This document shows positions 1 to 64,000 of a stretch of DNA of 64,000 nucleotides, piece by piece. Both the position numbers and the translations under genes were made by a program. The stretch is from Planctomycetota bacterium (GTDB taxonomy: Bacteria; Planctomycetota; SZUA-567; H5-PLA8): positions 24,862-88,861 of the forward strand of contig JAHCJK010000001.1 of assembly GCA_026184295.1 (NCBI GenBank), read 5' to 3'. The notes below the pieces were generated by a model. That model saw nothing but the letters and a program-made list of their open reading frames with translations, was not told the DNA's origin and made no database searches. Every line of letters starts with the position of its first letter. Position 1 is the stretch's first letter.

Positions 1-70
1 TGGTCGGCTTGACGGAGAATTCCGCGCGCTTTAAGAGCATTCTCATCTTCGGCTGGGAATTCTAAGCCCG

Positions 71-766
71 ATGAATCGCAGAACGCTCCTGCCTGTGATC
101 CTGCTGGCGGCATCCGCATGCGCGGGTGCCGCCGGCGGCTTGCATGCCGAGGAGGCCCCTGCCGTCCTGGACGGCGGCGTCCTCCAGATCGGCGGCAAGA
201 CGATCAAGCTCGAGAAGGAAAAGGACCTCGCCAAGTTCGGCAAGGCGATCCTGGCCGCGGGCGGCGAGGCCCTGAAGGGCAAGGACGCCTCGCTGAAGCT
301 GTCGCTGGGCGAAAAAGCCCGCTGGGCCGACCTCCAGCGCGTGCTGCTCGCGGCGGCCGCGGTCCGGGTGCGCTCGGCCGGCGTCAGCGCCGGAACTGAA
401 GCCCCCGTGGTGCTCGACCTGCCCGGCGCGGACGGGCAGAACGGGGAGGTCGTGGACCTGCCGCTCAGCCGGGGCGCCAAGGGCGAACTGCGGACCGAGA
501 CCGGCGGGCAATCCTTTCAGCTCGACGCGGACCTGGTGAAGGGCCTTGTCCAGCAGGCCCCCGGCGCGGTGGTGAACGTCGTCGCGCCCGCCGATCTGCC
601 GGCCCGCGACGTGCTCCGCGCGCTGAAGCTTTTAAAAGATGCGTCCGCGAAGGCCGCGTACCTGCCGCACAAGGCCCTGGCCGAAGCGCAGCCCGCCGGC
701 GGAAAAAACGATTCGGAAGAGCACGAAAGCGGCGCCTCGCGCATGGCGAAGGGCCTGAGCGAATAG
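71..766 (+). CDS. Secreted hypothetical protein (N-terminal signal peptide MNRRTLLPVILLAASACAGAAG)
   Basis: ORF with signal-peptide-like N-terminus and non-degenerate composition. No family recognised. Confidence 0.5.
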   Translation: MNRRTLLPVILLAASACAGAAGGLHAEEAPAVLDGGVLQIGGKTIKLEKEKDLAKFGKAILAAGGEALKGKDASLKLSLGEKARWADLQRVLLAAAAVRVRSAGVSAGTEAPVVLDLPGADGQNGEVVDLPLSRGAKGELRTETGGQSFQLDADLVKGLVQQAPGAVVNVVAPADLPARDVLRALKLLKDASAKAAYLPHKALAEAQPAGGKNDSEEHESGASRMAKGLSE

Positions 767-1207
767 CTACGGCGTCTTGGCCAGCATGGGATAAAGCAGC
801 AGCGCCAGCACCCCCAGCAGCACCAGAATCCCGACCGCGATCAGGAGCACGTTCGCCTTGGGCGGCGGGGGATCCTTGACCTCGCGCTGCGATTCGGCGC
901 GCGCGATCGCGGCGGCTTCGGTAAAGGGCTTCGAGGACATCATCCGCGACTCGCTGACGTACTGCTGCATCACGGCTTCGCGGAATTTGCTGGAGCCCTT
1001 CACGCCTTCCCAGTTCTGCACGATATTTTTAAGGCCCGCGAGGCGCGTGGATTCGTTGACGCACTTCACGCAGGTGGCCAGGTGGTGCTCCACCTCGGCC
1101 TTCTCCTGCGCGGAGATCTCGCGGTCCACGTACTCGGAAAGCATCTCGCGGCATTGCTCGCAGGTGATCTCCCGCGGCGCCGTTTTGGCCAGTTCCTGTT
1201 CGCTCAT
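767..1207 (-). CDS. Zinc-binding anti-sigma factor (ZAS-type), membrane anchored
   Basis: HxxxCxxC motif (VEHHLATCVKC) typical of RsrA/ChrR-like anti-sigma factors. C-terminal hydrophobic helix LLIAVGILVLLGVLALLLYP. Lies directly downstream of an ECF sigma gene on the same strand. Confidence 0.65.
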   Translation of the reverse strand: MSEQELAKTAPREITCEQCREMLSEYVDREISAQEKAEVEHHLATCVKCVNESTRLAGLKNIVQNWEGVKGSSKFREAVMQQYVSESRMMSSKPFTEAAAIARAESQREVKDPPPPKANVLLIAVGILVLLGVLALLLYPMLAKTP

Positions 1208-1255
1208 ACCCGTCGTCCCGTCACCCGAAGTGTAACCGTGCGCCGCCCCTGGGCG

Positions 1256-1861
1256 TCACTTGCTCTCGGCCTGCAAGATCTTCAGCGTCTCGCGCAGGGT
1301 CTCGCGGGCGCGTTTGACGCGCATCTTGATGGCGCTGACCGTCACGCCCAGAATCTCCGCGATCTCCTGGTATTGCATGTGGTGGTACTCGACCATCACC
1401 AGCGTCGTGCGCTGGTCGTCGGGCAGGTGCGCGATGGCCCGGTCGATCAGGCGCTGCGCCTCGTGCTTTTCGGCCTCGTTCAGCGGCGCGTCGGCCTTGT
1501 TGGCCAGCCGTTCGATGATGCGCGTCCCGTCGGGGTCGCTTCCGGCCGGTTCGTCCAGCGAACGGCTGCTGCGCAACTGGCCCTTTTTCAGCTCGTTGAT
1601 GCAGAGGTTCGCGGCGATCTTGTACAGCCAGGTGGTGAACTTGGCGACGGGCTGGTAGCGCCCCGCGTTGCGGAAGACGCGCAGGAAGGTCTCCTGCGCC
1701 ATGTCTTCCGAGGAATCCCGGTTGCGCATGAAGGCGTAGCAGAAGGTAATGACCTGCGTCTCGTAGCGGCGCAGCAGTTCTTCAAAGGCTTCGTGGTTGC
1801 CCGCGGCCAGTTCGGCCATGAGCTGCTCGTCGCCTTGTTCTTTCAGCCGCGCGTCGGACAT
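1256..1861 (-). CDS. ECF (sigma-70 family, group 4) RNA polymerase sigma factor
   Basis: Region 2 (ETFLRVFRNAGRY, FTTWLYKIAANLCINELKK) and region 4 (YQEIAEILGVTVSAIKMRVKRARETLR) motifs. Paired with the downstream anti-sigma factor. Confidence 0.85.
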   Translation of the reverse strand: MSDARLKEQGDEQLMAELAAGNHEAFEELLRRYETQVITFCYAFMRNRDSSEDMAQETFLRVFRNAGRYQPVAKFTTWLYKIAANLCINELKKGQLRSSRSLDEPAGSDPDGTRIIERLANKADAPLNEAEKHEAQRLIDRAIAHLPDDQRTTLVMVEYHHMQYQEIAEILGVTVSAIKMRVKRARETLRETLKILQAESK

Positions 1862-1916
1862 CCGTTATCCTTGCGTATACCGTAGTAACCGGAGGCCGCG
1901 CGCCGGGTCACCGCTC

Positions 1917-3317
1917 TTAGTGCGTGCTGAAAACGCTGACGATCAGCGAGGAGATCGTGGCGATCGCCACCACCACCACGCCGACGAGAATCGCCCACTT
2001 CAGGCTCAGGTTGGTCGAGACCGGCGCGTGCACCGCGCTGCGCGCGCGAAGGATGTTGCTCTGCCCGGGGTTCCGCCGCGCCGCGCCGATGCGTGAGGTG
2101 CTCGATCCCGGCGGGCCGCCGACCGGCGCGAGCATCTCGTCGAGTTTCTCGAGGTTCTCGTTCACTCCGCGGGCTTCGTGCCGCTGCGAGGTGGCGCTCG
2201 AGCGCGCCCCGTGTTCGGCGTGGGCCCCCGCCGGCCGCGCGATGCTCGACCGGCCCGCCGCCGGGCGCACGCTCACGGGCGGCTTGCCCTCGCTGAGCAG
2301 CGTCAGGTCGGAAAGCAGTTCGGCCGGCGTCTGGTAGCGCTCGGCGGGATCCTTGGCCAGCATCTTCTCGAGCACGTGGCAGAAACCCATCGAGATGCCG
2401 CGGTCGATGTCGTGCGGGCTCGGCACCTGTTCGTTCAAGTGCTTCATCATCACCACCGCGGCGGTCTCGCCGTCGAACGGCGGGCGCCCGGTGACCATCT
2501 CGTAGACGGTCGTGCCCAGCGAGTAGACGTCGGAGCGGATGTCGATCTCGGTCTTGCCCTGAATCTGTTCGGGCGAGAGGTAAAAGGGCGTGCCCATCGC
2601 GATGCCGGCCTTGGTGATGCGGCGGCGGCCCTGCTGTTCCTTGTCCACGGCCAGGCCCATGTCGGCCAGCTTGGCCACGCCCGCGGCGGTGACGAGGATG
2701 TTCTCGGGCTTGATGTCGCGGTGCACCAGGCGTTCGCCGTGGATGTGGTCCAGCGCCGAGGCCACCTGTTCCAGAATCTTGACGGCTTCCTTCTCGTTGA
2801 AGCGGCCCTTCTGTTCCAGCAGGCTGTAGACGTCCTGGCCCTCGACGTACTCCATGACCAGGAAGTAGTAGCCGTCGGCGTGGGCGAAATCGAGCCCGCG
2901 GACGATGTTGGCGTGGTCGAGTTCGAAGGCCGCGCGCGCTTCGGCTTCGAAGCGCTTCAGGAACGTGCCGTCCCGCGCGCGCGAACGCGGCAGGACCTTC
3001 AGCGCCACGATCTCGTTGTTGCGCGTGTCCTTGGCCTGGTAGACCGCGCCCATCCCGCCTTCGCCCAGCTTGCGGATCAGCTCGTACGAACCGATGCGCG
3101 TGACCTTTTGCAGGGCCTCGCGCTGCATGGAAAGCAGGCGTTCAAGCTGGGTGCGGGTCAGGAAGCCGTGCCCGATCAGGATTTCGCCGAGCTGTTCGTA
3201 GTTGCCGTTCTGCTCGTTGCGGTGCTGCTCGGCCAGGCATTCTTCGATTTCGAGCGGCTGGGCCAGCCCTTGCGCCACCGCGAGCTGGCCAAGGCGGATA
3301 TCTTCGAGGGTCGGCAT
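1917..3317 (-). CDS. Serine/threonine protein kinase with C-terminal transmembrane segment
   Basis: Kinase motifs: glycine loop GEGGMGAVYQAKD, catalytic VHRDIKPENILV, ADMGLA, GTPFYLSPEQ. C-terminal hydrophobic helix. Directly upstream of the ECF sigma gene. Confidence 0.85.
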   Translation of the reverse strand: MPTLEDIRLGQLAVAQGLAQPLEIEECLAEQHRNEQNGNYEQLGEILIGHGFLTRTQLERLLSMQREALQKVTRIGSYELIRKLGEGGMGAVYQAKDTRNNEIVALKVLPRSRARDGTFLKRFEAEARAAFELDHANIVRGLDFAHADGYYFLVMEYVEGQDVYSLLEQKGRFNEKEAVKILEQVASALDHIHGERLVHRDIKPENILVTAAGVAKLADMGLAVDKEQQGRRRITKAGIAMGTPFYLSPEQIQGKTEIDIRSDVYSLGTTVYEMVTGRPPFDGETAAVVMMKHLNEQVPSPHDIDRGISMGFCHVLEKMLAKDPAERYQTPAELLSDLTLLSEGKPPVSVRPAAGRSSIARPAGAHAEHGARSSATSQRHEARGVNENLEKLDEMLAPVGGPPGSSTSRIGAARRNPGQSNILRARSAVHAPVSTNLSLKWAILVGVVVVAIATISSLIVSVFSTH

Positions 3318-3490
3318 TCAACTCGGTCCTTGGCGCACGCCTCGTCTGGGGGCCGACCAAAAAGCTATCGAGCGTACAAGTATGCATAAGAATTAGGGTT
3401 GTCAAGAAGCCTCAGGCTGCGCGGCATTCCTCCTTGTGCCCCGGGCGTCCGCGCCTAGGATGCCGGGAAATCCATTCGATGGGAGTTCGC

Positions 3491-4429
3491 ATGGCGCGCA
3501 AGCAACCCGCACGTTCCAACCACACCGTCGCGATCCTGGGGGTGCCCATGGACCTGGGTTCCAGCCTGCGCGGCGTCGATATGGGGCCTTCGGCCATACG
3601 CATTGCCGGCGTGCGCGAACGCTTGGGACGCCTGGGCTTTAAAGTGCAGGACCTGGGCAACGTGGAGGTCCCGCACGCCAGCGTGGCGGGGCGGGGGTCG
3701 CCGCGTTTGAAGTACGTCCAGCCGATCCGGCGCGCCTGCCGAGTGCTCGCGCATACGGTCAACCGCACGCTTTCGGCCGGCGCGAAGCCGCTGGTGCTCG
3801 GCGGGGACCATTCCATCGCCATCGGGACCCTGGCCGGCCTGGCCCTGCACGCCCGCCAGCGCAAGAAGAAGCTCGGGCTCCTGTGGGTCGATGCCCACGG
3901 CGACTGCAACACCTCCCGCACCAGCCCCAGCGGGAACATCCACGGCATGCCCCTGGCCGTGGCCCTGGGCGCCGGGAACCGCCTGCTGACCGCGCTGGCC
4001 GGGAAGAGCCCCATGATCGACGCGCGCCGCACGGTCCTCTTCGGCGTCCGCGACCTCGACATGGGCGAACGCGCCAACATCCGCAAGCTGGGCCTGCGCG
4101 CGATCACCATGCGCGAGATCGACGAGCACGGCGTCTACGCGATGATGCAGGAGGCGCTCAAGATCGTGGCGGCCGAGAGCGGCGACGGCTTCCACCTCTC
4201 CTTCGACATCGACAGCCTGGACCCCAGCTACGCCCCGGGCGTCGGGACGCCGGTGCCCGGCGGGCTGACCGTGCGCGAGGCGCACCTGATCATGGAACTG
4301 GTGGCCGACACCGGGCGGATGCTCTCGTGCGAACTCGTGGAGGTCAACCCGGTGCTCGACCGGGCCAACGCGACGGCCAAACTGGCCGTGGACCTGCTCG
4401 AATCGGCCTTCGGCGCCAGCATTCTGTAA
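3491..4429 (+). CDS. Arginase / ureohydrolase family enzyme
   Basis: Ureohydrolase manganese-binding signatures GGDHSIAIG, DAHGDCNT and SFDIDSLDP. Start chosen at MARKQ within ORF 3434..4429. Confidence 0.8.
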   Translation: MARKQPARSNHTVAILGVPMDLGSSLRGVDMGPSAIRIAGVRERLGRLGFKVQDLGNVEVPHASVAGRGSPRLKYVQPIRRACRVLAHTVNRTLSAGAKPLVLGGDHSIAIGTLAGLALHARQRKKKLGLLWVDAHGDCNTSRTSPSGNIHGMPLAVALGAGNRLLTALAGKSPMIDARRTVLFGVRDLDMGERANIRKLGLRAITMREIDEHGVYAMMQEALKIVAAESGDGFHLSFDIDSLDPSYAPGVGTPVPGGLTVREAHLIMELVADTGRMLSCELVEVNPVLDRANATAKLAVDLLESAFGASIL

Positions 4430-4464
4430 AAGGGTAAATTCCGGCCTGCCGCGCAATTCGAGCG

Positions 4465-5757
4465 GTGTATACCCTTGCAATGGACGCGTGCACTAGTACA
4501 CTTGGACGGCGGAAAAACGAGGGTGCCGCCGTGAACCGAAACGCCCGCAAGGCTCGCAAGACCCCCGCCGCCGCGCCCGGCTGGACCGGCGCGGTCAAGC
4601 TCCACCGGGGCGCCGACCGCGACCCGCTCTTCGTGCAGCTCCGCGAAGGCATCCGCCAGTCGATCCTCGACGGGCGCCTGCGCCCCGGCGACGCGCTCCT
4701 GCCGCAGCGGCAGCTCTGCCGCACCTTCAAGATCAACCAGGTCACCGCCACGCAGGCCGTCAGCGACCTGCTCCGCGAAGGCCTCCTGCGCAGCGAACAC
4801 GGGCGCGGCATCTTCGTCAACGACGTGCGCCCGCCGCTGGTCGCCGTGGTCTACCCCAAATCCGAAAAGAAGATGCGCGAGGGCGGCCTGTACCAGAACA
4901 TGCTCGCCGCCGCCGTGGAACGCCTGACCCGCGAGAACCTGCGCGTCGCCTACTGCACCCGCGAACAGGAAAGCCGCGCCTTCCGCTTCGGCCCGCCGCT
5001 CGAAGAAGTGCTCGCGATGGACGCCGCCCTGTACCTGACCGTCGGCATTCAGAACGAGGAATACCTCGGCGCGCTGGCCGCGACCGGACGACCGGTGGTG
5101 GCCCTCGACGCCGCGCCGACCTCGGTCTCCTTCGACGGCGTGGTCTTCGACACCTTCCGCGACGGGTATCTGTGCACGCGCCGGCTGCTGGAAGCCGGGC
5201 ACCGCCGCATCGCCTGCATCGGCCACGACCGCGGCGCGCACCCGGTCGATGCCAGCGGGCGCACGCGCATCCCCGAACCCGACGCCTTCAAGCGCCAGTC
5301 CGGGTACCTGTACGCGATGGCGCAGGCGGGCCTGGGCTTCGACGCGCGGGAACTCTGCGCGATCCTGCCTGCGGGCGAACGCCCCGCCGCCTGGCTGCGC
5401 GCGCGCATGGGCGAAGGCGTCACCGCGGCCGTCGCGACCGAACACACGGCCGAATGGCTGGCCGGACAGGCCGAGGTGCCCAAGGCCCTGAGTCTGGCCG
5501 TGATGGGGCTCGAACGCCCCGGCACGCGCTGGAGCGGCACGTACATGAACCTGGCCGCCGCGGGGCAGGCCGCGGGCGCGCAGGCGCTGCGGCGATTGCG
5601 CCGGAGCGCCGGGGGGCAGCCGCTGGGGCAGGGCGCGCTGGTGGTCTGTCCGCCGGAACCGGTCGAAGGAGACTCGATCGCGGTCGTCGGCCCGCCGCCG
5701 GAAAGCTACGCATTCTTTTCCCGGCAGGCCGCCTCGGCCCGGGAGGCGCGGCCATGA
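4465..5757 (+). CDS. GntR-family HTH regulator fused to a periplasmic-binding-protein-like (LacI-type) sugar-binding domain
   Basis: N-terminal winged HTH (LPQRQLCRTFKINQVTATQAVSDLLREGLLRSEHGRGIFV) followed by a PBP-like domain. Stop overlaps the next gene's start (ATGA). Confidence 0.7.
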   Translation: MYTLAMDACTSTLGRRKNEGAAVNRNARKARKTPAAAPGWTGAVKLHRGADRDPLFVQLREGIRQSILDGRLRPGDALLPQRQLCRTFKINQVTATQAVSDLLREGLLRSEHGRGIFVNDVRPPLVAVVYPKSEKKMREGGLYQNMLAAAVERLTRENLRVAYCTREQESRAFRFGPPLEEVLAMDAALYLTVGIQNEEYLGALAATGRPVVALDAAPTSVSFDGVVFDTFRDGYLCTRRLLEAGHRRIACIGHDRGAHPVDASGRTRIPEPDAFKRQSGYLYAMAQAGLGFDARELCAILPAGERPAAWLRARMGEGVTAAVATEHTAEWLAGQAEVPKALSLAVMGLERPGTRWSGTYMNLAAAGQAAGAQALRRLRRSAGGQPLGQGALVVCPPEPVEGDSIAVVGPPPESYAFFSRQAASAREARP

Positions 5758-6455
5758 ACCTCCTCTACGATTGGGACGCCGCGCGGCGCACGAGCGACTG
5801 GAAGCTGGAAGGCCACGGCGAAGTCCTGCTCGGCGCGGGCGGCGAACTGCATCTGCGCACCTTCCACTGCGGCCCCGGCCGGCGCGCGACGACCGTCTGG
5901 CTCCGCGACCTGATCCTGCCCAAGCATTTTCGCGTCGAATGGGTCTTCCGCAGCGCGGCCGCCGACGGCAACACGATGCTGATCTTCAACGCGCGGCCCC
6001 ACGGCCTGTCCGACCTCTTCGAAGACCCGCGCCCCGACGCGCGCTACTGCGACCTGGCGAGTTACGGCAAGATCGTCGCGCACACGGTGGGCTTCCACCG
6101 CGGCGTCTACGGGCGGCCCTCGGTGTTGCGCAAGATCGGCGGGCACGTCCCGCTCGAATGGGGGCAACTCGCCTGGGACGGCCCGCACAACGCGGCCTTT
6201 GAAAAGGCGTCCACGCTCAGTTCGCGCCCCGAACCGTTCTGTTCCGAAGACCGCGGCAAGCCGCACGCTTTCGCGCTGGAACGCGAGGGCGCGGCCCTGC
6301 GCTTCTGGGTCAACGGCACGCTTCTGCACGATCTTCGTGACGACGGCGCATACCCGTATTACCGCGAACCGCTCGAAGGCGGGCGGATCGCGTTCCGGAA
6401 CTTCGGCGGCTACGCCGACGACTTTTACACCGGCCTGCGCGTGACCGCGCTCTGA
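5754..6455 (+). CDS. Hypothetical protein, possibly concanavalin-like/DUF1961-like fold
   Basis: 233-aa ORF starting MNLLYDWD. ATGA overlap with the upstream regulator. The family assignment is a guess. Confidence 0.45.
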   Translation: MNLLYDWDAARRTSDWKLEGHGEVLLGAGGELHLRTFHCGPGRRATTVWLRDLILPKHFRVEWVFRSAAADGNTMLIFNARPHGLSDLFEDPRPDARYCDLASYGKIVAHTVGFHRGVYGRPSVLRKIGGHVPLEWGQLAWDGPHNAAFEKASTLSSRPEPFCSEDRGKPHAFALEREGAALRFWVNGTLLHDLRDDGAYPYYREPLEGGRIAFRNFGGYADDFYTGLRVTAL

Positions 6456-6481
6456 CCGGACTCTGGCACGGAGGACTTTTC

Positions 6482-8452
6482 ATGCGCTCCCGCATTCCGC
6501 TCACGCTCTTCGCCGCGCTGCTCTCCACGGCCGTCCTCGCCGCCGACCTGTACTGCGTTCCCGACACGTATAAGTTCCGGCCCGACGGCAGCGTGATCGA
6601 ATTCTCCGGCAAGCCCGCCGGCGCGCTGGCCGACGGCAACACGGTCTGGTCCAAGGCGCAGAAGTCGGTGACGCTGGCCTCGGCGCGCAACGAGACCGCC
6701 GCCTTCCAGGTCGTCGTCGCGGGCGAAGCCAAGGGCGTGCGCCTGGGCGTGAGCGCGCTGAAGGGAGAAGGGGAGTCCGCGATTCCCGCCGCGGGCGTCT
6801 CGGTCTCGCTGATCGCCTTCACGAACACCGTCGCGGCCGACGGCGGAGGCATCTTCGCCGACATCTGCGTGCCGCTCGAAAAACTCGGCGGGGCCTTCGA
6901 CGTGCCCTATTCGGCCAAGGGCCTGCTGGCGCCGCCGGAACAGAAGGTCGGCCTGGCGCTCGTCGAAATATACGTTCCGCCCGGCACCAAGCCCGGCAAG
7001 TACGAAGGCGAACTCTCCGCGAGCGGCGGCGTGGAAGCGAAGATCAAGATCGCCCTGACGGTCTGGCCGATCGACCTGCCGGCGCGCCCGAGCATCATCT
7101 TCGACGTGAACAACTACAGTTCGCCCGTGGCCAGCCTGGGCGTGGCGGACACGCAGAACCCGTACAAGGCGACCGCCAAGGAGACCATCGAGGCCGAACA
7201 CAACTGCTACCGGCTCTTCAACCGTCACCGCATGTACCTGAACATCATGCCCTACCATTCGCAGCGCGGGTATCCGCGCTACGCGCCCATGCTCTCCGGC
7301 AACGGCGCCGAGACCCAGGTGGACTGGAAGCACTTCGACGAACGCTTCGGCCCGGTGCTCTCGGGCGAAATCTTCGACGACAAGGAACCGCCGCCGCACT
7401 TCTACCTGCCCTTCAACCTGCACTGGCCCTACGGCTATTCGCACGACGAAAGCCTGGCCGACAAGCGCCTGAACTTCCGCAAGAACCCCAAGGACTACAA
7501 GGCCACGCTCGTCCCGGCCTACGAGGAAACCTTCAAGGCCGTCTCGAAGCAGTGCGTGGACCACTTCGCCGAAAAGGGCTGGACCAAGACCGGCTTCCAG
7601 GTCTTCCTCAACCACAGCGACCAGGAGAACGCCAACAGCCCCTGGCGCCTGGACGAACCGTACAACAAGTACGGCTTCGCAGTCTTGCAGTGGTACGCCA
7701 AGCTGACCAACCAGCACATGCGCGACAACGACAAGGGCGTGAAGGTGAACTACCGCATCGACATCGGCCACTGGAACTGCCGCGATCCCAAGTGCCAGTG
7801 CTACAAGGCCAAGAACTGGGAACCCGACGACGGCGAGGGCATGCTGGAACCCCACATCGACGCCTGGTACATCGGCGCGGTCCACGCCTACGCGAACAAG
7901 CACCGCTTCGCGGCGCTCAAGGCCAAGGGCCCGGCGCACGAAGTCTTCATCTACGGCGGCGGCGACCGCGTCTCCGGGCCGGCGACGGGCACGCGCGGTT
8001 CGATGTGGACCTTCTACGACATCGGGCTCGACGGCTTCTGCGCCTGGAAGGTCGGCGCCGAACCCGCCTCGGGCGCGGCGCCCGTCAACGGCGGCGACAA
8101 CATGGCCTACAGCGGCGCGCCGCTGGGGATTCCGGAACTCCTCCCGAGCCTGCGCATGAAGATCTTCCGCCGCGGCAGCTACGACGTCGAATACCTCAAG
8201 CTCGCCGCCGCCAAGGACGCCGAAAAGGTCAAGGCGCTCCTGAAGGAGATGATCGAGTACAAGACCAGCCCCGGGAACAAGTACACCGTCGTGGAATTCC
8301 CCAGCCCGAACAACAACCCCGCCGACTACGAGATCGCGCGCCTGGAACTCGCGGGCATCATCCTCGGCATGGACCTCGCCAAGGGCCTCAAGCGCCAGGG
8401 GCGCATCGACGGCCCGCCCGAAGCTTTCGTGGATCAGATTCAGGGCTACTGA
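6482..8452 (+). CDS. Secreted 656-aa hypothetical protein, possibly carbohydrate-active (polysaccharide-processing)
   Basis: Clear signal peptide (MRSRIPLTLFAALLSTAVLAADLY). Long non-degenerate ORF immediately followed by a heparinase-like gene. No family confidently recognised. Confidence 0.5.
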   Translation: MRSRIPLTLFAALLSTAVLAADLYCVPDTYKFRPDGSVIEFSGKPAGALADGNTVWSKAQKSVTLASARNETAAFQVVVAGEAKGVRLGVSALKGEGESAIPAAGVSVSLIAFTNTVAADGGGIFADICVPLEKLGGAFDVPYSAKGLLAPPEQKVGLALVEIYVPPGTKPGKYEGELSASGGVEAKIKIALTVWPIDLPARPSIIFDVNNYSSPVASLGVADTQNPYKATAKETIEAEHNCYRLFNRHRMYLNIMPYHSQRGYPRYAPMLSGNGAETQVDWKHFDERFGPVLSGEIFDDKEPPPHFYLPFNLHWPYGYSHDESLADKRLNFRKNPKDYKATLVPAYEETFKAVSKQCVDHFAEKGWTKTGFQVFLNHSDQENANSPWRLDEPYNKYGFAVLQWYAKLTNQHMRDNDKGVKVNYRIDIGHWNCRDPKCQCYKAKNWEPDDGEGMLEPHIDAWYIGAVHAYANKHRFAALKAKGPAHEVFIYGGGDRVSGPATGTRGSMWTFYDIGLDGFCAWKVGAEPASGAAPVNGGDNMAYSGAPLGIPELLPSLRMKIFRRGSYDVEYLKLAAAKDAEKVKALLKEMIEYKTSPGNKYTVVEFPSPNNNPADYEIARLELAGIILGMDLAKGLKRQGRIDGPPEAFVDQIQGY

Positions 8453-8465
8453 ACAAAGGAGCTGT

Positions 8466-10442
8466 ATGCCGAAGGCATCCCCCGCTGCGCCGCCGACCGT
8501 GAACGCCGCGATCGTCCGCAAGGACCCGCATCCCAAACGGCCGCCCGACCCCGCGGCGCTGGTGCCCTGGACGAACGCGGTCTGCCGGCGCCCGCACGTG
8601 CTGGCCACGCCCGAGGAACTGGACGAACTGCGCAGCCGCCTGGAACGCCCGGTCGAGGCCGAGATGCTCCGCCGCCTGCGCGAACGCGTCGAACTGGGGC
8701 GAACCAAGGACCGCCTGCCCAAAAAGGGCGAGACGATCGCCGACCGGACGTTCACCCAGTGGCAGGGGCCCGCCGCGCTGCTGTACGCGCTCACCGGCGA
8801 CCCGCAGGCGCTTGCCTTTGCCAGGGACGCCACGCTGGCCCTCGCGCGCGCCAACGCCGGCGACGCCTCGCACGATCTCTCCGCCGCGCAGGCGCTGGCC
8901 TCGCTGGCCTGGAGCTACGACCTGCTGCACGATCAGTGGTCGGGGGCCGAACGCCGCGAGATTCTCGATTTCGCGCGGGAGTTCGGAACCGGCTTCTTCT
9001 CGCTCACGGCCACGCCCGTCTGTTACTGGGCCGGCATCCTGCTCCAGAACCACTGCCACGTCGCCTGGACCGGCATCGGGCTGGCCGGGATGGGCTTTTA
9101 CGGCGAGATCGACCAGGCGGCCGAATGGGCGCGCTGGGCGCACCGAACGTATCGCACCATCGCCTGGCTCCAGCCGCCCGACGGCACCAATCTGGAAGGA
9201 CCGAGCTACGGGGCGTACGGCATCGAACGCCGTTTGATGTACTACGAGTCCGCGAAGCGCTGCATCGGCGAGGACCTGTACAACAAGGCCGACGCGCGCG
9301 CGGCGCAGTGGTTCCTGCACCAGACGCTGCCCGATCCCAAGCCCTTCCGCAACGCGCTGCGCTGGGGCGACACGCCCGAACACTTCGACTGGCACGGCCC
9401 CGCGCACAGCCTCTTCGCGCTGGCCAAACGCTTCAAGGACCCCGTGGCCCAGGCGCAGGCGCTGCGCTTCTGGCGGCGCAAGGTCGGCCTCGCCCGCAAC
9501 CTGCTCTTCCTCGACCTGCTCTACTACGATCCCAAGGTGCCGGAGGGGAACCTGGAGGAACAGCCGGGCTCGCGCCATTTCGAAGACCTCGACCTCGTCT
9601 GCGCGCGCTCCTCGTGGAAGGAAGACGCGACGGTCGTCTCGTTCCTCTGCGGTCCGTACCAGGGCCACCGCGTGATGCGCGTGGGCAGCGGCGACCTGGG
9701 CGGCGCGCACTGCCACGCCGACACGGCCTCGCTGCAGGCCTATTCGCGCGGCGAAGTGCTGCTCGCCGATCCCGGCTACGAACACTTCAAGCGCACCGAA
9801 CACCACAACACCGTGCTCGTGGACGGCCACGGGCAACTCGGCGAAGGCACCAAGTGGTTCAACGTGAATCGCGTGCTCCATTTCAACGGCACCGCGGAAG
9901 TGCTCGCGTACCGCGACGAACCCGCCGCCACCGCGTGGGTGGGCGAGGCCGCGCGCATCTATGTCCCCGAGGCCGGGCTGCTGCGCTTCCGCCGCCACGT
10001 CTACTACGCGCGCCCCGACCTGCTCGTCGTCTACGACGATCTGGAAGCGCAGGAACCGCGCGTCTTCACGCAGCTTTGGCACGCGGAATCGGCCTTCGCC
10101 GCGCAGCCGGACGGGCGCTGGGGCTTCGTGCAGGGCGGCGCGGCGCTGAGCCTGCGGGCGCTGGCGGTGGGCGGGCAGGACGGCGATTTGAAGGTGACCG
10201 CGCGCCACCAGGACCTGCCCGACATGAGCGAGCCCGGGCGCTCGCAGTACGAACTGCGCGTGGAGAGCCCGCGGGTGAAGGCCTGGCGCTTCGCCACGGC
10301 CATCGCCTTCGGCGACGCGGCCTCCGGCGTGCCCGGCCTTTCGGCGCACGCGAACGGCGCGGAAGTCTCGATTGAGAGCGGGCCCGGCGCGCCGCGCACG
10401 GTCCGCTTTGCGCTGGACGGAAGCGAAGCGCCGACGGCCTAG
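8466..10442 (+). CDS. Heparinase II/III-like polysaccharide lyase family protein (no signal peptide)
   Basis: C-terminal HHNTVLVDGHGQ motif characteristic of heparinase II/III-like proteins. N-terminal alginate-lyase-like helical region rich in W/A. About 660 aa, as expected for the family. Confidence 0.6.
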   Translation: MPKASPAAPPTVNAAIVRKDPHPKRPPDPAALVPWTNAVCRRPHVLATPEELDELRSRLERPVEAEMLRRLRERVELGRTKDRLPKKGETIADRTFTQWQGPAALLYALTGDPQALAFARDATLALARANAGDASHDLSAAQALASLAWSYDLLHDQWSGAERREILDFAREFGTGFFSLTATPVCYWAGILLQNHCHVAWTGIGLAGMGFYGEIDQAAEWARWAHRTYRTIAWLQPPDGTNLEGPSYGAYGIERRLMYYESAKRCIGEDLYNKADARAAQWFLHQTLPDPKPFRNALRWGDTPEHFDWHGPAHSLFALAKRFKDPVAQAQALRFWRRKVGLARNLLFLDLLYYDPKVPEGNLEEQPGSRHFEDLDLVCARSSWKEDATVVSFLCGPYQGHRVMRVGSGDLGGAHCHADTASLQAYSRGEVLLADPGYEHFKRTEHHNTVLVDGHGQLGEGTKWFNVNRVLHFNGTAEVLAYRDEPAATAWVGEAARIYVPEAGLLRFRRHVYYARPDLLVVYDDLEAQEPRVFTQLWHAESAFAAQPDGRWGFVQGGAALSLRALAVGGQDGDLKVTARHQDLPDMSEPGRSQYELRVESPRVKAWRFATAIAFGDAASGVPGLSAHANGAEVSIESGPGAPRTVRFALDGSEAPTA

Positions 10443-11161
10443 GGCGCTTCGTCTTCTCGGCGCTGCGGCATGAAGATCTGCGGGTTCGCCTGAAAGACGT
10501 CCATGCAGGACGGACAGCAGAAGTGGAACTCCTCGTTGGCCAGGTAGAGCGTGTATTCGCCCTTGCCTTCGTTGTGGCGCAGGACGGGGCAGGGGTGGAA
10601 CTGCGCGACGACCGGCTTGTCGGCCGCCTTTTTCACGATCGCCGACACGTACGGGTCGTACTCCGGCCCGGGCCGCGTCACCAGCCGCCCGCGCGCCTTG
10701 CCCGGCACGCGCCCGCTGTACGGGTCGGCCTGCTGCATGAACTCGCAGTGGAACTCGCGCGTGACCGGGTTGTACTGGAAGACGCAGGCCGCGTGGTAGA
10801 ACTCGTGTTCTTCCTGGTGCGTCGCGTTGCGGAAGGCGATGTAGATCGTCTCGTTGTTCACCGTTCCCACGCCGGCGACCAGCGGCCAGGCCTTCGTGTA
10901 GGTCGCCTTGAGAAACCAGGCGCTCCCGTAGACCAGGTTTTCGTGCCGGTAAAAGACGAGCCCGCCCTCGTGCGGCATCGGCGTGTCGCCGGCCATCTCC
11001 GTCCAGGCCACGCAGACGGGACCCCGCGCGAGCAGTTCCGTCAGGCCCGGAGGTTCGGCGGAGACCGCCGGCACGGGGGCCGGTTCCGGGGCGTTGCCCA
11101 GCGCGGCGAGCACGGCCAGGCCGAGCAGGATTCCGAAGAGCGGCGCGATCAGGGCTTTCAT
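10439..11161 (-). CDS. Secreted protein with C-terminal YHS/TRASH-like metal-binding motif
   Basis: Signal peptide MKALIAPLFGILLGLAVLAALG. C-terminal FHFCCPSCMDVFQANPQIF matches the YHS consensus YYFCS..C...F..NP..Y. Confidence 0.55.
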   Translation of the reverse strand: MKALIAPLFGILLGLAVLAALGNAPEPAPVPAVSAEPPGLTELLARGPVCVAWTEMAGDTPMPHEGGLVFYRHENLVYGSAWFLKATYTKAWPLVAGVGTVNNETIYIAFRNATHQEEHEFYHAACVFQYNPVTREFHCEFMQQADPYSGRVPGKARGRLVTRPGPEYDPYVSAIVKKAADKPVVAQFHPCPVLRHNEGKGEYTLYLANEEFHFCCPSCMDVFQANPQIFMPQRREDEAP

Positions 11162-11269
11162 GGGCGAGTGGCTCGAAGCGGTGGTTTCGGGCTATTCTCG
11201 CGTTTTTCAGGATCGATCAAGCGCCGAATCCGGGTACGCTGCGTTGATTCGAAACTGATCGGACACCGC

Positions 11270-12406
11270 ATGCCGCGCCCCGACCACCTCTACCGCAAGA
11301 TGCTCGACGAACTGCGCCGCCAGGTCACGGGCTCGTTCGCGGGCGGCGAGACGCTGCCGTCGCAGCGCGTGCTCGCGTACATGCACGGGGCGGGGCAGGC
11401 CACGATCCACCGCGCGCTCACGCAGCTCGCGAAGGAAGGCCTGGTCGAAGCGCGCCCGCGCCTGGGCTGGGTGCGCGTGGGCGAACGGCCCACGGCGCGT
11501 TCGCGGCTGAAGTCCATCGGCATCGTCACGCGGCGCAACCAGCGCGAAGTGGCCTCCAAGGGCAACCCGCTCTACGCCGGCCTGGCCGACGAGGCCGCGC
11601 GTCGCGGCTTCGCGACGGCCTTCCACACCAATCCCAAGCAGCACCATCCCACGCCCGGGCGCAACCGCGTCGAACTCAGCCGCGTCGCGTGGAACAGCTT
11701 CGACGTCGCGCTGCTCGTGGAACTCGAAGACGCCGTCACGCTCGCCGATCCGCTCCTGCGCGCCCACCCGGTGCTCAGCGTGGACCTCGACGCGACCGTC
11801 TACGGGCATTCCAGCGTCACCTTCGACGACGTGGCCGCCGGGCGCCTGGCCGCGCGGCACTTCTTCGAACTCGGGCACCGCCGCTTTTCGGTGGTGGACG
11901 AAGTGAACCAGGCCGGCTGGCCCGCGGAGGCCACGTGGATGGTCCGGCGGCAGGCCTTCGAAGCCGAAGTCGGCCGGCTGGGCGGCGCGATCCACCCGCT
12001 CTGGCGCATCCCCAACGGCCGCCACGGCAGGAACGAAGGGCAGGCCGCCGCCGCCGTAAAACGCTGGATGGACTTTCCCGCCGCGCAGCGTCCGACCGCG
12101 CTCTTTGCCGTGGACCTGGGCCCGGTGCCGGCGGTGATCCAGGAACTGGAAGCGCGCGGCCTGCGCGTGCCGCGCGACCTTTCGATCATGACCGTGCAGT
12201 GGAACGACTCCGTGGCCGCGCCCGCGCCGAACCGGCGCTTCACCCGCGTGGAACTCGACCCGCACGACCTCGTCCGCCGCGCGCTCGACGCCGCCGAGGA
12301 CGTGCTGGCGCGCTCGGCCAAAGCCGCGCCGGTGCCCGAGGCGAAGCTCTACACCGCGCCGGTGGTGCTGGCCGAAGGCGTGACCACCGCGCCCGCGCCG
12401 TCCTGA
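11270..12406 (+). CDS. GntR-HTH / sugar-binding-domain transcriptional regulator
   Basis: Starts MPRPDHLYRKMLDELRRQ. HTH region ETLPSQRVLAYMHGAGQATIHRALTQLAKEGLVEARPRLGWVRV followed by a PBP-like domain. The 5' part of ORF-track entry 10523..12406 is a shadow ORF. Confidence 0.7.
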   Translation: MPRPDHLYRKMLDELRRQVTGSFAGGETLPSQRVLAYMHGAGQATIHRALTQLAKEGLVEARPRLGWVRVGERPTARSRLKSIGIVTRRNQREVASKGNPLYAGLADEAARRGFATAFHTNPKQHHPTPGRNRVELSRVAWNSFDVALLVELEDAVTLADPLLRAHPVLSVDLDATVYGHSSVTFDDVAAGRLAARHFFELGHRRFSVVDEVNQAGWPAEATWMVRRQAFEAEVGRLGGAIHPLWRIPNGRHGRNEGQAAAAVKRWMDFPAAQRPTALFAVDLGPVPAVIQELEARGLRVPRDLSIMTVQWNDSVAAPAPNRRFTRVELDPHDLVRRALDAAEDVLARSAKAAPVPEAKLYTAPVVLAEGVTTAPAPS

Positions 12407-12498
12407 CGCGCGCCCGCGGCGACTGTCCCGGTTTTCACGCTTGGAGCCCGCCGCGCAACCCGCTACCCTGACGAGCACTTGGCCCCAGGAAACCTCGC

Positions 12499-13380
12499 AT
12501 GATACGCCGCCTGCTCCGTGCCGGAATCGCGTTGCCTCTTTTGTGGCTGCTGGCCTCGGCGGCCGCGGGCGAAGGCGAAGCCAAGTCCGTGGTGCGCGAG
12601 TACAAACTCAGCATCGTCTCCACGACCACGCTGGCGTCCGCCGAGACCGAAAAGAAATCGGAGGCCGACACGGACCTCGTCTTTCACACGGTCCAGACGG
12701 GGAACAAGGTGGCGTACGGATGCCGTTCGCTTTTCGTCCGGACGCGCATGGACGGGCAGGAGATTCAGTACGCCGACATGGCCGAAGAGAAATATATCGT
12801 AAAGGATCGCGACGGAAACACGGTCGAAACCGATATCAAGTCCGCGCCCGCCGAATTGAAGGAGATGCTCAAGGACTATTTTACGACACCGATTGCGACG
12901 CTGACCGTCGATGCTCAGGGCAAAGAGACCGCGCGCGAAGTCAGCGACAAGCCCAACCTCAAGCCGCTGATCCACAACGGCATGTTCGCCAATATGTGCC
13001 TGTTCGTGTCGTCGTACGGGTCCGAGCCCACCTGGAAGGAAGCGAAGGAGATGAGCCTCGGCAAGGGCGGCTTCGCGAAGGGCGAATTCACCTTTACCAA
13101 GGTCGCCGCGGGCAAGGACAACGCGCATCCCGGGCGCGTGGACGTGAAGGTGCAGGGCGCGCTCGCCGCGGATGTCTACAAATTGGCCAACGGGACCAGC
13201 ATCCACAAGGCCAGGTTCGAGATTGCCGGCATGCAGACCTGGGACGCCGAACTGCGCTGCTGGATCGCCGGCGACCTGGGCGTGCGCGTCGAATACGAAG
13301 TCCACGAAGGCGATAAGACGCTCTTCACCGCCAGCGGCAAGGTGATCGCCAGCCTGGCGCTGACCCGCCCCAAACCGTAG
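12499..13380 (+). CDS. Secreted hypothetical protein
   Basis: Signal peptide MIRRLLRAGIALPLLWLLASAAAG. Non-degenerate composition. Confidence 0.5.
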   Translation: MIRRLLRAGIALPLLWLLASAAAGEGEAKSVVREYKLSIVSTTTLASAETEKKSEADTDLVFHTVQTGNKVAYGCRSLFVRTRMDGQEIQYADMAEEKYIVKDRDGNTVETDIKSAPAELKEMLKDYFTTPIATLTVDAQGKETAREVSDKPNLKPLIHNGMFANMCLFVSSYGSEPTWKEAKEMSLGKGGFAKGEFTFTKVAAGKDNAHPGRVDVKVQGALAADVYKLANGTSIHKARFEIAGMQTWDAELRCWIAGDLGVRVEYEVHEGDKTLFTASGKVIASLALTRPKP

Positions 13381-13449
13381 GCCTCCGCCGCGCGTTTTTT
13401 TGAAGGTCCCGCCTCGGCGCGGCGTTGCTCCTATAGAGGGAGCCTCGCC

Positions 13450-14013
13450 ATGCGCACGAGCCAAGGAATCTTTCACGCCGCGATGCTGGCGCTTTCGACC
13501 ATGATGCTGCCCGACGGGGCCGGCGCGGACGACGACGCCATGTCCGGCGCGCGCGCCGAAGTCTCCGGCGTGGATATGGACGACACCGACGAGGGCGAAT
13601 CCATGGCCACCGATCCGCTCGATCCGGTCCTCGATTCCTGCCGCAGGCAGCGCAGGCTCTTCAAGCAGCGCTGGCGCGAGGCGCTCGGCGCGTGGGCCCC
13701 CGGCCGCGTGGACGACCTGCGTCAGCGCGCGATCAACTATTTCTGCGTGCTGGTGCTGCTGGACGCGGACGCGAACCCGCTGACGCAGTACGCGCGAAAG
13801 GAAGTCCTGAACCGCCTCTGCCGCGAAGTGCCCGGCGAAGAGATCGTCGCCGCGATGACCAAGCTGGAACTCGAACCCGGCGAATGCGCGGTGCTCACCA
13901 GCGCCCCGGAACTGGGCCTGCCCGAGGCCTGCGCCGAAGCCGAGGTGCGCCGCCGCTGCTCGAAGATGGTCCGCGAGTTCCTCTACAGCCTGACCTCGGA
14001 TTGCGCGATCTAG
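13450..14013 (+). CDS. Hypothetical acidic protein with N-terminal hydrophobic segment
   Basis: ORF with hydrophobic N-terminus. No family recognised. Confidence 0.4.
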   Translation: MRTSQGIFHAAMLALSTMMLPDGAGADDDAMSGARAEVSGVDMDDTDEGESMATDPLDPVLDSCRRQRRLFKQRWREALGAWAPGRVDDLRQRAINYFCVLVLLDADANPLTQYARKEVLNRLCREVPGEEIVAAMTKLELEPGECAVLTSAPELGLPEACAEAEVRRRCSKMVREFLYSLTSDCAI

Positions 14014-14025
14014 GCGCTTTTATGC

Positions 14026-14238
14026 TCACGCAAAGCCGCCAAGACGCTAAGAACTGCTAAGAACAACAAGAACAGCAGAAACGGCCATTATCCACGAAGG
14101 ACACGAAGGCACACGAAGAACTGCATTGCAGTCCGTTCTTCGTGTTACTTCGTGTCCTTCGTGGATGCATCCGTTCGGCCGTTCTGGTAGTTCTTGCCGT
14201 TCTTGGCAGTTCTTAGCGTCTTGGCGGCTTTGCGTGAG
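14026..14238. repeat. About 213-bp near-perfect inverted repeat (about 100-nt arms) filling the convergent intergenic region
   Basis: Left arm ctcacgcaaagccgccaagacgctaagaactgctaagaac... Right arm ...gttcttggcagttcttagcgtcttggcggctttgcgtgag is its near-exact reverse complement. Centre near 14132. Confidence 0.8.
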
Positions 14239-14256
14239 AATAGAAAGCCCAGGAGC

Positions 14257-16221
14257 CTACTTCGCCGAGTACTCCACGTACACGCACTCGGTCTTCTCGC
14301 CGGTCTTCAGGGTCCAGGTGGCGTCGGGCTGCCCGGGGGTGCCGGGGTACGAATGGCTCTCGGTCTTCAGGTCGCCGCCGTTTTCCTTCCAGGCAAAGGT
14401 CACGTCCACGGGCCCGTTCTTCTCGACCTGGTAGACGAGATGCGCTTCGGCGCGCACGATCGGCTTGTTGGCGCTGTTGCTGAAGCGCACGCGCACCGGG
14501 CCGGTGGCGTCGGCGATTTCCACGTCGCCGTAGCACATGCTCTGGCTCCAGAAGTCCGGCGCCTCGACGCCACGGCGCAGAATCTTCCAGTCCTTCACCA
14601 CCGGCTTCCATTCCTTCCCGCCGTCGGTGGAGTACTCGATCTGATACAGCACCTTGTCGGAGGGCGGGCTGCCGGAGGCCACGTGCGCCATGGCGTAAAT
14701 GCGCACGGCCTTTTCCTTGCGGGGCGTGGCGAGTTCCAGCGTCACCGTCGGCGTCCCAAACTTGCCGTCGACGATGCTCGGGGAAGCCTGCGTCACGTTG
14801 GGCCCGGCCGAGACCACCGCCTGCCCGCTCGCTTCGAACGTGATCTTGTTCTCGCCGTCCTTCAGGCGCGGGATCACCGTCTGCGCGCACTGGCAGACCG
14901 TGCGGATCGTCAGGCCCGCGTCGGCCAGGCTCGCGGGCGCGGCCTCGAAGCGCAGCCAGTACTGGTGCGAACCCTTGACGAGATCGGTCAGGTCCAGCGC
15001 CTCGCCGCCGGAACCCGAGGGCGCGTCCTTCCAGGTCGCGCCGCGGTCCACGGAGACCTTGACGGGGCAGGTGACCTTGCCCTTCACGACCAGGCCGTTC
15101 TTGCCGCCGTCTTCGTAGACGCGCAGCTTGCCGGTCTTGGTCTCGTTCTCCATCACGGCGGGCGTGCAGCCGATCACGTACGGCGACTGGAACTCGAACG
15201 TCACCTGCTTCTCGTCTTCGCTCACCACGCCTTCTTTGTAGCTGCCGCTCTTGAAGTCGGGGACGTACGTGTAGACCGCGTTGCCGTAGCGCACCTGCCC
15301 GGGAATCCAGCGCGAGCCCGTCTTGCTCTGGTACATCTTTTCCGGCTGGTTCACCCACGTGCGGCTGCGTTCGGGCCCGGGGATTTCGGCCGCGTCCTTC
15401 GCGCCCTTGCACATGTAATTCATGCCCCAGAAGACGAACGTCTTGCCGTCCTCCAGGCCGGGATTGATGTAGCGCCGCAGCGTCTCGCCCGTGCGCAGGC
15501 TCACCATCGGCGGCGGCCCGTAATAGCCGAACTCGTAGCTCACGTTCTTGAAGTCGTCGTACGCCTGCGGGTCCTTGTCGTGCAGGCCGCCGACTTTCCA
15601 GCCGCGCTGGCGTTCGGGCTTGAAGCCCGCGTTGGTGTACTTGTCGAACTCCGCGTCGATCTCCTTGATCGAGAGCAGTTCGGAGCCGTCCTCCTTGAAG
15701 ATCACCGTCGAGATGTCGTGGTCGAGCAGCACCCACTTGCCTTCGCCGTACGGCCCGCCCGTCAGGTAGACTTCGAAGCTGGTGTGCCCGGGCACGCCCA
15801 CCGCGCGGGCGCGGCAGTGGCCGAGCAGCTTTTCCATCTCGCCGCACCACTGCGCGTGCGTGGTAAAGCAGAGGCTGAAGCCGTAGCCGAAATGCCCGCG
15901 CCAGAACTCGCGGTTGTTGTCGGTCTTCCCGAAGCCGGTGCCGAAGTAATCGCACTTGGCGTCGTCGGCGTGCGCGTGGTTGAGGTTGCGCCAGAACCAC
16001 GCCGCGAGCGCCTTGTCCTCGTCGGTCTTGACGTCCTTGCCGGTCACCCGCTTGTAGAGGTCCGCTTCGGTCTTGAAAAGGCGCTCGAAGGTGGAGCAGG
16101 AGAGTTCCCCCGGGTACCAGGGGTGGTCGCTCTTGACCTGCGGGTCGCCGCTGGCCGCCATGGCCACTCCGGAAATGGCTAACACCCAAAAAGCCATCAG
16201 TTTATGCGATGAACCAAGCAT
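14257..16221 (-). CDS. Secreted 654-aa hypothetical protein with possible Cys-His-Asp (transglutaminase-like) core
   Basis: Signal peptide (MAFWVLAISGVAMAASG). Candidate catalytic motifs GFSLCFTTHAQW, VPGHTSFEVY, LLDHD. The overlapping ORFs 14213..16189(-) and 14194..16182(+) are shadow frames. Confidence 0.6.
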   Translation of the reverse strand: MLGSSHKLMAFWVLAISGVAMAASGDPQVKSDHPWYPGELSCSTFERLFKTEADLYKRVTGKDVKTDEDKALAAWFWRNLNHAHADDAKCDYFGTGFGKTDNNREFWRGHFGYGFSLCFTTHAQWCGEMEKLLGHCRARAVGVPGHTSFEVYLTGGPYGEGKWVLLDHDISTVIFKEDGSELLSIKEIDAEFDKYTNAGFKPERQRGWKVGGLHDKDPQAYDDFKNVSYEFGYYGPPPMVSLRTGETLRRYINPGLEDGKTFVFWGMNYMCKGAKDAAEIPGPERSRTWVNQPEKMYQSKTGSRWIPGQVRYGNAVYTYVPDFKSGSYKEGVVSEDEKQVTFEFQSPYVIGCTPAVMENETKTGKLRVYEDGGKNGLVVKGKVTCPVKVSVDRGATWKDAPSGSGGEALDLTDLVKGSHQYWLRFEAAPASLADAGLTIRTVCQCAQTVIPRLKDGENKITFEASGQAVVSAGPNVTQASPSIVDGKFGTPTVTLELATPRKEKAVRIYAMAHVASGSPPSDKVLYQIEYSTDGGKEWKPVVKDWKILRRGVEAPDFWSQSMCYGDVEIADATGPVRVRFSNSANKPIVRAEAHLVYQVEKNGPVDVTFAWKENGGDLKTESHSYPGTPGQPDATWTLKTGEKTECVYVEYSAK

Positions 16222-16313
16222 GGAAAAGCTCCCCAGAGTTTACCTGTATAGACGACCATCACCCTTGGAAGAGTACACCGCCGAGGGGGCCTTTCGGACA
16301 CAAACTCTTCGAT

Positions 16314-17522
16314 TTACGGGGCTTGGTGGCGTGGCCGCCGGAGCGCCGAGGCCGGCTGGCCCGTCACCTTCTTAAAGGTTGCGGAGAACTGCACCAGGCC
16401 CCCGAAGCCCGTCCGCCGCGCGATCTCGCCCAGGGCCAGGTCGGTCTCGAGAATCAGGCGCCGCGCGCGCTCGATGCGCACGCGCTGAATCTCCTGGAGC
16501 GGGCTGCGCCCAAGCGTTTGGCGGAACTTCACTTCCAGCGCGCGCCGCGAGACCGGGACCGCGCGGAGGATTTCCTTCACCGCCAGCGGCCGGTCGCAGC
16601 GTTCGTTGATGAAGCGCACGGCTGCCGCGAGGTCCGGGTCCTCGATGGCGAGCACGTCCGTCGATTGGCGCGTCACCACGCCTTTGGGCGCGAGCAGCAG
16701 CGGAGCCTTGGGCGCGCATTCTCCGTGCAGCAATCGGTCGAGCAACCCCGCGGCCTCGTAGCCGATCTCGCGCCCCGGCCCCGCGATGCTCGAAAGCGGC
16801 GGATGCGCCAGCGTGCACTGGAACTCGTCGTTGTCCACGCCCAGCAGCGCCAGGTCTTCCGGCACGCGCAGCCCGGCGCTCGCGCAGACTTCCGCGACCG
16901 ACCAGCTCACGCCGTCCGTCGCGCAGAAGACCGCCGCGGGCCGGGGGAGGCCTTTCAGAAAAGTAAGCAGCGAGGCGCCTGGGTCGTCGGCGAATAGGAC
17001 CTCGCGACCTGCCGCGCGCAATGCCCGCGCATACGCCGCAAGGCGTTCGTCCGAATACGGCACCCCGCGGTGCCCGACAAACGCGAAGGTGCGGTAGCCC
17101 TTGTCCAGAAAGTGGCGCGCCGCCGCTTCGCCGATCAAATCCTCGCGCGCGCCGACCCTGGGGAGTCGCGCCTCGCGTACGTGATAGCTCACGTTCACCG
17201 CCGGCCGCCCCCAGCGCCGCAGCAGCGCGGCGGTCTCGGCGTTGGGCACCGGCATCAGCGCCGCATCGGGCCGCCAGCCGCGCAGCAGGCTCTGCGCCGA
17301 AGCCAACGTCGGCTGCGCCATCCGAAAGTCCCACGGCCGCCGCGCCTTCGCGTAGTCCATCACCCCGCGCAGCAGATCGCGGTAGTAGCCCCAGGACATG
17401 TCGAGCAACAGCGCTACGCGGATCGGCTCCGCGCCCGCCGCCGCTCCTTGGTTACGCGTCCGCGTGCGCGAACGCCTCTGCGGCCGCGTTTGCGTGCGCG
17501 CATCCCGTCGTCTGTTCGCCAT
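16314..17522 (-). CDS. XylR-like regulator: periplasmic-binding-like sensor domain plus C-terminal AraC-type HTH
   Basis: C-terminal AraC HTH (LAVKEILRAVPVSRRALEVKFRQTLGRSPLQEIQRVRIERARRLILETDLALGEIARRTGFG). Sugar-binding-like domain upstream. Start chosen at MANRRRD. Confidence 0.7.
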   Translation of the reverse strand: MANRRRDARTQTRPQRRSRTRTRNQGAAAGAEPIRVALLLDMSWGYYRDLLRGVMDYAKARRPWDFRMAQPTLASAQSLLRGWRPDAALMPVPNAETAALLRRWGRPAVNVSYHVREARLPRVGAREDLIGEAAARHFLDKGYRTFAFVGHRGVPYSDERLAAYARALRAAGREVLFADDPGASLLTFLKGLPRPAAVFCATDGVSWSVAEVCASAGLRVPEDLALLGVDNDEFQCTLAHPPLSSIAGPGREIGYEAAGLLDRLLHGECAPKAPLLLAPKGVVTRQSTDVLAIEDPDLAAAVRFINERCDRPLAVKEILRAVPVSRRALEVKFRQTLGRSPLQEIQRVRIERARRLILETDLALGEIARRTGFGGLVQFSATFKKVTGQPASALRRPRHQAP

Positions 17523-18160
17523 AGCCTGCGTCCCACCCCTTTGATCGTGCTGCGCCAGCACGGCCATCCCTTGGGCTTCCTTCGCCAGCGCGTCCCTCCC
17601 TTGGGCTCTCTTCGCCAGCGCGGCCAGCGAGCCGTTGTAGCGCCGGCCTCCGGCCGGCAGTATCGCCGGCGTCCTCGCCGGCCGTTCGAAGGCCCTTTCG
17701 CAGGGCATTCGCCCTGGGCAAGAATCCCTGCCGTTTCCCGCCATCCAGGCTGGCCCGTGGCATGCGCCGTTGTCGTTAGCCGCGTGAGCGGCGTCAGTAT
17801 GTGGCCCAGGACGTAAGTCCTGGGAGTGAGCGCATTCGACGAAGCGAGTCCCGTAGGGACGACAGATCTGTTCCGAGTGCTTCTGCCGCCCCTGCGGGGC
17901 TGCATCGCTGTTAGGCGCTCACTCCCAGGGCTTACGCCCTGGGCCACAAAATGACGCCGCTACGCGGCTATTCATCCAAGAGTAGAGTTGCTCAGCAACA
18001 CCTCCCATGGGCAGACCCACAAACCCGCCAACTACGATAGCCGTCGATGCTGCGCAATCCATTAAATTAATTACGAATATGCGCAGATGGATTCCTGAAA
18101 TCGAGGGGTATCTTTCCTTCATGCGCCCACCGGAACGGGCGCGGGTCCGGGAGATTCGCC

Positions 18161-19012
18161 ATGCACGCCACGCTGGATGCCGCCGGCACGCGCATCGATT
18201 ACCGCATCAACGACCAGACGCCCGCGGGGACCGCGCGCCCCGTGGACGTCCACGCCACGCCCGAGGAACTCGCGCGCTTCGAGGCCGACGGCTACCTCGT
18301 GCGCGAACGGCTCTTCCAGGGCGACGCGCTCGAACATCTGCGCCGCTGCATCGACGAGATCGTGGACGAGGAGTCGCGCCGCGAGGGCTTCCGGATCGGC
18401 ACCGGGCGCGGCTTCGGCGGCGTCTTCATCCGCCGGTTGCTCGACCGGCACGAGGGCCTGCACGTCTTCCTGGCCTGCGACGCGCTGACCTCCGTCGCCC
18501 GCGCGATGCTCGGCCCGCAGGTCTGGATGCGCGACATGGTCGCGCGCGTCAGCTACCCCGGGCAGCCGAACCAGGAGACCGAGTGGCACTGGCACCAGCG
18601 CGTCGTCCCGCAGCCGGTTCCGCCGTGGTTCAGCTTCCCGCACATCGTCGATGCGCTCGTCTACCTCGACGATCTGACCGACGCCACCGGCCCCATCTGC
18701 GTCGTGCCGGGCTCGCACAAACGCATCCACGAAGGGCTCCCGTCGCACGATTTCGCCGACAAGGCCGGCCAGGCCACGCTGCGCCTCCCGGCCGGCAGCG
18801 CGGTCCTGATTCACGGGAACCTGTGGCACCGCGCGATGCCGACGCTCCCGCACGGCACGCGCCGCCGCCTGATCATCGCCGGCTTCGCGCCCACATGGAT
18901 CAAGGCGCCGCCCTTCGACAAGTTGCCCAACCCCGACGGCCTGATGGCGCGCCGCTGCAAGGACGGCAGCGCGGAAGACCGCGAATTGCTGGGGCTGACG
19001 GGATTTTACTAA
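18161..19012 (+). CDS. Phytanoyl-CoA dioxygenase (PhyH) family Fe(II)/2-oxoglutarate-dependent oxygenase
   Basis: His/Asp facial-triad motifs WHWHQ ... HGNLWHRAMPT. Length and order typical of PhyH. Confidence 0.75.
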   Translation: MHATLDAAGTRIDYRINDQTPAGTARPVDVHATPEELARFEADGYLVRERLFQGDALEHLRRCIDEIVDEESRREGFRIGTGRGFGGVFIRRLLDRHEGLHVFLACDALTSVARAMLGPQVWMRDMVARVSYPGQPNQETEWHWHQRVVPQPVPPWFSFPHIVDALVYLDDLTDATGPICVVPGSHKRIHEGLPSHDFADKAGQATLRLPAGSAVLIHGNLWHRAMPTLPHGTRRRLIIAGFAPTWIKAPPFDKLPNPDGLMARRCKDGSAEDRELLGLTGFY

Positions 19013-19022
19013 CGGCAGGGGA

Positions 19023-19062
19023 CAGGATTCAGGATTTAGATTTAGGATTTAGGATTCAGGGA
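19023..19062. repeat. Tandem heptamer array (caggatt / taggatt units) immediately after the PhyH stop codon
   Basis: acaggattcaggatttagatttaggatttaggattcaggg. Member of the dispersed heptamer-repeat family (see findings). Confidence 0.7.
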
Positions 19063-19075
19063 AAAAGACGGCGGC

Positions 19076-20425
19076 TCAGGCGCCTTGCAGCTTCGCGCGC
19101 GCCTGGGCGATCTCGGCGGCGATGGCGGCCTCGAGTTCCTGGAGTTCCTTGGTCAGGCGCGCGTAGTCGGTCTTCGAAAGCTGGCTCAGTTCGCGCGCGG
19201 GCGGCAGCGCCGCGCGGGCGAAGACCGCGCCCTGCATGGCCCGCTTGAGCTGCACGAGCACGAGCCCGTACGTGTCGGACTCGTCGCCTTCCTCGGCGTT
19301 GCTGCCGAGCGCCTGCGAGAGCCCGCCGCTGATCTCGAGGATCCCGTGGATCGCCTGGCCGAGGTAGCTTTCGGGGCCGGCGTTCTTGCGGTCGGGCATG
19401 CGCAGCACGCGCATGGTCAGCTTCTCGCTCTGCTGCATCAGCGGGTGGTTGCGGCGGCGGCGGCGCGCGGCGGTCAGGTCCGATTCGTCTTCGGCGCCTT
19501 CCTCTTCGTCATCGCCCGTTTCTTCCTCCGCCGGCTGCTTCCAGGATTCCTCCGGCGGGCCGGCGTCTTCGAAGGCCGTCTCGACCGGGTCTTCTTCTTC
19601 CTCGCCCGGCAAACCGGTAATGCCCTCGTCGCGCAGCGTGGCGTCGAAGGCTTCGCTGGGGTCCTGCCCGAGCAGCGTGCGTTCTTCCATCCCGCGCATC
19701 ATGCGCGACTGGCGCCGCACCTGTTCCTGGTAGGACGCGTCCCATTCGGCCTCGGTGCCGAAACACTGCGGGTCGAAGTCCTCGTCGTCCTCGCCGGCAA
19801 ACTGCACGGGCGGATGCTCCGCGGGCCGCAGCACCGCCTGGCGCACCTGCTCGATCGCCTGCGCCACGCGCTGCGCCATCGCCTGGGCCTCGCGCGGCTC
19901 GGGCGTCTCGCCGCGAGCCGAGAGAATCACGCCGAGCGGCGCGCCGGTCGCGTAGCCGGCCGAGTCTTCGATCTCGAGTTCCGGGATCAGCTTCTCGCGC
20001 AGCGCGGCGAGCATCTCGTGGAGCACCGCGTGGGCTTCGGGCGGGGCGTGGCCGGTGCGCACCTGGATCCAGGGCGTGGCCGTCAGCGGCCCGCGCTCGG
20101 CCTCGGCGAGGAATTCGTACGGCACCAGCAGGCCCTCGGGCGAGAGCATGAGCGAGATGGTCTCGGCGCCGGGCCAGAGGTTCAGCAGCGCGCCGCGGAT
20201 CATGCGCGGTTCGGGCCGGGGCTTCTCGGCCGCGCCGGCCTTCGCCGCGCGTTCGGACTTGGCGCGCTTGATGCGTTTCGCCCGCGTCGTCTGCGGCGTC
20301 GCGACGCTGCGCCAGATGCGCGCGTAGCCGCTCACGGCCAGCGCCACCTCGATCAGCCGGTCTTCGAAAGTCTCGATTTGCGAAGGCTTGGCCAGCCGCC
20401 CCCGGAAACGGATCACGGTTTCCAT
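19076..20425 (-). CDS. Hypothetical acidic protein (449 aa)
   Basis: Long ORF with normal composition. The opposite-strand ORF 19085..20458 is an Arg/Gly-rich shadow frame. Confidence 0.5.
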   Translation of the reverse strand: METVIRFRGRLAKPSQIETFEDRLIEVALAVSGYARIWRSVATPQTTRAKRIKRAKSERAAKAGAAEKPRPEPRMIRGALLNLWPGAETISLMLSPEGLLVPYEFLAEAERGPLTATPWIQVRTGHAPPEAHAVLHEMLAALREKLIPELEIEDSAGYATGAPLGVILSARGETPEPREAQAMAQRVAQAIEQVRQAVLRPAEHPPVQFAGEDDEDFDPQCFGTEAEWDASYQEQVRRQSRMMRGMEERTLLGQDPSEAFDATLRDEGITGLPGEEEEDPVETAFEDAGPPEESWKQPAEEETGDDEEEGAEDESDLTAARRRRRNHPLMQQSEKLTMRVLRMPDRKNAGPESYLGQAIHGILEISGGLSQALGSNAEEGDESDTYGLVLVQLKRAMQGAVFARAALPPARELSQLSKTDYARLTKELQELEAAIAAEIAQARAKLQGA

Positions 20426-20514
20426 GCCATCCGTCTATCACGCATCGCGCAAAGTTAAAATGAAACTCCGCGGTCGCGCGCGCCCCGGGGCCGATGGGGG
20501 CCTTTTGGAACCGC

Positions 20515-21828
20515 TCAGGCCGTCGGCGCGGGCGGCGCGTCGGGCGCCGAACCGTTCGCGCCTTCCGGCGGGGCCGGTGGCGCGGGCGTGGACGGCGGTG
20601 CGGCCGGCGGCGGTTGCGGCGGCGCTTGCGCGGCGTCGGCGGGCGGCGCGCCCGTGCCTTGGTGCGCGCGGGCCTGGCGCGTGCGGATATGGCGCGCCAT
20701 CGCTTCGCCCTTGCGCTCGTCGCCGCGCGTCATCCGCACGAGCAGGAAAAGGCCCAGGCCCATCACCACGGCGGCCACGAGCACCACGCCGCCGGTGCCG
20801 GACTCGGGCGTCTCCAGGTGTTCCATCTTCAGCGCGACGTAGATGGGCATCGTGTCCCACTGCTGGTCGGCGCGCACGTAGGACCAGCGCTGCAAGAACA
20901 GCCCCGTCCAGCGCACGCGGTCGGGCGCGTCCACGTCGTCCTTCGAACGGAACCCGCCGATGTCCTGCGGGACCAGCAGCGCGTAAAAATGGAGCCGGTC
21001 GTCGCGGCAGATGACCATCCAGGTGTCGCGCACGCCCGACTTGTTTTCCGCGTCCATCCCCCAGTTGCGGATCTGGTATTTCTTGATGAGGCTGCCTTCG
21101 AACTTGTACGCCTGCCCGCGGTAGTGGTCGGGGTTGGTCATCACGTTGGAGAACGTCGCCAGCGCGCGGTTGGGCCCCAGCGCCTTCGAATTGGCTTCCT
21201 TGCGCGCCTGGTAGTAGGCCTCCAGGGTCTCGGGGCGGTCGGCGTGGGTGCGCAGGTAGCGGAAGAGCATCCAGATCGCCTCGGCGCCGTGGTCCACCTC
21301 GCTCGCCGCCACCAGCCCTTCGGCGTTGGAAATGTTGTCGTCGAAGATCACTTCAAACGCGTCGGTGAAGGACTGCGCGCCCGGGTCCAGGTCTTCCAGC
21401 TTCTCGAAATTCGGGAGCATCTCCTGGAACTTGCGCACCTTGGCTTCGTCCACCGTGTACTTGCGGCGCTGCGGTTCTTCGGAAGCGGGCGCTTCGGCTT
21501 CGGCGCCGGGCGTTTCTTCCGCGCCGGGCTTCCGTTCGCCGGAAGCTTCGGCGGGCTCGGCCGCGATCGGCTTGCCCTGCGCGTCCACGACGGTGCCTTC
21601 GGCGCGCTTGTTGATCGTGGGGTGGGGGTGCGCGGGCAGCGTCGGGTTGACGTGCGTGCGGCTGGAATCGATGATCTTCTGCAGTTCGCCGCCTTGGCTC
21701 GCGGCGCGCCCGCGGCTGCGGAGCATGCTCACGCCCGCCGCCAGCAGCCCGGCCATCAGCAGCAGCATGATGAAGCGGCCGGTCAGGAAGTCCATGAGCG
21801 ACTTGGGGCGGTCCTGCACCCATTTCAT
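20515..21828 (-). CDS. Hypothetical membrane protein (two predicted transmembrane helices, Pro/Ala-rich C-terminal tail)
   Basis: Start chosen at MKWVQDRPK. TM helices FIMLLLMAGLLAAGV and GVVLVAAVVMGLGLFLLV. Co-directional with 19076..20425. Confidence 0.45.
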   Translation of the reverse strand: MKWVQDRPKSLMDFLTGRFIMLLLMAGLLAAGVSMLRSRGRAASQGGELQKIIDSSRTHVNPTLPAHPHPTINKRAEGTVVDAQGKPIAAEPAEASGERKPGAEETPGAEAEAPASEEPQRRKYTVDEAKVRKFQEMLPNFEKLEDLDPGAQSFTDAFEVIFDDNISNAEGLVAASEVDHGAEAIWMLFRYLRTHADRPETLEAYYQARKEANSKALGPNRALATFSNVMTNPDHYRGQAYKFEGSLIKKYQIRNWGMDAENKSGVRDTWMVICRDDRLHFYALLVPQDIGGFRSKDDVDAPDRVRWTGLFLQRWSYVRADQQWDTMPIYVALKMEHLETPESGTGGVVLVAAVVMGLGLFLLVRMTRGDERKGEAMARHIRTRQARAHQGTGAPPADAAQAPPQPPPAAPPSTPAPPAPPEGANGSAPDAPPAPTA

Positions 21829-22111
21829 TTCGCTGACGCTGCGCGGCGCCTGCCACGCCTGGCGTTCGGGCGGCTTGTCGCGACGGGCACTGAATTTGGG
21901 GATATCCACGCCGATTGAACCTCCTGGAAAGCCGCCGCCGACCATGAGTACAACGTGCAACGCCCGCGTCTCTTGCTAGGTTACCATGAAGATTTGGACC
22001 CGTCCGGCCCTTTTCATCCTTCTCTAACGCAGGATGGGTACGAAGGTTGACGCCGATTTCGCCATCGTCCAAAATCGCGCCCGCACAGGTCCAGGCCGGA
22101 GGGAGCCCCGC

Positions 22112-23299
22112 ATGGATTTCCTGAAGAACGTCACCGTTCTCGATTTCAGCCACGTCCTGGCCGGGCCCTATTGCACGATGATGCTCGCCGATTACGGCGC
22201 CGACGTCGTCAAGATCGAACGCCCCGGCATCGGCGACGACACCCGCGCCTGGGGGCCTCCGTTCGCCGGCGGCGAAAGCTGCTACTTCATGTCGATCAAC
22301 CGCAACAAGCGCAGCCTGGCGGTGAACATGAAGACCGAGGACGGCAAGCGCATCATCCGCGAACTGGCCGCTAAGGCCGACGTCGCCATCGAGAACTTCT
22401 GCCCGGGCACCATGCAGCGCCTCGGCTTTGCCTACGAAGACCTGAAGGCCATCAACCCCGGCATCGTGTACTGTTCGCTCAGCGGCTACGGGCAGACCGG
22501 CCCCGACCGCGACCTGCCCGGCTTCGACGTCGTGGTGCAGGCGCGCGGCGGCATGATGAGTTTGACCGGGCCCGCCCAGGGCGAACCTTCCATCGTCGGC
22601 ATCTCCATTATCGACATCTTCGCCGGGCTCCACGCGCTCAGCGGCATCCTGGCGGCCTTGAAGGGCCGCGACGCCACCGGCCAGGGCTGCTACCTCGACA
22701 TGAGCCTCCTCGACAGCCAGGTGAACATCCTCACGCATCAGGCCACGAGCTACCTCATGACCGGGCGCGTGCCGTCGCGGCGCGGCAACAGCCACAACAA
22801 CATCGTCCCGTACCAGACCTTCAAGACCAAGAGCTGCTACATCAACATCGCGGCCGGCAACGACAAGCTGTACCAGAACCTCTGCAAGGTCCTCGGCCGC
22901 GAGGAACTCGCCACGGACGAACGCTTTTCCACAAACGGCAAGCGCGTCGAGAACCGCACGGTGCTCTGCCCGATCCTGGAAGGCCTGGTCGCCGAGATGG
23001 ACGGGCGCGACCTCGTCCGCCGCCTGGGCGAAGCGCACGTCCCCGCCGCCGTCGTGCAGGACATGCAGGGCGTCTTCAGCGATCCGCAGGTGCGGGCACG
23101 CGAGATGATCGCGGAGATGCCGCACCCGACCGCGGGCACTCTGCGCGTGCCGCACGCCGCCGGAACCGTGGACGGAAAGAAGCCCGCGCTGCGCCGCCCC
23201 CCGCCGCTCCTGGGCGAACACAGCGCCGAAATCCTCAAGGAAAAGCTCGGCTACGACGACGCGAAGATCGCGGCGCTCAAGGCCGGCGGCGTCATCTGA
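22112..23299 (+). CDS. CoA-transferase family III (CaiB/BaiF-like)
   Basis: N-terminal family signature VLDFSHVLAGPYCTMMLADYGADVVKIERP. Start at MDFLKN. Confidence 0.85.
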   Translation: MDFLKNVTVLDFSHVLAGPYCTMMLADYGADVVKIERPGIGDDTRAWGPPFAGGESCYFMSINRNKRSLAVNMKTEDGKRIIRELAAKADVAIENFCPGTMQRLGFAYEDLKAINPGIVYCSLSGYGQTGPDRDLPGFDVVVQARGGMMSLTGPAQGEPSIVGISIIDIFAGLHALSGILAALKGRDATGQGCYLDMSLLDSQVNILTHQATSYLMTGRVPSRRGNSHNNIVPYQTFKTKSCYINIAAGNDKLYQNLCKVLGREELATDERFSTNGKRVENRTVLCPILEGLVAEMDGRDLVRRLGEAHVPAAVVQDMQGVFSDPQVRAREMIAEMPHPTAGTLRVPHAAGTVDGKKPALRRPPPLLGEHSAEILKEKLGYDDAKIAALKAGGVI

Positions 23300-23317
23300 T
23301 CTGTTGGGAGGTTCCGC

Positions 23318-24294
23318 TCAGGCGCGCCCGTGCCAGGCGAGCACGCGCAGCGCGCGCAGGGTATTCCAGCGGCTCGGCCGGCCGACCTCGTCGCCGAGGT
23401 CCACCAGGTTCGTACCTTTGTAGGCGACGTCCAGCGGCCAGCGCCCGTCGGCATCGCGCCGCGCCGCGAGCCCTTTCACGGCTTCGGCGGTGCGTTCGTC
23501 CGGCGGCACGCCCGCGCGGCGCAGGTAGTCGAGCGCGCGCAGCGTGTCGTAGTGCCACCACGCCGGGAAGGCCAGGGCGGTAAACGACGCGCGGCTCTTG
23601 CGGTCCTGCGCGATCGCTTCGCCCGTGGACTTGCGCCGCAGCAGCCGGCGGTCGAGCAAATACGCCTGCCCGCGACGGCGTGCCGCGGCCACCTTCGGAT
23701 CGGGCGCGATGCACTGTTCGTACTCGAGCAGCGCTTCCAGCACGCAGAGGGTGGTGTTGAACGAGCCGCGCGTCGAACCGCGTTCGGCCTCGCAGTTCCA
23801 CCCGCCGTCGGGCAGTTGTTCGGCGAGCAGCCGGTCGACAATCCCGCGGACATCCTGGCCGAAGTACGCGCCCGCCACGGCCACCTGCCCGTTGATGCAG
23901 GGTTCGACCTCGCCCTGAAAGTAGCGGTGGTGCTCGATCTCTTCCGGGCCGGAGCCCATCCATGTCACTCCCGCGCGAACGGCCTCGAGCGCGCGGCGCG
24001 CCGGCGCGGCGGCCTGGTCGAGCCCCAGTTCGCGCAGCAGCCAGAGCGCGTGCATGGTGGAATTCCAGCCGCGGTTCCAGGCCATGCCCGACCAGCTTCC
24101 GTCGGCGCGCCCTGGAGCGCGAGCACGCGCGCGCCCAGCCCTTCGGTGGCCACGCGCGCGCGTTCGGCCGCGACGGCCTCGGCCGGAGCGCCGCCGAGGT
24201 CGCGCAGCGCCTGCCAGCGGATCGCGGGGTCGCCTTCGAGCAGCCAGGCCATCACGGGATGCGTCGTTTCGAGCATGCCGGCATCTTCGCCCAT
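23318..24294 (-). pseudogene. Terpene-cyclase-like / prenyltransferase-alpha-alpha-toroid repeat protein, apparently frameshifted
   Basis: N-terminal part (MAWLLEGDPAIRWQALRDL...LALQGAP) is in the frame of ORF 23965..24294. C-terminal part (DGSWSG...WNCEAERGS...RDADGRWP) is in the frame of ORF 23318..24904. The two frames join near 24100 at a G-run, consistent with a 1-nt indel. Confidence 0.5.
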
Positions 24295-24508
24295 TCGCGC
24301 GCGGTCTCAAGCCCATGCCAGGCCTCTCGCGATTCGGGAATGCGCCGCGCGCCGCTCGACATGAGAACCGTTGAGCGCGTGGGCGTTCGACGGGAGGCAA
24401 GCGGAGGGAGCGTTCGATAGATAAACAAGAGGTGCGCCAGGCGCCGGTGAGGCGCGGGTTAGGGTGCAACCGAACGGGAACGGACGGCCTATAAAAGGAG
24501 AGCCTGCC

Positions 24509-24874
24509 ATGAGTCTGGAAAGCGTAGCCAACCAATTCGTCGCGCTGTGCCGCCAGGGGAAGAATTTCGACGTGATGCGCACGATGTACGATCCGAACAT
24601 CGTCTCGGTCGAGGCCGACGGCGCGGAGACCGCGGGGCAGGGCCCCGTGATCAAGAAGTCCGAAGATTGGGTCTCCGACAAGGAATTCCACGGCGAGACG
24701 GTCGCCGGGCCCTTCTACAACGGCGCGAACCCGGACCAGTTCGCGGTCTACTTCACCCTCGACGTGACCCTGCGGGCCACCGGCCAGCGCATCACGCTCG
24801 ACGAGGTCGGCATCTACACGGTGAAGAACGGCCTGATCACGCGCGAGCAGTTCTTCTACAGCGGCAAGCACTAA
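24509..24874 (+). CDS. SnoaL-like / NTF2-fold small protein
   Basis: 121-aa ORF starting MSLESVANQF with RBS aaaaggagag. NTF2-like length and pattern. The overlapping minus-strand ORF is spurious. Confidence 0.5.
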   Translation: MSLESVANQFVALCRQGKNFDVMRTMYDPNIVSVEADGAETAGQGPVIKKSEDWVSDKEFHGETVAGPFYNGANPDQFAVYFTLDVTLRATGQRITLDEVGIYTVKNGLITREQFFYSGKH

Positions 24875-24958
24875 GCCGGCCGCACGACCCATCGCCAAAC
24901 GCACGGGCCGCGGAGATCTCCGCGGCCCGTGCCGTTTGTGCCGAAATCCGATACGCGT

Positions 24959-26392
24959 CTACGACGAGAGATTGCTGCTCGACCAGTGCTGCACGAACTG
25001 CGCCAGGCCCGGCGCGCGGTTGCCGCGGCTCTGGTGCTTGTGCTTGTACGGCAGCGGCTGGCCCAGAAACGCCTCGATCTTCCCGCGCAGGTCCTTCACC
25101 ACCGCGGGCTGCGCGGCGGCGACGTTCTCGGTCTCGCGCGGGTCCTTGGCCAGATCGTACAGTTCCACGCGCTTGCCCGGTTCCAGGCTGTGCATCGAGA
25201 GCTTGTGCGTCTCGGTGCGGATGAAGACTTCGTCCGACCAGCCGGCGATCACGTGCGGGTACTTGCTCTTCGCGCGCCCTTCCACGATCGGCATCAGGTC
25301 CTGCCCGTCGTACGGTTCCGTGCTTTCCACGCCCAGCAGGTTGCAGACGGTCGGCGCCAGGTCGATGTTCATCGCGAAGGCGTCCTTCGTCTGCCCCGCG
25401 AACGCGCGGTCGGGATGGCGCACGATCATGTTGATGCGGGTGTTGAAGTCCTGCTGCCGCACGGCGCTCTTCCCGAACTGGTCCACGTCGAGCAGTTCGG
25501 TGCCGTGGTCGCTGGTGAAGACCACCACCGTGTCGTCCCAGAGCTTGTGTTCGTCGAGCTTCTGCATGAAGCGCCCGATCCAGCGGTCCACGAACGTGCA
25601 GTAGCCGTAGTAGAGCGCCTTCGTGCGCGCGATCTCGTCCTCGGTGAACTTGAAGCGCTTCTGGAAGAACTGCGGGTACAGGTAATCGACCACGCCGTCC
25701 TTCTTGAAGTACGCGTCGGCGAACGAGGCCGGCGGATCCCAGAACTCGTGCGGCGCGAAGCTTTCGATGTGCAGATAGAACGGTTTCTGCTTCGCGTTGT
25801 CGTCGACCCACTGCATCGCGCTGCGGAAGACGCGCGCCGGGAGGTACTCTTCCTCGCCCGCGCGGTCCATCATGTTCAGGAGGTACTGCGTGTAGCCGCT
25901 GTGGCGCTTGAAGTCGGTCTCGTCGGGATGCATGTAGCGCTTCAGGTCCACCTTGTCGAGCGGCCCGCTGCGCACCCGGTCGGTCTCCTGGCCGCGGATG
26001 TAGTCGTAGCTGGTGAAGCCGCGCGTGAAGTTCATCGTCGGCTTGAATTCGTGGTACAGGTCCGAGACCAGCCCGGTCAGCACGCCGTTGGCGCTCAGGG
26101 TTTCCGCGAGCGTCGTGTATTCGCCGGGGATCGCGTACCAGCCGACCAGGTTCGGCACCGAGCCGCGGTCGTCGATGTCGTGCTGGAACGGGAAGGCGCG
26201 CCGCCCGGTGTAGAAGCCGCGCCGCGACGGGATCGTCGGGTACGCGTCGCCGTACGCGCGGGTAAAGGTGGTGCCTTCGGCGCGCAGGCGGTCCACGTTG
26301 GGCATCGCCACCGGGTCCTTCCAGGTGTGGTCCACCACGTCCGCGCGCAAGGTATCGCAGCAGATCACGACGACGTTCATTTTCTTAGGCAT
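24959..26392 (-). CDS. Sulfatase-family (alkaline-phosphatase superfamily) enzyme with Thr at the formylglycine position
   Basis: N-terminal metal-binding block VVVICCDTLRAD and signature region AYPTIPSRRGFYTGR. Aligned to the canonical C-x-P-x-R, the Cys is replaced by Thr. No signal peptide. Confidence 0.75.
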   Translation of the reverse strand: MPKKMNVVVICCDTLRADVVDHTWKDPVAMPNVDRLRAEGTTFTRAYGDAYPTIPSRRGFYTGRRAFPFQHDIDDRGSVPNLVGWYAIPGEYTTLAETLSANGVLTGLVSDLYHEFKPTMNFTRGFTSYDYIRGQETDRVRSGPLDKVDLKRYMHPDETDFKRHSGYTQYLLNMMDRAGEEEYLPARVFRSAMQWVDDNAKQKPFYLHIESFAPHEFWDPPASFADAYFKKDGVVDYLYPQFFQKRFKFTEDEIARTKALYYGYCTFVDRWIGRFMQKLDEHKLWDDTVVVFTSDHGTELLDVDQFGKSAVRQQDFNTRINMIVRHPDRAFAGQTKDAFAMNIDLAPTVCNLLGVESTEPYDGQDLMPIVEGRAKSKYPHVIAGWSDEVFIRTETHKLSMHSLEPGKRVELYDLAKDPRETENVAAAQPAVVKDLRGKIEAFLGQPLPYKHKHQSRGNRAPGLAQFVQHWSSSNLSS

Positions 26393-26426
26393 GCGTGGGC
26401 TCCCTGTTCCCTTGTTCGATTCGAAA

Positions 26427-27935
26427 TTACGCCTGCGCGCAAAGGCCCAGGCGGGCTTCCTGTTCGGCCGGCGCGCCGACCTGCTTTAAGAAGGCGCGCA
26501 GCCCCTGTGCCAGCCGGTCGGCCTGTTTAGGCTCGTCCGCCAGCACGTTCCTTTCCTGCTTCGGGTCGGCGGCGATGTGCCACAGCGCGTCGCGCGCCGG
26601 CCCGCGCACGTGATCGACGGGAAAGCGCATCCGCTCGCGTTCGAACGGCCCGATGCCCTTCGGCACGATAAAGCGCGGCGGTTCCGCCGAATACCAGTAC
26701 AGCGGCGCGTTGCCGTCCTGCGGCGGCCATTTGCTCAGCGTCCACGCCCCGTCGGTGACGTGGATGCCTTCGCCGTACTTCCCGAAGCAGGCGAAATCCC
26801 GCGTGCGTGCCTCGGACGAACCGAGCGCGCCCATCAGCGAGGTCCCGTGGATTTCGTGGTCGGGCCGCGCCGCGCCCATCGCGTCGAGCACCGTCGGGAA
26901 GTAGTCCACCGGCTGCGCCAGGCACGTCCGGCGGCTGCCCGCCTGCGAGCGGAAATCCGGGTGATAGACGAGCAGCGGGATGTGCGCCATCTCCTGGTAG
27001 AGCGTCGAATCGCCGTGCCCGCTGCCGGGCTTGCCGATCATGCCGTGTTCGCCGAAGAGATGCCCGTGGTCGGTGGTGACGACGATCATCGTGTCGTCCA
27101 TCAGGCCCAGCGTTTCCAGGCGTTCCATGAAGTGCTTGAACCAGCGGTCCACCAGCGTCACCTTGCCGGCGTAAAGCGCGCGGATATCCGCGAGTTCTTC
27201 CGGCGTGTAGCGGTCGGCCTTGCCGTAGATCGGCCAGCGCACGCGTTCCGCGGGCACTTCGCCGTTTGTGTAAAGTGTGTCGTACGGGGCGGGGGGGTCG
27301 AAGGGTTCGTGCGGGTCGAAATGGTCGATGGTGAGGAAGAAGCCTTTCTCGCGCAGTCCGTGGTGGTTGCCCAGCCATTCCGCCGCGGCCGCGAAGGTCT
27401 GCGCCGTAAAGGTGTGGCGTTCGTCCTTCCATTTCCCTTCGGCGTCGCGCCATTTGGCGGTGTTGCGCATGTACTGCGCCCAGCGGAAGTGGCACTTAGT
27501 CTTTTCCGGCGCGGGAAAGCGCGGCGGGATCGTCGGGTCGGCGACCCAGTGGTCGTTTTCCTGGCCGCGGATGAAGTCCCACGAATCGTAGTGGAAGTGG
27601 TAGTTCCCCGAGCCGTTTTCGAAAAGGTGGTAGTGGTCGGTCACCAGCGCGGTGTTCGTGCCGCCCTTCTGCAGGACGCCGGGCAGGTCGTGGTCCCACG
27701 GTTCGAGCGGGCCCCAGCCGCGGAAGGGGAACTCGTAGCGCCCGGTCATGATCTCGCGGCGCGCCGGCATGCAGGGCGAGGACGCCAGGTACGCGTTGTC
27801 GAAGATGACCGAGCGCGACGCGAAGGCATCCAGGTTCGGCGTCTGAATCCAGCCGTTGCCGTAGCAGCCCAGGTGGTCGCGGCGCAGCGTGTCGATGACG
27901 ATCAGGATCGTGTTCACAGGTGGTTTCCCGTTCAA
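26427..27935 (-). CDS. Cys-type sulfatase (arylsulfatase family), no signal peptide
   Basis: ILIVIDTLRRDHLGCYG metal-binding block and canonical signature SPCMPARREIMTGR (C-x-P-x-R). Confidence 0.8.
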   Translation of the reverse strand: MNGKPPVNTILIVIDTLRRDHLGCYGNGWIQTPNLDAFASRSVIFDNAYLASSPCMPARREIMTGRYEFPFRGWGPLEPWDHDLPGVLQKGGTNTALVTDHYHLFENGSGNYHFHYDSWDFIRGQENDHWVADPTIPPRFPAPEKTKCHFRWAQYMRNTAKWRDAEGKWKDERHTFTAQTFAAAAEWLGNHHGLREKGFFLTIDHFDPHEPFDPPAPYDTLYTNGEVPAERVRWPIYGKADRYTPEELADIRALYAGKVTLVDRWFKHFMERLETLGLMDDTMIVVTTDHGHLFGEHGMIGKPGSGHGDSTLYQEMAHIPLLVYHPDFRSQAGSRRTCLAQPVDYFPTVLDAMGAARPDHEIHGTSLMGALGSSEARTRDFACFGKYGEGIHVTDGAWTLSKWPPQDGNAPLYWYSAEPPRFIVPKGIGPFERERMRFPVDHVRGPARDALWHIAADPKQERNVLADEPKQADRLAQGLRAFLKQVGAPAEQEARLGLCAQA

Positions 27936-27939
27936 AAGG

Positions 27940-28599
27940 TCAGCGGAGCATGTCCAGCAGGCGCGTGCGCACCTGGTCGAGGTGCCGTTCGGCGGCCTGG
28001 CGCGCCTGGGCCGGATCGCCGGAGGCCAGCGCGTCGAGCATGTCGTAGTGGGTGACGGCCCATTCGGGCGGTGTCTGGCCCAGGCGGTCTTCGAACGGAT
28101 GGCGCGCCATCTCGCTGCGCACGATCATGCGTCCGCGCTGAATCGTATCGATCAAGGCCTGGCAGCCGCTGGCGTCCACAATCGCGCGGTGGAACTGGCA
28201 GTTCGCCACGCGCGTCTCGTAGTAACGTCCCGCCAGCCGGTGCTCCTTATATTGGTCCGCAAGCGCGCGGAGATTCCGCTCGACCTCGGGGCTCCAGCGC
28301 CGGCAGACCATCTCCGCGGCCAGCCCTTCCAGTTCCTTGCGGACGAGGAAGAGTTCCGCGACTTCCAGCGGCGTGATCTCGCGCACGAACGCCCCGACGT
28401 TGGGAATCAGCTTCACCCAACCCATCTCGGCCAGGCGCGTGAGCGCGTCGCGGAGCGGCGTGCGGCTGACGCCCATGCGTTGCGCGAGCGCCGTCTCGCG
28501 CAGATGCGTGCCCGGCGGCAGCTCGTTCGTGACGATCAGGTCTTCGAGCCGCTCGATCAAAGATTTTGGTTCGGTTTGGACGGGCATTTCTGTTTGCAT
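27940..28599 (-). CDS. GntR-family regulator, FadR/FCD subfamily
   Basis: N-terminal wHTH (ETALAQRMGVSRTPLRDALTRLAEMGWV) and C-terminal FCD-like helical domain. Confidence 0.8.
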   Translation of the reverse strand: MQTEMPVQTEPKSLIERLEDLIVTNELPPGTHLRETALAQRMGVSRTPLRDALTRLAEMGWVKLIPNVGAFVREITPLEVAELFLVRKELEGLAAEMVCRRWSPEVERNLRALADQYKEHRLAGRYYETRVANCQFHRAIVDASGCQALIDTIQRGRMIVRSEMARHPFEDRLGQTPPEWAVTHYDMLDALASGDPAQARQAAERHLDQVRTRLLDMLR

Positions 28600-28792
28600 A
28601 CATATTGTATACAATCCTATAAGACGTTCGGCAACGTGAATTTTTAAATTCTGCTGCGGTTTTTTTAGGCCACGCTTGAACGGAATTTGAACAAATTCTC
28701 ACTCGATGTAGTTGCAAATTAAAATCAAATTGATAGAAGTTCACCCTTGCTAATTGAGAACAATTCGCAACAATACGAGGAGGAAACGGGTC

Positions 28793-30208
28793 ATGCGTTG
28801 GTTCATCGGGGCGATCGTGATGGTCGCGATGGGATCGTTGATGGCAGGCGAAGTGAGCAACGCGGAACTTCTCGCGGAGATCAAGGCGATGCGTGAAGCG
28901 TACGAGGGCCGCATCTCGACGCTGGAATCCACCATCAAGACGCTGCAGGCCGAGAAGGCCGACGGCGCCCGCCGCGTCGATATCAAGAAGGGCATCGACA
29001 AGGCGCTGGGCGAAGACAAGGTCGCGACGGCGGTCGTCGAACGCCCCGGCCCGAAGTCGGCGCTGAGCGGCAACGCGGTGCGCGCGGCGACCAACGTCAC
29101 CCTGGGCGGCTACACCGAATTCAGCTACATCGACCGCGGCGACCGCACCAAGTCCTTCGACCAGACGCGCACGGTGCTGGAAATCGGCGCGCAGGTCCAC
29201 GAACGCATCACCTTCTACACCGAATGGGAGATCGAGCACGGCGCGATCATCGCCGGCGGCGAAGAGAGCGACGGCGAACTGGAACTCGAGCAGGCCTGGG
29301 TCGATTTCAACATCAACGACGCGCTGAATTTCCGCACGGGCATGATTCTGGTCCCGGTCGGCCACTACAACCTGTACCACGAAGGCTGGATCAACAACTT
29401 CGTCGACCGCCCGCTGGTGGACCGCCGCGTGATCGGCACCACCTGGTTCGAGGAAGGCGCCGGTTTCCACGGGCAGGTGCTGGACACCGAGAGCCTGGGC
29501 CTTTCGTACGAAGCCTACGTCTTCAACGCGTCCGACGCGCGCGAAGTCGGCGCCAGCGGCTTCCGCGGCATCCGCCGCGAAGGCAACGGGCCGGTCTACC
29601 GCAACCAGAAGGCCGGCGCGTTTCGCGTCGCGTTCGAACCGGCGCGGTCGCTCAAGCGCTTCGCGGACCAGTTCGAGATCGGCGTCAGCGGCTACATCAG
29701 CGGGTTTAACGGGCTGCGCGAGGACGACGACGCTCCGAAGCTGGGCGGCGACGGCACCGTGCAGATCTTCGCCATCGACGCGACCTACGAGAAGTCTTTC
29801 AAGGAGAAGGGCACGCTGGGCGTGCGCGGCGAAGCCGCCATGGCCCACGTTTCGCCCGGCCGCGAACCCGGCGCGCCCGGCCAGCAGTCCTGGGGCTACT
29901 ACCTCGAAGGCTACTACTCGTTCTGGCCCGGCTTCCTGACGGAGTCGCCGTTCGGGAAGGGCTTCAAGGATCCGCGCCTGGTCTTTGCCGTGCGCTACGA
30001 CTGGGTGGATGCCGACATCGATTCGTTCGACCGCAAGGATCTGAGCCGCACGAGCGTGGGCATCTCGTACCGCCCGACCTCGCGCGTCGTCTACAAGCTG
30101 GATTACCAGATCGACCACGCCGAATCGCGGGACGGCTCGGGCCTCTCGGATTCGGGCGATGGCAGCCGCACCGACGCCTTCCTCTTCGGCGTCGCGCTGG
30201 GCTTTTAA
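28793..30208 (+). CDS. Outer-membrane beta-barrel porin-like protein
   Basis: Signal peptide MRWFIGAIVMVAMGSLMAG after a gaggagg RBS. N-terminal coiled region, then alternating beta-strand-like pattern. C-terminal aromatic residue (…FGVALGF) typical of OM barrels. Confidence 0.6.
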   Translation: MRWFIGAIVMVAMGSLMAGEVSNAELLAEIKAMREAYEGRISTLESTIKTLQAEKADGARRVDIKKGIDKALGEDKVATAVVERPGPKSALSGNAVRAATNVTLGGYTEFSYIDRGDRTKSFDQTRTVLEIGAQVHERITFYTEWEIEHGAIIAGGEESDGELELEQAWVDFNINDALNFRTGMILVPVGHYNLYHEGWINNFVDRPLVDRRVIGTTWFEEGAGFHGQVLDTESLGLSYEAYVFNASDAREVGASGFRGIRREGNGPVYRNQKAGAFRVAFEPARSLKRFADQFEIGVSGYISGFNGLREDDDAPKLGGDGTVQIFAIDATYEKSFKEKGTLGVRGEAAMAHVSPGREPGAPGQQSWGYYLEGYYSFWPGFLTESPFGKGFKDPRLVFAVRYDWVDADIDSFDRKDLSRTSVGISYRPTSRVVYKLDYQIDHAESRDGSGLSDSGDGSRTDAFLFGVALGF

Positions 30209-30273
30209 CGGCAGGAAGCGCGCGTCATCCCGGACCGGGCCAGGAACTACCTCCTCCTCGGGCTCGGTTCGGG

Positions 30274-30753
30274 ATGCGCGCGGTTGTAATGGGGATGAAC
30301 GGCATGCGCACGATCCGCGAACTGGCCGGCATGGACTGGGTGCTTCCCGAACTGCACCGGACCTCCCGGCGCAAGCTCTTTGAAAACGCCGAAGGCTGGT
30401 GGATTCTCGGGCAGGACCGCAACGCCTGGGATTACTTCGAAGCCTACAAGCGTTCCATGGCCCCGGTGCAGATCATCAAGCACTGCCGCGAACGCGGCGT
30501 GATCTCGCTGATTACCCCCTGCATCCAGACCGACGGCCGCTTCGAACTCTTCGTCAACGGCGACGTGCACCGCTTCTGCTGCTACCGCTGCGCGTACAAG
30601 CGCGTCTGGGACGGCATGGACGTGCTGCTGCCGCAGCCCGAACATTTCATGATCTACATGATGCTGGATTCCATCGGCTACATCGAAAGCCCGGACGCGC
30701 CGCGCGAACCCGCCCGCGGCCTGCGCCGCCGCGGAGGCCCGAGCGAAGCATGA
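30274..30753 (+). CDS. Hypothetical protein with C-terminal YHS-like Cys motif (HRFCCYRC)
   Basis: 159-aa ORF. Stop overlaps the start of the downstream Rieske gene (ATGA). Confidence 0.45.
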   Translation: MRAVVMGMNGMRTIRELAGMDWVLPELHRTSRRKLFENAEGWWILGQDRNAWDYFEAYKRSMAPVQIIKHCRERGVISLITPCIQTDGRFELFVNGDVHRFCCYRCAYKRVWDGMDVLLPQPEHFMIYMMLDSIGYIESPDAPREPARGLRRRGGPSEA

Positions 30754-31226
30754 ACGACCGGGAGATGTCCCGCCGCGACGTCCTGAACTGGCTGGCCGCC
30801 GCCGCGGCCACCGGCTGGATGCTCGACGCCTGCGCCTGGGGCGAAGAGAAGGACGAGAAGTCCAAGCGTCCGCCCAAGCTCGCCAGCCTGATGGCCCTGC
30901 CCAACGATTCCGCCAAGGGCATCGACGAACCGAAGGTGATCGTCGTCCGCACGGCCAAGGGCGTGGCCGCCTTCCCGCGCGTCTGCACCCACCGCCACCA
31001 GGAACTCGACGTGGACGAGAAGGACGGCTCGATCTACTGCCCGCTGCACGGCAGCCGCTTCAGCCTGGAAGGCAAGCCCACCAACGGTCCGGCTTCCCGC
31101 GCGCTCAAGTGGTACAAGGTGGAACTCGACCAGGACGGCAGCGTGCGCGTGGACACCCGCAAGAACGTGGACGCCGGCGCCTGGGCTCCGCTGCCCGACT
31201 GGGCCAAGCCCAAGTCCGGCAAGTAG
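30750..31226 (+). CDS. Rieske [2Fe-2S] domain protein with Tat-type signal
   Basis: SRRDVLNWLAAAAATG twin-arginine motif. Rieske boxes CTHRHQ and CPLHGSRF. Confidence 0.75.
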   Translation: MNDREMSRRDVLNWLAAAAATGWMLDACAWGEEKDEKSKRPPKLASLMALPNDSAKGIDEPKVIVVRTAKGVAAFPRVCTHRHQELDVDEKDGSIYCPLHGSRFSLEGKPTNGPASRALKWYKVELDQDGSVRVDTRKNVDAGAWAPLPDWAKPKSGK

Positions 31227-31231
31227 CACGT

Positions 31232-32173
31232 TCAGGGCGTTTCTTCGCCCCACGATCCGTACCACAGGTCCACGATAGGCAGCGAGAACCCCCGGTATTC
31301 CTCGCCCGGCGTCTCGATCTCGATCCCCAGGCTGAAGCCGTCCAGCGGAACCTCGCCGTCCACCGTGAAGAAGTACTCCAGCTTCGCTTCCGCCGGCCAG
31401 CGGCCGTGTTCGGTGATCCCGTCGAGCATCGGCTTGATTACGTTATCGATGAAGGCGCGCCCGCGCGGGCCTGCGTAGTGTTTTTCGTACTTGGTCCAAC
31501 CGCGCTTGATGGCCGCGACCACCATGTCCTTCCGCACCAGAGGAACGTAGTGGGTGTGGCCGTCCGCCGTCAGGCGCGCGCTTACATCCTGCAGGGCTGC
31601 GTCCAAAGTCTGGTGCATGCGGAATTCCTTTCGTGGAAGAGCCGGTAGGCCGGCCTGCGTTCTCAAGTAAGAGCGTGCTTCGAAGAGACGCCGTTTGACC
31701 GTGCCTTCGGGGCAGGAGGCCTGCGCGGCAATCTCGCGGACCGAACGCCCCTCGGCGTAAAAGGCCTCGGCGATCGCGCGGAGTTTGCGGGGCGCGGACG
31801 CGAGCGCCTCGCGCAGAGCGGCTCCGTCTTCGTGCGGCGCGGGCGCTGCCCGGTCGGGCAGCCGCGAAGGGTCTTCGACCGCGACGATCCGCGCATCCCG
31901 GCGCCGCGCTTGCAGAAACCGTACGCACGCGCGCCGCGCCAGCGTCCCCAGCCAGTAACGGAAACTGCTCGGCTCCTGCAGGCCCGGCAGGTCCAGCCAC
32001 GCGCGCATCAGCACCTGCTGCAGGACATCGTCCGCGTCCGCCGGATGCGGCACGAACGCGCGCACCAGATCGGCCAGGTAGGCCCTGTGCGCGTCGGCCA
32101 CGCGGTCGAACGCGGCGCGGTCGCGGGCCTGCGCGGCCTGGAGATCGTGGGGAAGGTCGTCCATCGTCTTCAT
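31232..32173 (-). CDS. ECF sigma factor fused to a C-terminal extension of about 130 aa
   Basis: Sigma-70 region 2 (VLQQVLMRAWLDLPGL) and region 4 (RSVREIAAQASCPEGTVKRRLFEARSYLR), followed by a continuous C-terminal domain with no intervening stop. Confidence 0.65.
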   Translation of the reverse strand: MKTMDDLPHDLQAAQARDRAAFDRVADAHRAYLADLVRAFVPHPADADDVLQQVLMRAWLDLPGLQEPSSFRYWLGTLARRACVRFLQARRRDARIVAVEDPSRLPDRAAPAPHEDGAALREALASAPRKLRAIAEAFYAEGRSVREIAAQASCPEGTVKRRLFEARSYLRTQAGLPALPRKEFRMHQTLDAALQDVSARLTADGHTHYVPLVRKDMVVAAIKRGWTKYEKHYAGPRGRAFIDNVIKPMLDGITEHGRWPAEAKLEYFFTVDGEVPLDGFSLGIEIETPGEEYRGFSLPIVDLWYGSWGEETP

Positions 32174-32410
32174 CTTAAGGGAGTAGGGGCCGCGAACCCC
32201 CGGCCAGGTTCGGAATAGTGGAGGATTTCGGGACGGGGATTGGGCATGCGGTGAGCTTCCTTTGAGACCGTTCCGGCTCCTTTTGTATCGATAATACCGG
32301 TTATAATAATCGCTATAGAAGCGCTATCGGACCTGCTGTTCTGCGCACCGCGGCATGTTTTACAGTCCTCACTTCGCACCGAGAATGATAAACTTCTCCC
32401 ACGGCGTTCT

Positions 32411-33454
32411 ATGCGGAGGTCTTCCATGCTGCGATGGGTCGGTATCCTGGCGGTCCTGGCGTTGGGGTGGGCGGCTGCGGCCGAAGACCCGCTCGAATTG
32501 AAGCCCAGCGACGACACGTATCTCACGCCGGACGTCTCGGGCAAGCCCGGCGGGCGCGGCGCGCGCGACGAATTCCAGATCTACGGCGGCGCGGATAAGA
32601 AGCAGTTCCGCGCGCTCCTCAAGTTCGACCTCAGCGAGGTCAAGACGGCGCCCACGCAGGCGATCCTCAGCATTTACGTCTGGAACATCGGCTCGCCGAA
32701 AAAGTCCGAGACCATCCGCTGCCATCCGGTGCTGCGCGACTGGGACGAGAAATCCGCGAGCTGGGACATGTGCCACGCCGACGACCTGTGGACGAACCCC
32801 GGCGGGGATTTCGATCCCGTGGCGCTGGCCGGCAACATGGTCGCGAACACGATGGGCGGCCAGAAAGGCTGGTGGCTCGACTTCGACGTCACCCCGATGG
32901 TCCAGATGTGGGTGGCCAAGCGCAAGCCGAACTACGGTTTCGCGCTGCTCTTCGATCCCGACTGCACGGCCGAAGTGCGCGTGAAGAGCAAAGAAGGCAA
33001 CCCCGCGCCCAAGCTGCAGCTCGCCTGGGCCGCGAAGCTCGACCGTGGCCAGGGCATGATCCCCGGCAACAAGCTGCGTCCGTACGGCGACCCGGTAAAG
33101 ATGGAACCCGTGCTCAACGCGGGCGGCCTGAACATGGTCCGCGTCGGCGAGAAGTTCTCGCAGACGATCAAGGCGCGCGGCGGCGCGAAGCCGTACAAGT
33201 TCAGCGCGACCGGCCTGCCCGAAGGCGTGGCGCTTGGCGAAGACGGCGTGCTTGCGGGCACCCTCGAGAAGGAAGGCCGCTTCGGCTTCAGCGTCACCTG
33301 CGCCGGCGCCGACGGCAAGCGCGCGACCCTGCGCTACGAACTCGTGGCGCAGAAGGGCGGCGTGGCCGAAGTCGCCGGCGGCGGCGACAATCCTCCCGCG
33401 AAGAAGCCCGAAGACGCCCAGAAGACCAAGGCCGGCGGCCTAGAAGACGAGTAG
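32411..33454 (+). CDS. Secreted protein with C-terminal Ig-like (putative cadherin-like) domain
   Basis: Signal peptide MLRWVGILAVLALGWAAAA. C-terminal PYKFSATGLPEGVALGEDGVLAGT motif typical of the putative Ig domain family. AT-rich promoter-like region upstream. Confidence 0.5.
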   Translation: MRRSSMLRWVGILAVLALGWAAAAEDPLELKPSDDTYLTPDVSGKPGGRGARDEFQIYGGADKKQFRALLKFDLSEVKTAPTQAILSIYVWNIGSPKKSETIRCHPVLRDWDEKSASWDMCHADDLWTNPGGDFDPVALAGNMVANTMGGQKGWWLDFDVTPMVQMWVAKRKPNYGFALLFDPDCTAEVRVKSKEGNPAPKLQLAWAAKLDRGQGMIPGNKLRPYGDPVKMEPVLNAGGLNMVRVGEKFSQTIKARGGAKPYKFSATGLPEGVALGEDGVLAGTLEKEGRFGFSVTCAGADGKRATLRYELVAQKGGVAEVAGGGDNPPAKKPEDAQKTKAGGLEDE

Positions 33455-33469
33455 CCCCGCGTCTTTCGC

Positions 33470-34096
33470 TCAGGCTTTCCGGGCAAAGTCTTCGCCTTCG
33501 TACACACGCACGGGATTCCCGCGCTCTAGCGTATTGTGGCAGCTCCAGAGGTCCTGGCGGAAGCCCGCGCGGCGTTCGGCATCGCGGGCGGCCAGCGCGT
33601 GGGCCAGCCGCGCCAGCGCCAGGCGCCGGTTCGCATGCTGCGAGCGTTCCTCTCGCGCAAGCACGCTCAGGCCGCTTGGCAGATGCGTGACCCGCACGGC
33701 CGACTCGGTCTTGTTCACGTGCTGCCCGCCGGGTCCCGACGCGCGCAGCGTCTGAAAAGAAAGATCCTTCGGCGACCACGCGAACGCGTCCGGCTCGCGC
33801 AGCGCCTCGACGCCCACGAACCAGTTCTTGCGTTTGTGCCCGGGGCGGAACGGGCTGCGCCCGATCCACTGCACCGTCCCCAGCCAGCCGCGCAGAAACG
33901 TTTCCGCGCCCGGGCTTTCCAGTCCAAAGAGCGCCGAGACCAGCGTTCCCGCGCGCGGCCCCGGCGTCTGTTCGATCGCATCGGCGCGGCAGCCGGCCTG
34001 CGCGGCCTCGTCCGCGAAGAGCCGCGCGATGCGCGGGACCACCCACGCGCACTCGGAAGGCCCGCGCCCCGCGCTGATCTGCACCCAGGTTTTCAC
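33470..34096 (-). CDS. prfH: Peptide chain release factor H (RF-H)
   Basis: GGQ motif in SGPGGQHVNKTESAVR. About 200 aa. GTG start overlaps the upstream rtcB stop (GTGA). Confidence 0.8.
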   Translation of the reverse strand: MKTWVQISAGRGPSECAWVVPRIARLFADEAAQAGCRADAIEQTPGPRAGTLVSALFGLESPGAETFLRGWLGTVQWIGRSPFRPGHKRKNWFVGVEALREPDAFAWSPKDLSFQTLRASGPGGQHVNKTESAVRVTHLPSGLSVLAREERSQHANRRLALARLAHALAARDAERRAGFRQDLWSCHNTLERGNPVRVYEGEDFARKA

Positions 34097-35223
34097 GCGC
34101 CGGCCCTCCGCACCTTGTACGTGATCAGCGGCCGCAGCTTTGCGACCACGCGCACCAGGCCCGCCTCGACCAGGTCGCCCACCACGGCCTCGATCTTCTT
34201 GTACGCCTGCGGGGCTTCCTCGTAGAGCAATTCGCGGTCCTCGCAGATCACGCGGCTCCCAAGCTCGGTGCGCACGAGATCGTCCTCGCCGTAGCGTTCG
34301 CGCAGCCGCGCGCGGCAGTCGCTGCGGTTCCACTTGCGCCCGGCCCCGTGCGCGACGCTGCGCGCGTTGGCCTCCTGCGGCCCGGCCGGTTCCACCAGGT
34401 AGCTGAAACTCCCGCGGTTGCCCGGCACCACCAGCGCGCCCCGATTCGACGGATTCGCGCCCTTGCGGTGAATCCAGGCCGCGCATCCGCCGAGGGTTTC
34501 GCGCGCGACGAAGTTGTGCGGCAGGTCCAGCGCCACGCGCGCCTCCGAACCCAGCGCATGCAGGAACCGCCACGCGATCAGCGCGCGGCTGGCCTGCGCC
34601 CAAGCCACGGCGTGATCGTGCCGCGCAATGTACGCGCGCGCGTCGTCGCCCGCCGCGTCCAGCCCGGCGTAACCGTGATTCGCCATGTGCCCGGCCAGGA
34701 CCTCGCGGCCGAGTCCGCGGGAACCGCTGTGCACCAGCAGGACCAGACGGTCCTCGTCGAGCCCCAGCGCGGCGAAGGCGGCGCGGTCTTCGACGTCCTC
34801 CACCTGCTGGAGTTCCGCGAAGTGATTGCCGCCGCCGATGGTCCCGAGCGATTCGTCCTGATCGCCCGGGGCGAGGTCAAACTGCGCGAGCCACCCGGCG
34901 CGGTCGCCGTCCCAAGGGCGGTCGAGGTCCACGAGCCGGCGTTCCCAGCGCTCGAACTTCGGCTTGCGCGCGCTCAGGTCCGAGGCCCACAGGCCCATCC
35001 CGCAGCCGACGTCATTGCCGATCAGGTGCGGATACAGCGTGTCCTCCGTGACGAACGCCGCGCCCACCGGGCCGCTCTTGCCCGGATGCAAATCCGGCAG
35101 GCCCACCGCCAGGCGCATGCCCGGCAGCGCGGCCGTGCCACGCAGTTGCGCGAGCGCGTTGCCTTCGATCCAATTCTTCTCCGATGCGAACACGCGAACG
35201 TTTCCAGCGTTCAGGTCGGTCAT
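34093..35223 (-). CDS. rtcB: RtcB-family RNA ligase (RtcB2 type, paired with prfH)
   Basis: RtcB motifs (PDLHPGKSGPVGAAF, GNDVGCGMG, HNAGR-like HGAGRKW). Start at MTDLNAG with upstream ggaggtgg RBS. Confidence 0.85.
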   Translation of the reverse strand: MTDLNAGNVRVFASEKNWIEGNALAQLRGTAALPGMRLAVGLPDLHPGKSGPVGAAFVTEDTLYPHLIGNDVGCGMGLWASDLSARKPKFERWERRLVDLDRPWDGDRAGWLAQFDLAPGDQDESLGTIGGGNHFAELQQVEDVEDRAAFAALGLDEDRLVLLVHSGSRGLGREVLAGHMANHGYAGLDAAGDDARAYIARHDHAVAWAQASRALIAWRFLHALGSEARVALDLPHNFVARETLGGCAAWIHRKGANPSNRGALVVPGNRGSFSYLVEPAGPQEANARSVAHGAGRKWNRSDCRARLRERYGEDDLVRTELGSRVICEDRELLYEEAPQAYKKIEAVVGDLVEAGLVRVVAKLRPLITYKVRRAGA

Positions 35224-35562
35224 ACCACCTCCGGAAGTTCCCGTCGAAAACGGGATCACAAAGCCCCTGCGCCGCATGCCGGGCGGCATGCGTGCACGGT
35301 CAGGCCGAAGGCGCGCGGCGCGAACATGCGCAGGCATGACGCGGCGCGGCAGGGGCCGGACGGCTGTTAGATTTGGAGTGGGGAAGGGACCGAAGGCGGG
35401 ACTACGGGAGGCCTCGGCGTGGCCGAGGGTCAGCGACCGGCGAAGAACTTACGCGGCGAAGCCCGGCGTCTCCATCTTCAGCACCTGGTTCGTCGTGGTT
35501 CGCGGCATCTTCGTTCCTCCAAGGATGGACTCGGGGCAAATAACCCGATGAATCCAGGCTTG

Positions 35563-36093
35563 TCAATGTTCGAGCTTAAAATTGGCGACGGGAGCGTGGG
35601 TGCTATCTCCGGGCGATAGGAGATCGAAGCCATTGGGATTCCCCATGCTTCCGTCTTTGCGAGGATCGGAGGGACCTTGGCGATGAAAGCCGTTGCTCGC
35701 CTCGTCGTAAAGGATGGCCTGGCCCCACTCGTCGATGATTTCGGGCGCGCCGTTGTCGTCGAGGTCTTTCAACGGTATTTGGCTTACGTCAATATAGGGG
35801 CCGTAGTCTTCGGACGCCTGGACCTCCTTCGCCTGCGGATGCTTTCGGAATGCGGTGGTCAGGAAATGGAGGAGCGCTTCGCTGCTTTTCAGCCTTATGC
35901 CCTGCGCCACGATTTCATCGGGGGGATACGCGCCAAAGTCGAGATGATACGCTTCGCACGCGGTTTCCAGACTCTTTTGGAGCGTTCGCGTTTGCGATTG
36001 CACCCTGGGCCTTGGCCCTCTTGAACCGCCGATGATCGGAAAAAGCATCGCCAACGCGACCACCAAGAGAAACACCGCGATTAAGCGCAGCAC
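35563..36093 (-). CDS. Membrane-anchored hypothetical protein
   Basis: Only the 3' 177 codons of ORF-track entry 35563..37047 look real (TM helix VLRLIAVFLLVVALAMLF, then a soluble domain). Start is uncertain (GTG). Confidence 0.35.
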   Translation of the reverse strand: MLRLIAVFLLVVALAMLFPIIGGSRGPRPRVQSQTRTLQKSLETACEAYHLDFGAYPPDEIVAQGIRLKSSEALLHFLTTAFRKHPQAKEVQASEDYGPYIDVSQIPLKDLDDNGAPEIIDEWGQAILYDEASNGFHRQGPSDPRKDGSMGNPNGFDLLSPGDSTHAPVANFKLEH

Positions 36094-36179
36094 GAGGGTC
36101 TTGTGGAAGCCTTGGGGCGGCGCGCGCCCGATCCCGCCGCGCGCCGTCTCGTCGCGCGGACCGTCCTGGCCGTCCGCGC

Positions 36180-36767
36180 TCACTTGAACGACGTCACCAG
36201 CGCCTCGAACGCGGCCTTGGCGACCTCCACGGTCTTCTTCGGGCCGGTCAGCTTCAGGAAGTACTGGCCTTCCTTCGCCGGGATGATCGCGCCGAACATT
36301 TTGAAATCCTTCTTCGGCTCCGGCTTCTGACCGCCGAACGCCATCGCGGTGTACTCGCCTTCCAGTTCCACCACGGTGGCCTCCGTGCCGTCCGCCGTCT
36401 TCACCTTGGTCTGGCCCTTCACGGAATCTTTTCCGCCGAACTGTTTCGCCCAGCGTTCGACGTTGGCCTCCACCGTGCCGCTGGCCGGCAGGAGAAAGAA
36501 GCCCAGTTCGCCGCCCTCGGCGTCGCCTTCGGCCTTGGGCAGGCTGAAGGTGGCCAGGCGCATCGGCCGGTCGGCCCCCTTGGTCCACGCCGTGGGGACG
36601 GTGACCGTGCGCTTCGGCTCGTCGCCGAACTCGAAGGCCTTGGTCTCGCCCTTCGGCGCGTCCTTGGCTTCCTCGGTCTTGGCCTCGCTCTTGCCTTCTT
36701 CCGAAAACGCGGGCGCGGCCAGCAGCGCGCAGCCCAGCAGAAGGAACATGCCCGTGCGATGCGTCAT
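36180..36767 (-). CDS. Secreted hypothetical protein, paralog of the adjacent lipoprotein
   Basis: Signal peptide MFLLLGCALLAAPAFS. Shares blocks with 36777..37481 (YTAM.F, K.FKMFGAI., YFLKL.GP, AFE.L.TSF). Confidence 0.6.
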   Translation of the reverse strand: MTHRTGMFLLLGCALLAAPAFSEEGKSEAKTEEAKDAPKGETKAFEFGDEPKRTVTVPTAWTKGADRPMRLATFSLPKAEGDAEGGELGFFLLPASGTVEANVERWAKQFGGKDSVKGQTKVKTADGTEATVVELEGEYTAMAFGGQKPEPKKDFKMFGAIIPAKEGQYFLKLTGPKKTVEVAKAAFEALVTSFK

Positions 36768-36776
36768 GTGCGGCTC

Positions 36777-37481
36777 CTATTTCTTGAGGTCGAAACTCGT
36801 GATCATCTCTTCGAAGGCGTCGCGCTGCGCGTCGATGGTCTCGCGCGGGCCGACGAGCTTGATGTAAAAGGTCCCTTCGTCGGTGGGCACGATTGCGCCG
36901 AGCATCATGAAGTGCTCGCGCGGTTCCTTCTTGTCGGGCGAGAAGTCCATCGCCGTATACGTGCCGGAAAAGACCGCGACGGTGGCCTCGGCGCCCAGCT
37001 TCGTCTTCAGCTCGCGGCGTTCTTCCATGGCGTCCGCGCCGCCCCACTGGCTGTTCTGCCAGCGCTTGAGCGTCTCCTCCGCCGTCCCCGCGCCGCTCAT
37101 CTTGAAGATCTGGAGCTGCGCGTCTTCCTTGTCCTCGCCCTGCTTGGGGACGCGCGCCTGGTAGGTGCGCATCTTGTTCTCGGGTTCCTCGGACTGCCAG
37201 GCCTTCGGCATGCGCGCGGTAAAGAGGACCTTCTTGCCGAACTCGACGTCCACCGAACCCGCGTCCGCCTTGGGGGCGTCGGTCTTCGCGTCGGACTTGG
37301 CTTCGGGCGATTTCTCTTCGGTCTTGGGATTGCCTTCGGGCGCGACGGTCTTTTCCGTGGGCGCCGGCTGGGGCGCGCGTTCGGGCGCGGGGCCCGGGGC
37401 TTTATAGCCGCCGCCGCATCCGGCCAGCAGCAGGGCGCAGGCGGCTGCCGCGGTTCCGGTCACGCGCGTACGCATAGGCAC
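36777..37481 (-). CDS. Lipoprotein, tandem paralog of 36180..36767
   Basis: Lipobox-like LLLAGCGGG. Same C-terminal blocks (YTAMDF, HFMMLGAIVP, FYIKLVGP, AFEEMITSF). Confidence 0.6.
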   Translation of the reverse strand: MPMRTRVTGTAAAACALLLAGCGGGYKAPGPAPERAPQPAPTEKTVAPEGNPKTEEKSPEAKSDAKTDAPKADAGSVDVEFGKKVLFTARMPKAWQSEEPENKMRTYQARVPKQGEDKEDAQLQIFKMSGAGTAEETLKRWQNSQWGGADAMEERRELKTKLGAEATVAVFSGTYTAMDFSPDKKEPREHFMMLGAIVPTDEGTFYIKLVGPRETIDAQRDAFEEMITSFDLKK

Positions 37482-37510
37482 CTCCGTGCGCGGCGCGGGT
37501 ACTTCCGCGC

Positions 37511-38281
37511 TCAGGCGCTCTTGAATTCGCCCGGTTTGGGCAGATCGGCCGCGGACTTGAGGCCGAAGTGTTCGAGGAATTCGTTGCTGACCGTATAGAG
37601 GAGCGGCTGGCCGAGCCCCGTGCCGCGTCCGGCGATCTTGATCAGCTTGCGGTCGAGCAGCAGGCGCAGCACCGGGCCGGCGTCCACGCCGCGGACCGAT
37701 TCGATCTCCGAACGCGCGATCGGTTCCTTGTTGTAGGCGATCAGCGCGAGCGTCTCCAGGCCGGCCTGCGTCAGCTTGCGCTGCACGCGGTGGGCCTTCA
37801 GCTTCTGGATCGCGGGATGGTGTTCGGGGCGCGTGACAAGCTGGTAGCCGTTGGCGATCTCGGCAAGTTCGTACGGGCGGTGCTGTTCTTCGAGCTGCTC
37901 GCGCAGGCTGACGATGGCCTTGCGCACGTCCGCGGTGCGCACGCCGGCCGCGCGCGCCATCTCGCGCGGCGTCAGCGCCGTCTCGCTCGCGAAGAGCAGG
38001 GCCTCGATGGTGCGGCCGAGCGCCACCAGGTCCACCGGCGCGGCCGGTTCCTCGGGCTCCGTCTCGGTGCTCTCGGCCGCCGGCTGTTCGGCCAGCTTCG
38101 AACGGCTCAGGTCCAGGCCTTCGCTTTCGGCGTCCGCTTCGCCTTCCGGTTCCGCGGCTTCGGCGTCCGTCTCGCCGGCTTCGGCGTCCGTCTCGCCGGC
38201 TTCCGCGTCTTCCGCGGAGGTCGCTTCGGCGTCAGCGGGCGCGGCGCCGGCGGGCTCGTTCTTTTCGTCGGGATCGATCAT
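37511..38281 (-). CDS. scpB: Segregation and condensation protein B
   Basis: ScpB winged-helix region (LEALLFASETALTPREMA, YELAEIANGYQLVTRPE, LETLALIAYNKEPIARSEIESVRGVD) after an acidic N-terminal extension. Confidence 0.8.
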   Translation of the reverse strand: MIDPDEKNEPAGAAPADAEATSAEDAEAGETDAEAGETDAEAAEPEGEADAESEGLDLSRSKLAEQPAAESTETEPEEPAAPVDLVALGRTIEALLFASETALTPREMARAAGVRTADVRKAIVSLREQLEEQHRPYELAEIANGYQLVTRPEHHPAIQKLKAHRVQRKLTQAGLETLALIAYNKEPIARSEIESVRGVDAGPVLRLLLDRKLIKIAGRGTGLGQPLLYTVSNEFLEHFGLKSAADLPKPGEFKSA

Positions 38282-38304
38282 GTTCGAATCGGTTCTTCCT
38301 TGAG

Positions 38305-39576
38305 TCACTTTTTCAGGAACGCGCCGACGCGCTTGCAGGCTTCCTGGATGCGCGCCTCGGTGTCCACCAGCGCCATGCGCAGGCAGCCTTCGCCTTCCTC
38401 GCCAAAGCCGCCGCCGGGCGTGAAGCTGACGCCGGTCTCCGCCGCGAGCTTGAAGCTGAAGTCCACCGAGTTCATGTGGCGGAACTTCTCCGGCAGGCGC
38501 TGCCAGGTGAACATCGTCGCGCGGTTCTTCACCGTCGGGCCCCAGCCGTTGGCTTCCAGGCCCGCCAGCAGCGCGTCGCGGCGCTTCTGGTACAGCGCGG
38601 CCTGCGCCTTGATCAACCCGTCGCCCTCGTCGAGCGCCGTGGCCGCCGCGAGCTGGATGCTCTGGAAGATGCCGTAGTCGAAGTAGCCCTTGATGCGCGC
38701 GAGGCAATCGACGAGCAGCGGGTTGCCGGCCAGGAATCCGACGCGCCAGCCGGCCATGTTGTACGGCTTGGACATCGTAAAGGTCTCGACCGCGACGTCC
38801 TTCGCGCCCTTCACCTGCAGGATGCTCGGCGCTTTGTAGCCGTCGAAGCACGAATGCCCGTATGCGAAATCGTTGAGCAGCCAGAAGCGGAAGTGCTTCG
38901 CCATCGCCACGGCTTCTTCGTAGAAGGCCAGGTCCACGGTCTTGGCCGTCGGGTTGTGCGGGAAGTTCAGCACCAGGAACTTCGGGCGCGGGCGCACGGA
39001 TTCGAAGACGCGCTTGATGTCGCCGAGCAGCTTCGCGCCGGGGTTTTCCTCGCTCATGAAGACGCCGATGGGGTTCGCGCCCGCGATGATCGGCGCATAC
39101 ATGTGGATCGTGAAGGCCGGGGTCGGCACCACGCAGGCGTCCTGCGGCCCCAGGATCGCGAGACACAGGTGCGAGAAGGCTTCCTTCGAACCGATGGTCG
39201 CGATCACTTCCTTGTTCGGGTCGAGATCGACGTGGTAGTGCCGCTGGTAGTGGCGCGAAAACGCCTGCTTGAGCGGCAGGATGCCCTTGGCCTGCGAGTA
39301 CCGATGGTTCTTCACCTCTTTAAGCGAATCGATCATCGTCTGGACGACTTCGGGCTGGACGGGATCGACGGGGTTGCCCATGCCGAGGTCGATGACATCG
39401 ACGCCCTTGGCGCGCAGTTCGTCGTTGTGCGCGTTGATCCGGCCGAGCAGGTACGGCGGCAGCAGGCCCATGCGCAGCGCTTCGGGGCGGGGGAAGCCGG
39501 CGGGCACGGCCGCGTCCGCGGCGGCCGTGGAACTCGCCCCCGTGGTCGGCGCCGGCGCGATCGTCTTGGTCCCCAT
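38305..39576 (-). CDS. Class I/II pyridoxal-phosphate aminotransferase (AlaA/LL-DAP-aminotransferase-like)
   Basis: PLP-lysine region TFTMSKPYNMAGWRVGFLAGN. N-terminal GMGNP. About 400 aa. Confidence 0.85.
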   Translation of the reverse strand: MGTKTIAPAPTTGASSTAAADAAVPAGFPRPEALRMGLLPPYLLGRINAHNDELRAKGVDVIDLGMGNPVDPVQPEVVQTMIDSLKEVKNHRYSQAKGILPLKQAFSRHYQRHYHVDLDPNKEVIATIGSKEAFSHLCLAILGPQDACVVPTPAFTIHMYAPIIAGANPIGVFMSEENPGAKLLGDIKRVFESVRPRPKFLVLNFPHNPTAKTVDLAFYEEAVAMAKHFRFWLLNDFAYGHSCFDGYKAPSILQVKGAKDVAVETFTMSKPYNMAGWRVGFLAGNPLLVDCLARIKGYFDYGIFQSIQLAAATALDEGDGLIKAQAALYQKRRDALLAGLEANGWGPTVKNRATMFTWQRLPEKFRHMNSVDFSFKLAAETGVSFTPGGGFGEEGEGCLRMALVDTEARIQEACKRVGAFLKK

Positions 39577-39925
39577 GGCATGGCCCTCACCCGATGAAAA
39601 ACAGCCGCAGGATTGTAGCGACGTTGCCCCGCGCGCGCCAGCAAACGAATACCTGGACTTGATTCACCACGGAGACACGGAGGCACGGAGAAAGACGCAC
39701 GCTGAACTAAACGTTGTAGGACAGGCGTCTCGCCTGTCTGTAGCTTGCCCTGCGCATTCAACGCATCGGTTCGTTAAGGAAGCTGAAAAAAGTTGCCGCT
39801 GTACAGACCCGCATGAGGAGTCAACCCTTCTGCCCGAGGCACCTTCACGGCGCGGACAAACGTTGGGTTGAGAGCATGTATCCAGCCGTGCTCCGTGTCT
39901 CCGTGCCTCCGTGGTGAAAAACGGA

Positions 39926-40933
39926 TCACCCGATGAACTTCAGCATCTCCTGCGTCACGATGTAGCGCGGCTTCTCGCCGGCGAAGAAGCGTTCGAGTTC
40001 CTCGGCGGCCATCGCGCCGAGGCGCTTGCGCCCGCGGCCGACGGAACCGGCGATGTGCGGGGTCAGCGTCAGGTTCGGGCAGCCGTAAAGAGGAGAGCCG
40101 GCCACGGGCGGTTCGGGGTCGGTGACGTCCAGGAAAGCCCAGATGCGCTTCTTATGGAGTTCCGCGACGAGCGCGGTCTCGTCGATCAGGCTGCCGCGCG
40201 AGGTGTTGATCAGGGTCGCGCCGTCCTTCATGGAAGCCAGCCGCGCCGCGTTGACCAGGTGCAGGGTCTCGGGCAGCGAAGGCGCGTGCACGCTGACGAT
40301 GTCGCTGCGCTGGAAGAGTTCGTCCACGTCCACTTTTTCCGCGCCGTATTCCTTGGCCTTTTCGGCGCTGACGAAGGGATCGGTGAGCAGAATCTTGACC
40401 TCGAAGGGCTGGAGCAGGCGCATCACGTTCCGCCCGACGTGGCTGGCGGCGACGATGCCGACGGTGCAGTCGCGCAGGTCGTCGCTGGCGCGGTGGGCCT
40501 TGCGTTCGCGCCACTGGCCCGCGGTGACCTGCGGCGCGACTTCCATCACGTTCTTGCGGCCGATCACCATCAGCCCGATCGCGTAGTGCGCCACGTCCAC
40601 CGCGATCCCCGCCGCCGCGCTGGTGACGAGGATGCCGCGCTTCCACAGGTCGTCGCTGACGAACGGCTTCACGCTGCCCGCCGAATGGGCCATGATCTTG
40701 ATCTTGGGGCACTGCGCGAGCACTTCGTTGGAAAGGCACGGGCTGCCCCAGCCGGTCATGCAGCCGTCCGCGTCCTTCAGCAGCGCCAGCGTCTCCGCCG
40801 CGTCGATCTTGCCCTCGGCCTTCGGCCAGCGCGCGTCGAAGCGTTCGTTGATGCGCGCGACGGTCTCGGCGTTCAGCACATCCTTCTGCGTGCCCTTGGG
40901 GACGATGATCGCAACGACCGGCTTGGCAGCCAT
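39926..40933 (-). CDS. D-isomer-specific 2-hydroxyacid dehydrogenase family (NAD-binding)
   Basis: NAD-binding GxxGxxG-like VGIVAASHVGRNV. Catalytic region SVHAPSLPETLHLVN ... TPHIAGS. Start at MAAKPVV. Confidence 0.8.
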   Translation of the reverse strand: MAAKPVVAIIVPKGTQKDVLNAETVARINERFDARWPKAEGKIDAAETLALLKDADGCMTGWGSPCLSNEVLAQCPKIKIMAHSAGSVKPFVSDDLWKRGILVTSAAAGIAVDVAHYAIGLMVIGRKNVMEVAPQVTAGQWRERKAHRASDDLRDCTVGIVAASHVGRNVMRLLQPFEVKILLTDPFVSAEKAKEYGAEKVDVDELFQRSDIVSVHAPSLPETLHLVNAARLASMKDGATLINTSRGSLIDETALVAELHKKRIWAFLDVTDPEPPVAGSPLYGCPNLTLTPHIAGSVGRGRKRLGAMAAEELERFFAGEKPRYIVTQEMLKFIG

Positions 40934-41038
40934 GCTGGAGTCCTCGGTGGTTTGGAATGGCGTGATCGAGACCCAGTGTAGAGCGTCGGTGGTCCGCGGC
41001 GAGTAGAGATCGGCGGGCGATTTCCACCGCGCGCGGGC

Positions 41039-42088
41039 GTGGACTGGCCGTACAATGCCGCCATGGCGCGCAGAGTTTCCATTACCACCGTGGCCGGCAA
41101 GGCGGGCGTCTCGCTCACCACGGTCTCGATGGTGCTGAACGGCAAGTCCGAACAACTGCACATCAGCGAGACCACGCGCCGCCGCGTGCTCGAGGTCGCG
41201 CGCAAATTGGGCTACCGGCCGCGCGTCCCGGAACTCTTCGCCGCGGGCGTGCGCGGGCTCCTGCGGCACGTCAGCCTCGCGTTCGTCGATCCAAGAGGCC
41301 GCGAGACCCATGAATTTTTCGGGCCCGCGCTCTACGAGATCGTCCGGCTGGCCGGCCGCGAAGGCCTGCTCGTCCACGGCAGCGACGGCGTGAAACCCGC
41401 GCGCGTGGGCGCCTACTGCCGCGAACGCCTGCGCCAGGACTCCGACGGCCTGATCCTCTTTACGTTCGAGACGCGGCCGGCCGCGTGGCTCGACGAGGTC
41501 CGGCGCAGCGGCTTGCCGTGCGTCGTCTACAACCGCGCTTTTGAAGGCATGAACGGGGTGGTGATGGACCACGCCGGGCAGGCCGCGCGGCAGGCGCGCA
41601 AGGTTCTCGACCTGGGCCACAGGCGCATCGCCTGCCTGGCGAACCAGGGCATCGGTTCGGCCGAACCCCGGTTCGCGGGCTTCCACGCCGAACTCGAACG
41701 CGCCGGCTGCTTCGACGAAGAGATGCTCGTGCACGCGGGCTACGACCTCGACGCTTCCGCGGCCGCCGCGTCGCTGCTCTTCGATCGAGGCGGTTTCACG
41801 GCCATCCTCTGCACCCACGACCTCGGCGCGATGGGCGTGCTGCGCGCGGCGCGGCGCAAGGGCGTGGAGATTCCGCGCGACTGCTCGGTGGTCTCGCTGG
41901 ACGGCTACGAATTCGGGCGCATGGCCGAGCCGCCCCTGGAAAGCGTGGCCTATCCGCGGGTGGAAATGGCCCGCGCGGCCCTGGCCCTGCTGCGCAAGAT
42001 CTGCCTGAAACCCCAGCGCCGCTGTGCGCATAAGGTGATACGCGGCAAGGAACTGCGCGGCGGCACTTTGGCGGCTCCGCGTGCTTGA
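41039..42088 (+). CDS. LacI-family transcriptional regulator
   Basis: N-terminal HTH ITTVAGKAGVSLTTVSMVLNG and C-terminal PBP-like domain. Confidence 0.8.
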   Translation: MDWPYNAAMARRVSITTVAGKAGVSLTTVSMVLNGKSEQLHISETTRRRVLEVARKLGYRPRVPELFAAGVRGLLRHVSLAFVDPRGRETHEFFGPALYEIVRLAGREGLLVHGSDGVKPARVGAYCRERLRQDSDGLILFTFETRPAAWLDEVRRSGLPCVVYNRAFEGMNGVVMDHAGQAARQARKVLDLGHRRIACLANQGIGSAEPRFAGFHAELERAGCFDEEMLVHAGYDLDASAAAASLLFDRGGFTAILCTHDLGAMGVLRAARRKGVEIPRDCSVVSLDGYEFGRMAEPPLESVAYPRVEMARAALALLRKICLKPQRRCAHKVIRGKELRGGTLAAPRA

Positions 42089-42200
42089 AGCGCAGCGCGT
42101 TCGGGCCGCGCGGTTCCTTTTATGGAAAGCTATTGACCTCAAATCCCCGGAACCGGTGTATTTACTAAAGTATTTTAGTAACCACCACGGAGACCCGGCC

Positions 42201-43736
42201 ATGAACCTCTCGAAACGTGCCGCCGTAGTCCTTCTCTTGCTCCTTCAGGCGTTCCTCCTGAGAGCCCGCGCGGCCGAAGAAGCGCCGCCGCCGGCGCTGG
42301 CCTTCGAAGTCCAGCCGGCCGAAAAGACGGGGCTGACGCATGCGCTCGACAGCAATCAGGTGAAGTACCCGTGGCTCTCGCCGCTGGTGGACATCGACGG
42401 CGACGGCCACCTGGACGCGCTCTGGTACGGCCACCACGGCGGCGGCGCGGGCGTCTGGATGGGGAAGGGCGGCGGAACCTTCGCCTTCGACGAAAGCGGC
42501 TACGCCGCTCGCTGGGTCTTCGCAGGGCGCGACCCGATCTGGTGGGACCTGAACGGCGACGGCAAGGCCGACGGGATCGGCACCGAACACGTCGCCGGCA
42601 AGACCTTTCTCAACACCGGCGACGGCCATTGGAAGCCGCTGGAAGGCTGGGCCAACTTCGGCGGCGGCATGATCTGGCTCGATGCCGACGGCGACGGGCG
42701 CTACAACGAAGTCTTCACCAACAAGAACAGCATCGTGTCGATGGAACCCATGATGAGCGCCTGGGCCGCTCAATTCCCCGAAAAGGTCGCGCTCAAGCTG
42801 TATGCGAAAATCGAGGAACTCGTGCCGTGGCCCGAAAAGGTCGAACGCAATCCGCACCCGCTCGCGGCGAACTTCCACAACATCTACTGCGTGGACCTGG
42901 ACGGCGACCACGTCAACGAACTGATCGTGACCTTCTCGGGCCCGCAGTTCACCTGGGTGCTCAAGCGCGACGCCTCCGCGCCCAAGGACGCGGGCGCCAA
43001 GGCCTGGAAAGACGCCACCGCGTCCGCCGGCCTGCCGACCGGCCCCGGGCACTGGCTCTTCCCGGAAGACCTGGACTGCGACGGCGACCTGGACCTGCTC
43101 GACTTGAACAACGGAGCCTGGTACGCGAACGACGGCAAAGGCGTCTTTACCGCCGCGCCCGAGAAGGCCTGGGATGCCTCGAAGCGCAAGACCGGCGCGC
43201 CCTGGAGCGGCGACGGGGAACTGGAACTCCAGGACCTGGACAACGACGGTCGCCGCGACCTGATCTTCGGCAACGACCACGGCAACGAATGCGGCGTCTT
43301 TCTCGGCATGGGCAAGGGCCGCTTTACCGAAGTCCCCGGCATCGGCGGCAGCCGCCGCAACCGGCGCTTTGGCGACGTGGACGGCGACGGCGACCTGGAC
43401 ATGATCTCCACTGCCGCGACGCTTGTGCTGACGAAGAATCAGACCGCGAACAAGGGCCTGGCGCTGCGCTTCCAGCCCGCCGCGCCCGCCGAATCGTTCC
43501 TGGGCGCGAAGGTGTGGGTCTACGAACCCGGCAAGATGGGCGATGCGTCCGCGCTGATCCAGTACCGGCAAGGCTTCTTCGAACGCAACTCGAACCGTTC
43601 GAACGTGCTGATTCCTGAGTGGCACATCGGCATCGGTTCGCGCGATTCGTGCGACATCCGCGTCCGCTACCCCAGCGGCAAGGTCGTCGAAATCCCCGGC
43701 GCGAAAGCCGGCACGAAGGCGGTGGCGAAGGAGTGA
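42201..43736 (+). CDS. Secreted FG-GAP repeat / ASPIC-UnbV family protein (paralog A)
   Basis: Signal peptide. Repeated D.DGDG..D calcium-binding FG-GAP-like motifs (DIDGDGHLD, DADGDGRYN, DLDCDGDLD, DVDGDGDLD). C-terminal ASPIC/UnbV-like tail. About 50% identity to 54135..55748. Confidence 0.7.
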   Translation: MNLSKRAAVVLLLLLQAFLLRARAAEEAPPPALAFEVQPAEKTGLTHALDSNQVKYPWLSPLVDIDGDGHLDALWYGHHGGGAGVWMGKGGGTFAFDESGYAARWVFAGRDPIWWDLNGDGKADGIGTEHVAGKTFLNTGDGHWKPLEGWANFGGGMIWLDADGDGRYNEVFTNKNSIVSMEPMMSAWAAQFPEKVALKLYAKIEELVPWPEKVERNPHPLAANFHNIYCVDLDGDHVNELIVTFSGPQFTWVLKRDASAPKDAGAKAWKDATASAGLPTGPGHWLFPEDLDCDGDLDLLDLNNGAWYANDGKGVFTAAPEKAWDASKRKTGAPWSGDGELELQDLDNDGRRDLIFGNDHGNECGVFLGMGKGRFTEVPGIGGSRRNRRFGDVDGDGDLDMISTAATLVLTKNQTANKGLALRFQPAAPAESFLGAKVWVYEPGKMGDASALIQYRQGFFERNSNRSNVLIPEWHIGIGSRDSCDIRVRYPSGKVVEIPGAKAGTKAVAKE

Positions 43737-43762
43737 TCCTTCCGCCTGCGCGGAAGGATCAA

Positions 43763-43965
43763 GGGGTCAGGGGACAGGGCTCAGAGGTCAGGGAACTGCA
43801 AATACAGACGTGCACGCGCCGCCTTAAACGATGGTTCCCTTGGTCGAGCTTTTGTTTGGTTGTTCCCTGACCTCTGATCCCTGTCCCCTGATCCCTGGTA
43901 GTAAAAAAGCCACCGGTTCCCCAGTGGCCTTTCCCTGAATCCTGAATCCTGATTCCTGACCCCTG
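43763..43965. repeat. Heptamer-repeat hairpin element (inverted arrays 43763-43796 and 43862-43895, plus a third array near 43935-43965)
   Basis: ggggtcaggggacagggctcagaggtcagggaac versus gttccctgacctctgatccctgtcccctgatccc, then ccctgaatcctgaatcctgattcctgacccctg. A short hairpin cgtcgtcggcttcgccgacgacg directly abuts the convergent PhyH stop. Confidence 0.75.
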
Positions 43966-43988
43966 CGTCGTCGGCTTCGCCGACGACG

Positions 43989-44885
43989 CTACATCGCCAT
44001 CGCCGGCTTCGGCTTCACGCGATGCATCTGCTTACCCTTGCCGTCCACGTGGGCCTTCTTCCAGCGCGACACCCAATCCTCGTAGTCGCGGGTCACGCTG
44101 TTCGGCGCGGCCTTGCTGCGCACGGGAAAGTCCGGGTGGAACGGACGGCCGGTCGGCGTGCCCGTGCGCTGGTAGCGCAGGTCGATCGTCCAGCGCACCT
44201 GCTCGCTCAGGTTCGGTTGGCCGCGGTGCGGGGTGTACTTGGTCATGAAGACCACGCCGCCGCGCGGGCATTCGGCGCAGAGCGGCTCGGTCTTGGGCAG
44301 CAGGTCGGGGCGAATGGTCGTGCCGCCTTCGGCGACGTGTTCCAGGTGGCCGAGCTTGTGCGCGCCGGGGATCACTTCCATGCAGCCGGTTTGCCTGGTC
44401 GCGTGAATGAGCGGGATCCAGCAGGTGACGATGTCGCTCGAATCGGCCTCTTCCAGCGTGACGCCGGCGTCCTGGTGCCACGGCACGAGACCGTGCTTGC
44501 CGCCGTCCTTGCCGCCCGGCATGCGCGCGCGCAGGTGCTGGATCGGGCTGCACGTCAGTTCCGGTCCGATCAGGCTTTCGACCGCGTCGAGCAAATTATC
44601 GTTGTGGAGGAAGCCGAACATCTGCTTGCCGAGCAAACTCATGATGTCGATGCCGCGTTCGATCTCGGGGCATTGTTCGAAGAGCAACCCGATGCGCTTG
44701 TCGAAGGGCGCGTCCTCGTGCAGGTCCTTGATCTTGCCTTCGGCCTGGAGCTCGCGCGCGCGGCGGTCGATGTAGGCGCTCGTCTCGGCCTCGACGCCCG
44801 CGAAGTCGGCCTCCGTCAGCACGTTCTTGGCGATCAGGACGCCGTTTTCCCGAAACTCCCCCACCTGCTGCGCGCTCAGAAACAT
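43989..44885 (-). CDS. Phytanoyl-CoA dioxygenase (PhyH) family oxygenase
   Basis: PWHQD ... GAH ... HRG motifs in PhyH order. 298 aa. Confidence 0.75.
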   Translation of the reverse strand: MFLSAQQVGEFRENGVLIAKNVLTEADFAGVEAETSAYIDRRARELQAEGKIKDLHEDAPFDKRIGLLFEQCPEIERGIDIMSLLGKQMFGFLHNDNLLDAVESLIGPELTCSPIQHLRARMPGGKDGGKHGLVPWHQDAGVTLEEADSSDIVTCWIPLIHATRQTGCMEVIPGAHKLGHLEHVAEGGTTIRPDLLPKTEPLCAECPRGGVVFMTKYTPHRGQPNLSEQVRWTIDLRYQRTGTPTGRPFHPDFPVRSKAAPNSVTRDYEDWVSRWKKAHVDGKGKQMHRVKPKPAMAM

Positions 44886-45023
44886 GGTCGCTCGTCTCCC
44901 GGTTCCCTGGGCGAACCCCTGGGCTCGCCTTGCATGGTATGGACAATACGTGCTTAGAACGCCTTAAACAATGGACACAAACGCCTGTGTTTTGTACTAT
45001 TTATCCCAAGCGAGGGGTTTCGT

Positions 45024-45953
45024 ATGGACATCGTCAACCGCGTCTATGCCAATCCGGTGGTCCCTGAAGCACACACGGGGGTGCTCTGGATCCCCTTTGA
45101 GGAACCGTACTTCGCGCACATTCTCCATACCACGTTTCGCAACCTCGGGCGGCCTTCGCGCAACGCCCGCCACACGCATGTGCATGATGTCTACCACGTC
45201 GTCCTGGTCTCGAAGGGGAAGGGGCACTTCGTCATCAACGAGCAGGTCCCCGTCGCCGAACCGGGGCGGCTCTTCCTGACCAGCCCGGGCGAATGGCATT
45301 CCTTCGGCCTGGCCGAACACGAAGACACCGAATACTGCGAGGTGACCTTCGAGTTCCGGACGCGGGCGGGCAAGGTGCTCACGCGGCCGATGCACGAAGT
45401 CGTCGCCGCCTGGACCGGACGTCCGTGCCGGGCCGCGACCGTGGTGGCCGCGACGGCCGACCTGCACCTGCTGATCATGGAAGAGATCGAACGGATGGCG
45501 CGGACGGGCTTCGCGCACGAACCCAACTACGCGCTGCGGATGAACGCGAGCCTCTCGCGGGTGCTGCTGGCGCTGTACGAACACGTCTTTTCGGAACGCG
45601 CCGCGTCGGCGCCCGAAGGCATTCCCGCTGCCTTCGACTACATCCAGCGCCACTACCAGGAACCGCTCGCCCTGGAAGAACTCGCGCGCCTGGCCGGCTG
45701 TTCCGCGAACTACCTCTCGCGCCGCTTCAAGGCCCTGTACGGCGCGACGCCGATCGTCTACCAGCAGCGCCTGCGCATGCAGACCGCCGCGCAGCTCCTG
45801 CGCACGACGCAGTACCCGATCAAGCAGATCGCGGAACTCGTCGGCTTCGGCGACGTGTACTTCTTCTCGCGCACGTTTCGAAAAGTCCTGGGCACGCCGC
45901 CGGGCCGCTACCGCAAGGCGCAGGACGACGCGGAGGCGCCGATTGCGGATTGA
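45024..45953 (+). CDS. AraC-family transcriptional regulator
   Basis: C-terminal double HTH (LEELARLAGCSANYLSRRFKALYGATPIVYQQRLRMQTAAQLL, IKQIAELVGFGDVYFFSRTFRKVLGTPPGRY). N-terminal cupin-like sensor. Confidence 0.8.
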   Translation: MDIVNRVYANPVVPEAHTGVLWIPFEEPYFAHILHTTFRNLGRPSRNARHTHVHDVYHVVLVSKGKGHFVINEQVPVAEPGRLFLTSPGEWHSFGLAEHEDTEYCEVTFEFRTRAGKVLTRPMHEVVAAWTGRPCRAATVVAATADLHLLIMEEIERMARTGFAHEPNYALRMNASLSRVLLALYEHVFSERAASAPEGIPAAFDYIQRHYQEPLALEELARLAGCSANYLSRRFKALYGATPIVYQQRLRMQTAAQLLRTTQYPIKQIAELVGFGDVYFFSRTFRKVLGTPPGRYRKAQDDAEAPIAD

Positions 45954-46160
45954 GGCGCGGCCTTACGCGCTTGGGCTGACGCCGAGGCGTTTGACCAGTT
46001 CGTGGGTGATGGCCATGCCGAGGCCCGTGGTCTTTTCGCCCGACGTGCCGAAGCGGCGGACCTTGGAATACGGGGCGAAGATCGCCTTGATCTTCTCCGA
46101 GCGTGACGCGTTCCTGTTTTCGTCCGAGCGTGCTGCGTCCGGCGCGCTGCCCGATACGCG

Positions 46161-47393
46161 TTACAGGTCGGCCGGGATGTGCTCGCCGCGCAGCAGGTCT
46201 TCCGCCGTCTGGCGCTCGCGGATCAGAATCGGTTTGCCGTTGGACACGAGCACTTCCGGCGCCAGGGGCATCGTGTTGTAGTTGCTGCCCATCACGAATC
46301 CGTACGCGCCCGCGCAGTGCAGGGTGAGCAGGTCGCCTACCTGCATCTTGGGCAGCTTGCGGGTCTCCACATAGCCGCCTTCCGCCTGCGTGAAGATGTC
46401 GCCCGATTCGCACAGCCGCCCGCCGACCACGACGTCCTGCGTCTCGCTGGGCGCGGCGCCCTGCGGGCAGACCGAGATCGGGTGATACGAACCGTACATC
46501 ACCGGCCGCGCCAGGTTGTTGAAGCCCGCGTCCAGCAGCGCGTAGGTGTACGTGCCCTGCTTCTTGACCGCGCGGACCTCGGTGATCAGGTTCCCGGCTT
46601 CGGCGACGAGGTAGCGGCCGGGTTCGACCTCGAGCTTGATCTTGCGGCCCAACTGCTTTTCCATGCGCGCCTGGGTGTCCAGCCAGAGCTTGGTAAAGGC
46701 GCCGATGTCGAGCGGCTTGTCGGCGGGGCGATAGGGCGTGGGCAGGCCGCCGCCGCCGCTGATGTGCGTCAGGTCCGGCAGGCGCGACGCGATCTTGATC
46801 AGGGCGTTGCCGACCTGGGCCAGGTGTTCGAAGTCGGAACCGGAACCGATGTGCAGGTGCAGGCCCGTGACCTTCAGGCTGTACTTCTTCGCCGCCGCGA
46901 GGCATTCGTCGATCAGTTCGTGCCAGATGCCGTGCTTGGAGCCTTCGCCGCCCGTGTTGGTCTTCTGGCTGTGCCCGTGCCCGAAGCCGGGGTTGATGCG
47001 CAGGGTGATCTCGCGGCCCGGGCAGCGTTCGCCGTACTGCGCGATCATGTCCAGGGAGCCGCAATTGACGGGCATGCGGTGTTCCACGATCAGTTCCAGC
47101 GAGGCGCGATCGAAGATGTCCGCGGTGTAGACGACGTCATCGGGCTTGAAGCCGGCCTTGAGCGCGCGGTGGATCTCGCCGGCGCTCACCGCGTCCACCA
47201 CGACGCCGCGCTTGCGCATCAGCGAGAGGATCGCGATGTTCGAACAGGCCTTCTGGGCAAAGCGGATGACGGGGAAGCCCTTCAGGTCCGCGATGCGCTG
47301 TTCGATGATCGCGCGATCGTAGACGAACACGGGAGTGCCAAAGTCGCGGGCAAGCGCCTTAATCTCGACGCCGCCGATGTGAGTCTGAAGCAC
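46161..47393 (-). CDS. Orn/DAP/Arg decarboxylase family 2 (diaminopimelate decarboxylase-like)
   Basis: PLP-lysine region (FAQKACSN), GGGLP and C-terminal beta-domain. About 410 aa, as for LysA. Confidence 0.8.
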   Translation of the reverse strand: MLQTHIGGVEIKALARDFGTPVFVYDRAIIEQRIADLKGFPVIRFAQKACSNIAILSLMRKRGVVVDAVSAGEIHRALKAGFKPDDVVYTADIFDRASLELIVEHRMPVNCGSLDMIAQYGERCPGREITLRINPGFGHGHSQKTNTGGEGSKHGIWHELIDECLAAAKKYSLKVTGLHLHIGSGSDFEHLAQVGNALIKIASRLPDLTHISGGGGLPTPYRPADKPLDIGAFTKLWLDTQARMEKQLGRKIKLEVEPGRYLVAEAGNLITEVRAVKKQGTYTYALLDAGFNNLARPVMYGSYHPISVCPQGAAPSETQDVVVGGRLCESGDIFTQAEGGYVETRKLPKMQVGDLLTLHCAGAYGFVMGSNYNTMPLAPEVLVSNGKPILIRERQTAEDLLRGEHIPADL

Positions 47394-47547
47394 GGAGTTC
47401 TCCTCTTCGGGTGCAAAAGGCCAAATTTTGAAAGCATGAGGGCAAAAGTCAAACGCATGGAGTGCACGCTGTGCGTGGCTTTTGGTCGGATGAAGGAAAG
47501 GGGGAAGTACCGTCAGAGGGCGAGGGGCGTCAGGTCGGAACAGGGCC

Positions 47548-48003
47548 TCAGCCGCGCCATTCGCCGATGCCGTTCCATTTGTACTCGAGATCGCGCGCGA
47601 CGGCGGGGCCCATGACGCTGCGGAGTTCGTCGCAGACGGCCACCATGCCGGGGTTCCCGAACTTCTCGTTGAGTTCCTTGCCGATCTCCTGGACTTCGGG
47701 GTCGCCCAGACCGCCGGTGGTGGCTTGAATCTTGCAGAGCCGCGTGAGGTACGGTTTCAGTTCCGGATCCAGAATGGGCTGCGGCTTTTGCGAGGGCGAC
47801 GAGGCGCCCGAGTGGAATTGTGCTTGGAGCAGACTCGCCTGATGCGCGGCCCGGTTGCGGTCCCGCTTTTCCATGCCTCTGGGGCCGATCAACTCGCGCA
47901 GTTGTTCTTCCGGCGACGGCGGCTTCTGGCTCGCGCTGCGCATCACGAGCGCCACGATCACAATCCCGACGACCACCAGCCCGACGATGACCGTGCCATC
48001 CAT
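47548..48003 (-). CDS. Membrane-anchored hypothetical protein
   Basis: N-terminal TM helix IVGLVVVGIVIVALV. Small ORF upstream of the decarboxylase on the same strand. Confidence 0.4.
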   Translation of the reverse strand: MDGTVIVGLVVVGIVIVALVMRSASQKPPSPEEQLRELIGPRGMEKRDRNRAAHQASLLQAQFHSGASSPSQKPQPILDPELKPYLTRLCKIQATTGGLGDPEVQEIGKELNEKFGNPGMVAVCDELRSVMGPAVARDLEYKWNGIGEWRG

Positions 48004-48233
48004 CGAAGCGCCTCCGGAAGGTCCGTTGTCTACGCTTTCTATGTTCCAGCATGCGGAGGTCAGACGCCATGCCGAAAAACCGACGCGGGTATCCTGGGCC
48101 TAGGGTGGGGGACACCCACCTTGGTACGTCCGAACCAACATCGGCCGAAAATTCCTGAAGTTTGCCTAAAACGTGGCCGATTCAAGCACATGCACGCTGC
48201 GAAGGCGTGCGGCACTAACCTGTTAATTGGAAA

Positions 48234-49667
48234 ATGTTTACGCTGGAGGGGCCCTCCGTGCTCAAGAACGCTTACCTGGGCAAGCGCGTCACCATCATGG
48301 GGTTGGGACTGTTCGGCGGCGGCGTCAGCGCGGCGCGGTTCTTTGCCACGCAGGGCGCGCAGGTGACCGTCACCGACAAGCGCTCGGAACTCGACCTGCG
48401 CCCCAGCGTCGAGGCTCTGACTGACCTCCCGATCCGCTACGTGCTCGGCAAGCACGAATCCCAGGACTTCCGCTCGGCCGACCTGGTCGTCGTCAACCCG
48501 GGCGTCCCCATGGACAACCCGCTGGTGACGATGGCCCGCGGCGCCGGCGCGCAGATCGAACGCGAGATCAACCTCCTCTTCAAGCTCACGCCGAACAACC
48601 CCAAGCTGGGCATTACCGGCTCGAACGGCAAATCGACCACCACCGCGCTGCTGGGCGAAATGCTGCGCATCTTCGACGGCCGCACCATGGTCGGCGGGAA
48701 CATCGGCAAGTCCCTGATCTGTGACTGCGTGGGTCTGGAATCCGGGGTCCCGCTGGTGCTTGAACTCTCGTCTTTCATGCTCGAAGGCATGCGCGAACTC
48801 GAAGAGAGCCCCCACATCGCCATTGTCACGAACCTCTCGCCGAACCACCTCGACCGCCACGTTACCTTGGAAGCGTACTACCACGCCAAGCGCGCGATCC
48901 TGGATTACCAGAACCCCGAAGACACCGTGGTGCTCAACGCCGACGACCCCGAACTGAGCCAGTGGGGCGCGTACGCGCGCGGGAAGGTGATCTGGTTCAG
49001 CACGCAGGGCGAACCCGAAGGCGACGCCGCGTTCCTGGACGGCGCGAAGTTGATCGTGCGCATCGGCGGGGAAGAGGAAGTTGTCGCCCTGCGCCAGACC
49101 TTGCGGCTGCCGGGTTCGCACAACGTGGCGAACGCGCTGGCCGCCAGCGCCGCGGCCCTGGCCCACGGCGTCAAGCCCTGGCAGATCGCGGAAGCACTCG
49201 CGACCTTCAACGGCCTGCCGCACCGCCTGGAAATGGTCGCCCGAACGCCCGACAACGTGACCTACTTCAACGACTCCATTGCCACGACGCCCGAATCGGC
49301 CATCTGCGCGCTCGAATCCTTCGAAGGCCCGATCACGCTCATCGCCGGCGGCTACGACAAGGGCACGCCCTTCGACGAACTCGGCCGCGCCATCGCGCGC
49401 AAGGCCCGCCGCGTGGTCCTGCTCGGCGCGACGGCCGCGAAGATCGAAGAATGCATCGCCCGGGCCAGCGGCGAACTGATGCGCGGCCCGAACATCCTGC
49501 GCGCCCGCAACCTGGAAGACGCGATGAAGGTGGTCAAGGAAGGCGCGGTCCCCGGCGAAGTGGTCCTGCTCTCGCCCGCCTGCGCCAGCTACGACCAGTT
49601 CCGGAACTTCCAGGAACGCGGCGACCTCTTCAAAATCCTCGCGCGCCGGATGGCTCAGGCGAGCTGA
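48234..49667 (+). CDS. murD: UDP-N-acetylmuramoyl-L-alanine--D-glutamate ligase
   Basis: Mur ligase ATP-binding motif GITGSNGKSTTTALLGEML. N-terminal Rossmann VTIMGLGLFGGG. About 470 aa. Confidence 0.85.
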   Translation: MFTLEGPSVLKNAYLGKRVTIMGLGLFGGGVSAARFFATQGAQVTVTDKRSELDLRPSVEALTDLPIRYVLGKHESQDFRSADLVVVNPGVPMDNPLVTMARGAGAQIEREINLLFKLTPNNPKLGITGSNGKSTTTALLGEMLRIFDGRTMVGGNIGKSLICDCVGLESGVPLVLELSSFMLEGMRELEESPHIAIVTNLSPNHLDRHVTLEAYYHAKRAILDYQNPEDTVVLNADDPELSQWGAYARGKVIWFSTQGEPEGDAAFLDGAKLIVRIGGEEEVVALRQTLRLPGSHNVANALAASAAALAHGVKPWQIAEALATFNGLPHRLEMVARTPDNVTYFNDSIATTPESAICALESFEGPITLIAGGYDKGTPFDELGRAIARKARRVVLLGATAAKIEECIARASGELMRGPNILRARNLEDAMKVVKEGAVPGEVVLLSPACASYDQFRNFQERGDLFKILARRMAQAS

Positions 49668-49833
49668 TTGCAGGCCGTTTCTTTCGATGGGATATAGACT
49701 TGTGTGACCGGCCCGGGCTTGCCCGGGCCGCGTCTTTGAGGCGCTTTCGCATTCCCGTTTTTCTTGCCAAATTATGCCAACGTTTTGCGCCCATGATCCT
49801 TCTCTACGTACAAGCGGAGACGAGGAGAATCCT

Positions 49834-50229
49834 ATGCTTAAGATCGTGCTGGGCTCGATGCTCATGATGCTGGCCGTCGGACTTTCGCCTCGCGCTTTCG
49901 CGGCCAACGCGGACGCGGGCAAGCAGATCGACGACCACACCTGGCAGGGGCGCGTCTCCATCGAGCAGGACGTGCCGCGCATCTCGGTGAACAACAAGAT
50001 CCTCAAGCTGGTGCTCTCGGACAAGGCCGATCAGAACGCCAAGGACACCTTTAAAGACCCGTCCAAGTTCAAGGTCAAGGGCCACGGCTTTATGAAGGCC
50101 ACCGTCACCGGCGCGCTGCAGAAGGACAAGGAAGGCAGCGAGTTCCTCCTCGTGGACACGATCAAACTCGAAGCGCCCCCCGAGAACCCCAAGAAGCCCG
50201 CCGACAAGAAAAAGAAGAAGAACGGCTAG
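49834..50229 (+). CDS. Small secreted lysine-rich protein
   Basis: RBS ggagacgaggag. Signal peptide MLKIVLGSMLMMLAVGLSPRAFA. Confidence 0.55.
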   Translation: MLKIVLGSMLMMLAVGLSPRAFAANADAGKQIDDHTWQGRVSIEQDVPRISVNNKILKLVLSDKADQNAKDTFKDPSKFKVKGHGFMKATVTGALQKDKEGSEFLLVDTIKLEAPPENPKKPADKKKKKNG

Positions 50230-50304
50230 CGCAGGCAGACCGTAGTTCACCCAACGCCCTTCGCCGTCCCTTAACGTTCAAAGAGGGGCGGCGAAGCCGT
50301 TCCA

Positions 50305-50400
50305 CCCCTGACCCCTGAATCCTGATTCCTGACCCCTGCCGTTCGAAGCCGCTCCATCCCTTACCCCTAAATCCTGATCCCTGACCCCTGCCGTTCGAAG
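50305..50400. repeat. Heptamer-repeat arrays (two direct copies of ..cctga..cccctgccgttcgaag) overlapping the last codons of the GH4 gene
   Basis: cccctgacccctgaatcctgattcctgacccctgccgttcgaag ... cccctaaatcctgatccctgacccctgccgttcgaag. The GH4 C-terminal residues GSGIRI are encoded by the array. Confidence 0.75.
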
Positions 50401-51722
50401 TTCGGCAACCACTCCCGGTTCCGCTCGATCATCTCGGCCAGCATCGCGCGGGCGTCGGTGACGCGGCGGACGAGCGGGTCGCTGGCGAGCAGTCGCACGC
50501 AGCGTTCGAAGTCGCCCGTCAGCGCCGCCTCGATGCTCGCTTCCTGACGCAGGATGTGCGGGCGCACGATCGCGTCGAGCGCCGCCGGGAAGGGCTGGCC
50601 GATGGTCATGGGGTGCACGCCCAGGCGGTCCACGCGGCAGAGCGTCTCCAGGTTGGCCCGCGCGGGCAGCTCCGGAATCTGACCGACGTTCTCGACGTTG
50701 AGCGTCGTGACGTAGACTCCGTGGCCTTCCAGCGCGTCGATCATCTGAATTACCGGCGCATGCGTGTCGGGAATCGTCAGGCGCTCGGGCGCCTGGGTCA
50801 TGTGCAGCGTGCGTTCGCGTCCGCGCTCGCGCCCGCGGCGACGGTCCTCGATGGTCGTGCGCGCGATCCCGTAACGTTCCATCTCGGCCTTATCGGTGAT
50901 GAAGTGCGCGAAGTTTTCCACCATATGGCGGTCGCCGATGCCCGGCAGGTGCCCGTATTCCTTCCAGAGCGCGAAGCCCGCGCGCGTCCCGACGCCGATG
51001 TTCAGGTGGCTGTCGTGGCTCGCGCCGGCATCCTGCGCCGAAAGGTCGCTGCGGCAGAGCCCTCGCTCGCGCAGCATTTCGATGCCGTCGCGCCCGCCGA
51101 TCTTGAGCTGCAGGAGCCACGGGCAGTGGTCGATGCCCGCGGTGACGAACTGGACGTCGTGGGCGGGATCGTGCCCGAGCAGCCGCGCGAGGTAATCGAC
51201 GTGTTCGACGACGCCCTGGCAGAGCCCCGCGGCCTTGATGCGGGTGTGCTTGGTCACCGCGCGAGTCAGCGGCGAGAGCGGGTTCGAGAGATTCAGCAGC
51301 CAGGCGTGCGGGCAGTACTGTTCCATCTTCAGCCCGAGATCGACGAGCACCGGGACGTTGCGCAGCGCGCGCGACATGCCGCCGGGGCCGACGGTATCGC
51401 CGACGGTGTGGTAGATGCCGAACTTTTCGGGCACCTCCAGGTCCGCGCGCATCGCCTCCAGACCGCCGGTGGAGATCGTCAGCGAGACGTAGTCCGCGCC
51501 GTCAAGGGCCTCGCGAAGGTCCGTCGTGCGCGAAACCGCCACGCCGGACTTCAGGTGGCGCTTCAAGGCCAGCGCGAGCGCGAAGATCTCCTCCGCGGCG
51601 CGCGCGTCGGCGTCCATGACGACGACCGAATGCTCCTGGAAGGTGGGCGTCTTGAGCAGCCGCCCCAGAATGGAAGGCATCCAGAGGTAACTGCCGCCTC
51701 CGACGAACGCGATCTTGGCCAT
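50367..51722 (-). CDS. Glycoside hydrolase family 4 (NAD+/Mn2+-dependent glycosidase)
   Basis: N-terminal MAKIAFVGGGSYLW NAD-binding motif. GH4-typical length of 451 aa and internal Cys/His region. The 5' extension of ORF 50367..52529 is spurious. Confidence 0.8.
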   Translation of the reverse strand: MAKIAFVGGGSYLWMPSILGRLLKTPTFQEHSVVVMDADARAAEEIFALALALKRHLKSGVAVSRTTDLREALDGADYVSLTISTGGLEAMRADLEVPEKFGIYHTVGDTVGPGGMSRALRNVPVLVDLGLKMEQYCPHAWLLNLSNPLSPLTRAVTKHTRIKAAGLCQGVVEHVDYLARLLGHDPAHDVQFVTAGIDHCPWLLQLKIGGRDGIEMLRERGLCRSDLSAQDAGASHDSHLNIGVGTRAGFALWKEYGHLPGIGDRHMVENFAHFITDKAEMERYGIARTTIEDRRRGRERGRERTLHMTQAPERLTIPDTHAPVIQMIDALEGHGVYVTTLNVENVGQIPELPARANLETLCRVDRLGVHPMTIGQPFPAALDAIVRPHILRQEASIEAALTGDFERCVRLLASDPLVRRVTDARAMLAEMIERNREWLPNFERQGSGIRI

Positions 51723-51839
51723 GGCGCGGGCTCCTGGGGTGTTGGGTTCCGTCCTCCCAAAGGTACGCCGCGCCGCCGCGCCGGGCGTTGCGATTAGCGC
51801 CCGGGGATTTATTATTTTCAACCGGACCGGGAGCGCGCC

Positions 51840-52712
51840 ATGCGACGCTGGAATCCGCCGTGGGAGATCAAGCAGGCCTTCAAGGCCGGCCTCGCCGTCG
51901 TTCAGCATAAAAAGAAGGGCCGCCAGGGCACCGTCGGCCCGTGCACCTCCGCCGCGGACGAATGCTACGCCGTCGTCCAGGGCGACCTGGAAGGCTTCGA
52001 CGGCCGGCGCTGGGGCCCGATGCCGGCGCGTTCCCTGGCCTGGTTCCCACGCGACCGGCGCTACGGCATCCGCGCGCGCCTCGGCTACGCCGGCCCCGTG
52101 CGCATCGTCAGCATCCTCTTTAAGGCGCCGCCGGGCTTCGGAAGCGGCCTGCCGCGCGGCCCCGTGCGCCTGCCCGCGCCGTGGTGGCGGCGCTTCCTGG
52201 AACTCGAAGCAAGCTGCGACTACGACGAACGCGGCCAGCGCACGCTCGCCGTGGCCGACCTCGCCGCCTTCATCGAACGGCTCGCGCGCGCCCTCGCGCC
52301 CGGCCGCGCGCGTACGCTTCGCCGAAGCACCAAGCCGTCCGCCGCGAAACTCGCCGCCGCCGAACCCAGCCGCCCCGACACCGAAGCCGAATGGCTCGAA
52401 GCGTGGACGCGCGCCGAGGACGTGATCCGCGACCGCGCCGGCCAGGGCCTGACGGTGGACGAACTCGCCGAAGCCGTGCAAGTCTCCCCGACGCAGCTCC
52501 GCCGCGTCTTCCACGCCTCGCGCGGCCAATCGCCCAAGGCCGCCCTGACCGCCTGGCGCATCGACGAAGCCAAACGCCTGCTCGCGCAGGGCAGACTCAA
52601 CGTGACCCAGGTGGGGGAAGCCGTCGGCTTCGGCAGCCTGCCGAGGTTCTCCGCCGCCTTCAAAGCCGCGACCGGCCGTTCGCCCAGCGCGTTTGCTAGA
52701 AGCAGGGGGTAG
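51840..52712 (+). CDS. AraC-family transcriptional regulator (divergent from GH4)
   Basis: C-terminal AraC HTH (LTVDELAEAVQVSPTQLRRVFHASRGQSPKAALTAWRIDEAKRLL, VTQVGEAVGFGSLPRFSAAFKAATGRSP). Confidence 0.7.
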   Translation: MRRWNPPWEIKQAFKAGLAVVQHKKKGRQGTVGPCTSAADECYAVVQGDLEGFDGRRWGPMPARSLAWFPRDRRYGIRARLGYAGPVRIVSILFKAPPGFGSGLPRGPVRLPAPWWRRFLELEASCDYDERGQRTLAVADLAAFIERLARALAPGRARTLRRSTKPSAAKLAAAEPSRPDTEAEWLEAWTRAEDVIRDRAGQGLTVDELAEAVQVSPTQLRRVFHASRGQSPKAALTAWRIDEAKRLLAQGRLNVTQVGEAVGFGSLPRFSAAFKAATGRSPSAFARSRG

Positions 52713-52721
52713 GGCGGAAGG

Positions 52722-52772
52722 CAGGGGTCAGAATTTAGGGGTCAGGGGTCAGGATTCAGGGGTCAGGGAAGG
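52722..52772. repeat. Heptamer-repeat array immediately after the AraC stop
   Basis: caggggtcagaatttaggggtcaggggtcaggattcaggggtcaggga, followed by ggagcggctgcgccgcc. The related ggagcggcttcgccgc motif accompanies other family copies. Confidence 0.7.
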
Positions 52773-52789
52773 AGCGGCTGCGCCGCCCA

Positions 52790-52968
52790 TTTCTGCGTTG
52801 CCTGGTGGTCTGGAATGCGCAACTAGTTTATATAATTAAGTTTATGTGGCAGTGCCCTCCTCGCTCGGGTCTCTTCCGAATTGGAATTCAGAATTCCGTG
52901 AAAATGCTTGGCCGAGAACATCGGGGGCGGGTTACTAGATATATAGATAGTGTAGATAAGGATTATAT
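52790..52968. promoter_or_regulatory. AT-rich island / probable promoter region upstream of the GntR-type regulator
   Basis: agtttatataattaagtttatg ... tagatatatagatagtgtagataaggattatatatg. A local drop to much lower GC in a 68%-GC background. Confidence 0.4.
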
Positions 52969-54117
52969 ATGGCCCGCGACGTCTTCTCGGTGACCCTGGA
53001 CAGAAAGAGCGGGATACCGGCCTATCGGCAGGTCCAGGAGGAGTACCGCAACCGCATCCTCGGCGGCGTTTTTCCGGAAGGCATGGTCTTCCCGTCCGAA
53101 GGGGCCATGGCGCGGGAGCTGCGCCTGAACAAATTGACGCTGCGCCGGGCGATTCTCGAACTTGAGAAGGAAGGACTGGTCCGGAAGGCTCAGGGGCGGC
53201 CCACGCTGGTCAGCCAGCGTTCGGAGTGGGTGCAGACGCAGCGCAGGGCGGTCGTTTCCATCATGATCCCCGACGATGTCTTCGAGCCGTACAAGGAAGA
53301 ACTGCTGGGGCACCTCTGCCGGCACTGCGTGCGGCTGGGGATGGATGTGCGGGTATGCCGCGAGGCCGAGGCCGGGGCGTCCCTGGAAAGCATCCCGCAG
53401 AACGGCGTGGACGGCATCTTGACGTATCCTTCGCCGCGCCCCGAGTACGCGGCCAGGCTGGAAAAGGTGACGGTGCCGCTGCTGGTGTTCGAGATGCGCG
53501 AGGACATCCCCGGCCACGCGGATCGCGTGGTGGTGGACAACCTGAACGGGTACCGGCAGGCGCTGGAACACCTGAAGGCGCTGGGGCACCGCGAGATCTT
53601 CTACATTGGCGCGCTCGTCGGGCGGAAGAACCTGGACGGGACCATCCGGTACGCCATGCTGCGCAACACGCATTTCAACACGCTGTTTTTTCGCAGGGCG
53701 ATGGAAGACGCGGGCTTGGATGCCTCGCCGGAACGCTGTCTGGAGATGCCCTTTCAGCAGGAAGGCGCCGACGCGCTCATCCGGAAACTCATGGAGGCCC
53801 GGGAGCGCCCGACGGCCCTGATCGTTTTCAACGACGAGCTGGCGCAATTCGCGATACGCGCGCTGAACCGCCGGGGGCTCACCGTGCCGGACGATATCAG
53901 CGTGGTGGGCGGCGGGCGTTTTCCCGACGCCGTGGCGGAAACGAGGCTGGCCACGGTGGCGGTGGACCGCGACGAGATGGCCAGAACCGCGGCGCAGCGG
54001 ATGCATGAACGAATGAAAAACGGCGGCCTGGCCGGGCTGGTGATCGAGATCGCCACGCGCTTCGTAAACGGCGCGACCGTCGGGCCGGCGCCGAAGAGAC
54101 AGCCGGTTGAACCCTGA
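52969..54117 (+). CDS. GntR-HTH / LacI-type sugar-binding-domain regulator
   Basis: N-terminal GntR wHTH (PSEGAMARELRLNKLTLRRAILELEKEGLVRKAQGRPTLV) plus PBP-like domain. Confidence 0.75.
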   Translation: MARDVFSVTLDRKSGIPAYRQVQEEYRNRILGGVFPEGMVFPSEGAMARELRLNKLTLRRAILELEKEGLVRKAQGRPTLVSQRSEWVQTQRRAVVSIMIPDDVFEPYKEELLGHLCRHCVRLGMDVRVCREAEAGASLESIPQNGVDGILTYPSPRPEYAARLEKVTVPLLVFEMREDIPGHADRVVVDNLNGYRQALEHLKALGHREIFYIGALVGRKNLDGTIRYAMLRNTHFNTLFFRRAMEDAGLDASPERCLEMPFQQEGADALIRKLMEARERPTALIVFNDELAQFAIRALNRRGLTVPDDISVVGGGRFPDAVAETRLATVAVDRDEMARTAAQRMHERMKNGGLAGLVIEIATRFVNGATVGPAPKRQPVEP

Positions 54118-54134
54118 TCCGGGTGAGTACTTGA

Positions 54135-55748
54135 ATGGAGAACAGCATGAGACCTGAGCGCATGAGCAAGACCGCCGGCCGCCTGCCGGGCGCCGCCTTC
54201 GCCGCCTTCGCGGCGATCGTAGCCATCCTTGGCCTCGGCCGGCATCTGGCTGCCGCCGAGGCGCCTCCGCCCGGCGGCCCTTCGGCCCCGCCGGCGCTGG
54301 CGTTCGTGGAGGTGCCGGAGGCGCAGTCCGGCCTGACGCATGCGATGAACAGCGATCCCAAGCTCGGCGAGGTGAAATGGCCGTGGATGTCGCCGCTGGT
54401 GGACGTAAACAACGACGGACACCTTGATATCCAATGGTACGGCCATCACGGCGGCGGCGCGGGCGTCTGGCTCGGCAAGGGCAATGGTGTCTTCGAATTC
54501 GAAACGACCGGGTACTTTTCGCGATGGGTGTTCGGGGGCCGCGATCCGCTCTGGTGGGATGCGAACGGCGACGGGTTCATGGATGGCATCGGCACCGAGC
54601 ACGAACCCACGGGCAAGCTTTACTTGAACGACGGGACGGGCCACTGGAAGAAGACCGGCGTCGAACTCCTGGGCGTGCTCACCGACCTCGACGGCGACGG
54701 CCGCCACGACGACCTGCTCAAGCAGAATAAGGCGTACTCGGTGGAACCTCGGCCGCGCGATTGGGCCGGAAAAATCCCCGACAAGGTGGCGCTCAAGGAA
54801 CTCTGGGACGCCGAGAAGCTCGTGGGAGGCGTGGAAGGCCAGGACATGAAGGCGCACGCGGTCGGGTTCAGGACCTGCCATGCGGCCGACTTCGACCAGG
54901 ATGGCCGCAACGAACTCGTGCTCGGTTTCAGCGGGTGCAAACTCAAAGCGGCCTTTTCCTCGGCGGAGTACCAGCAATCCTGGCTGTTCGTCCGGGAGGC
55001 CGCCGGCTGGAAGGAAGTCGCCGCGGCCCGCGGCCTTCCCGCCGGCCCCGGGCACCGGTTCCTGCCCGAAGACGTGGATGCCGACGGCGACCTCGACCTC
55101 ATCGATCTTTGCACCGGCCAATGGCACGCGAACGACGGCAAAGGCACGTTCACGGTTTCCGATAAGCGCATCTTCGATCCGGAAAAGCGCAAAGGCAAAT
55201 TCCCCTTTGACGGCGATGGCGAGATGGAACTCCTGGACCTCGACAACAACGGGTATCGCGACCTCGTGCTTTCAAGCGACCACACCACTTCCAGCGGCGT
55301 GTTTCTCAACGCCGGGGGCGGGAAATTCGTCGAAGTCCCGGGCATTCGCATCAACCGCCGCGACCGAAAATTCGGCGACGTGGACGGAGATGGCGACCTG
55401 GACATGGTGGCGCAGAGCGCGGACGGCAAAAAGATGGTCCTCTTCCGGAACGAGACTTCCAACGCTGGGCTGTTCTTGAAGGTGACGCCCAAGGCGCCGG
55501 CCGAGGCGTCGTTGGGCTGCAAGATCTGGGTGTATCGCGCCGGCAAACTGAACGAGGCCTCCGCGCTGCTTCACTACCGCCAGATCTTCCTCCTGAATGC
55601 CCGCACGCGGGGCAACGTGATGGAGAACCGGATTCACCTGGGTCTGGGCCAGGAGCAGGCCGTCGATATTCGCGTCTGCTTCCCGTCCGGAGAAGTGCGG
55701 GACCTCCCGGGCGCCAAAGCCAAGACGGTGGTCGAAGCGAAGGAGTAA
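54135..55748 (+). CDS. Secreted FG-GAP repeat / ASPIC-UnbV family protein (paralog B)
   Basis: Collinear with 42201..43736 (LAFVEVPEAQSGLTHAMNSDPKLGEVKWPWMSPLVDVNNDGHLD, GHHGGGAGVWLGKGNG, DVDGDGDLDM). True start may be an internal Met (MSKTAG). Confidence 0.7.
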   Translation: MENSMRPERMSKTAGRLPGAAFAAFAAIVAILGLGRHLAAAEAPPPGGPSAPPALAFVEVPEAQSGLTHAMNSDPKLGEVKWPWMSPLVDVNNDGHLDIQWYGHHGGGAGVWLGKGNGVFEFETTGYFSRWVFGGRDPLWWDANGDGFMDGIGTEHEPTGKLYLNDGTGHWKKTGVELLGVLTDLDGDGRHDDLLKQNKAYSVEPRPRDWAGKIPDKVALKELWDAEKLVGGVEGQDMKAHAVGFRTCHAADFDQDGRNELVLGFSGCKLKAAFSSAEYQQSWLFVREAAGWKEVAAARGLPAGPGHRFLPEDVDADGDLDLIDLCTGQWHANDGKGTFTVSDKRIFDPEKRKGKFPFDGDGEMELLDLDNNGYRDLVLSSDHTTSSGVFLNAGGGKFVEVPGIRINRRDRKFGDVDGDGDLDMVAQSADGKKMVLFRNETSNAGLFLKVTPKAPAEASLGCKIWVYRAGKLNEASALLHYRQIFLLNARTRGNVMENRIHLGLGQEQAVDIRVCFPSGEVRDLPGAKAKTVVEAKE

Positions 55749-55759
55749 CAGGCAGGATA

Positions 55760-55888
55760 CAGCCATCGGGATACAGGATTCAGGATTCAGGATACAGGGG
55801 AGGAGCGGCTTCGCCGCTTTTCCCTTAAAGAAAAGGAGCAGCGCCACGCGCTGCTCCTCCCCTGATCCCTGAATCCTGACCCCTGCTG
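55760..55888. repeat. Heptamer-repeat hairpin element after FG-GAP paralog B
   Basis: gatacaggattcaggattcaggatacaggggaggagcggcttcgccgc ... gctcctcccctgatccctgaatcctgacccctg (inverted arrays). Confidence 0.75.
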
Positions 55889-56626
55889 TTACCGCCCCGA
55901 TTCCCCGCGGTCCACGCCGGTCTTGGTGCCGCGGACCATGAAGCGGGCCTTGGCGAAGTCGTACGCCAGGTCGTCCTTGCTCGCGTCGCGGTAGGTGCTG
56001 ATCAGCGCCCAGCGGTCCCGGCCGCTCTTGTTGGGGAAGCTGGCGTGCAGGGTCAGGTCGTGGAAGAAGATCGCGCCGCCTGCGCGCACGGGCGCGACGA
56101 TGGCCTTGCTCTCGTCCACGTCTTCGGGGCGCAGGCGGTTGTTGAAGCCGATGCCGTCGCTGTCCTGGCCGCCGTGGCTGGCGTGCTTCATGTGCGAACC
56201 GGGAATCAGCTTCAGGCAGCCGTTCTCGGGGCTCGCATCGTCGAGCGCGATCCAGACGGAAAACTTCGAGGTGCCCTTCCAGTAGGGCCAGTCCTGGTGC
56301 CAGGGCGAACCGAAATCGACGCCCGCGGACTTGTAGACGACCTTGTCGCTCCAGAATTCCAGGTTCGGGCCGACGCACTGTTCCAGCACGTCGAGCACGC
56401 GCGGATCGGCGTTCAGCTTCTTGAAGAAGTCGCTGTTGAGCGTGATGCCGACGAAGACGCCGTTGTCCTTGGGCACGTTGCCGTCCTTGTCCTTCGTGCG
56501 CTTCGAGTCGAGGATGCGGCGAATCTCCTGCTTGGCCGCCGCCATCTCCTCGCGCGTAAAAAGGTCTTCCACCAGCACGTAGCCATCGCGCGCAAACATC
56601 GTCTTGTAATCCGCCGCCACCAGCAT
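55889..56626 (-). CDS. Phytanoyl-CoA dioxygenase (PhyH) family oxygenase
   Basis: PWHQDWPYW ... IPGSH ... HDLTLHAS motifs. 245 aa. Confidence 0.75.
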   Translation of the reverse strand: MLVAADYKTMFARDGYVLVEDLFTREEMAAAKQEIRRILDSKRTKDKDGNVPKDNGVFVGITLNSDFFKKLNADPRVLDVLEQCVGPNLEFWSDKVVYKSAGVDFGSPWHQDWPYWKGTSKFSVWIALDDASPENGCLKLIPGSHMKHASHGGQDSDGIGFNNRLRPEDVDESKAIVAPVRAGGAIFFHDLTLHASFPNKSGRDRWALISTYRDASKDDLAYDFAKARFMVRGTKTGVDRGESGR

Positions 56627-56669
56627 GACCGGCTCCTTTCGAAGGTTTCCGCCCCGTCATCCCCCGGAA

Positions 56670-56683
56670 TGGGAACGTTCCCA
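56670..56683. promoter_or_regulatory. 14-bp perfect palindrome TGGGAACGTTCCCA (candidate LacI-family operator) about 44 bp upstream of the PhyH start
   Basis: gaatgggaacgttcccaat. The identical 19-mer recurs at 57762. Confidence 0.6.
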
Positions 56684-56708
56684 ATCCAATCCAAAATAAA
56701 TGGCCCGC

Positions 56709-57725
56709 CTAGGCCTGCGACGACGCCCGCGCGTACAGCATCCCGAGCACCTCGCGGGGCTGCGCCTTCGCGCGCCCGTCGCTCAGCCAGCGGTCGATCT
56801 CTTCCACGGCGATCTCGCCCATGCGCATGAACGGTTGCTCGTACGACGTGCACGCCGGATCGAGGTACCGCGGCGCCTCCAGGTCGTCGAAGGTGACCAC
56901 CTTCACGTCCGAACCGATGCGAATTCCGCGCGCCTTCAAGAACGCGTACGCCTGCAAGAGGCCCTCCTTGTGGCCCATCAGCAGGCCGTCGGGCGCATCC
57001 GCGCCGCCAAAGGCGTTCTCCAGCGCGGCCTGGACTTCGGCGCCGTGCATGTACGCCGCGCCGGCGTGCAGCGTCAGGTGCTGCGCGTCGAGGCCGAAGC
57101 TGCGCCAGGCCGCGCGGATGCCGTCGCCGAACGCGCCGTACTGGGCGCTCAGCCAGTCGAACGCGAGCACCCGCCGGCAGCCGCTCTGGACCAGATGCCC
57201 GCAGAGCGTCCGGCCCGCATGGGTGAAATCGGTCCAGGCGTACAGGTCGCGCGGGCGTTCCGGGTGCCGCCAGTTCACGCCGATCCAGGGGATGCGGTAC
57301 TTGTCGAGCAGTTCGAGGGTGGGGATGGGCATCGGGCCGAGCAGGAAGACCGCGCGCACGTACTTTTCGACCGCCAGGCGCCGCAGCGCTTCGCCGTCGT
57401 GGATGTTCTCGATGAAGATCTGCAGGTCGTAGCCGAGCCGCTTCGCGCCGCGCGCAATGCCTTCCAGTTTGGGAGCCGCGACGAGGCTGCTCAGCGCGCC
57501 GAACGACTGGTGGTCGGGCACCACGATGCCGAGCACGCGGTTCTCGCCCTTGCGCAGCGTCCGCGCGGCCGCGTTGGCGCGGTAGCGCATCGTCCGGGCG
57601 ATCGCGAGCACCCGCTCGCGCGTCGCCTCGCTTACGCTGCCGTTCCCGGAAAGCACGCGCGCTGCCGTGGACTTGCCGACCCCGGCGCGGCGGGCGATCT
57701 CGACGATGTTGGGCGCGCTCTGCAT
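56709..57725 (-). CDS. LacI-family transcriptional regulator
   Basis: N-terminal HTH IVEIARRAGVGKSTAARVLSG and PBP-like C-terminal domain. Start at MQSAPN. Confidence 0.8.
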   Translation of the reverse strand: MQSAPNIVEIARRAGVGKSTAARVLSGNGSVSEATRERVLAIARTMRYRANAAARTLRKGENRVLGIVVPDHQSFGALSSLVAAPKLEGIARGAKRLGYDLQIFIENIHDGEALRRLAVEKYVRAVFLLGPMPIPTLELLDKYRIPWIGVNWRHPERPRDLYAWTDFTHAGRTLCGHLVQSGCRRVLAFDWLSAQYGAFGDGIRAAWRSFGLDAQHLTLHAGAAYMHGAEVQAALENAFGGADAPDGLLMGHKEGLLQAYAFLKARGIRIGSDVKVVTFDDLEAPRYLDPACTSYEQPFMRMGEIAVEEIDRWLSDGRAKAQPREVLGMLYARASSQA

Positions 57726-57761
57726 GAAGGCTCCGGTGGTTCCACGGTTCCCTGTTCTGAA

Positions 57762-57775
57762 TGGGAACGTTCCCA
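57762..57775. promoter_or_regulatory. Second copy of palindrome TGGGAACGTTCCCA, about 37 bp upstream of the LacI regulator start (candidate autoregulatory operator)
   Basis: ctgaatgggaacgttcccaatatt. Confidence 0.6.
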
Positions 57776-57963
57776 ATATTAGCCCGGCGGGCCGCGCTGT
57801 CAACAGGTTCTTTTGCGATACCGGACGGCCGGGCGTGGAGGCCCGGTACCAGGGGTAGCGCGGATAGGCCAGTCCGAGAGGCCGGCACCCCGACCGCCTG
57901 CCATTGGCAAGATGTGAAATTTCGCTATCCTCCTGGGGTTCGGCAACCTCTCGAGGAGCCTTC

Positions 57964-59007
57964 ATGCCGTCATCCAATTCCGGCCAGATCACCACCATCG
58001 AACGCCACATCCTCGACCAGCAGCACCATTACCCGGATGCCAGCGGCGCGCTGACCAACCTGCTTTACGACCTGGCCCTGTGCGGCAAGATCATCGCCAG
58101 CAAGGTCATCCAGGCCGGCCTGATGGACGTGCTCGGCAAGACCGGGCTCCAGAACGTCCAGGGCGAGGAAGTGCAGAAACTCGACGAGTTCGCCGACGAG
58201 ACCATCTTCAAGCTCAACGACCACACCGGCCGCCTGGCCGTGATGGGCAGCGAAGAACACGACGAGATCATCCCGATCCCGAAGAAGTACAAGACCGGCA
58301 AGTACGTCCTGCTCTACGACCCGCTCGACGGTTCCTCGAACATCGACGTGAACGTGAGCGTCGGGTCGATCTTCGCGATCTTCAAACGCAAGTCGCCCGA
58401 AGGCACCCCCGGCACGCTGGAAGACGTGCTCCAGCCGGGCCGCGACCTCGTCGCCGCCGGCTACATCATCTACGGGTCGAGCACCATGCTGGTGTATTCG
58501 ACGGGGCAGGGCGTGCACGGCTTCACGCTCAACCGCATGCTCGGCGAGTTCCTCCTCTCGCACCCGAACATCCGCACGCCCGAAAAGCCCAAGTACTACA
58601 GCGTCAACCAGGCGTACGAACCCTACTGGAGCCCCGGCGTGCTGCGGTACGTGCGCTACCTCCAGACGGGCGAAGGCGAGCCCGAAAAGCTGGGGCTCTC
58701 GCTGCGCTACATCGGTTCGCTGGTCGCGGATTTCCACCGCAACCTGCTCAACGGGGGGCTCTTCTGCTACCCGGCCGACCGCAAGGATCCCAAGAAGCCC
58801 GGCGGCAAGCTGCGCCTGCTGTACGAGGCCGCGCCGCTCGCGTTTCTGGCCGAACAGGCCGGCGGCGCCGCCACCGACGGGCGCCAGCGCATCCTCGACA
58901 TCGCGCCGGCCTCGCTGCATCAGCGCGTGCCGCTGTACATCGGCGACAAGAAACTCTGCGAGAAGGCCGAGCAGTACATCCAGAAATACGACGGGGCGGG
59001 CGCGTGA
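57964..59007 (+). CDS. fbp: Fructose-1,6-bisphosphatase class I
   Basis: Strong family similarity throughout ([59 protein letters not shown]). Confidence 0.9.
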
Positions 59008-60608
59008 GCGACGCGCCGGCGCTCTCGGCGGCCGAAGCGTCAAGCCGGGCCTCCCAGGGGCGCACGCGCACCGTGCTGTACCTGTACGTCGGCGCGCCGT
59101 CCGAATGGACCGACGAGGCCGCCGCCACGCAGCCCGACGGGCCCGACCGCGAACTCCAGCGCCTCTTCGATCCCATCGTCCGGGCGCTCGGCGGCTCGGT
59201 CATGAAGGCCGCGGGCGGGGCGTTTCTGGTCGAATTCTTCAGCGCCACCGACGGCGTCGTCTGCGCGCTCGCGATGCTCGACGCGCTGCGCCAGCGCAAC
59301 GACCACCTCCCGGAAATCCAGACCCGCCGCGCGCGCGCCGCGCTCGACACCGGCCGCGTCGAGGAACTCGACGGCGTGCCCATCGGCGCGGCTCTGGAGA
59401 TCGCCCAGGGCCTGGCCGAATGCACCGCCGAAGGCGATGTCTGCCTGACCGAACAGACGCAGCGCCTGGTGGACGCGTCCTTCCTGCCGTCGAAGGCCGT
59501 CGGCGACCGCGAAATCCCCGGCGCGGGCTGCTCGCGAAGAATCTTCCGCGCGGTCAACGACGCGCATTCGCCGGCGATCCGCAGGATCGTGGCGGCCGTG
59601 CGGGTGAAGGACGGCGCGGCCGAAATCCGCGGGCTCGTCGCGCAGGACCGCCGCGCCAAGCGCTGGGTGCTCGCCGCGGCCGCGGTCTCGCTGCTGCTGG
59701 CCGCGGCGCTGGTCTTCGGGACGTGGTTCGTGCGCCAGGGCGGCTTCGGGCGCGATCCCGCCGCCTTCGCGCGCGAACAGCTCGCCCGGGGCGACGCCTT
59801 CGGCGCCTACCAGACCGCCGCCGCCGCGCTGAGCCGCCGGCCGGGCGACCCGAAGCTCGCCGAACTGGCCGTGGACGCCGCCGGCAAGCACGTGGACGAC
59901 CTCGCGCGCCGCCGCGCAAGCGAAGCGGCGCTCAAGTGGCTCGACGCCGAGATGATCCTGCACGAGGAACTGCAGCCGCTGGCCGGGCGCCGCGCCGTCC
60001 TGGACGTCGAAGTCTCCGTAGAGAAACTTCTGGCCAGCGGCAAGTCCGCGCCGGACGTTATGGACGGCGTCCGCGAACTGCTCGCCCGGCACCCGCAGCC
60101 CGACGTGCCCGTCGTCGCCGCCGCGCGCATCCGCCGCCGCAACCTCGGCGCCAGCGAACTCTGGCTGTACGAAGAAGCCTTCCGCCGCGGGTTCAAGGCG
60201 ACCAACCTGGACATCTTCGACGCCTGCGTGGAAACGCTCGCCCGGCACGCCCCGCGCGCCCCCGACGCGCAGCGCGCGCACGAACTGATCCGCCGGAACT
60301 TCCCCAAGGAACGCCTGGCCTGGGCCGAGAAGACGCTCGACAAGGGCGACGGCTTCGCGTGGATCAACGCCTACGCGATCGTGGACGAACTGAACCTCCC
60401 GAAGGAAAAGGACCCGCTGTACGAGTCGCTCGCGAAGGTGCTGAACGGCGAAGAGATCGACCAGTTCGGCAAGATTCTGCTGCGCCTGCGCAAGGACGAA
60501 CGCCGCCGCGCCGGCTTCATCCTCGCCAAGTCCCTCGAAGCGAACGCGATCGGCGGCTCCGCCCGCGACGAAGTGGAGACGCTGGCGCAGAAGCTGCGGA
60601 CGGAGTGA
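59004..60608 (+). CDS. Membrane protein with degenerate cyclase-homology-like N-terminal domain and helical C-terminal domain
   Basis: GTG start overlapping the fbp stop (GTGA). N-terminal region resembles a class III nucleotidyl cyclase domain ([33 protein letters not shown]) but lacks the canonical metal-binding Asp pair. TM helix [23 protein letters not shown]. Confidence 0.4.
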
Positions 60609-60679
60609 GCCGCGCTTCGCATGTTGTTGCGGTCTGACCGACGTCCTCGCTAAGTGCCCGAGAACATCCCAACGAAAGC

Positions 60680-60900
60680 ATCCCTCGCCCCCGCGAAGTG
60701 CGGGGGAGAGGGCGCAGGGTGAGGGGGCGCAGGGTGAGGGGGCGCAGGTGTGCCTGCCCAACCCGCGCAAGCAAGCGTTCCGGCCAGAAGGTCTTCCGCG
60801 CGATTTGACGGTTGCATTTCCGGGACACCGGCGCCCCCTCACCCTCAATCTCTCTCCCCCACAACAGCGTGGGGGCGAGGGAAGGGTGCAAGTGTGGGAT
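60680..60900. repeat. G-rich direct and inverted repeats in intergenic region (gagggggcgcagggt x3 and complementary gcgccccctcaccctc)
   Basis: ccctcgcccccgcgaagtgcgggggagagggcgcagggtgagggggcgcagggtgagggggcgcaggtg ... ggcgccccctcaccctcaatctctctcccccacaacagcgtgggggcgaggg. Confidence 0.6.
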
Positions 60901-61155
60901 TTTGACTCTTAGCAATTCGAAAGCGATGGAGCACGAGATATCGACAGGCGAATGGAATGCGATGGCTTATCCACTCGGCACTTCCTTGCCAACCTATAAA
61001 GAGCAATGCCCCATCAGGTTCCCCGTGGATCACGGCTCCGGACCAATCCAAAATCCCCAATCCAAAATCGAAAATAGCCGTAACCCATTCGCCTTCCTCC
61101 TTCTCTCCACGGTGACGCCGGTCCGGCGAAACCAAGGAATGAAAGGAGCTTACCT

Positions 61156-61590
61156 ATGTCCGTCGATGCAAAGGCTGCCGCGGTGGCGGCGTTCAAGGAA
61201 GGCTGGGGGGATGCGGCGCCGCCCGTGGCGGCGACCGAAGACGAAAAGACTTGGGGGATGCTCGCGAACCTCCTGGGCCTCTTCTTCGTCGTCGGCCCGG
61301 CCATCGCCTGGTTCCTCAAGGGCGATTCGAAGTACGTGAAGTTCCACGCGCTGCAGATGATCCTGGTCAACCTCGCGAGCTTCGCGGTGGGCATCGTGCT
61401 CGGCGTGGTCTTTACGGTGCTCGCGGCGGTCCCCGCCGTGGGCTGGACGGTGATCTCCATCGTCAGCCCGCTCTTTTCGCTCTGCATGCTGGGCCTGCTC
61501 GCCTTTCTGGCGCTGAAGGCCAAGAACGGCGTGCTCTTCAAGGTTCCGGCGCTCGGCGCCTTCGCGTTCAAGACCGTGTACCCGGCCTAA
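61156..61590 (+). CDS. Small integral membrane protein (DUF4870-like, HALQ motif)
   Basis: Multiple TM helices. FHALQ motif typical of DUF4870-type proteins. Confidence 0.55.
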   Translation: MSVDAKAAAVAAFKEGWGDAAPPVAATEDEKTWGMLANLLGLFFVVGPAIAWFLKGDSKYVKFHALQMILVNLASFAVGIVLGVVFTVLAAVPAVGWTVISIVSPLFSLCMLGLLAFLALKAKNGVLFKVPALGAFAFKTVYPA

Positions 61591-61634
61591 ACCGCGCGAA
61601 CCCTCCGGTTCGCCACAACCAAGGAGAATGATCG

Positions 61635-62195
61635 ATGAAAGCGTTCGCCAGTTTCATGTTCGCCCTCTTGGCCGTCGTGCAGTTGGGGTGTTCCGCCGCC
61701 GATACGAAGACGACCGCCGCGGAGAATCCCTACAAGAAGGCCAAGGTCGGGCAGTGGTCGGAATACAAGACCGTCAGCGAGATCATGGGCACCAAGACCG
61801 AGGTGAAGGCGAAGACCACCATCACCGCCAAGGACGAGGCCTCCGTCACGCTCTCCACCGTGACCGAAGTCAACGGGACCGCGCTGCCCGCGCAGACGGT
61901 GGTGATCAAGTTCGAGGACCTCGAGAAGGCGCAGCAGACGGTCAAGTCCGAGGAACTTGAGAAGGGCAGCGAGACCCTGAGCGTCGGCGGGAAGTCGTAC
62001 GCATGCACCTGGGTCAAGACCAAGGTCACGGCCGAGGCCAACGGCGCGAAGTCCGTCACCATCGCCAAGGTCTGGGTCTGCGAAGACGTGCCCCTGAGCG
62101 GGCTGGTGAAATCCGAATCGACGACCACCACCGAGATGAACGGCAACGAGATGAAGACCGTCGCGACGATGGAACTGCTGGGCGCGGGAAGCTGA
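61635..62195 (+). CDS. Lipoprotein, hypothetical
   Basis: Signal peptide with lipobox-like LGCSA. Thr/Lys-rich mature part. Confidence 0.55.
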   Translation: MKAFASFMFALLAVVQLGCSAADTKTTAAENPYKKAKVGQWSEYKTVSEIMGTKTEVKAKTTITAKDEASVTLSTVTEVNGTALPAQTVVIKFEDLEKAQQTVKSEELEKGSETLSVGGKSYACTWVKTKVTAEANGAKSVTIAKVWVCEDVPLSGLVKSESTTTTEMNGNEMKTVATMELLGAGS

Positions 62196-62410
62196 ACGCA
62201 GTGAACAGTGGTCAGTGATTAGTGGACAGTGATTAGTGAACAGTGATCAGTGAACGGCAACAGCAACGGCAGGGATCGTGGGCGCACGCCACGATCCCTG
62301 CGTTGCTTTTCACTGATCACTGATCACTCTTCACTGATCACTCTCCACTGTCCACTGATCACTGTCCACTGATCCCCGTCCACTCGTCACCGATCACTGC
62401 CCACTGCTCG
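62196..62410. repeat. Heptamer-repeat hairpin element, cagtgat variant
   Basis: cagtgaacagtggtcagtgattagtggacagtgattagtgaacagtgatcagtgaac ... central hairpin ggcagggatcgtgggcgcacgccacgatccctgc ... cactgatcactgatcactcttcactgatcactctccactgtccactgatcactgtccactgatcc. Confidence 0.8.
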
Positions 62411-62446
62411 ATTGTCTTACGTCCGATCCGGGATAGGCTGTGCCCT

Positions 62447-63181
62447 ATGGTCGGCTTCGAAACCTCGGCGGTCGGCGGCAAAGGCGCGTTTCCGTCCACG
62501 CGCTGGACGGTCGTGCTGCGTGCGAAGGGCGGGGGAGAAGGCGAGGGCGACCGCCGCGAGGCCCTCGGTGCGCTGATCGAAGCCTACTGGCGGCCGCTTT
62601 ACTTCTACCTGCGCGGCACGCGCCTGACCGTCGAAGACGCCAAGGACCTCACGCAGGCCTTCTTCGCCGCGCTGCTCGAGAAGGACTTCCTCAAGGTCGT
62701 GGACCGCGAGAAAGGCAAGTTCCGCACCTTCCTGCTCGTCGCGATCAAGCACTTCGTCAGCAACGAACGCGACAAGGCGCGCGCGCAGAAGCGCGGCGGC
62801 GGGCGCAAGCACCTGCCGCTCGACTTCGACGACGCCGAACGGAACTTCTCGCGCGAACCGGCCACGCTGGAGACCCCGGAAAAGCTCTTTCTGCGCAAGT
62901 GGGCCCAGGACCTGAGCGCCCTCGCGCTGGCACTGCTGGAAGCGGATTTCGCCGAACGCGGCAAGGGCAAGCTCTTCCAGGCCCTGCGCCCGCACTTGGC
63001 CGGCGGCAAGGACTACGAAGCCCTGGCCGAAGAACTCGGCATGTCCGTCGCGAACCTGAAGGTGACCGTGCACCGCGCGCGGCAGCGCTACGCCGAGGTG
63101 CTCCGCCAGGCCGTCCGCGACACGGTGCGCTCCGACGCCGACGTGGACGACGAACTGCGCGAACTGCTCGACGCGCTGTAG
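62447..63181 (+). CDS. ECF sigma factor of the kinase-associated type (PSTRWT signature)
   Basis: FPSTRWTVVLRA N-terminal signature. Region 2 (AYWRPLYFYL) and region 4 (YEALAEELGMSVANLKVTVHRARQRY). Immediately followed by a Ser/Thr kinase. Confidence 0.7.
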   Translation: MVGFETSAVGGKGAFPSTRWTVVLRAKGGGEGEGDRREALGALIEAYWRPLYFYLRGTRLTVEDAKDLTQAFFAALLEKDFLKVVDREKGKFRTFLLVAIKHFVSNERDKARAQKRGGGRKHLPLDFDDAERNFSREPATLETPEKLFLRKWAQDLSALALALLEADFAERGKGKLFQALRPHLAGGKDYEALAEELGMSVANLKVTVHRARQRYAEVLRQAVRDTVRSDADVDDELRELLDAL

Positions 63182-63245
63182 CGGAAAGCCCCGCGCCTCC
63201 GAATATTTCCTGTAACCCGGCGGGCCCCTTCTGTAATACCTAGGC

Positions 63246-64000
63246 ATGGCAACCACGGCTCCCTTGTGTTCGAAATGCGGCAGCGCATTGGATGGCGGCA
63301 GCGGCGACGTCTGCTCCAAATGCCTCCTTAAACTGGGCCTGTCCACCCGCGACGACGAGGCCCTCCAGCCGGGGCAGGTCTTCCACGGCCTGGAGATCGA
63401 ACGGAAACTCGGCGCGGGCGGCATGGGCGTGGTCTACAAGGCGCGCCAGGCCAACCTCGAACGCTCCGTCGCGATCAAGGTGCTGCCGAGGGCCCTCAGC
63501 GAAGACCCCGAATTCACCCTGCGCTTCATGCGCGAAGCGCGCGCGCTGGCGGCGCTGAACCATCCGAACATCGTCGCGGTCTACGATTTCGGCGAGGAAG
63601 GCGGGCGCTACTTCTTCGTCATGGAATTCGTGGACGGCACCAGCCTCCGCCCGGTGCTCGACCGCAAGGCCATGACCGCGCCCGAGGCGATCAAGATCGT
63701 CCCGATGCTCTGCGACGCCCTGGAATACGCCCACGCCGAAGGCGTCGTGCACCGCGACATCAAGCCCGAGAACATCCTGATCGACAAGAAAGGCCGCGTG
63801 AAGATCGCCGACTTCGGCCTGGCCAAGCTGCTCGACAAGACCGGCTCGCGCCAGGAAACCAAGATGACGCAGACCAACGTCGTCATGGGCACGCCGCACT
63901 ACATGGCCCCCGAACAGTACGAGAACGCCAAGAGCGTGGACCACCGCGCGGACATCTATTCGATGGGCGTGCTCTTCTACGAGATGCTCACCGGCGAACT
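63246..64000 (+). CDS. Serine/threonine protein kinase (3' end runs off the window)
   Basis: Manual translation from ATG near 63246: N-terminal Cys4 cluster (CSKCGSALDGGSGDVCSKC). Kinase motifs LGAGGMGVVYKA, AIKVL, HRDIKPENILI, DFGLAK, GTPHYMAPE. Not in the ORF track because no stop lies within the window. Confidence 0.85.
   Translation, partial: MATTAPLCSKCGSALDGGSGDVCSKCLLKLGLSTRDDEALQPGQVFHGLEIERKLGAGGMGVVYKARQANLERSVAIKVLPRALSEDPEFTLRFMREARALAALNHPNIVAVYDFGEEGGRYFFVMEFVDGTSLRPVLDRKAMTAPEAIKIVPMLCDALEYAHAEGVVHRDIKPENILIDKKGRVKIADFGLAKLLDKTGSRQETKMTQTNVVMGTPHYMAPEQYENAKSVDHRADIYSMGVLFYEMLTGE

Follow-up and report, generated by a model that had tools for sequence, protein, structure and literature searches.

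The two identical palindromes that flank a LacI-family gene in the 64-kb stretch of Planctomycetota DNA analysed here (the window) are, with high probability, the operators of the repressor encoded between them, and very probably act as repressor sites that turn off both the regulator gene itself (lacI) and the adjacent oxygenase gene (phyH). The site at the lacI promoter is called O1 and the site in the spacer between lacI and phyH is called O2, so that the minus strand carries, in this order, promoter, O1, lacI, O2 and phyH (Table 1). All computational tests able to contradict this pairing came out in its favour, and the locus appears to be a local LacI-family regulon of the usual autoregulated type with a canonical CG-centred operator, an ordinary bacterial switch newly described for Planctomycetota. 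To our knowledge, hardly any transcription-factor sites have been described in this phylum, and a well-supported prediction that assigns operator, promoter and repressor to one another might be of use in so little-studied a group.

Table 1. Features of the locus, in positions of the 64-kb window.
Feature	Positions	Strand	Remarks
O1	57762..57775	.	TGGGAACGTTCCCA at the lacI promoter; exact in 13/14 lineages
O2	56670..56683	.	TGGGAACGTTCCCA in the 82-nt lacI-phyH spacer; 0-1 mismatch in 14/14 lineages
T-rich tract	56693..56701	-	ATTTATTTT (minus-strand letters); 9 nt upstream of O2; position conserved
lacI promoter, sigma70-type	57776..57803	-	-35 TTGACA 57803-57798, 16-nt spacer, -10 TAATAT 57781-57776
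lacI-family gene	56709..57725	-	338 aa; HTH and periplasmic-binding-protein-like effector domain
phyH-family Fe(II)/2-oxoglutarate oxygenase gene	55889..56626	-	245 aa; PF05721, E 4e-37
fbp, class I fructose-1,6-bisphosphatase gene	57964-59007		Divergent from lacI
AraC-family gene	51840-52712		Synteny kept in the window
GH4 glycosidase gene	51716-50367		Synteny kept in the window
GntR-HTH/sugar-binding hybrid regulator gene	52969-54117		Insertion between AraC and phyH, together with an FG-GAP protein

The palindrome pair and its conservation in Planctomycetota

The preliminary description had reported an identical 19-mer occurring twice about 1.1 kb apart, and GAATGGGAACGTTCCCAAT is indeed found in exactly two plus-strand copies in the window, at 56667-56685 and 57759-57777. 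The chance count of this 19-mer, assessed with 100 dinucleotide-preserving shuffles, is 0.01 at up to three mismatches, and none of the shuffles gave four matches. The core of the repeat is the perfect 14-bp palindrome TGGGAACGTTCCCA, made up of TGGGAAC followed by GTTCCCA, of even length, self-complementary at 14 of 14 positions and with CG at its centre. No further copy of this core with up to two mismatches occurs across the 64 kb, and the other matches, with three mismatches at 35193 and 56470, stand at chance level (2.7 expected). The placement of the copies also held good: from the lacI ATG (57725) to the near edge of the O1 palindrome there are 36 nt, where about 37 bp had been given, and the O2 palindrome follows the lacI stop codon (56709-56711) and lies 43 nt before the phyH ATG (56626). 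The gene calls on which this layout depends, a LacI-family gene and a PhyH gene, are borne out by their domains (PF00356 and PF13377 in the former, PF05721 in the latter).

Orthologous loci were gathered from the assemblies of relatives and from species-representative genomes (L012-L020), giving 14 distinct Planctomycetota lineages including that of the window, across which the LacI proteins are 49-72% identical. In every lineage an orthologous phyH (52-80% identical) comes next after lacI in the same orientation; fbp often lies divergently upstream of lacI, and AraC-family, GH4 and sometimes Rieske oxygenase genes are often found downstream. Both positions retain the palindrome in 14/14 lineages while the flanking bases have diverged. 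O1 shows less variation than O2, which is exact in eight lineages and carries one mismatch in the other six, most often as TGGGAACGATCCCA. The 220,780 bases scanned in the 14 lineages, whose relatedness makes the counts not fully independent, contain 21 exact and eight one-mismatch hits against 0.035 expected, and no two-mismatch hits against 0.7 expected. All 29 hits sit at O1 or O2 positions, the 29th being an additional O1 arranged in tandem in L020. Directly next to the core the bases tend towards aT...A(t), and the consensus thereby grows to a palindrome of 16-18 bp.

That the duplication reflects chance or a dispersed REP- or MITE-like repeat devoid of regulatory meaning is practically ruled out by these figures. 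In the window the identity of the two copies extends over 19 nt instead of 14, which might point to copying. Yet the expectation is only 0.01, the 64 kb hold two copies, and both positions persist in 14 lineages despite diverged flanks, with none elsewhere in the 221 kb. Many copies in any context, as a dispersed repeat would show, were thus not seen within the 64 kb and 221 kb scanned, where the palindrome is tied to the two positions beside lacI and phyH.

The identity of the downstream target is best seen where the gene order has been disturbed. The distance from the end of O2 to the phyH ATG ranges from 22 to 86 nt across lineages. In two of them (L013 and L016) lacI and the orthologous phyH are separated by a second, distant PhyH paralogue of 33-34% identity, and there O2 does not follow lacI but comes behind the paralogue, 22 and 36 nt ahead of the start of the orthologous phyH. 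O2 therefore travels with the 5' end of phyH, pointing to phyH as its target, in line with the original proposal that the oxygenase gene is the regulated one, although no recognisable phyH promoter accompanies the site.

The predicted repressor and its recognition helix

The predicted repressor carries a PF00356 HTH domain (E 4e-14, residues 7-51) and a PF13377 (Peripla_BP_3) domain (E 2.5e-18, residues 177-336). It groups in a tight clade with 17 relatives at 47-72% identity, whereas the next relatives in a protein search reach only 31%. Its recognition helix reads GKSTAAR, and the hinge leucine, Leu57, lies within NAAARTLRKG. K18, S19, T20, A22 and R23 of the recognition helix and A54, L57 and R58 of the hinge are invariant in the clade, Leu57 being so in 15 orthologues and aligning with the hinge of a solved relative, 5YSZ. 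The nearest solved relatives are LacI-family repressors, with 5YSZ the best (E 1.6e-17) and a hinge N-AARTL common to both. 5YSZ, deposited as 'LacI family', is presumably T. fusca CelR; it differs in its recognition helix (GRGTVSR against GKSTAAR), and the overall sequence similarity is weak. In this family PurR Leu54 and LacI Leu56 insert at the central CpG of the operator, and Leu57 would be their equivalent by what is known of the family hinge. Through its HTH, the bound dimer would recognise both TGGGA half-sites, the hinge helices with Leu57 inserting at the central CpG. A small-molecule effector, probably sugar-like or the substrate of the oxygenase, might then free the repressor from both sites.

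Since two identical sites are found on one DNA molecule at a distance of about 1.1 kb, and E. coli LacI loops between its operators (PMC3711431), a tetrameric repressor looping the DNA between both sites, as at lac O1/O2/O3, has to be considered. We regard it as unlikely. The centre-to-centre spacing between O1 and O2 varies from 1068 to 1809 bp across lineages with no preserved helical phase, and alignment with solved relatives shows that the 338-aa protein lacks a C-terminal extension like the LacI tetramerisation helix, its last residue aligning with the end of the dimeric PurR and CcpA. As neither spacing nor phase is conserved and the extension is absent, the two sites would probably act separately, each bound by a dimer.

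The association between protein and palindrome extends well beyond the phylum. A genome scan with two peptide patterns, the recognition-helix pattern AGV[GS]KST[ATV]AR and one from the effector domain, yielded 71 distant relatives (25-32% identical) from Alpha- and Betaproteobacteria, Actinobacteria and Chloroflexota, among them Devosia, Ensifer, Pelagibacterium, Caballeronia, Paraburkholderia, Sinomonas, relatives of Arthrobacter and a Chloroflexota MAG. All 71 carry the helix AGVSKST[AV]AR; having been retrieved mainly by the helix pattern, they test the rule of same helix, same site rather than provide an unbiased sample of the family. With up to two mismatches, the palindrome occurs within 250 bp upstream in 52 of the 71, typically as TGGTAACGTTCCCA, and 34-83 nt past the stop codon in 59. 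Only 16 hits lie elsewhere in the 1.04 Mb of these distant loci, several of them clustered beside other operons. The layout in Devosia, Ensifer, Pelagibacterium, Caballeronia and Paraburkholderia resembles that of the window, one site before and one after the regulator gene, but the downstream genes are different ones: in Pelagibacterium these are ABC permeases and a solute-binding protein, and in Caballeronia an MFS transporter, an ADP-ribosylglycohydrolase and a PfkB kinase. A small control of four loci, whose regulators are of similar identity but have the helices STATVSR, SHQTVSR, SVATAAR and AKATAAR, contained no palindrome in 25 kb. The palindrome thus appears to go with the DNA-reading helix, whatever the effector domain or the targets, which is the strongest computational evidence for binding. 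The helix-operator pair of GKSTAAR and TGGGAACGTTCCCA seems to have been reused over at least five phyla, where it is combined with differing effector domains and targets, and this could be useful for the transfer of regulon predictions.

Other regulators encoded nearby are highly improbable owners of the palindrome. The AraC-family gene is a conserved neighbour at many orthologous loci, and either its product or the GntR hybrid might in principle bind the sites. Nevertheless, the palindromes persist in lineages devoid of the AraC gene (L009 and L011) and in all those devoid of the GntR hybrid, which occurs in the window only, and the distant motif-bearing loci share nothing but the LacI homologue. 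AraC-family sites, moreover, are usually direct repeats and not CG-centred palindromes.

The predicted lacI promoter and possible modes of action at O2

The lacI promoter matches the sigma70 consensus at 10 of 12 positions, with 0.2 promoter-like sites expected in the region, and in the window its -10 hexamer TAATAT stops exactly where the O1 palindrome starts. An equivalent sigma70-like promoter, TTGACA-16/17-TAnnnT, is present at O1 in 14/14 lineages, with the -10-like hexamer ending at -1 to +1 of the palindrome. Given a start about 7 nt past the -10 hexamer, O1 is predicted to span approximately -6 to +8. Such placement of an operator is classic for repression by occlusion. Since O1 comes directly after the -10 hexamer, a bound repressor would sit over the transcription start and keep lacI itself switched off, and the autoregulation that the preliminary description had suggested gains support from the abutment of O1 and the -10 hexamer in all 14 lineages. 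In the window O1 also lies about 130 bp from a promoter-like site of fbp; a role of fbp as a direct O1 target was considered and found unsupported, fbp being adjacent only in some lineages.

The surroundings of O2 look different. A separate sigma70 promoter for phyH was sought and not found: in none of the 14 lineages did a weighted -35/-10 search or column conservation reveal a canonical -35/-10 pair at O2, and a TAnnnT hexamer at -10 to -5 of O2 occurs in just five or six. What is conserved instead is a T-rich tract. Ten to 12 of the 14 lineages have T at positions -17 to -10 relative to the O2 palindrome, and a run of at least five T within -25 to -5 is found at O2 in 11/14 lineages and at O1 in 1/14, against a background in which 1.1% of 21-nt windows hold such a run. 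In L013 and L016 the tract has remained beside O2, and it also precedes the downstream site, at a fixed distance, in four Burkholderiaceae relatives. Candidate roles are a stall or release site for RNA polymerase, a promoter element or the tail of a terminator.

A further alternative is that the palindromes act as RNA hairpins in termination, processing or mRNA stability. Each could form a hairpin of 5-7 bp, O2 lies between co-directional genes, and a weak terminator-like hairpin with a T-run is located upstream of it at 56715-56702. Still, we consider an RNA role very unlikely. O1 is placed at or upstream of the transcription start, beside the -10 box, and neither palindrome has a T-run after it, the tract preceding O2. 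There is no match to any Rfam family, and it is the sequence itself that is invariant, with no compensatory changes among 28 sites. Furthermore, the motif tracks the recognition helix of the regulator across phyla. Checks for terminators, by folding of the lacI 3' ends and by a hairpin-plus-T scan, found in neither palindrome the G+C-rich hairpin with a direct T-run of an intrinsic terminator. Terminator-like hairpins before the T-tract were detected in only 3-4 of the 14 lineages (clean in L016, weak in the window), and a terminator was therefore rejected as a general explanation.

Repressor bound at O2 is thus expected to shut off phyH in one of two ways, by occluding a weak promoter or by blocking read-through polymerases, which we hold to be about equally likely. 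According to the first, O2 would cover the start of a weak phyH promoter that has no -35 box, for which the TAnnnT hexamer of five or six lineages is a candidate; in two Caballeronia loci the T-tract lies between the -35 and -10 boxes of what could well be a promoter, TTGCGG-17-TAGTTT. According to the second, lacI and phyH would form one operon in which O2 acts as a roadblock to read-through, with the T-tract at the place where the halted polymerase would be. This second possibility is supported by the failure to find a promoter at O2, by the short spacers of 56-96 nt, by the layout in Alphaproteobacteria and by the precedent of lac. In the alphaproteobacterial relatives the Shine-Dalgarno sequence and ATG of the next gene come 3 nt past the lacI stop, and, unlike in the window, the downstream palindrome is located inside the coding region of that gene, 47 nt from its beginning, where it is always read in the frame G-N-V-P-K in an otherwise variable N-terminus. 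The clean terminator hairpin directly before O2 in L016 argues against the roadblock.

The lac precedent deserves some attention. The E. coli lacI-lacZYA locus resembles the present one in having operators downstream of the regulator gene, on the strand that also carries the structural genes. It differs in that no operator is found at the promoter of E. coli lacI, whose autoregulation occurs via a roadblock at O3; its LacI is a looping tetramer, and lacZYA has its own strong CRP-dependent promoter. Transcripts of lacI are roadblocked at repressor-bound lac O3 and O1 (PMC3711431), which offers a precedent for a roadblock at O2, and roadblock termination is mostly Mfd-dependent (PMC4132739).

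Combining the operon arrangement with the T-tract, we tentatively propose a further possibility, doubtful as it may be, in which lacI and phyH would be transcribed from the O1 promoter only and O2 with its T-tract would constitute a repressor-gated stop. Repressor at O2 would stall RNA polymerase with the RNA-DNA hybrid on the U-rich stretch, from which the transcript could be released easily; the regulator would thereby be made in the absence of the oxygenase, and an inducer would open both gates. The lack of an O2 promoter in 14/14 lineages, the fixed distance of the T-tract and the operon-internal operator of Alphaproteobacteria all fit such a scheme. The O2/T-tract module as a possible protein-gated terminator could be the point of wider interest in this locus.

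The probable target gene, its neighbourhood and known LacI-family systems

Most traits of the locus agree with what is known of LacI-family regulation in other phyla. A survey of the family found that 1251 of 1303 motifs were even palindromes, 1173 of them with a central CG, that 72% of regulators were autoregulated, that more than 75% of sites lay 30-140 bp upstream of a start codon and that 96% of the groups assigned to a pathway governed carbohydrate metabolism (PMC4052901). Planctomycetota are outside the coverage of that survey, the term being absent from Ravcheev et al. 2014, RegPrecise (PMC4052901). The locus resembles the surveyed local regulons in its even, CG-centred palindrome, a geometry for which the preliminary description had already singled out a LacI/GalR-type operator and which indeed fits the family norm (PMC4052901), as well as in its predicted autoregulation, the distance of its sites and its small regulon adjacent to the regulator. 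Only the predicted target departs from these norms, being an Fe(II)/2-oxoglutarate oxygenase gene and not a recognisable sugar-catabolic operon.

A closer match exists at the level of the operator. TGGGAACGTTCCCA is also the in-silico consensus of CebR2, a LacI-family protein of Streptomyces scabiei that regulates a second cluster for cello-oligosaccharides, described in the same paper as the CebR1 consensus TGGGACGCGTCCCA (PMC9953190), and a literature search found TGGGAGCGCTCCCA recurring in nine other papers on CebR and cellulose utilisation. CebR, CebR2 and CelR of Streptomyces and Thermobifida share with the present system the 14-bp CG-centred operator with TGGGA/TCCCA outer half-sites. 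However, CebR controls a cellobiose ABC transporter and a beta-glucosidase, whereas the target here is a PhyH-type oxygenase gene in another phylum, Planctomycetota. Membership of the CebR/CelR orthologous group, whose regulon would comprise genes for a cellobiose/cellotriose transporter, a beta-glucosidase and cellulases, was rejected: the protein search gave no close homologue from Actinobacteria, with identities of at most 31% outside the Planctomycetota clade, and there are no ceb-like genes nearby. By these comparisons, only the operator sequence matches CebR, and the regulator itself is not an orthologue.

The phyH product is, judging from its domain and metal ligands, an Fe(II)/2-oxoglutarate oxygenase: the iron ligands are present as His110-x-Asp112 and the distal His194. 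Its best remote matches are SnoN, EvdO2, CytC3, leucine hydroxylase and ectoine hydroxylase (E 1e-15 to 1e-11); scores against NCBIfam were far under all family cut-offs, and PDB matches were remote only. The neighbours at the orthologous loci, namely fbp, a sugar-phosphate isomerase-like gene in one lineage, and the AraC, Rieske oxygenase and GH4 genes, suggest that the oxygenase might serve a carbohydrate-related pathway. The operator assignment would make this PhyH-type oxygenase, conserved across the lineages, the inducible component of a probably sugar-related route located beside fbp, an AraC regulator and a GH4 glycosidase. An oxygenase of this type is an unusual sole local target for the LacI family. 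Among the loci compared, the GntR hybrid regulator is seen in the window alone.

Predicted operator layouts among Planctomycetota orthologues

Upstream of O2, the phyH-proximal copy of the predicted LacI-family operator, a T-tract recurs at a fixed spacing (−17 to −10 relative to O2) in 10–12 of the 14 Planctomycetota lineages (the window and L004–L020), and four relatives from Burkholderiaceae likewise carry it at this spacing. In most of these loci, the T-tract does not form a canonical terminator. In L013 and L016 a distant PhyH paralogue, 33–34% identical, is inserted ahead of O2 and would be controlled by O1, the lacI-promoter palindrome, alone. In L020, whose lacI is the most divergent orthologue (49% identity), the promoter bears two palindrome copies 15 bp apart, with one mismatch in each (Table).

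Table. Coordinates of features at the lacI–phyH locus and in related loci
Feature	Location	Strand	Remarks
GH4 glycosidase gene	window 50367-51716	-	divergent from AraC-family gene
AraC-family regulator gene	window 51840-52712	+	divergent from GH4 glycosidase gene
Regulator, GntR-type HTH fused to LacI-type sugar-binding domain	window 52969-54117	+	
FG-GAP/ASPIC-repeat protein gene	window 54135-55748	+	next after GntR hybrid regulator
Imperfect inverted repeat	window 55774-55885		36 nt, 83% complementary; between convergent FG-GAP and phyH genes
T-tract	window 56693-56701	-	upstream of O2
Second, distant PhyH paralogue	L013 9084-9680; L016 9070-9681		between lacI and orthologous phyH, upstream of O2
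Palindrome pair	L020 2358-2386		at lacI promoter; TGGGAACGATCCCA ct GGGAACGGTCCCA
Downstream palindrome	L072, L073, L033, other alphaproteobacterial loci		~47 nt into gene after lacI homologue

Palindromes within and beyond the apparent operon in distant relatives

In relatives from Ensifer, Pelagibacterium and Devosia, an ABC-transporter permease gene starts 3 nt past the lacI stop and contains the downstream palindrome in its coding sequence, every time in the frame that encodes G-N-V-P-K. By this location and constant frame, the palindrome is a predicted intragenic operator of an apparent operon. In Sinomonas and its relatives (L045, L056 and L069), near-perfect palindromes appear in twos or threes 6–8 kb downstream of the lacI homologue; these clusters sit far from the regulator gene, and their placement suggests remote target operons in these actinobacterial genomes.

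Gene neighbourhood of lacI–phyH

The AraC/GH4 pair is kept as a neighbour of lacI–phyH, and some of the lineages have a Rieske oxygenase gene in between. The glycosidase shows 62–79% identity between lineages; among NCBIfam families it matches alpha-galactosidase best, below the cut-off. Neither gene of the pair carries the palindrome. Compared with the synteny of the other lineages, the GntR hybrid regulator and the FG-GAP/ASPIC gene constitute an insertion between the AraC-family gene and phyH. An Rfam search of the inverted repeat region beyond this insertion returned only sub-threshold chance miRNA matches. The repeat is built of the heptamers CAGGATT/CAGGATA, with a perfect 11-bp hairpin inside it (55834-55858), and probably serves as a terminator in both directions.
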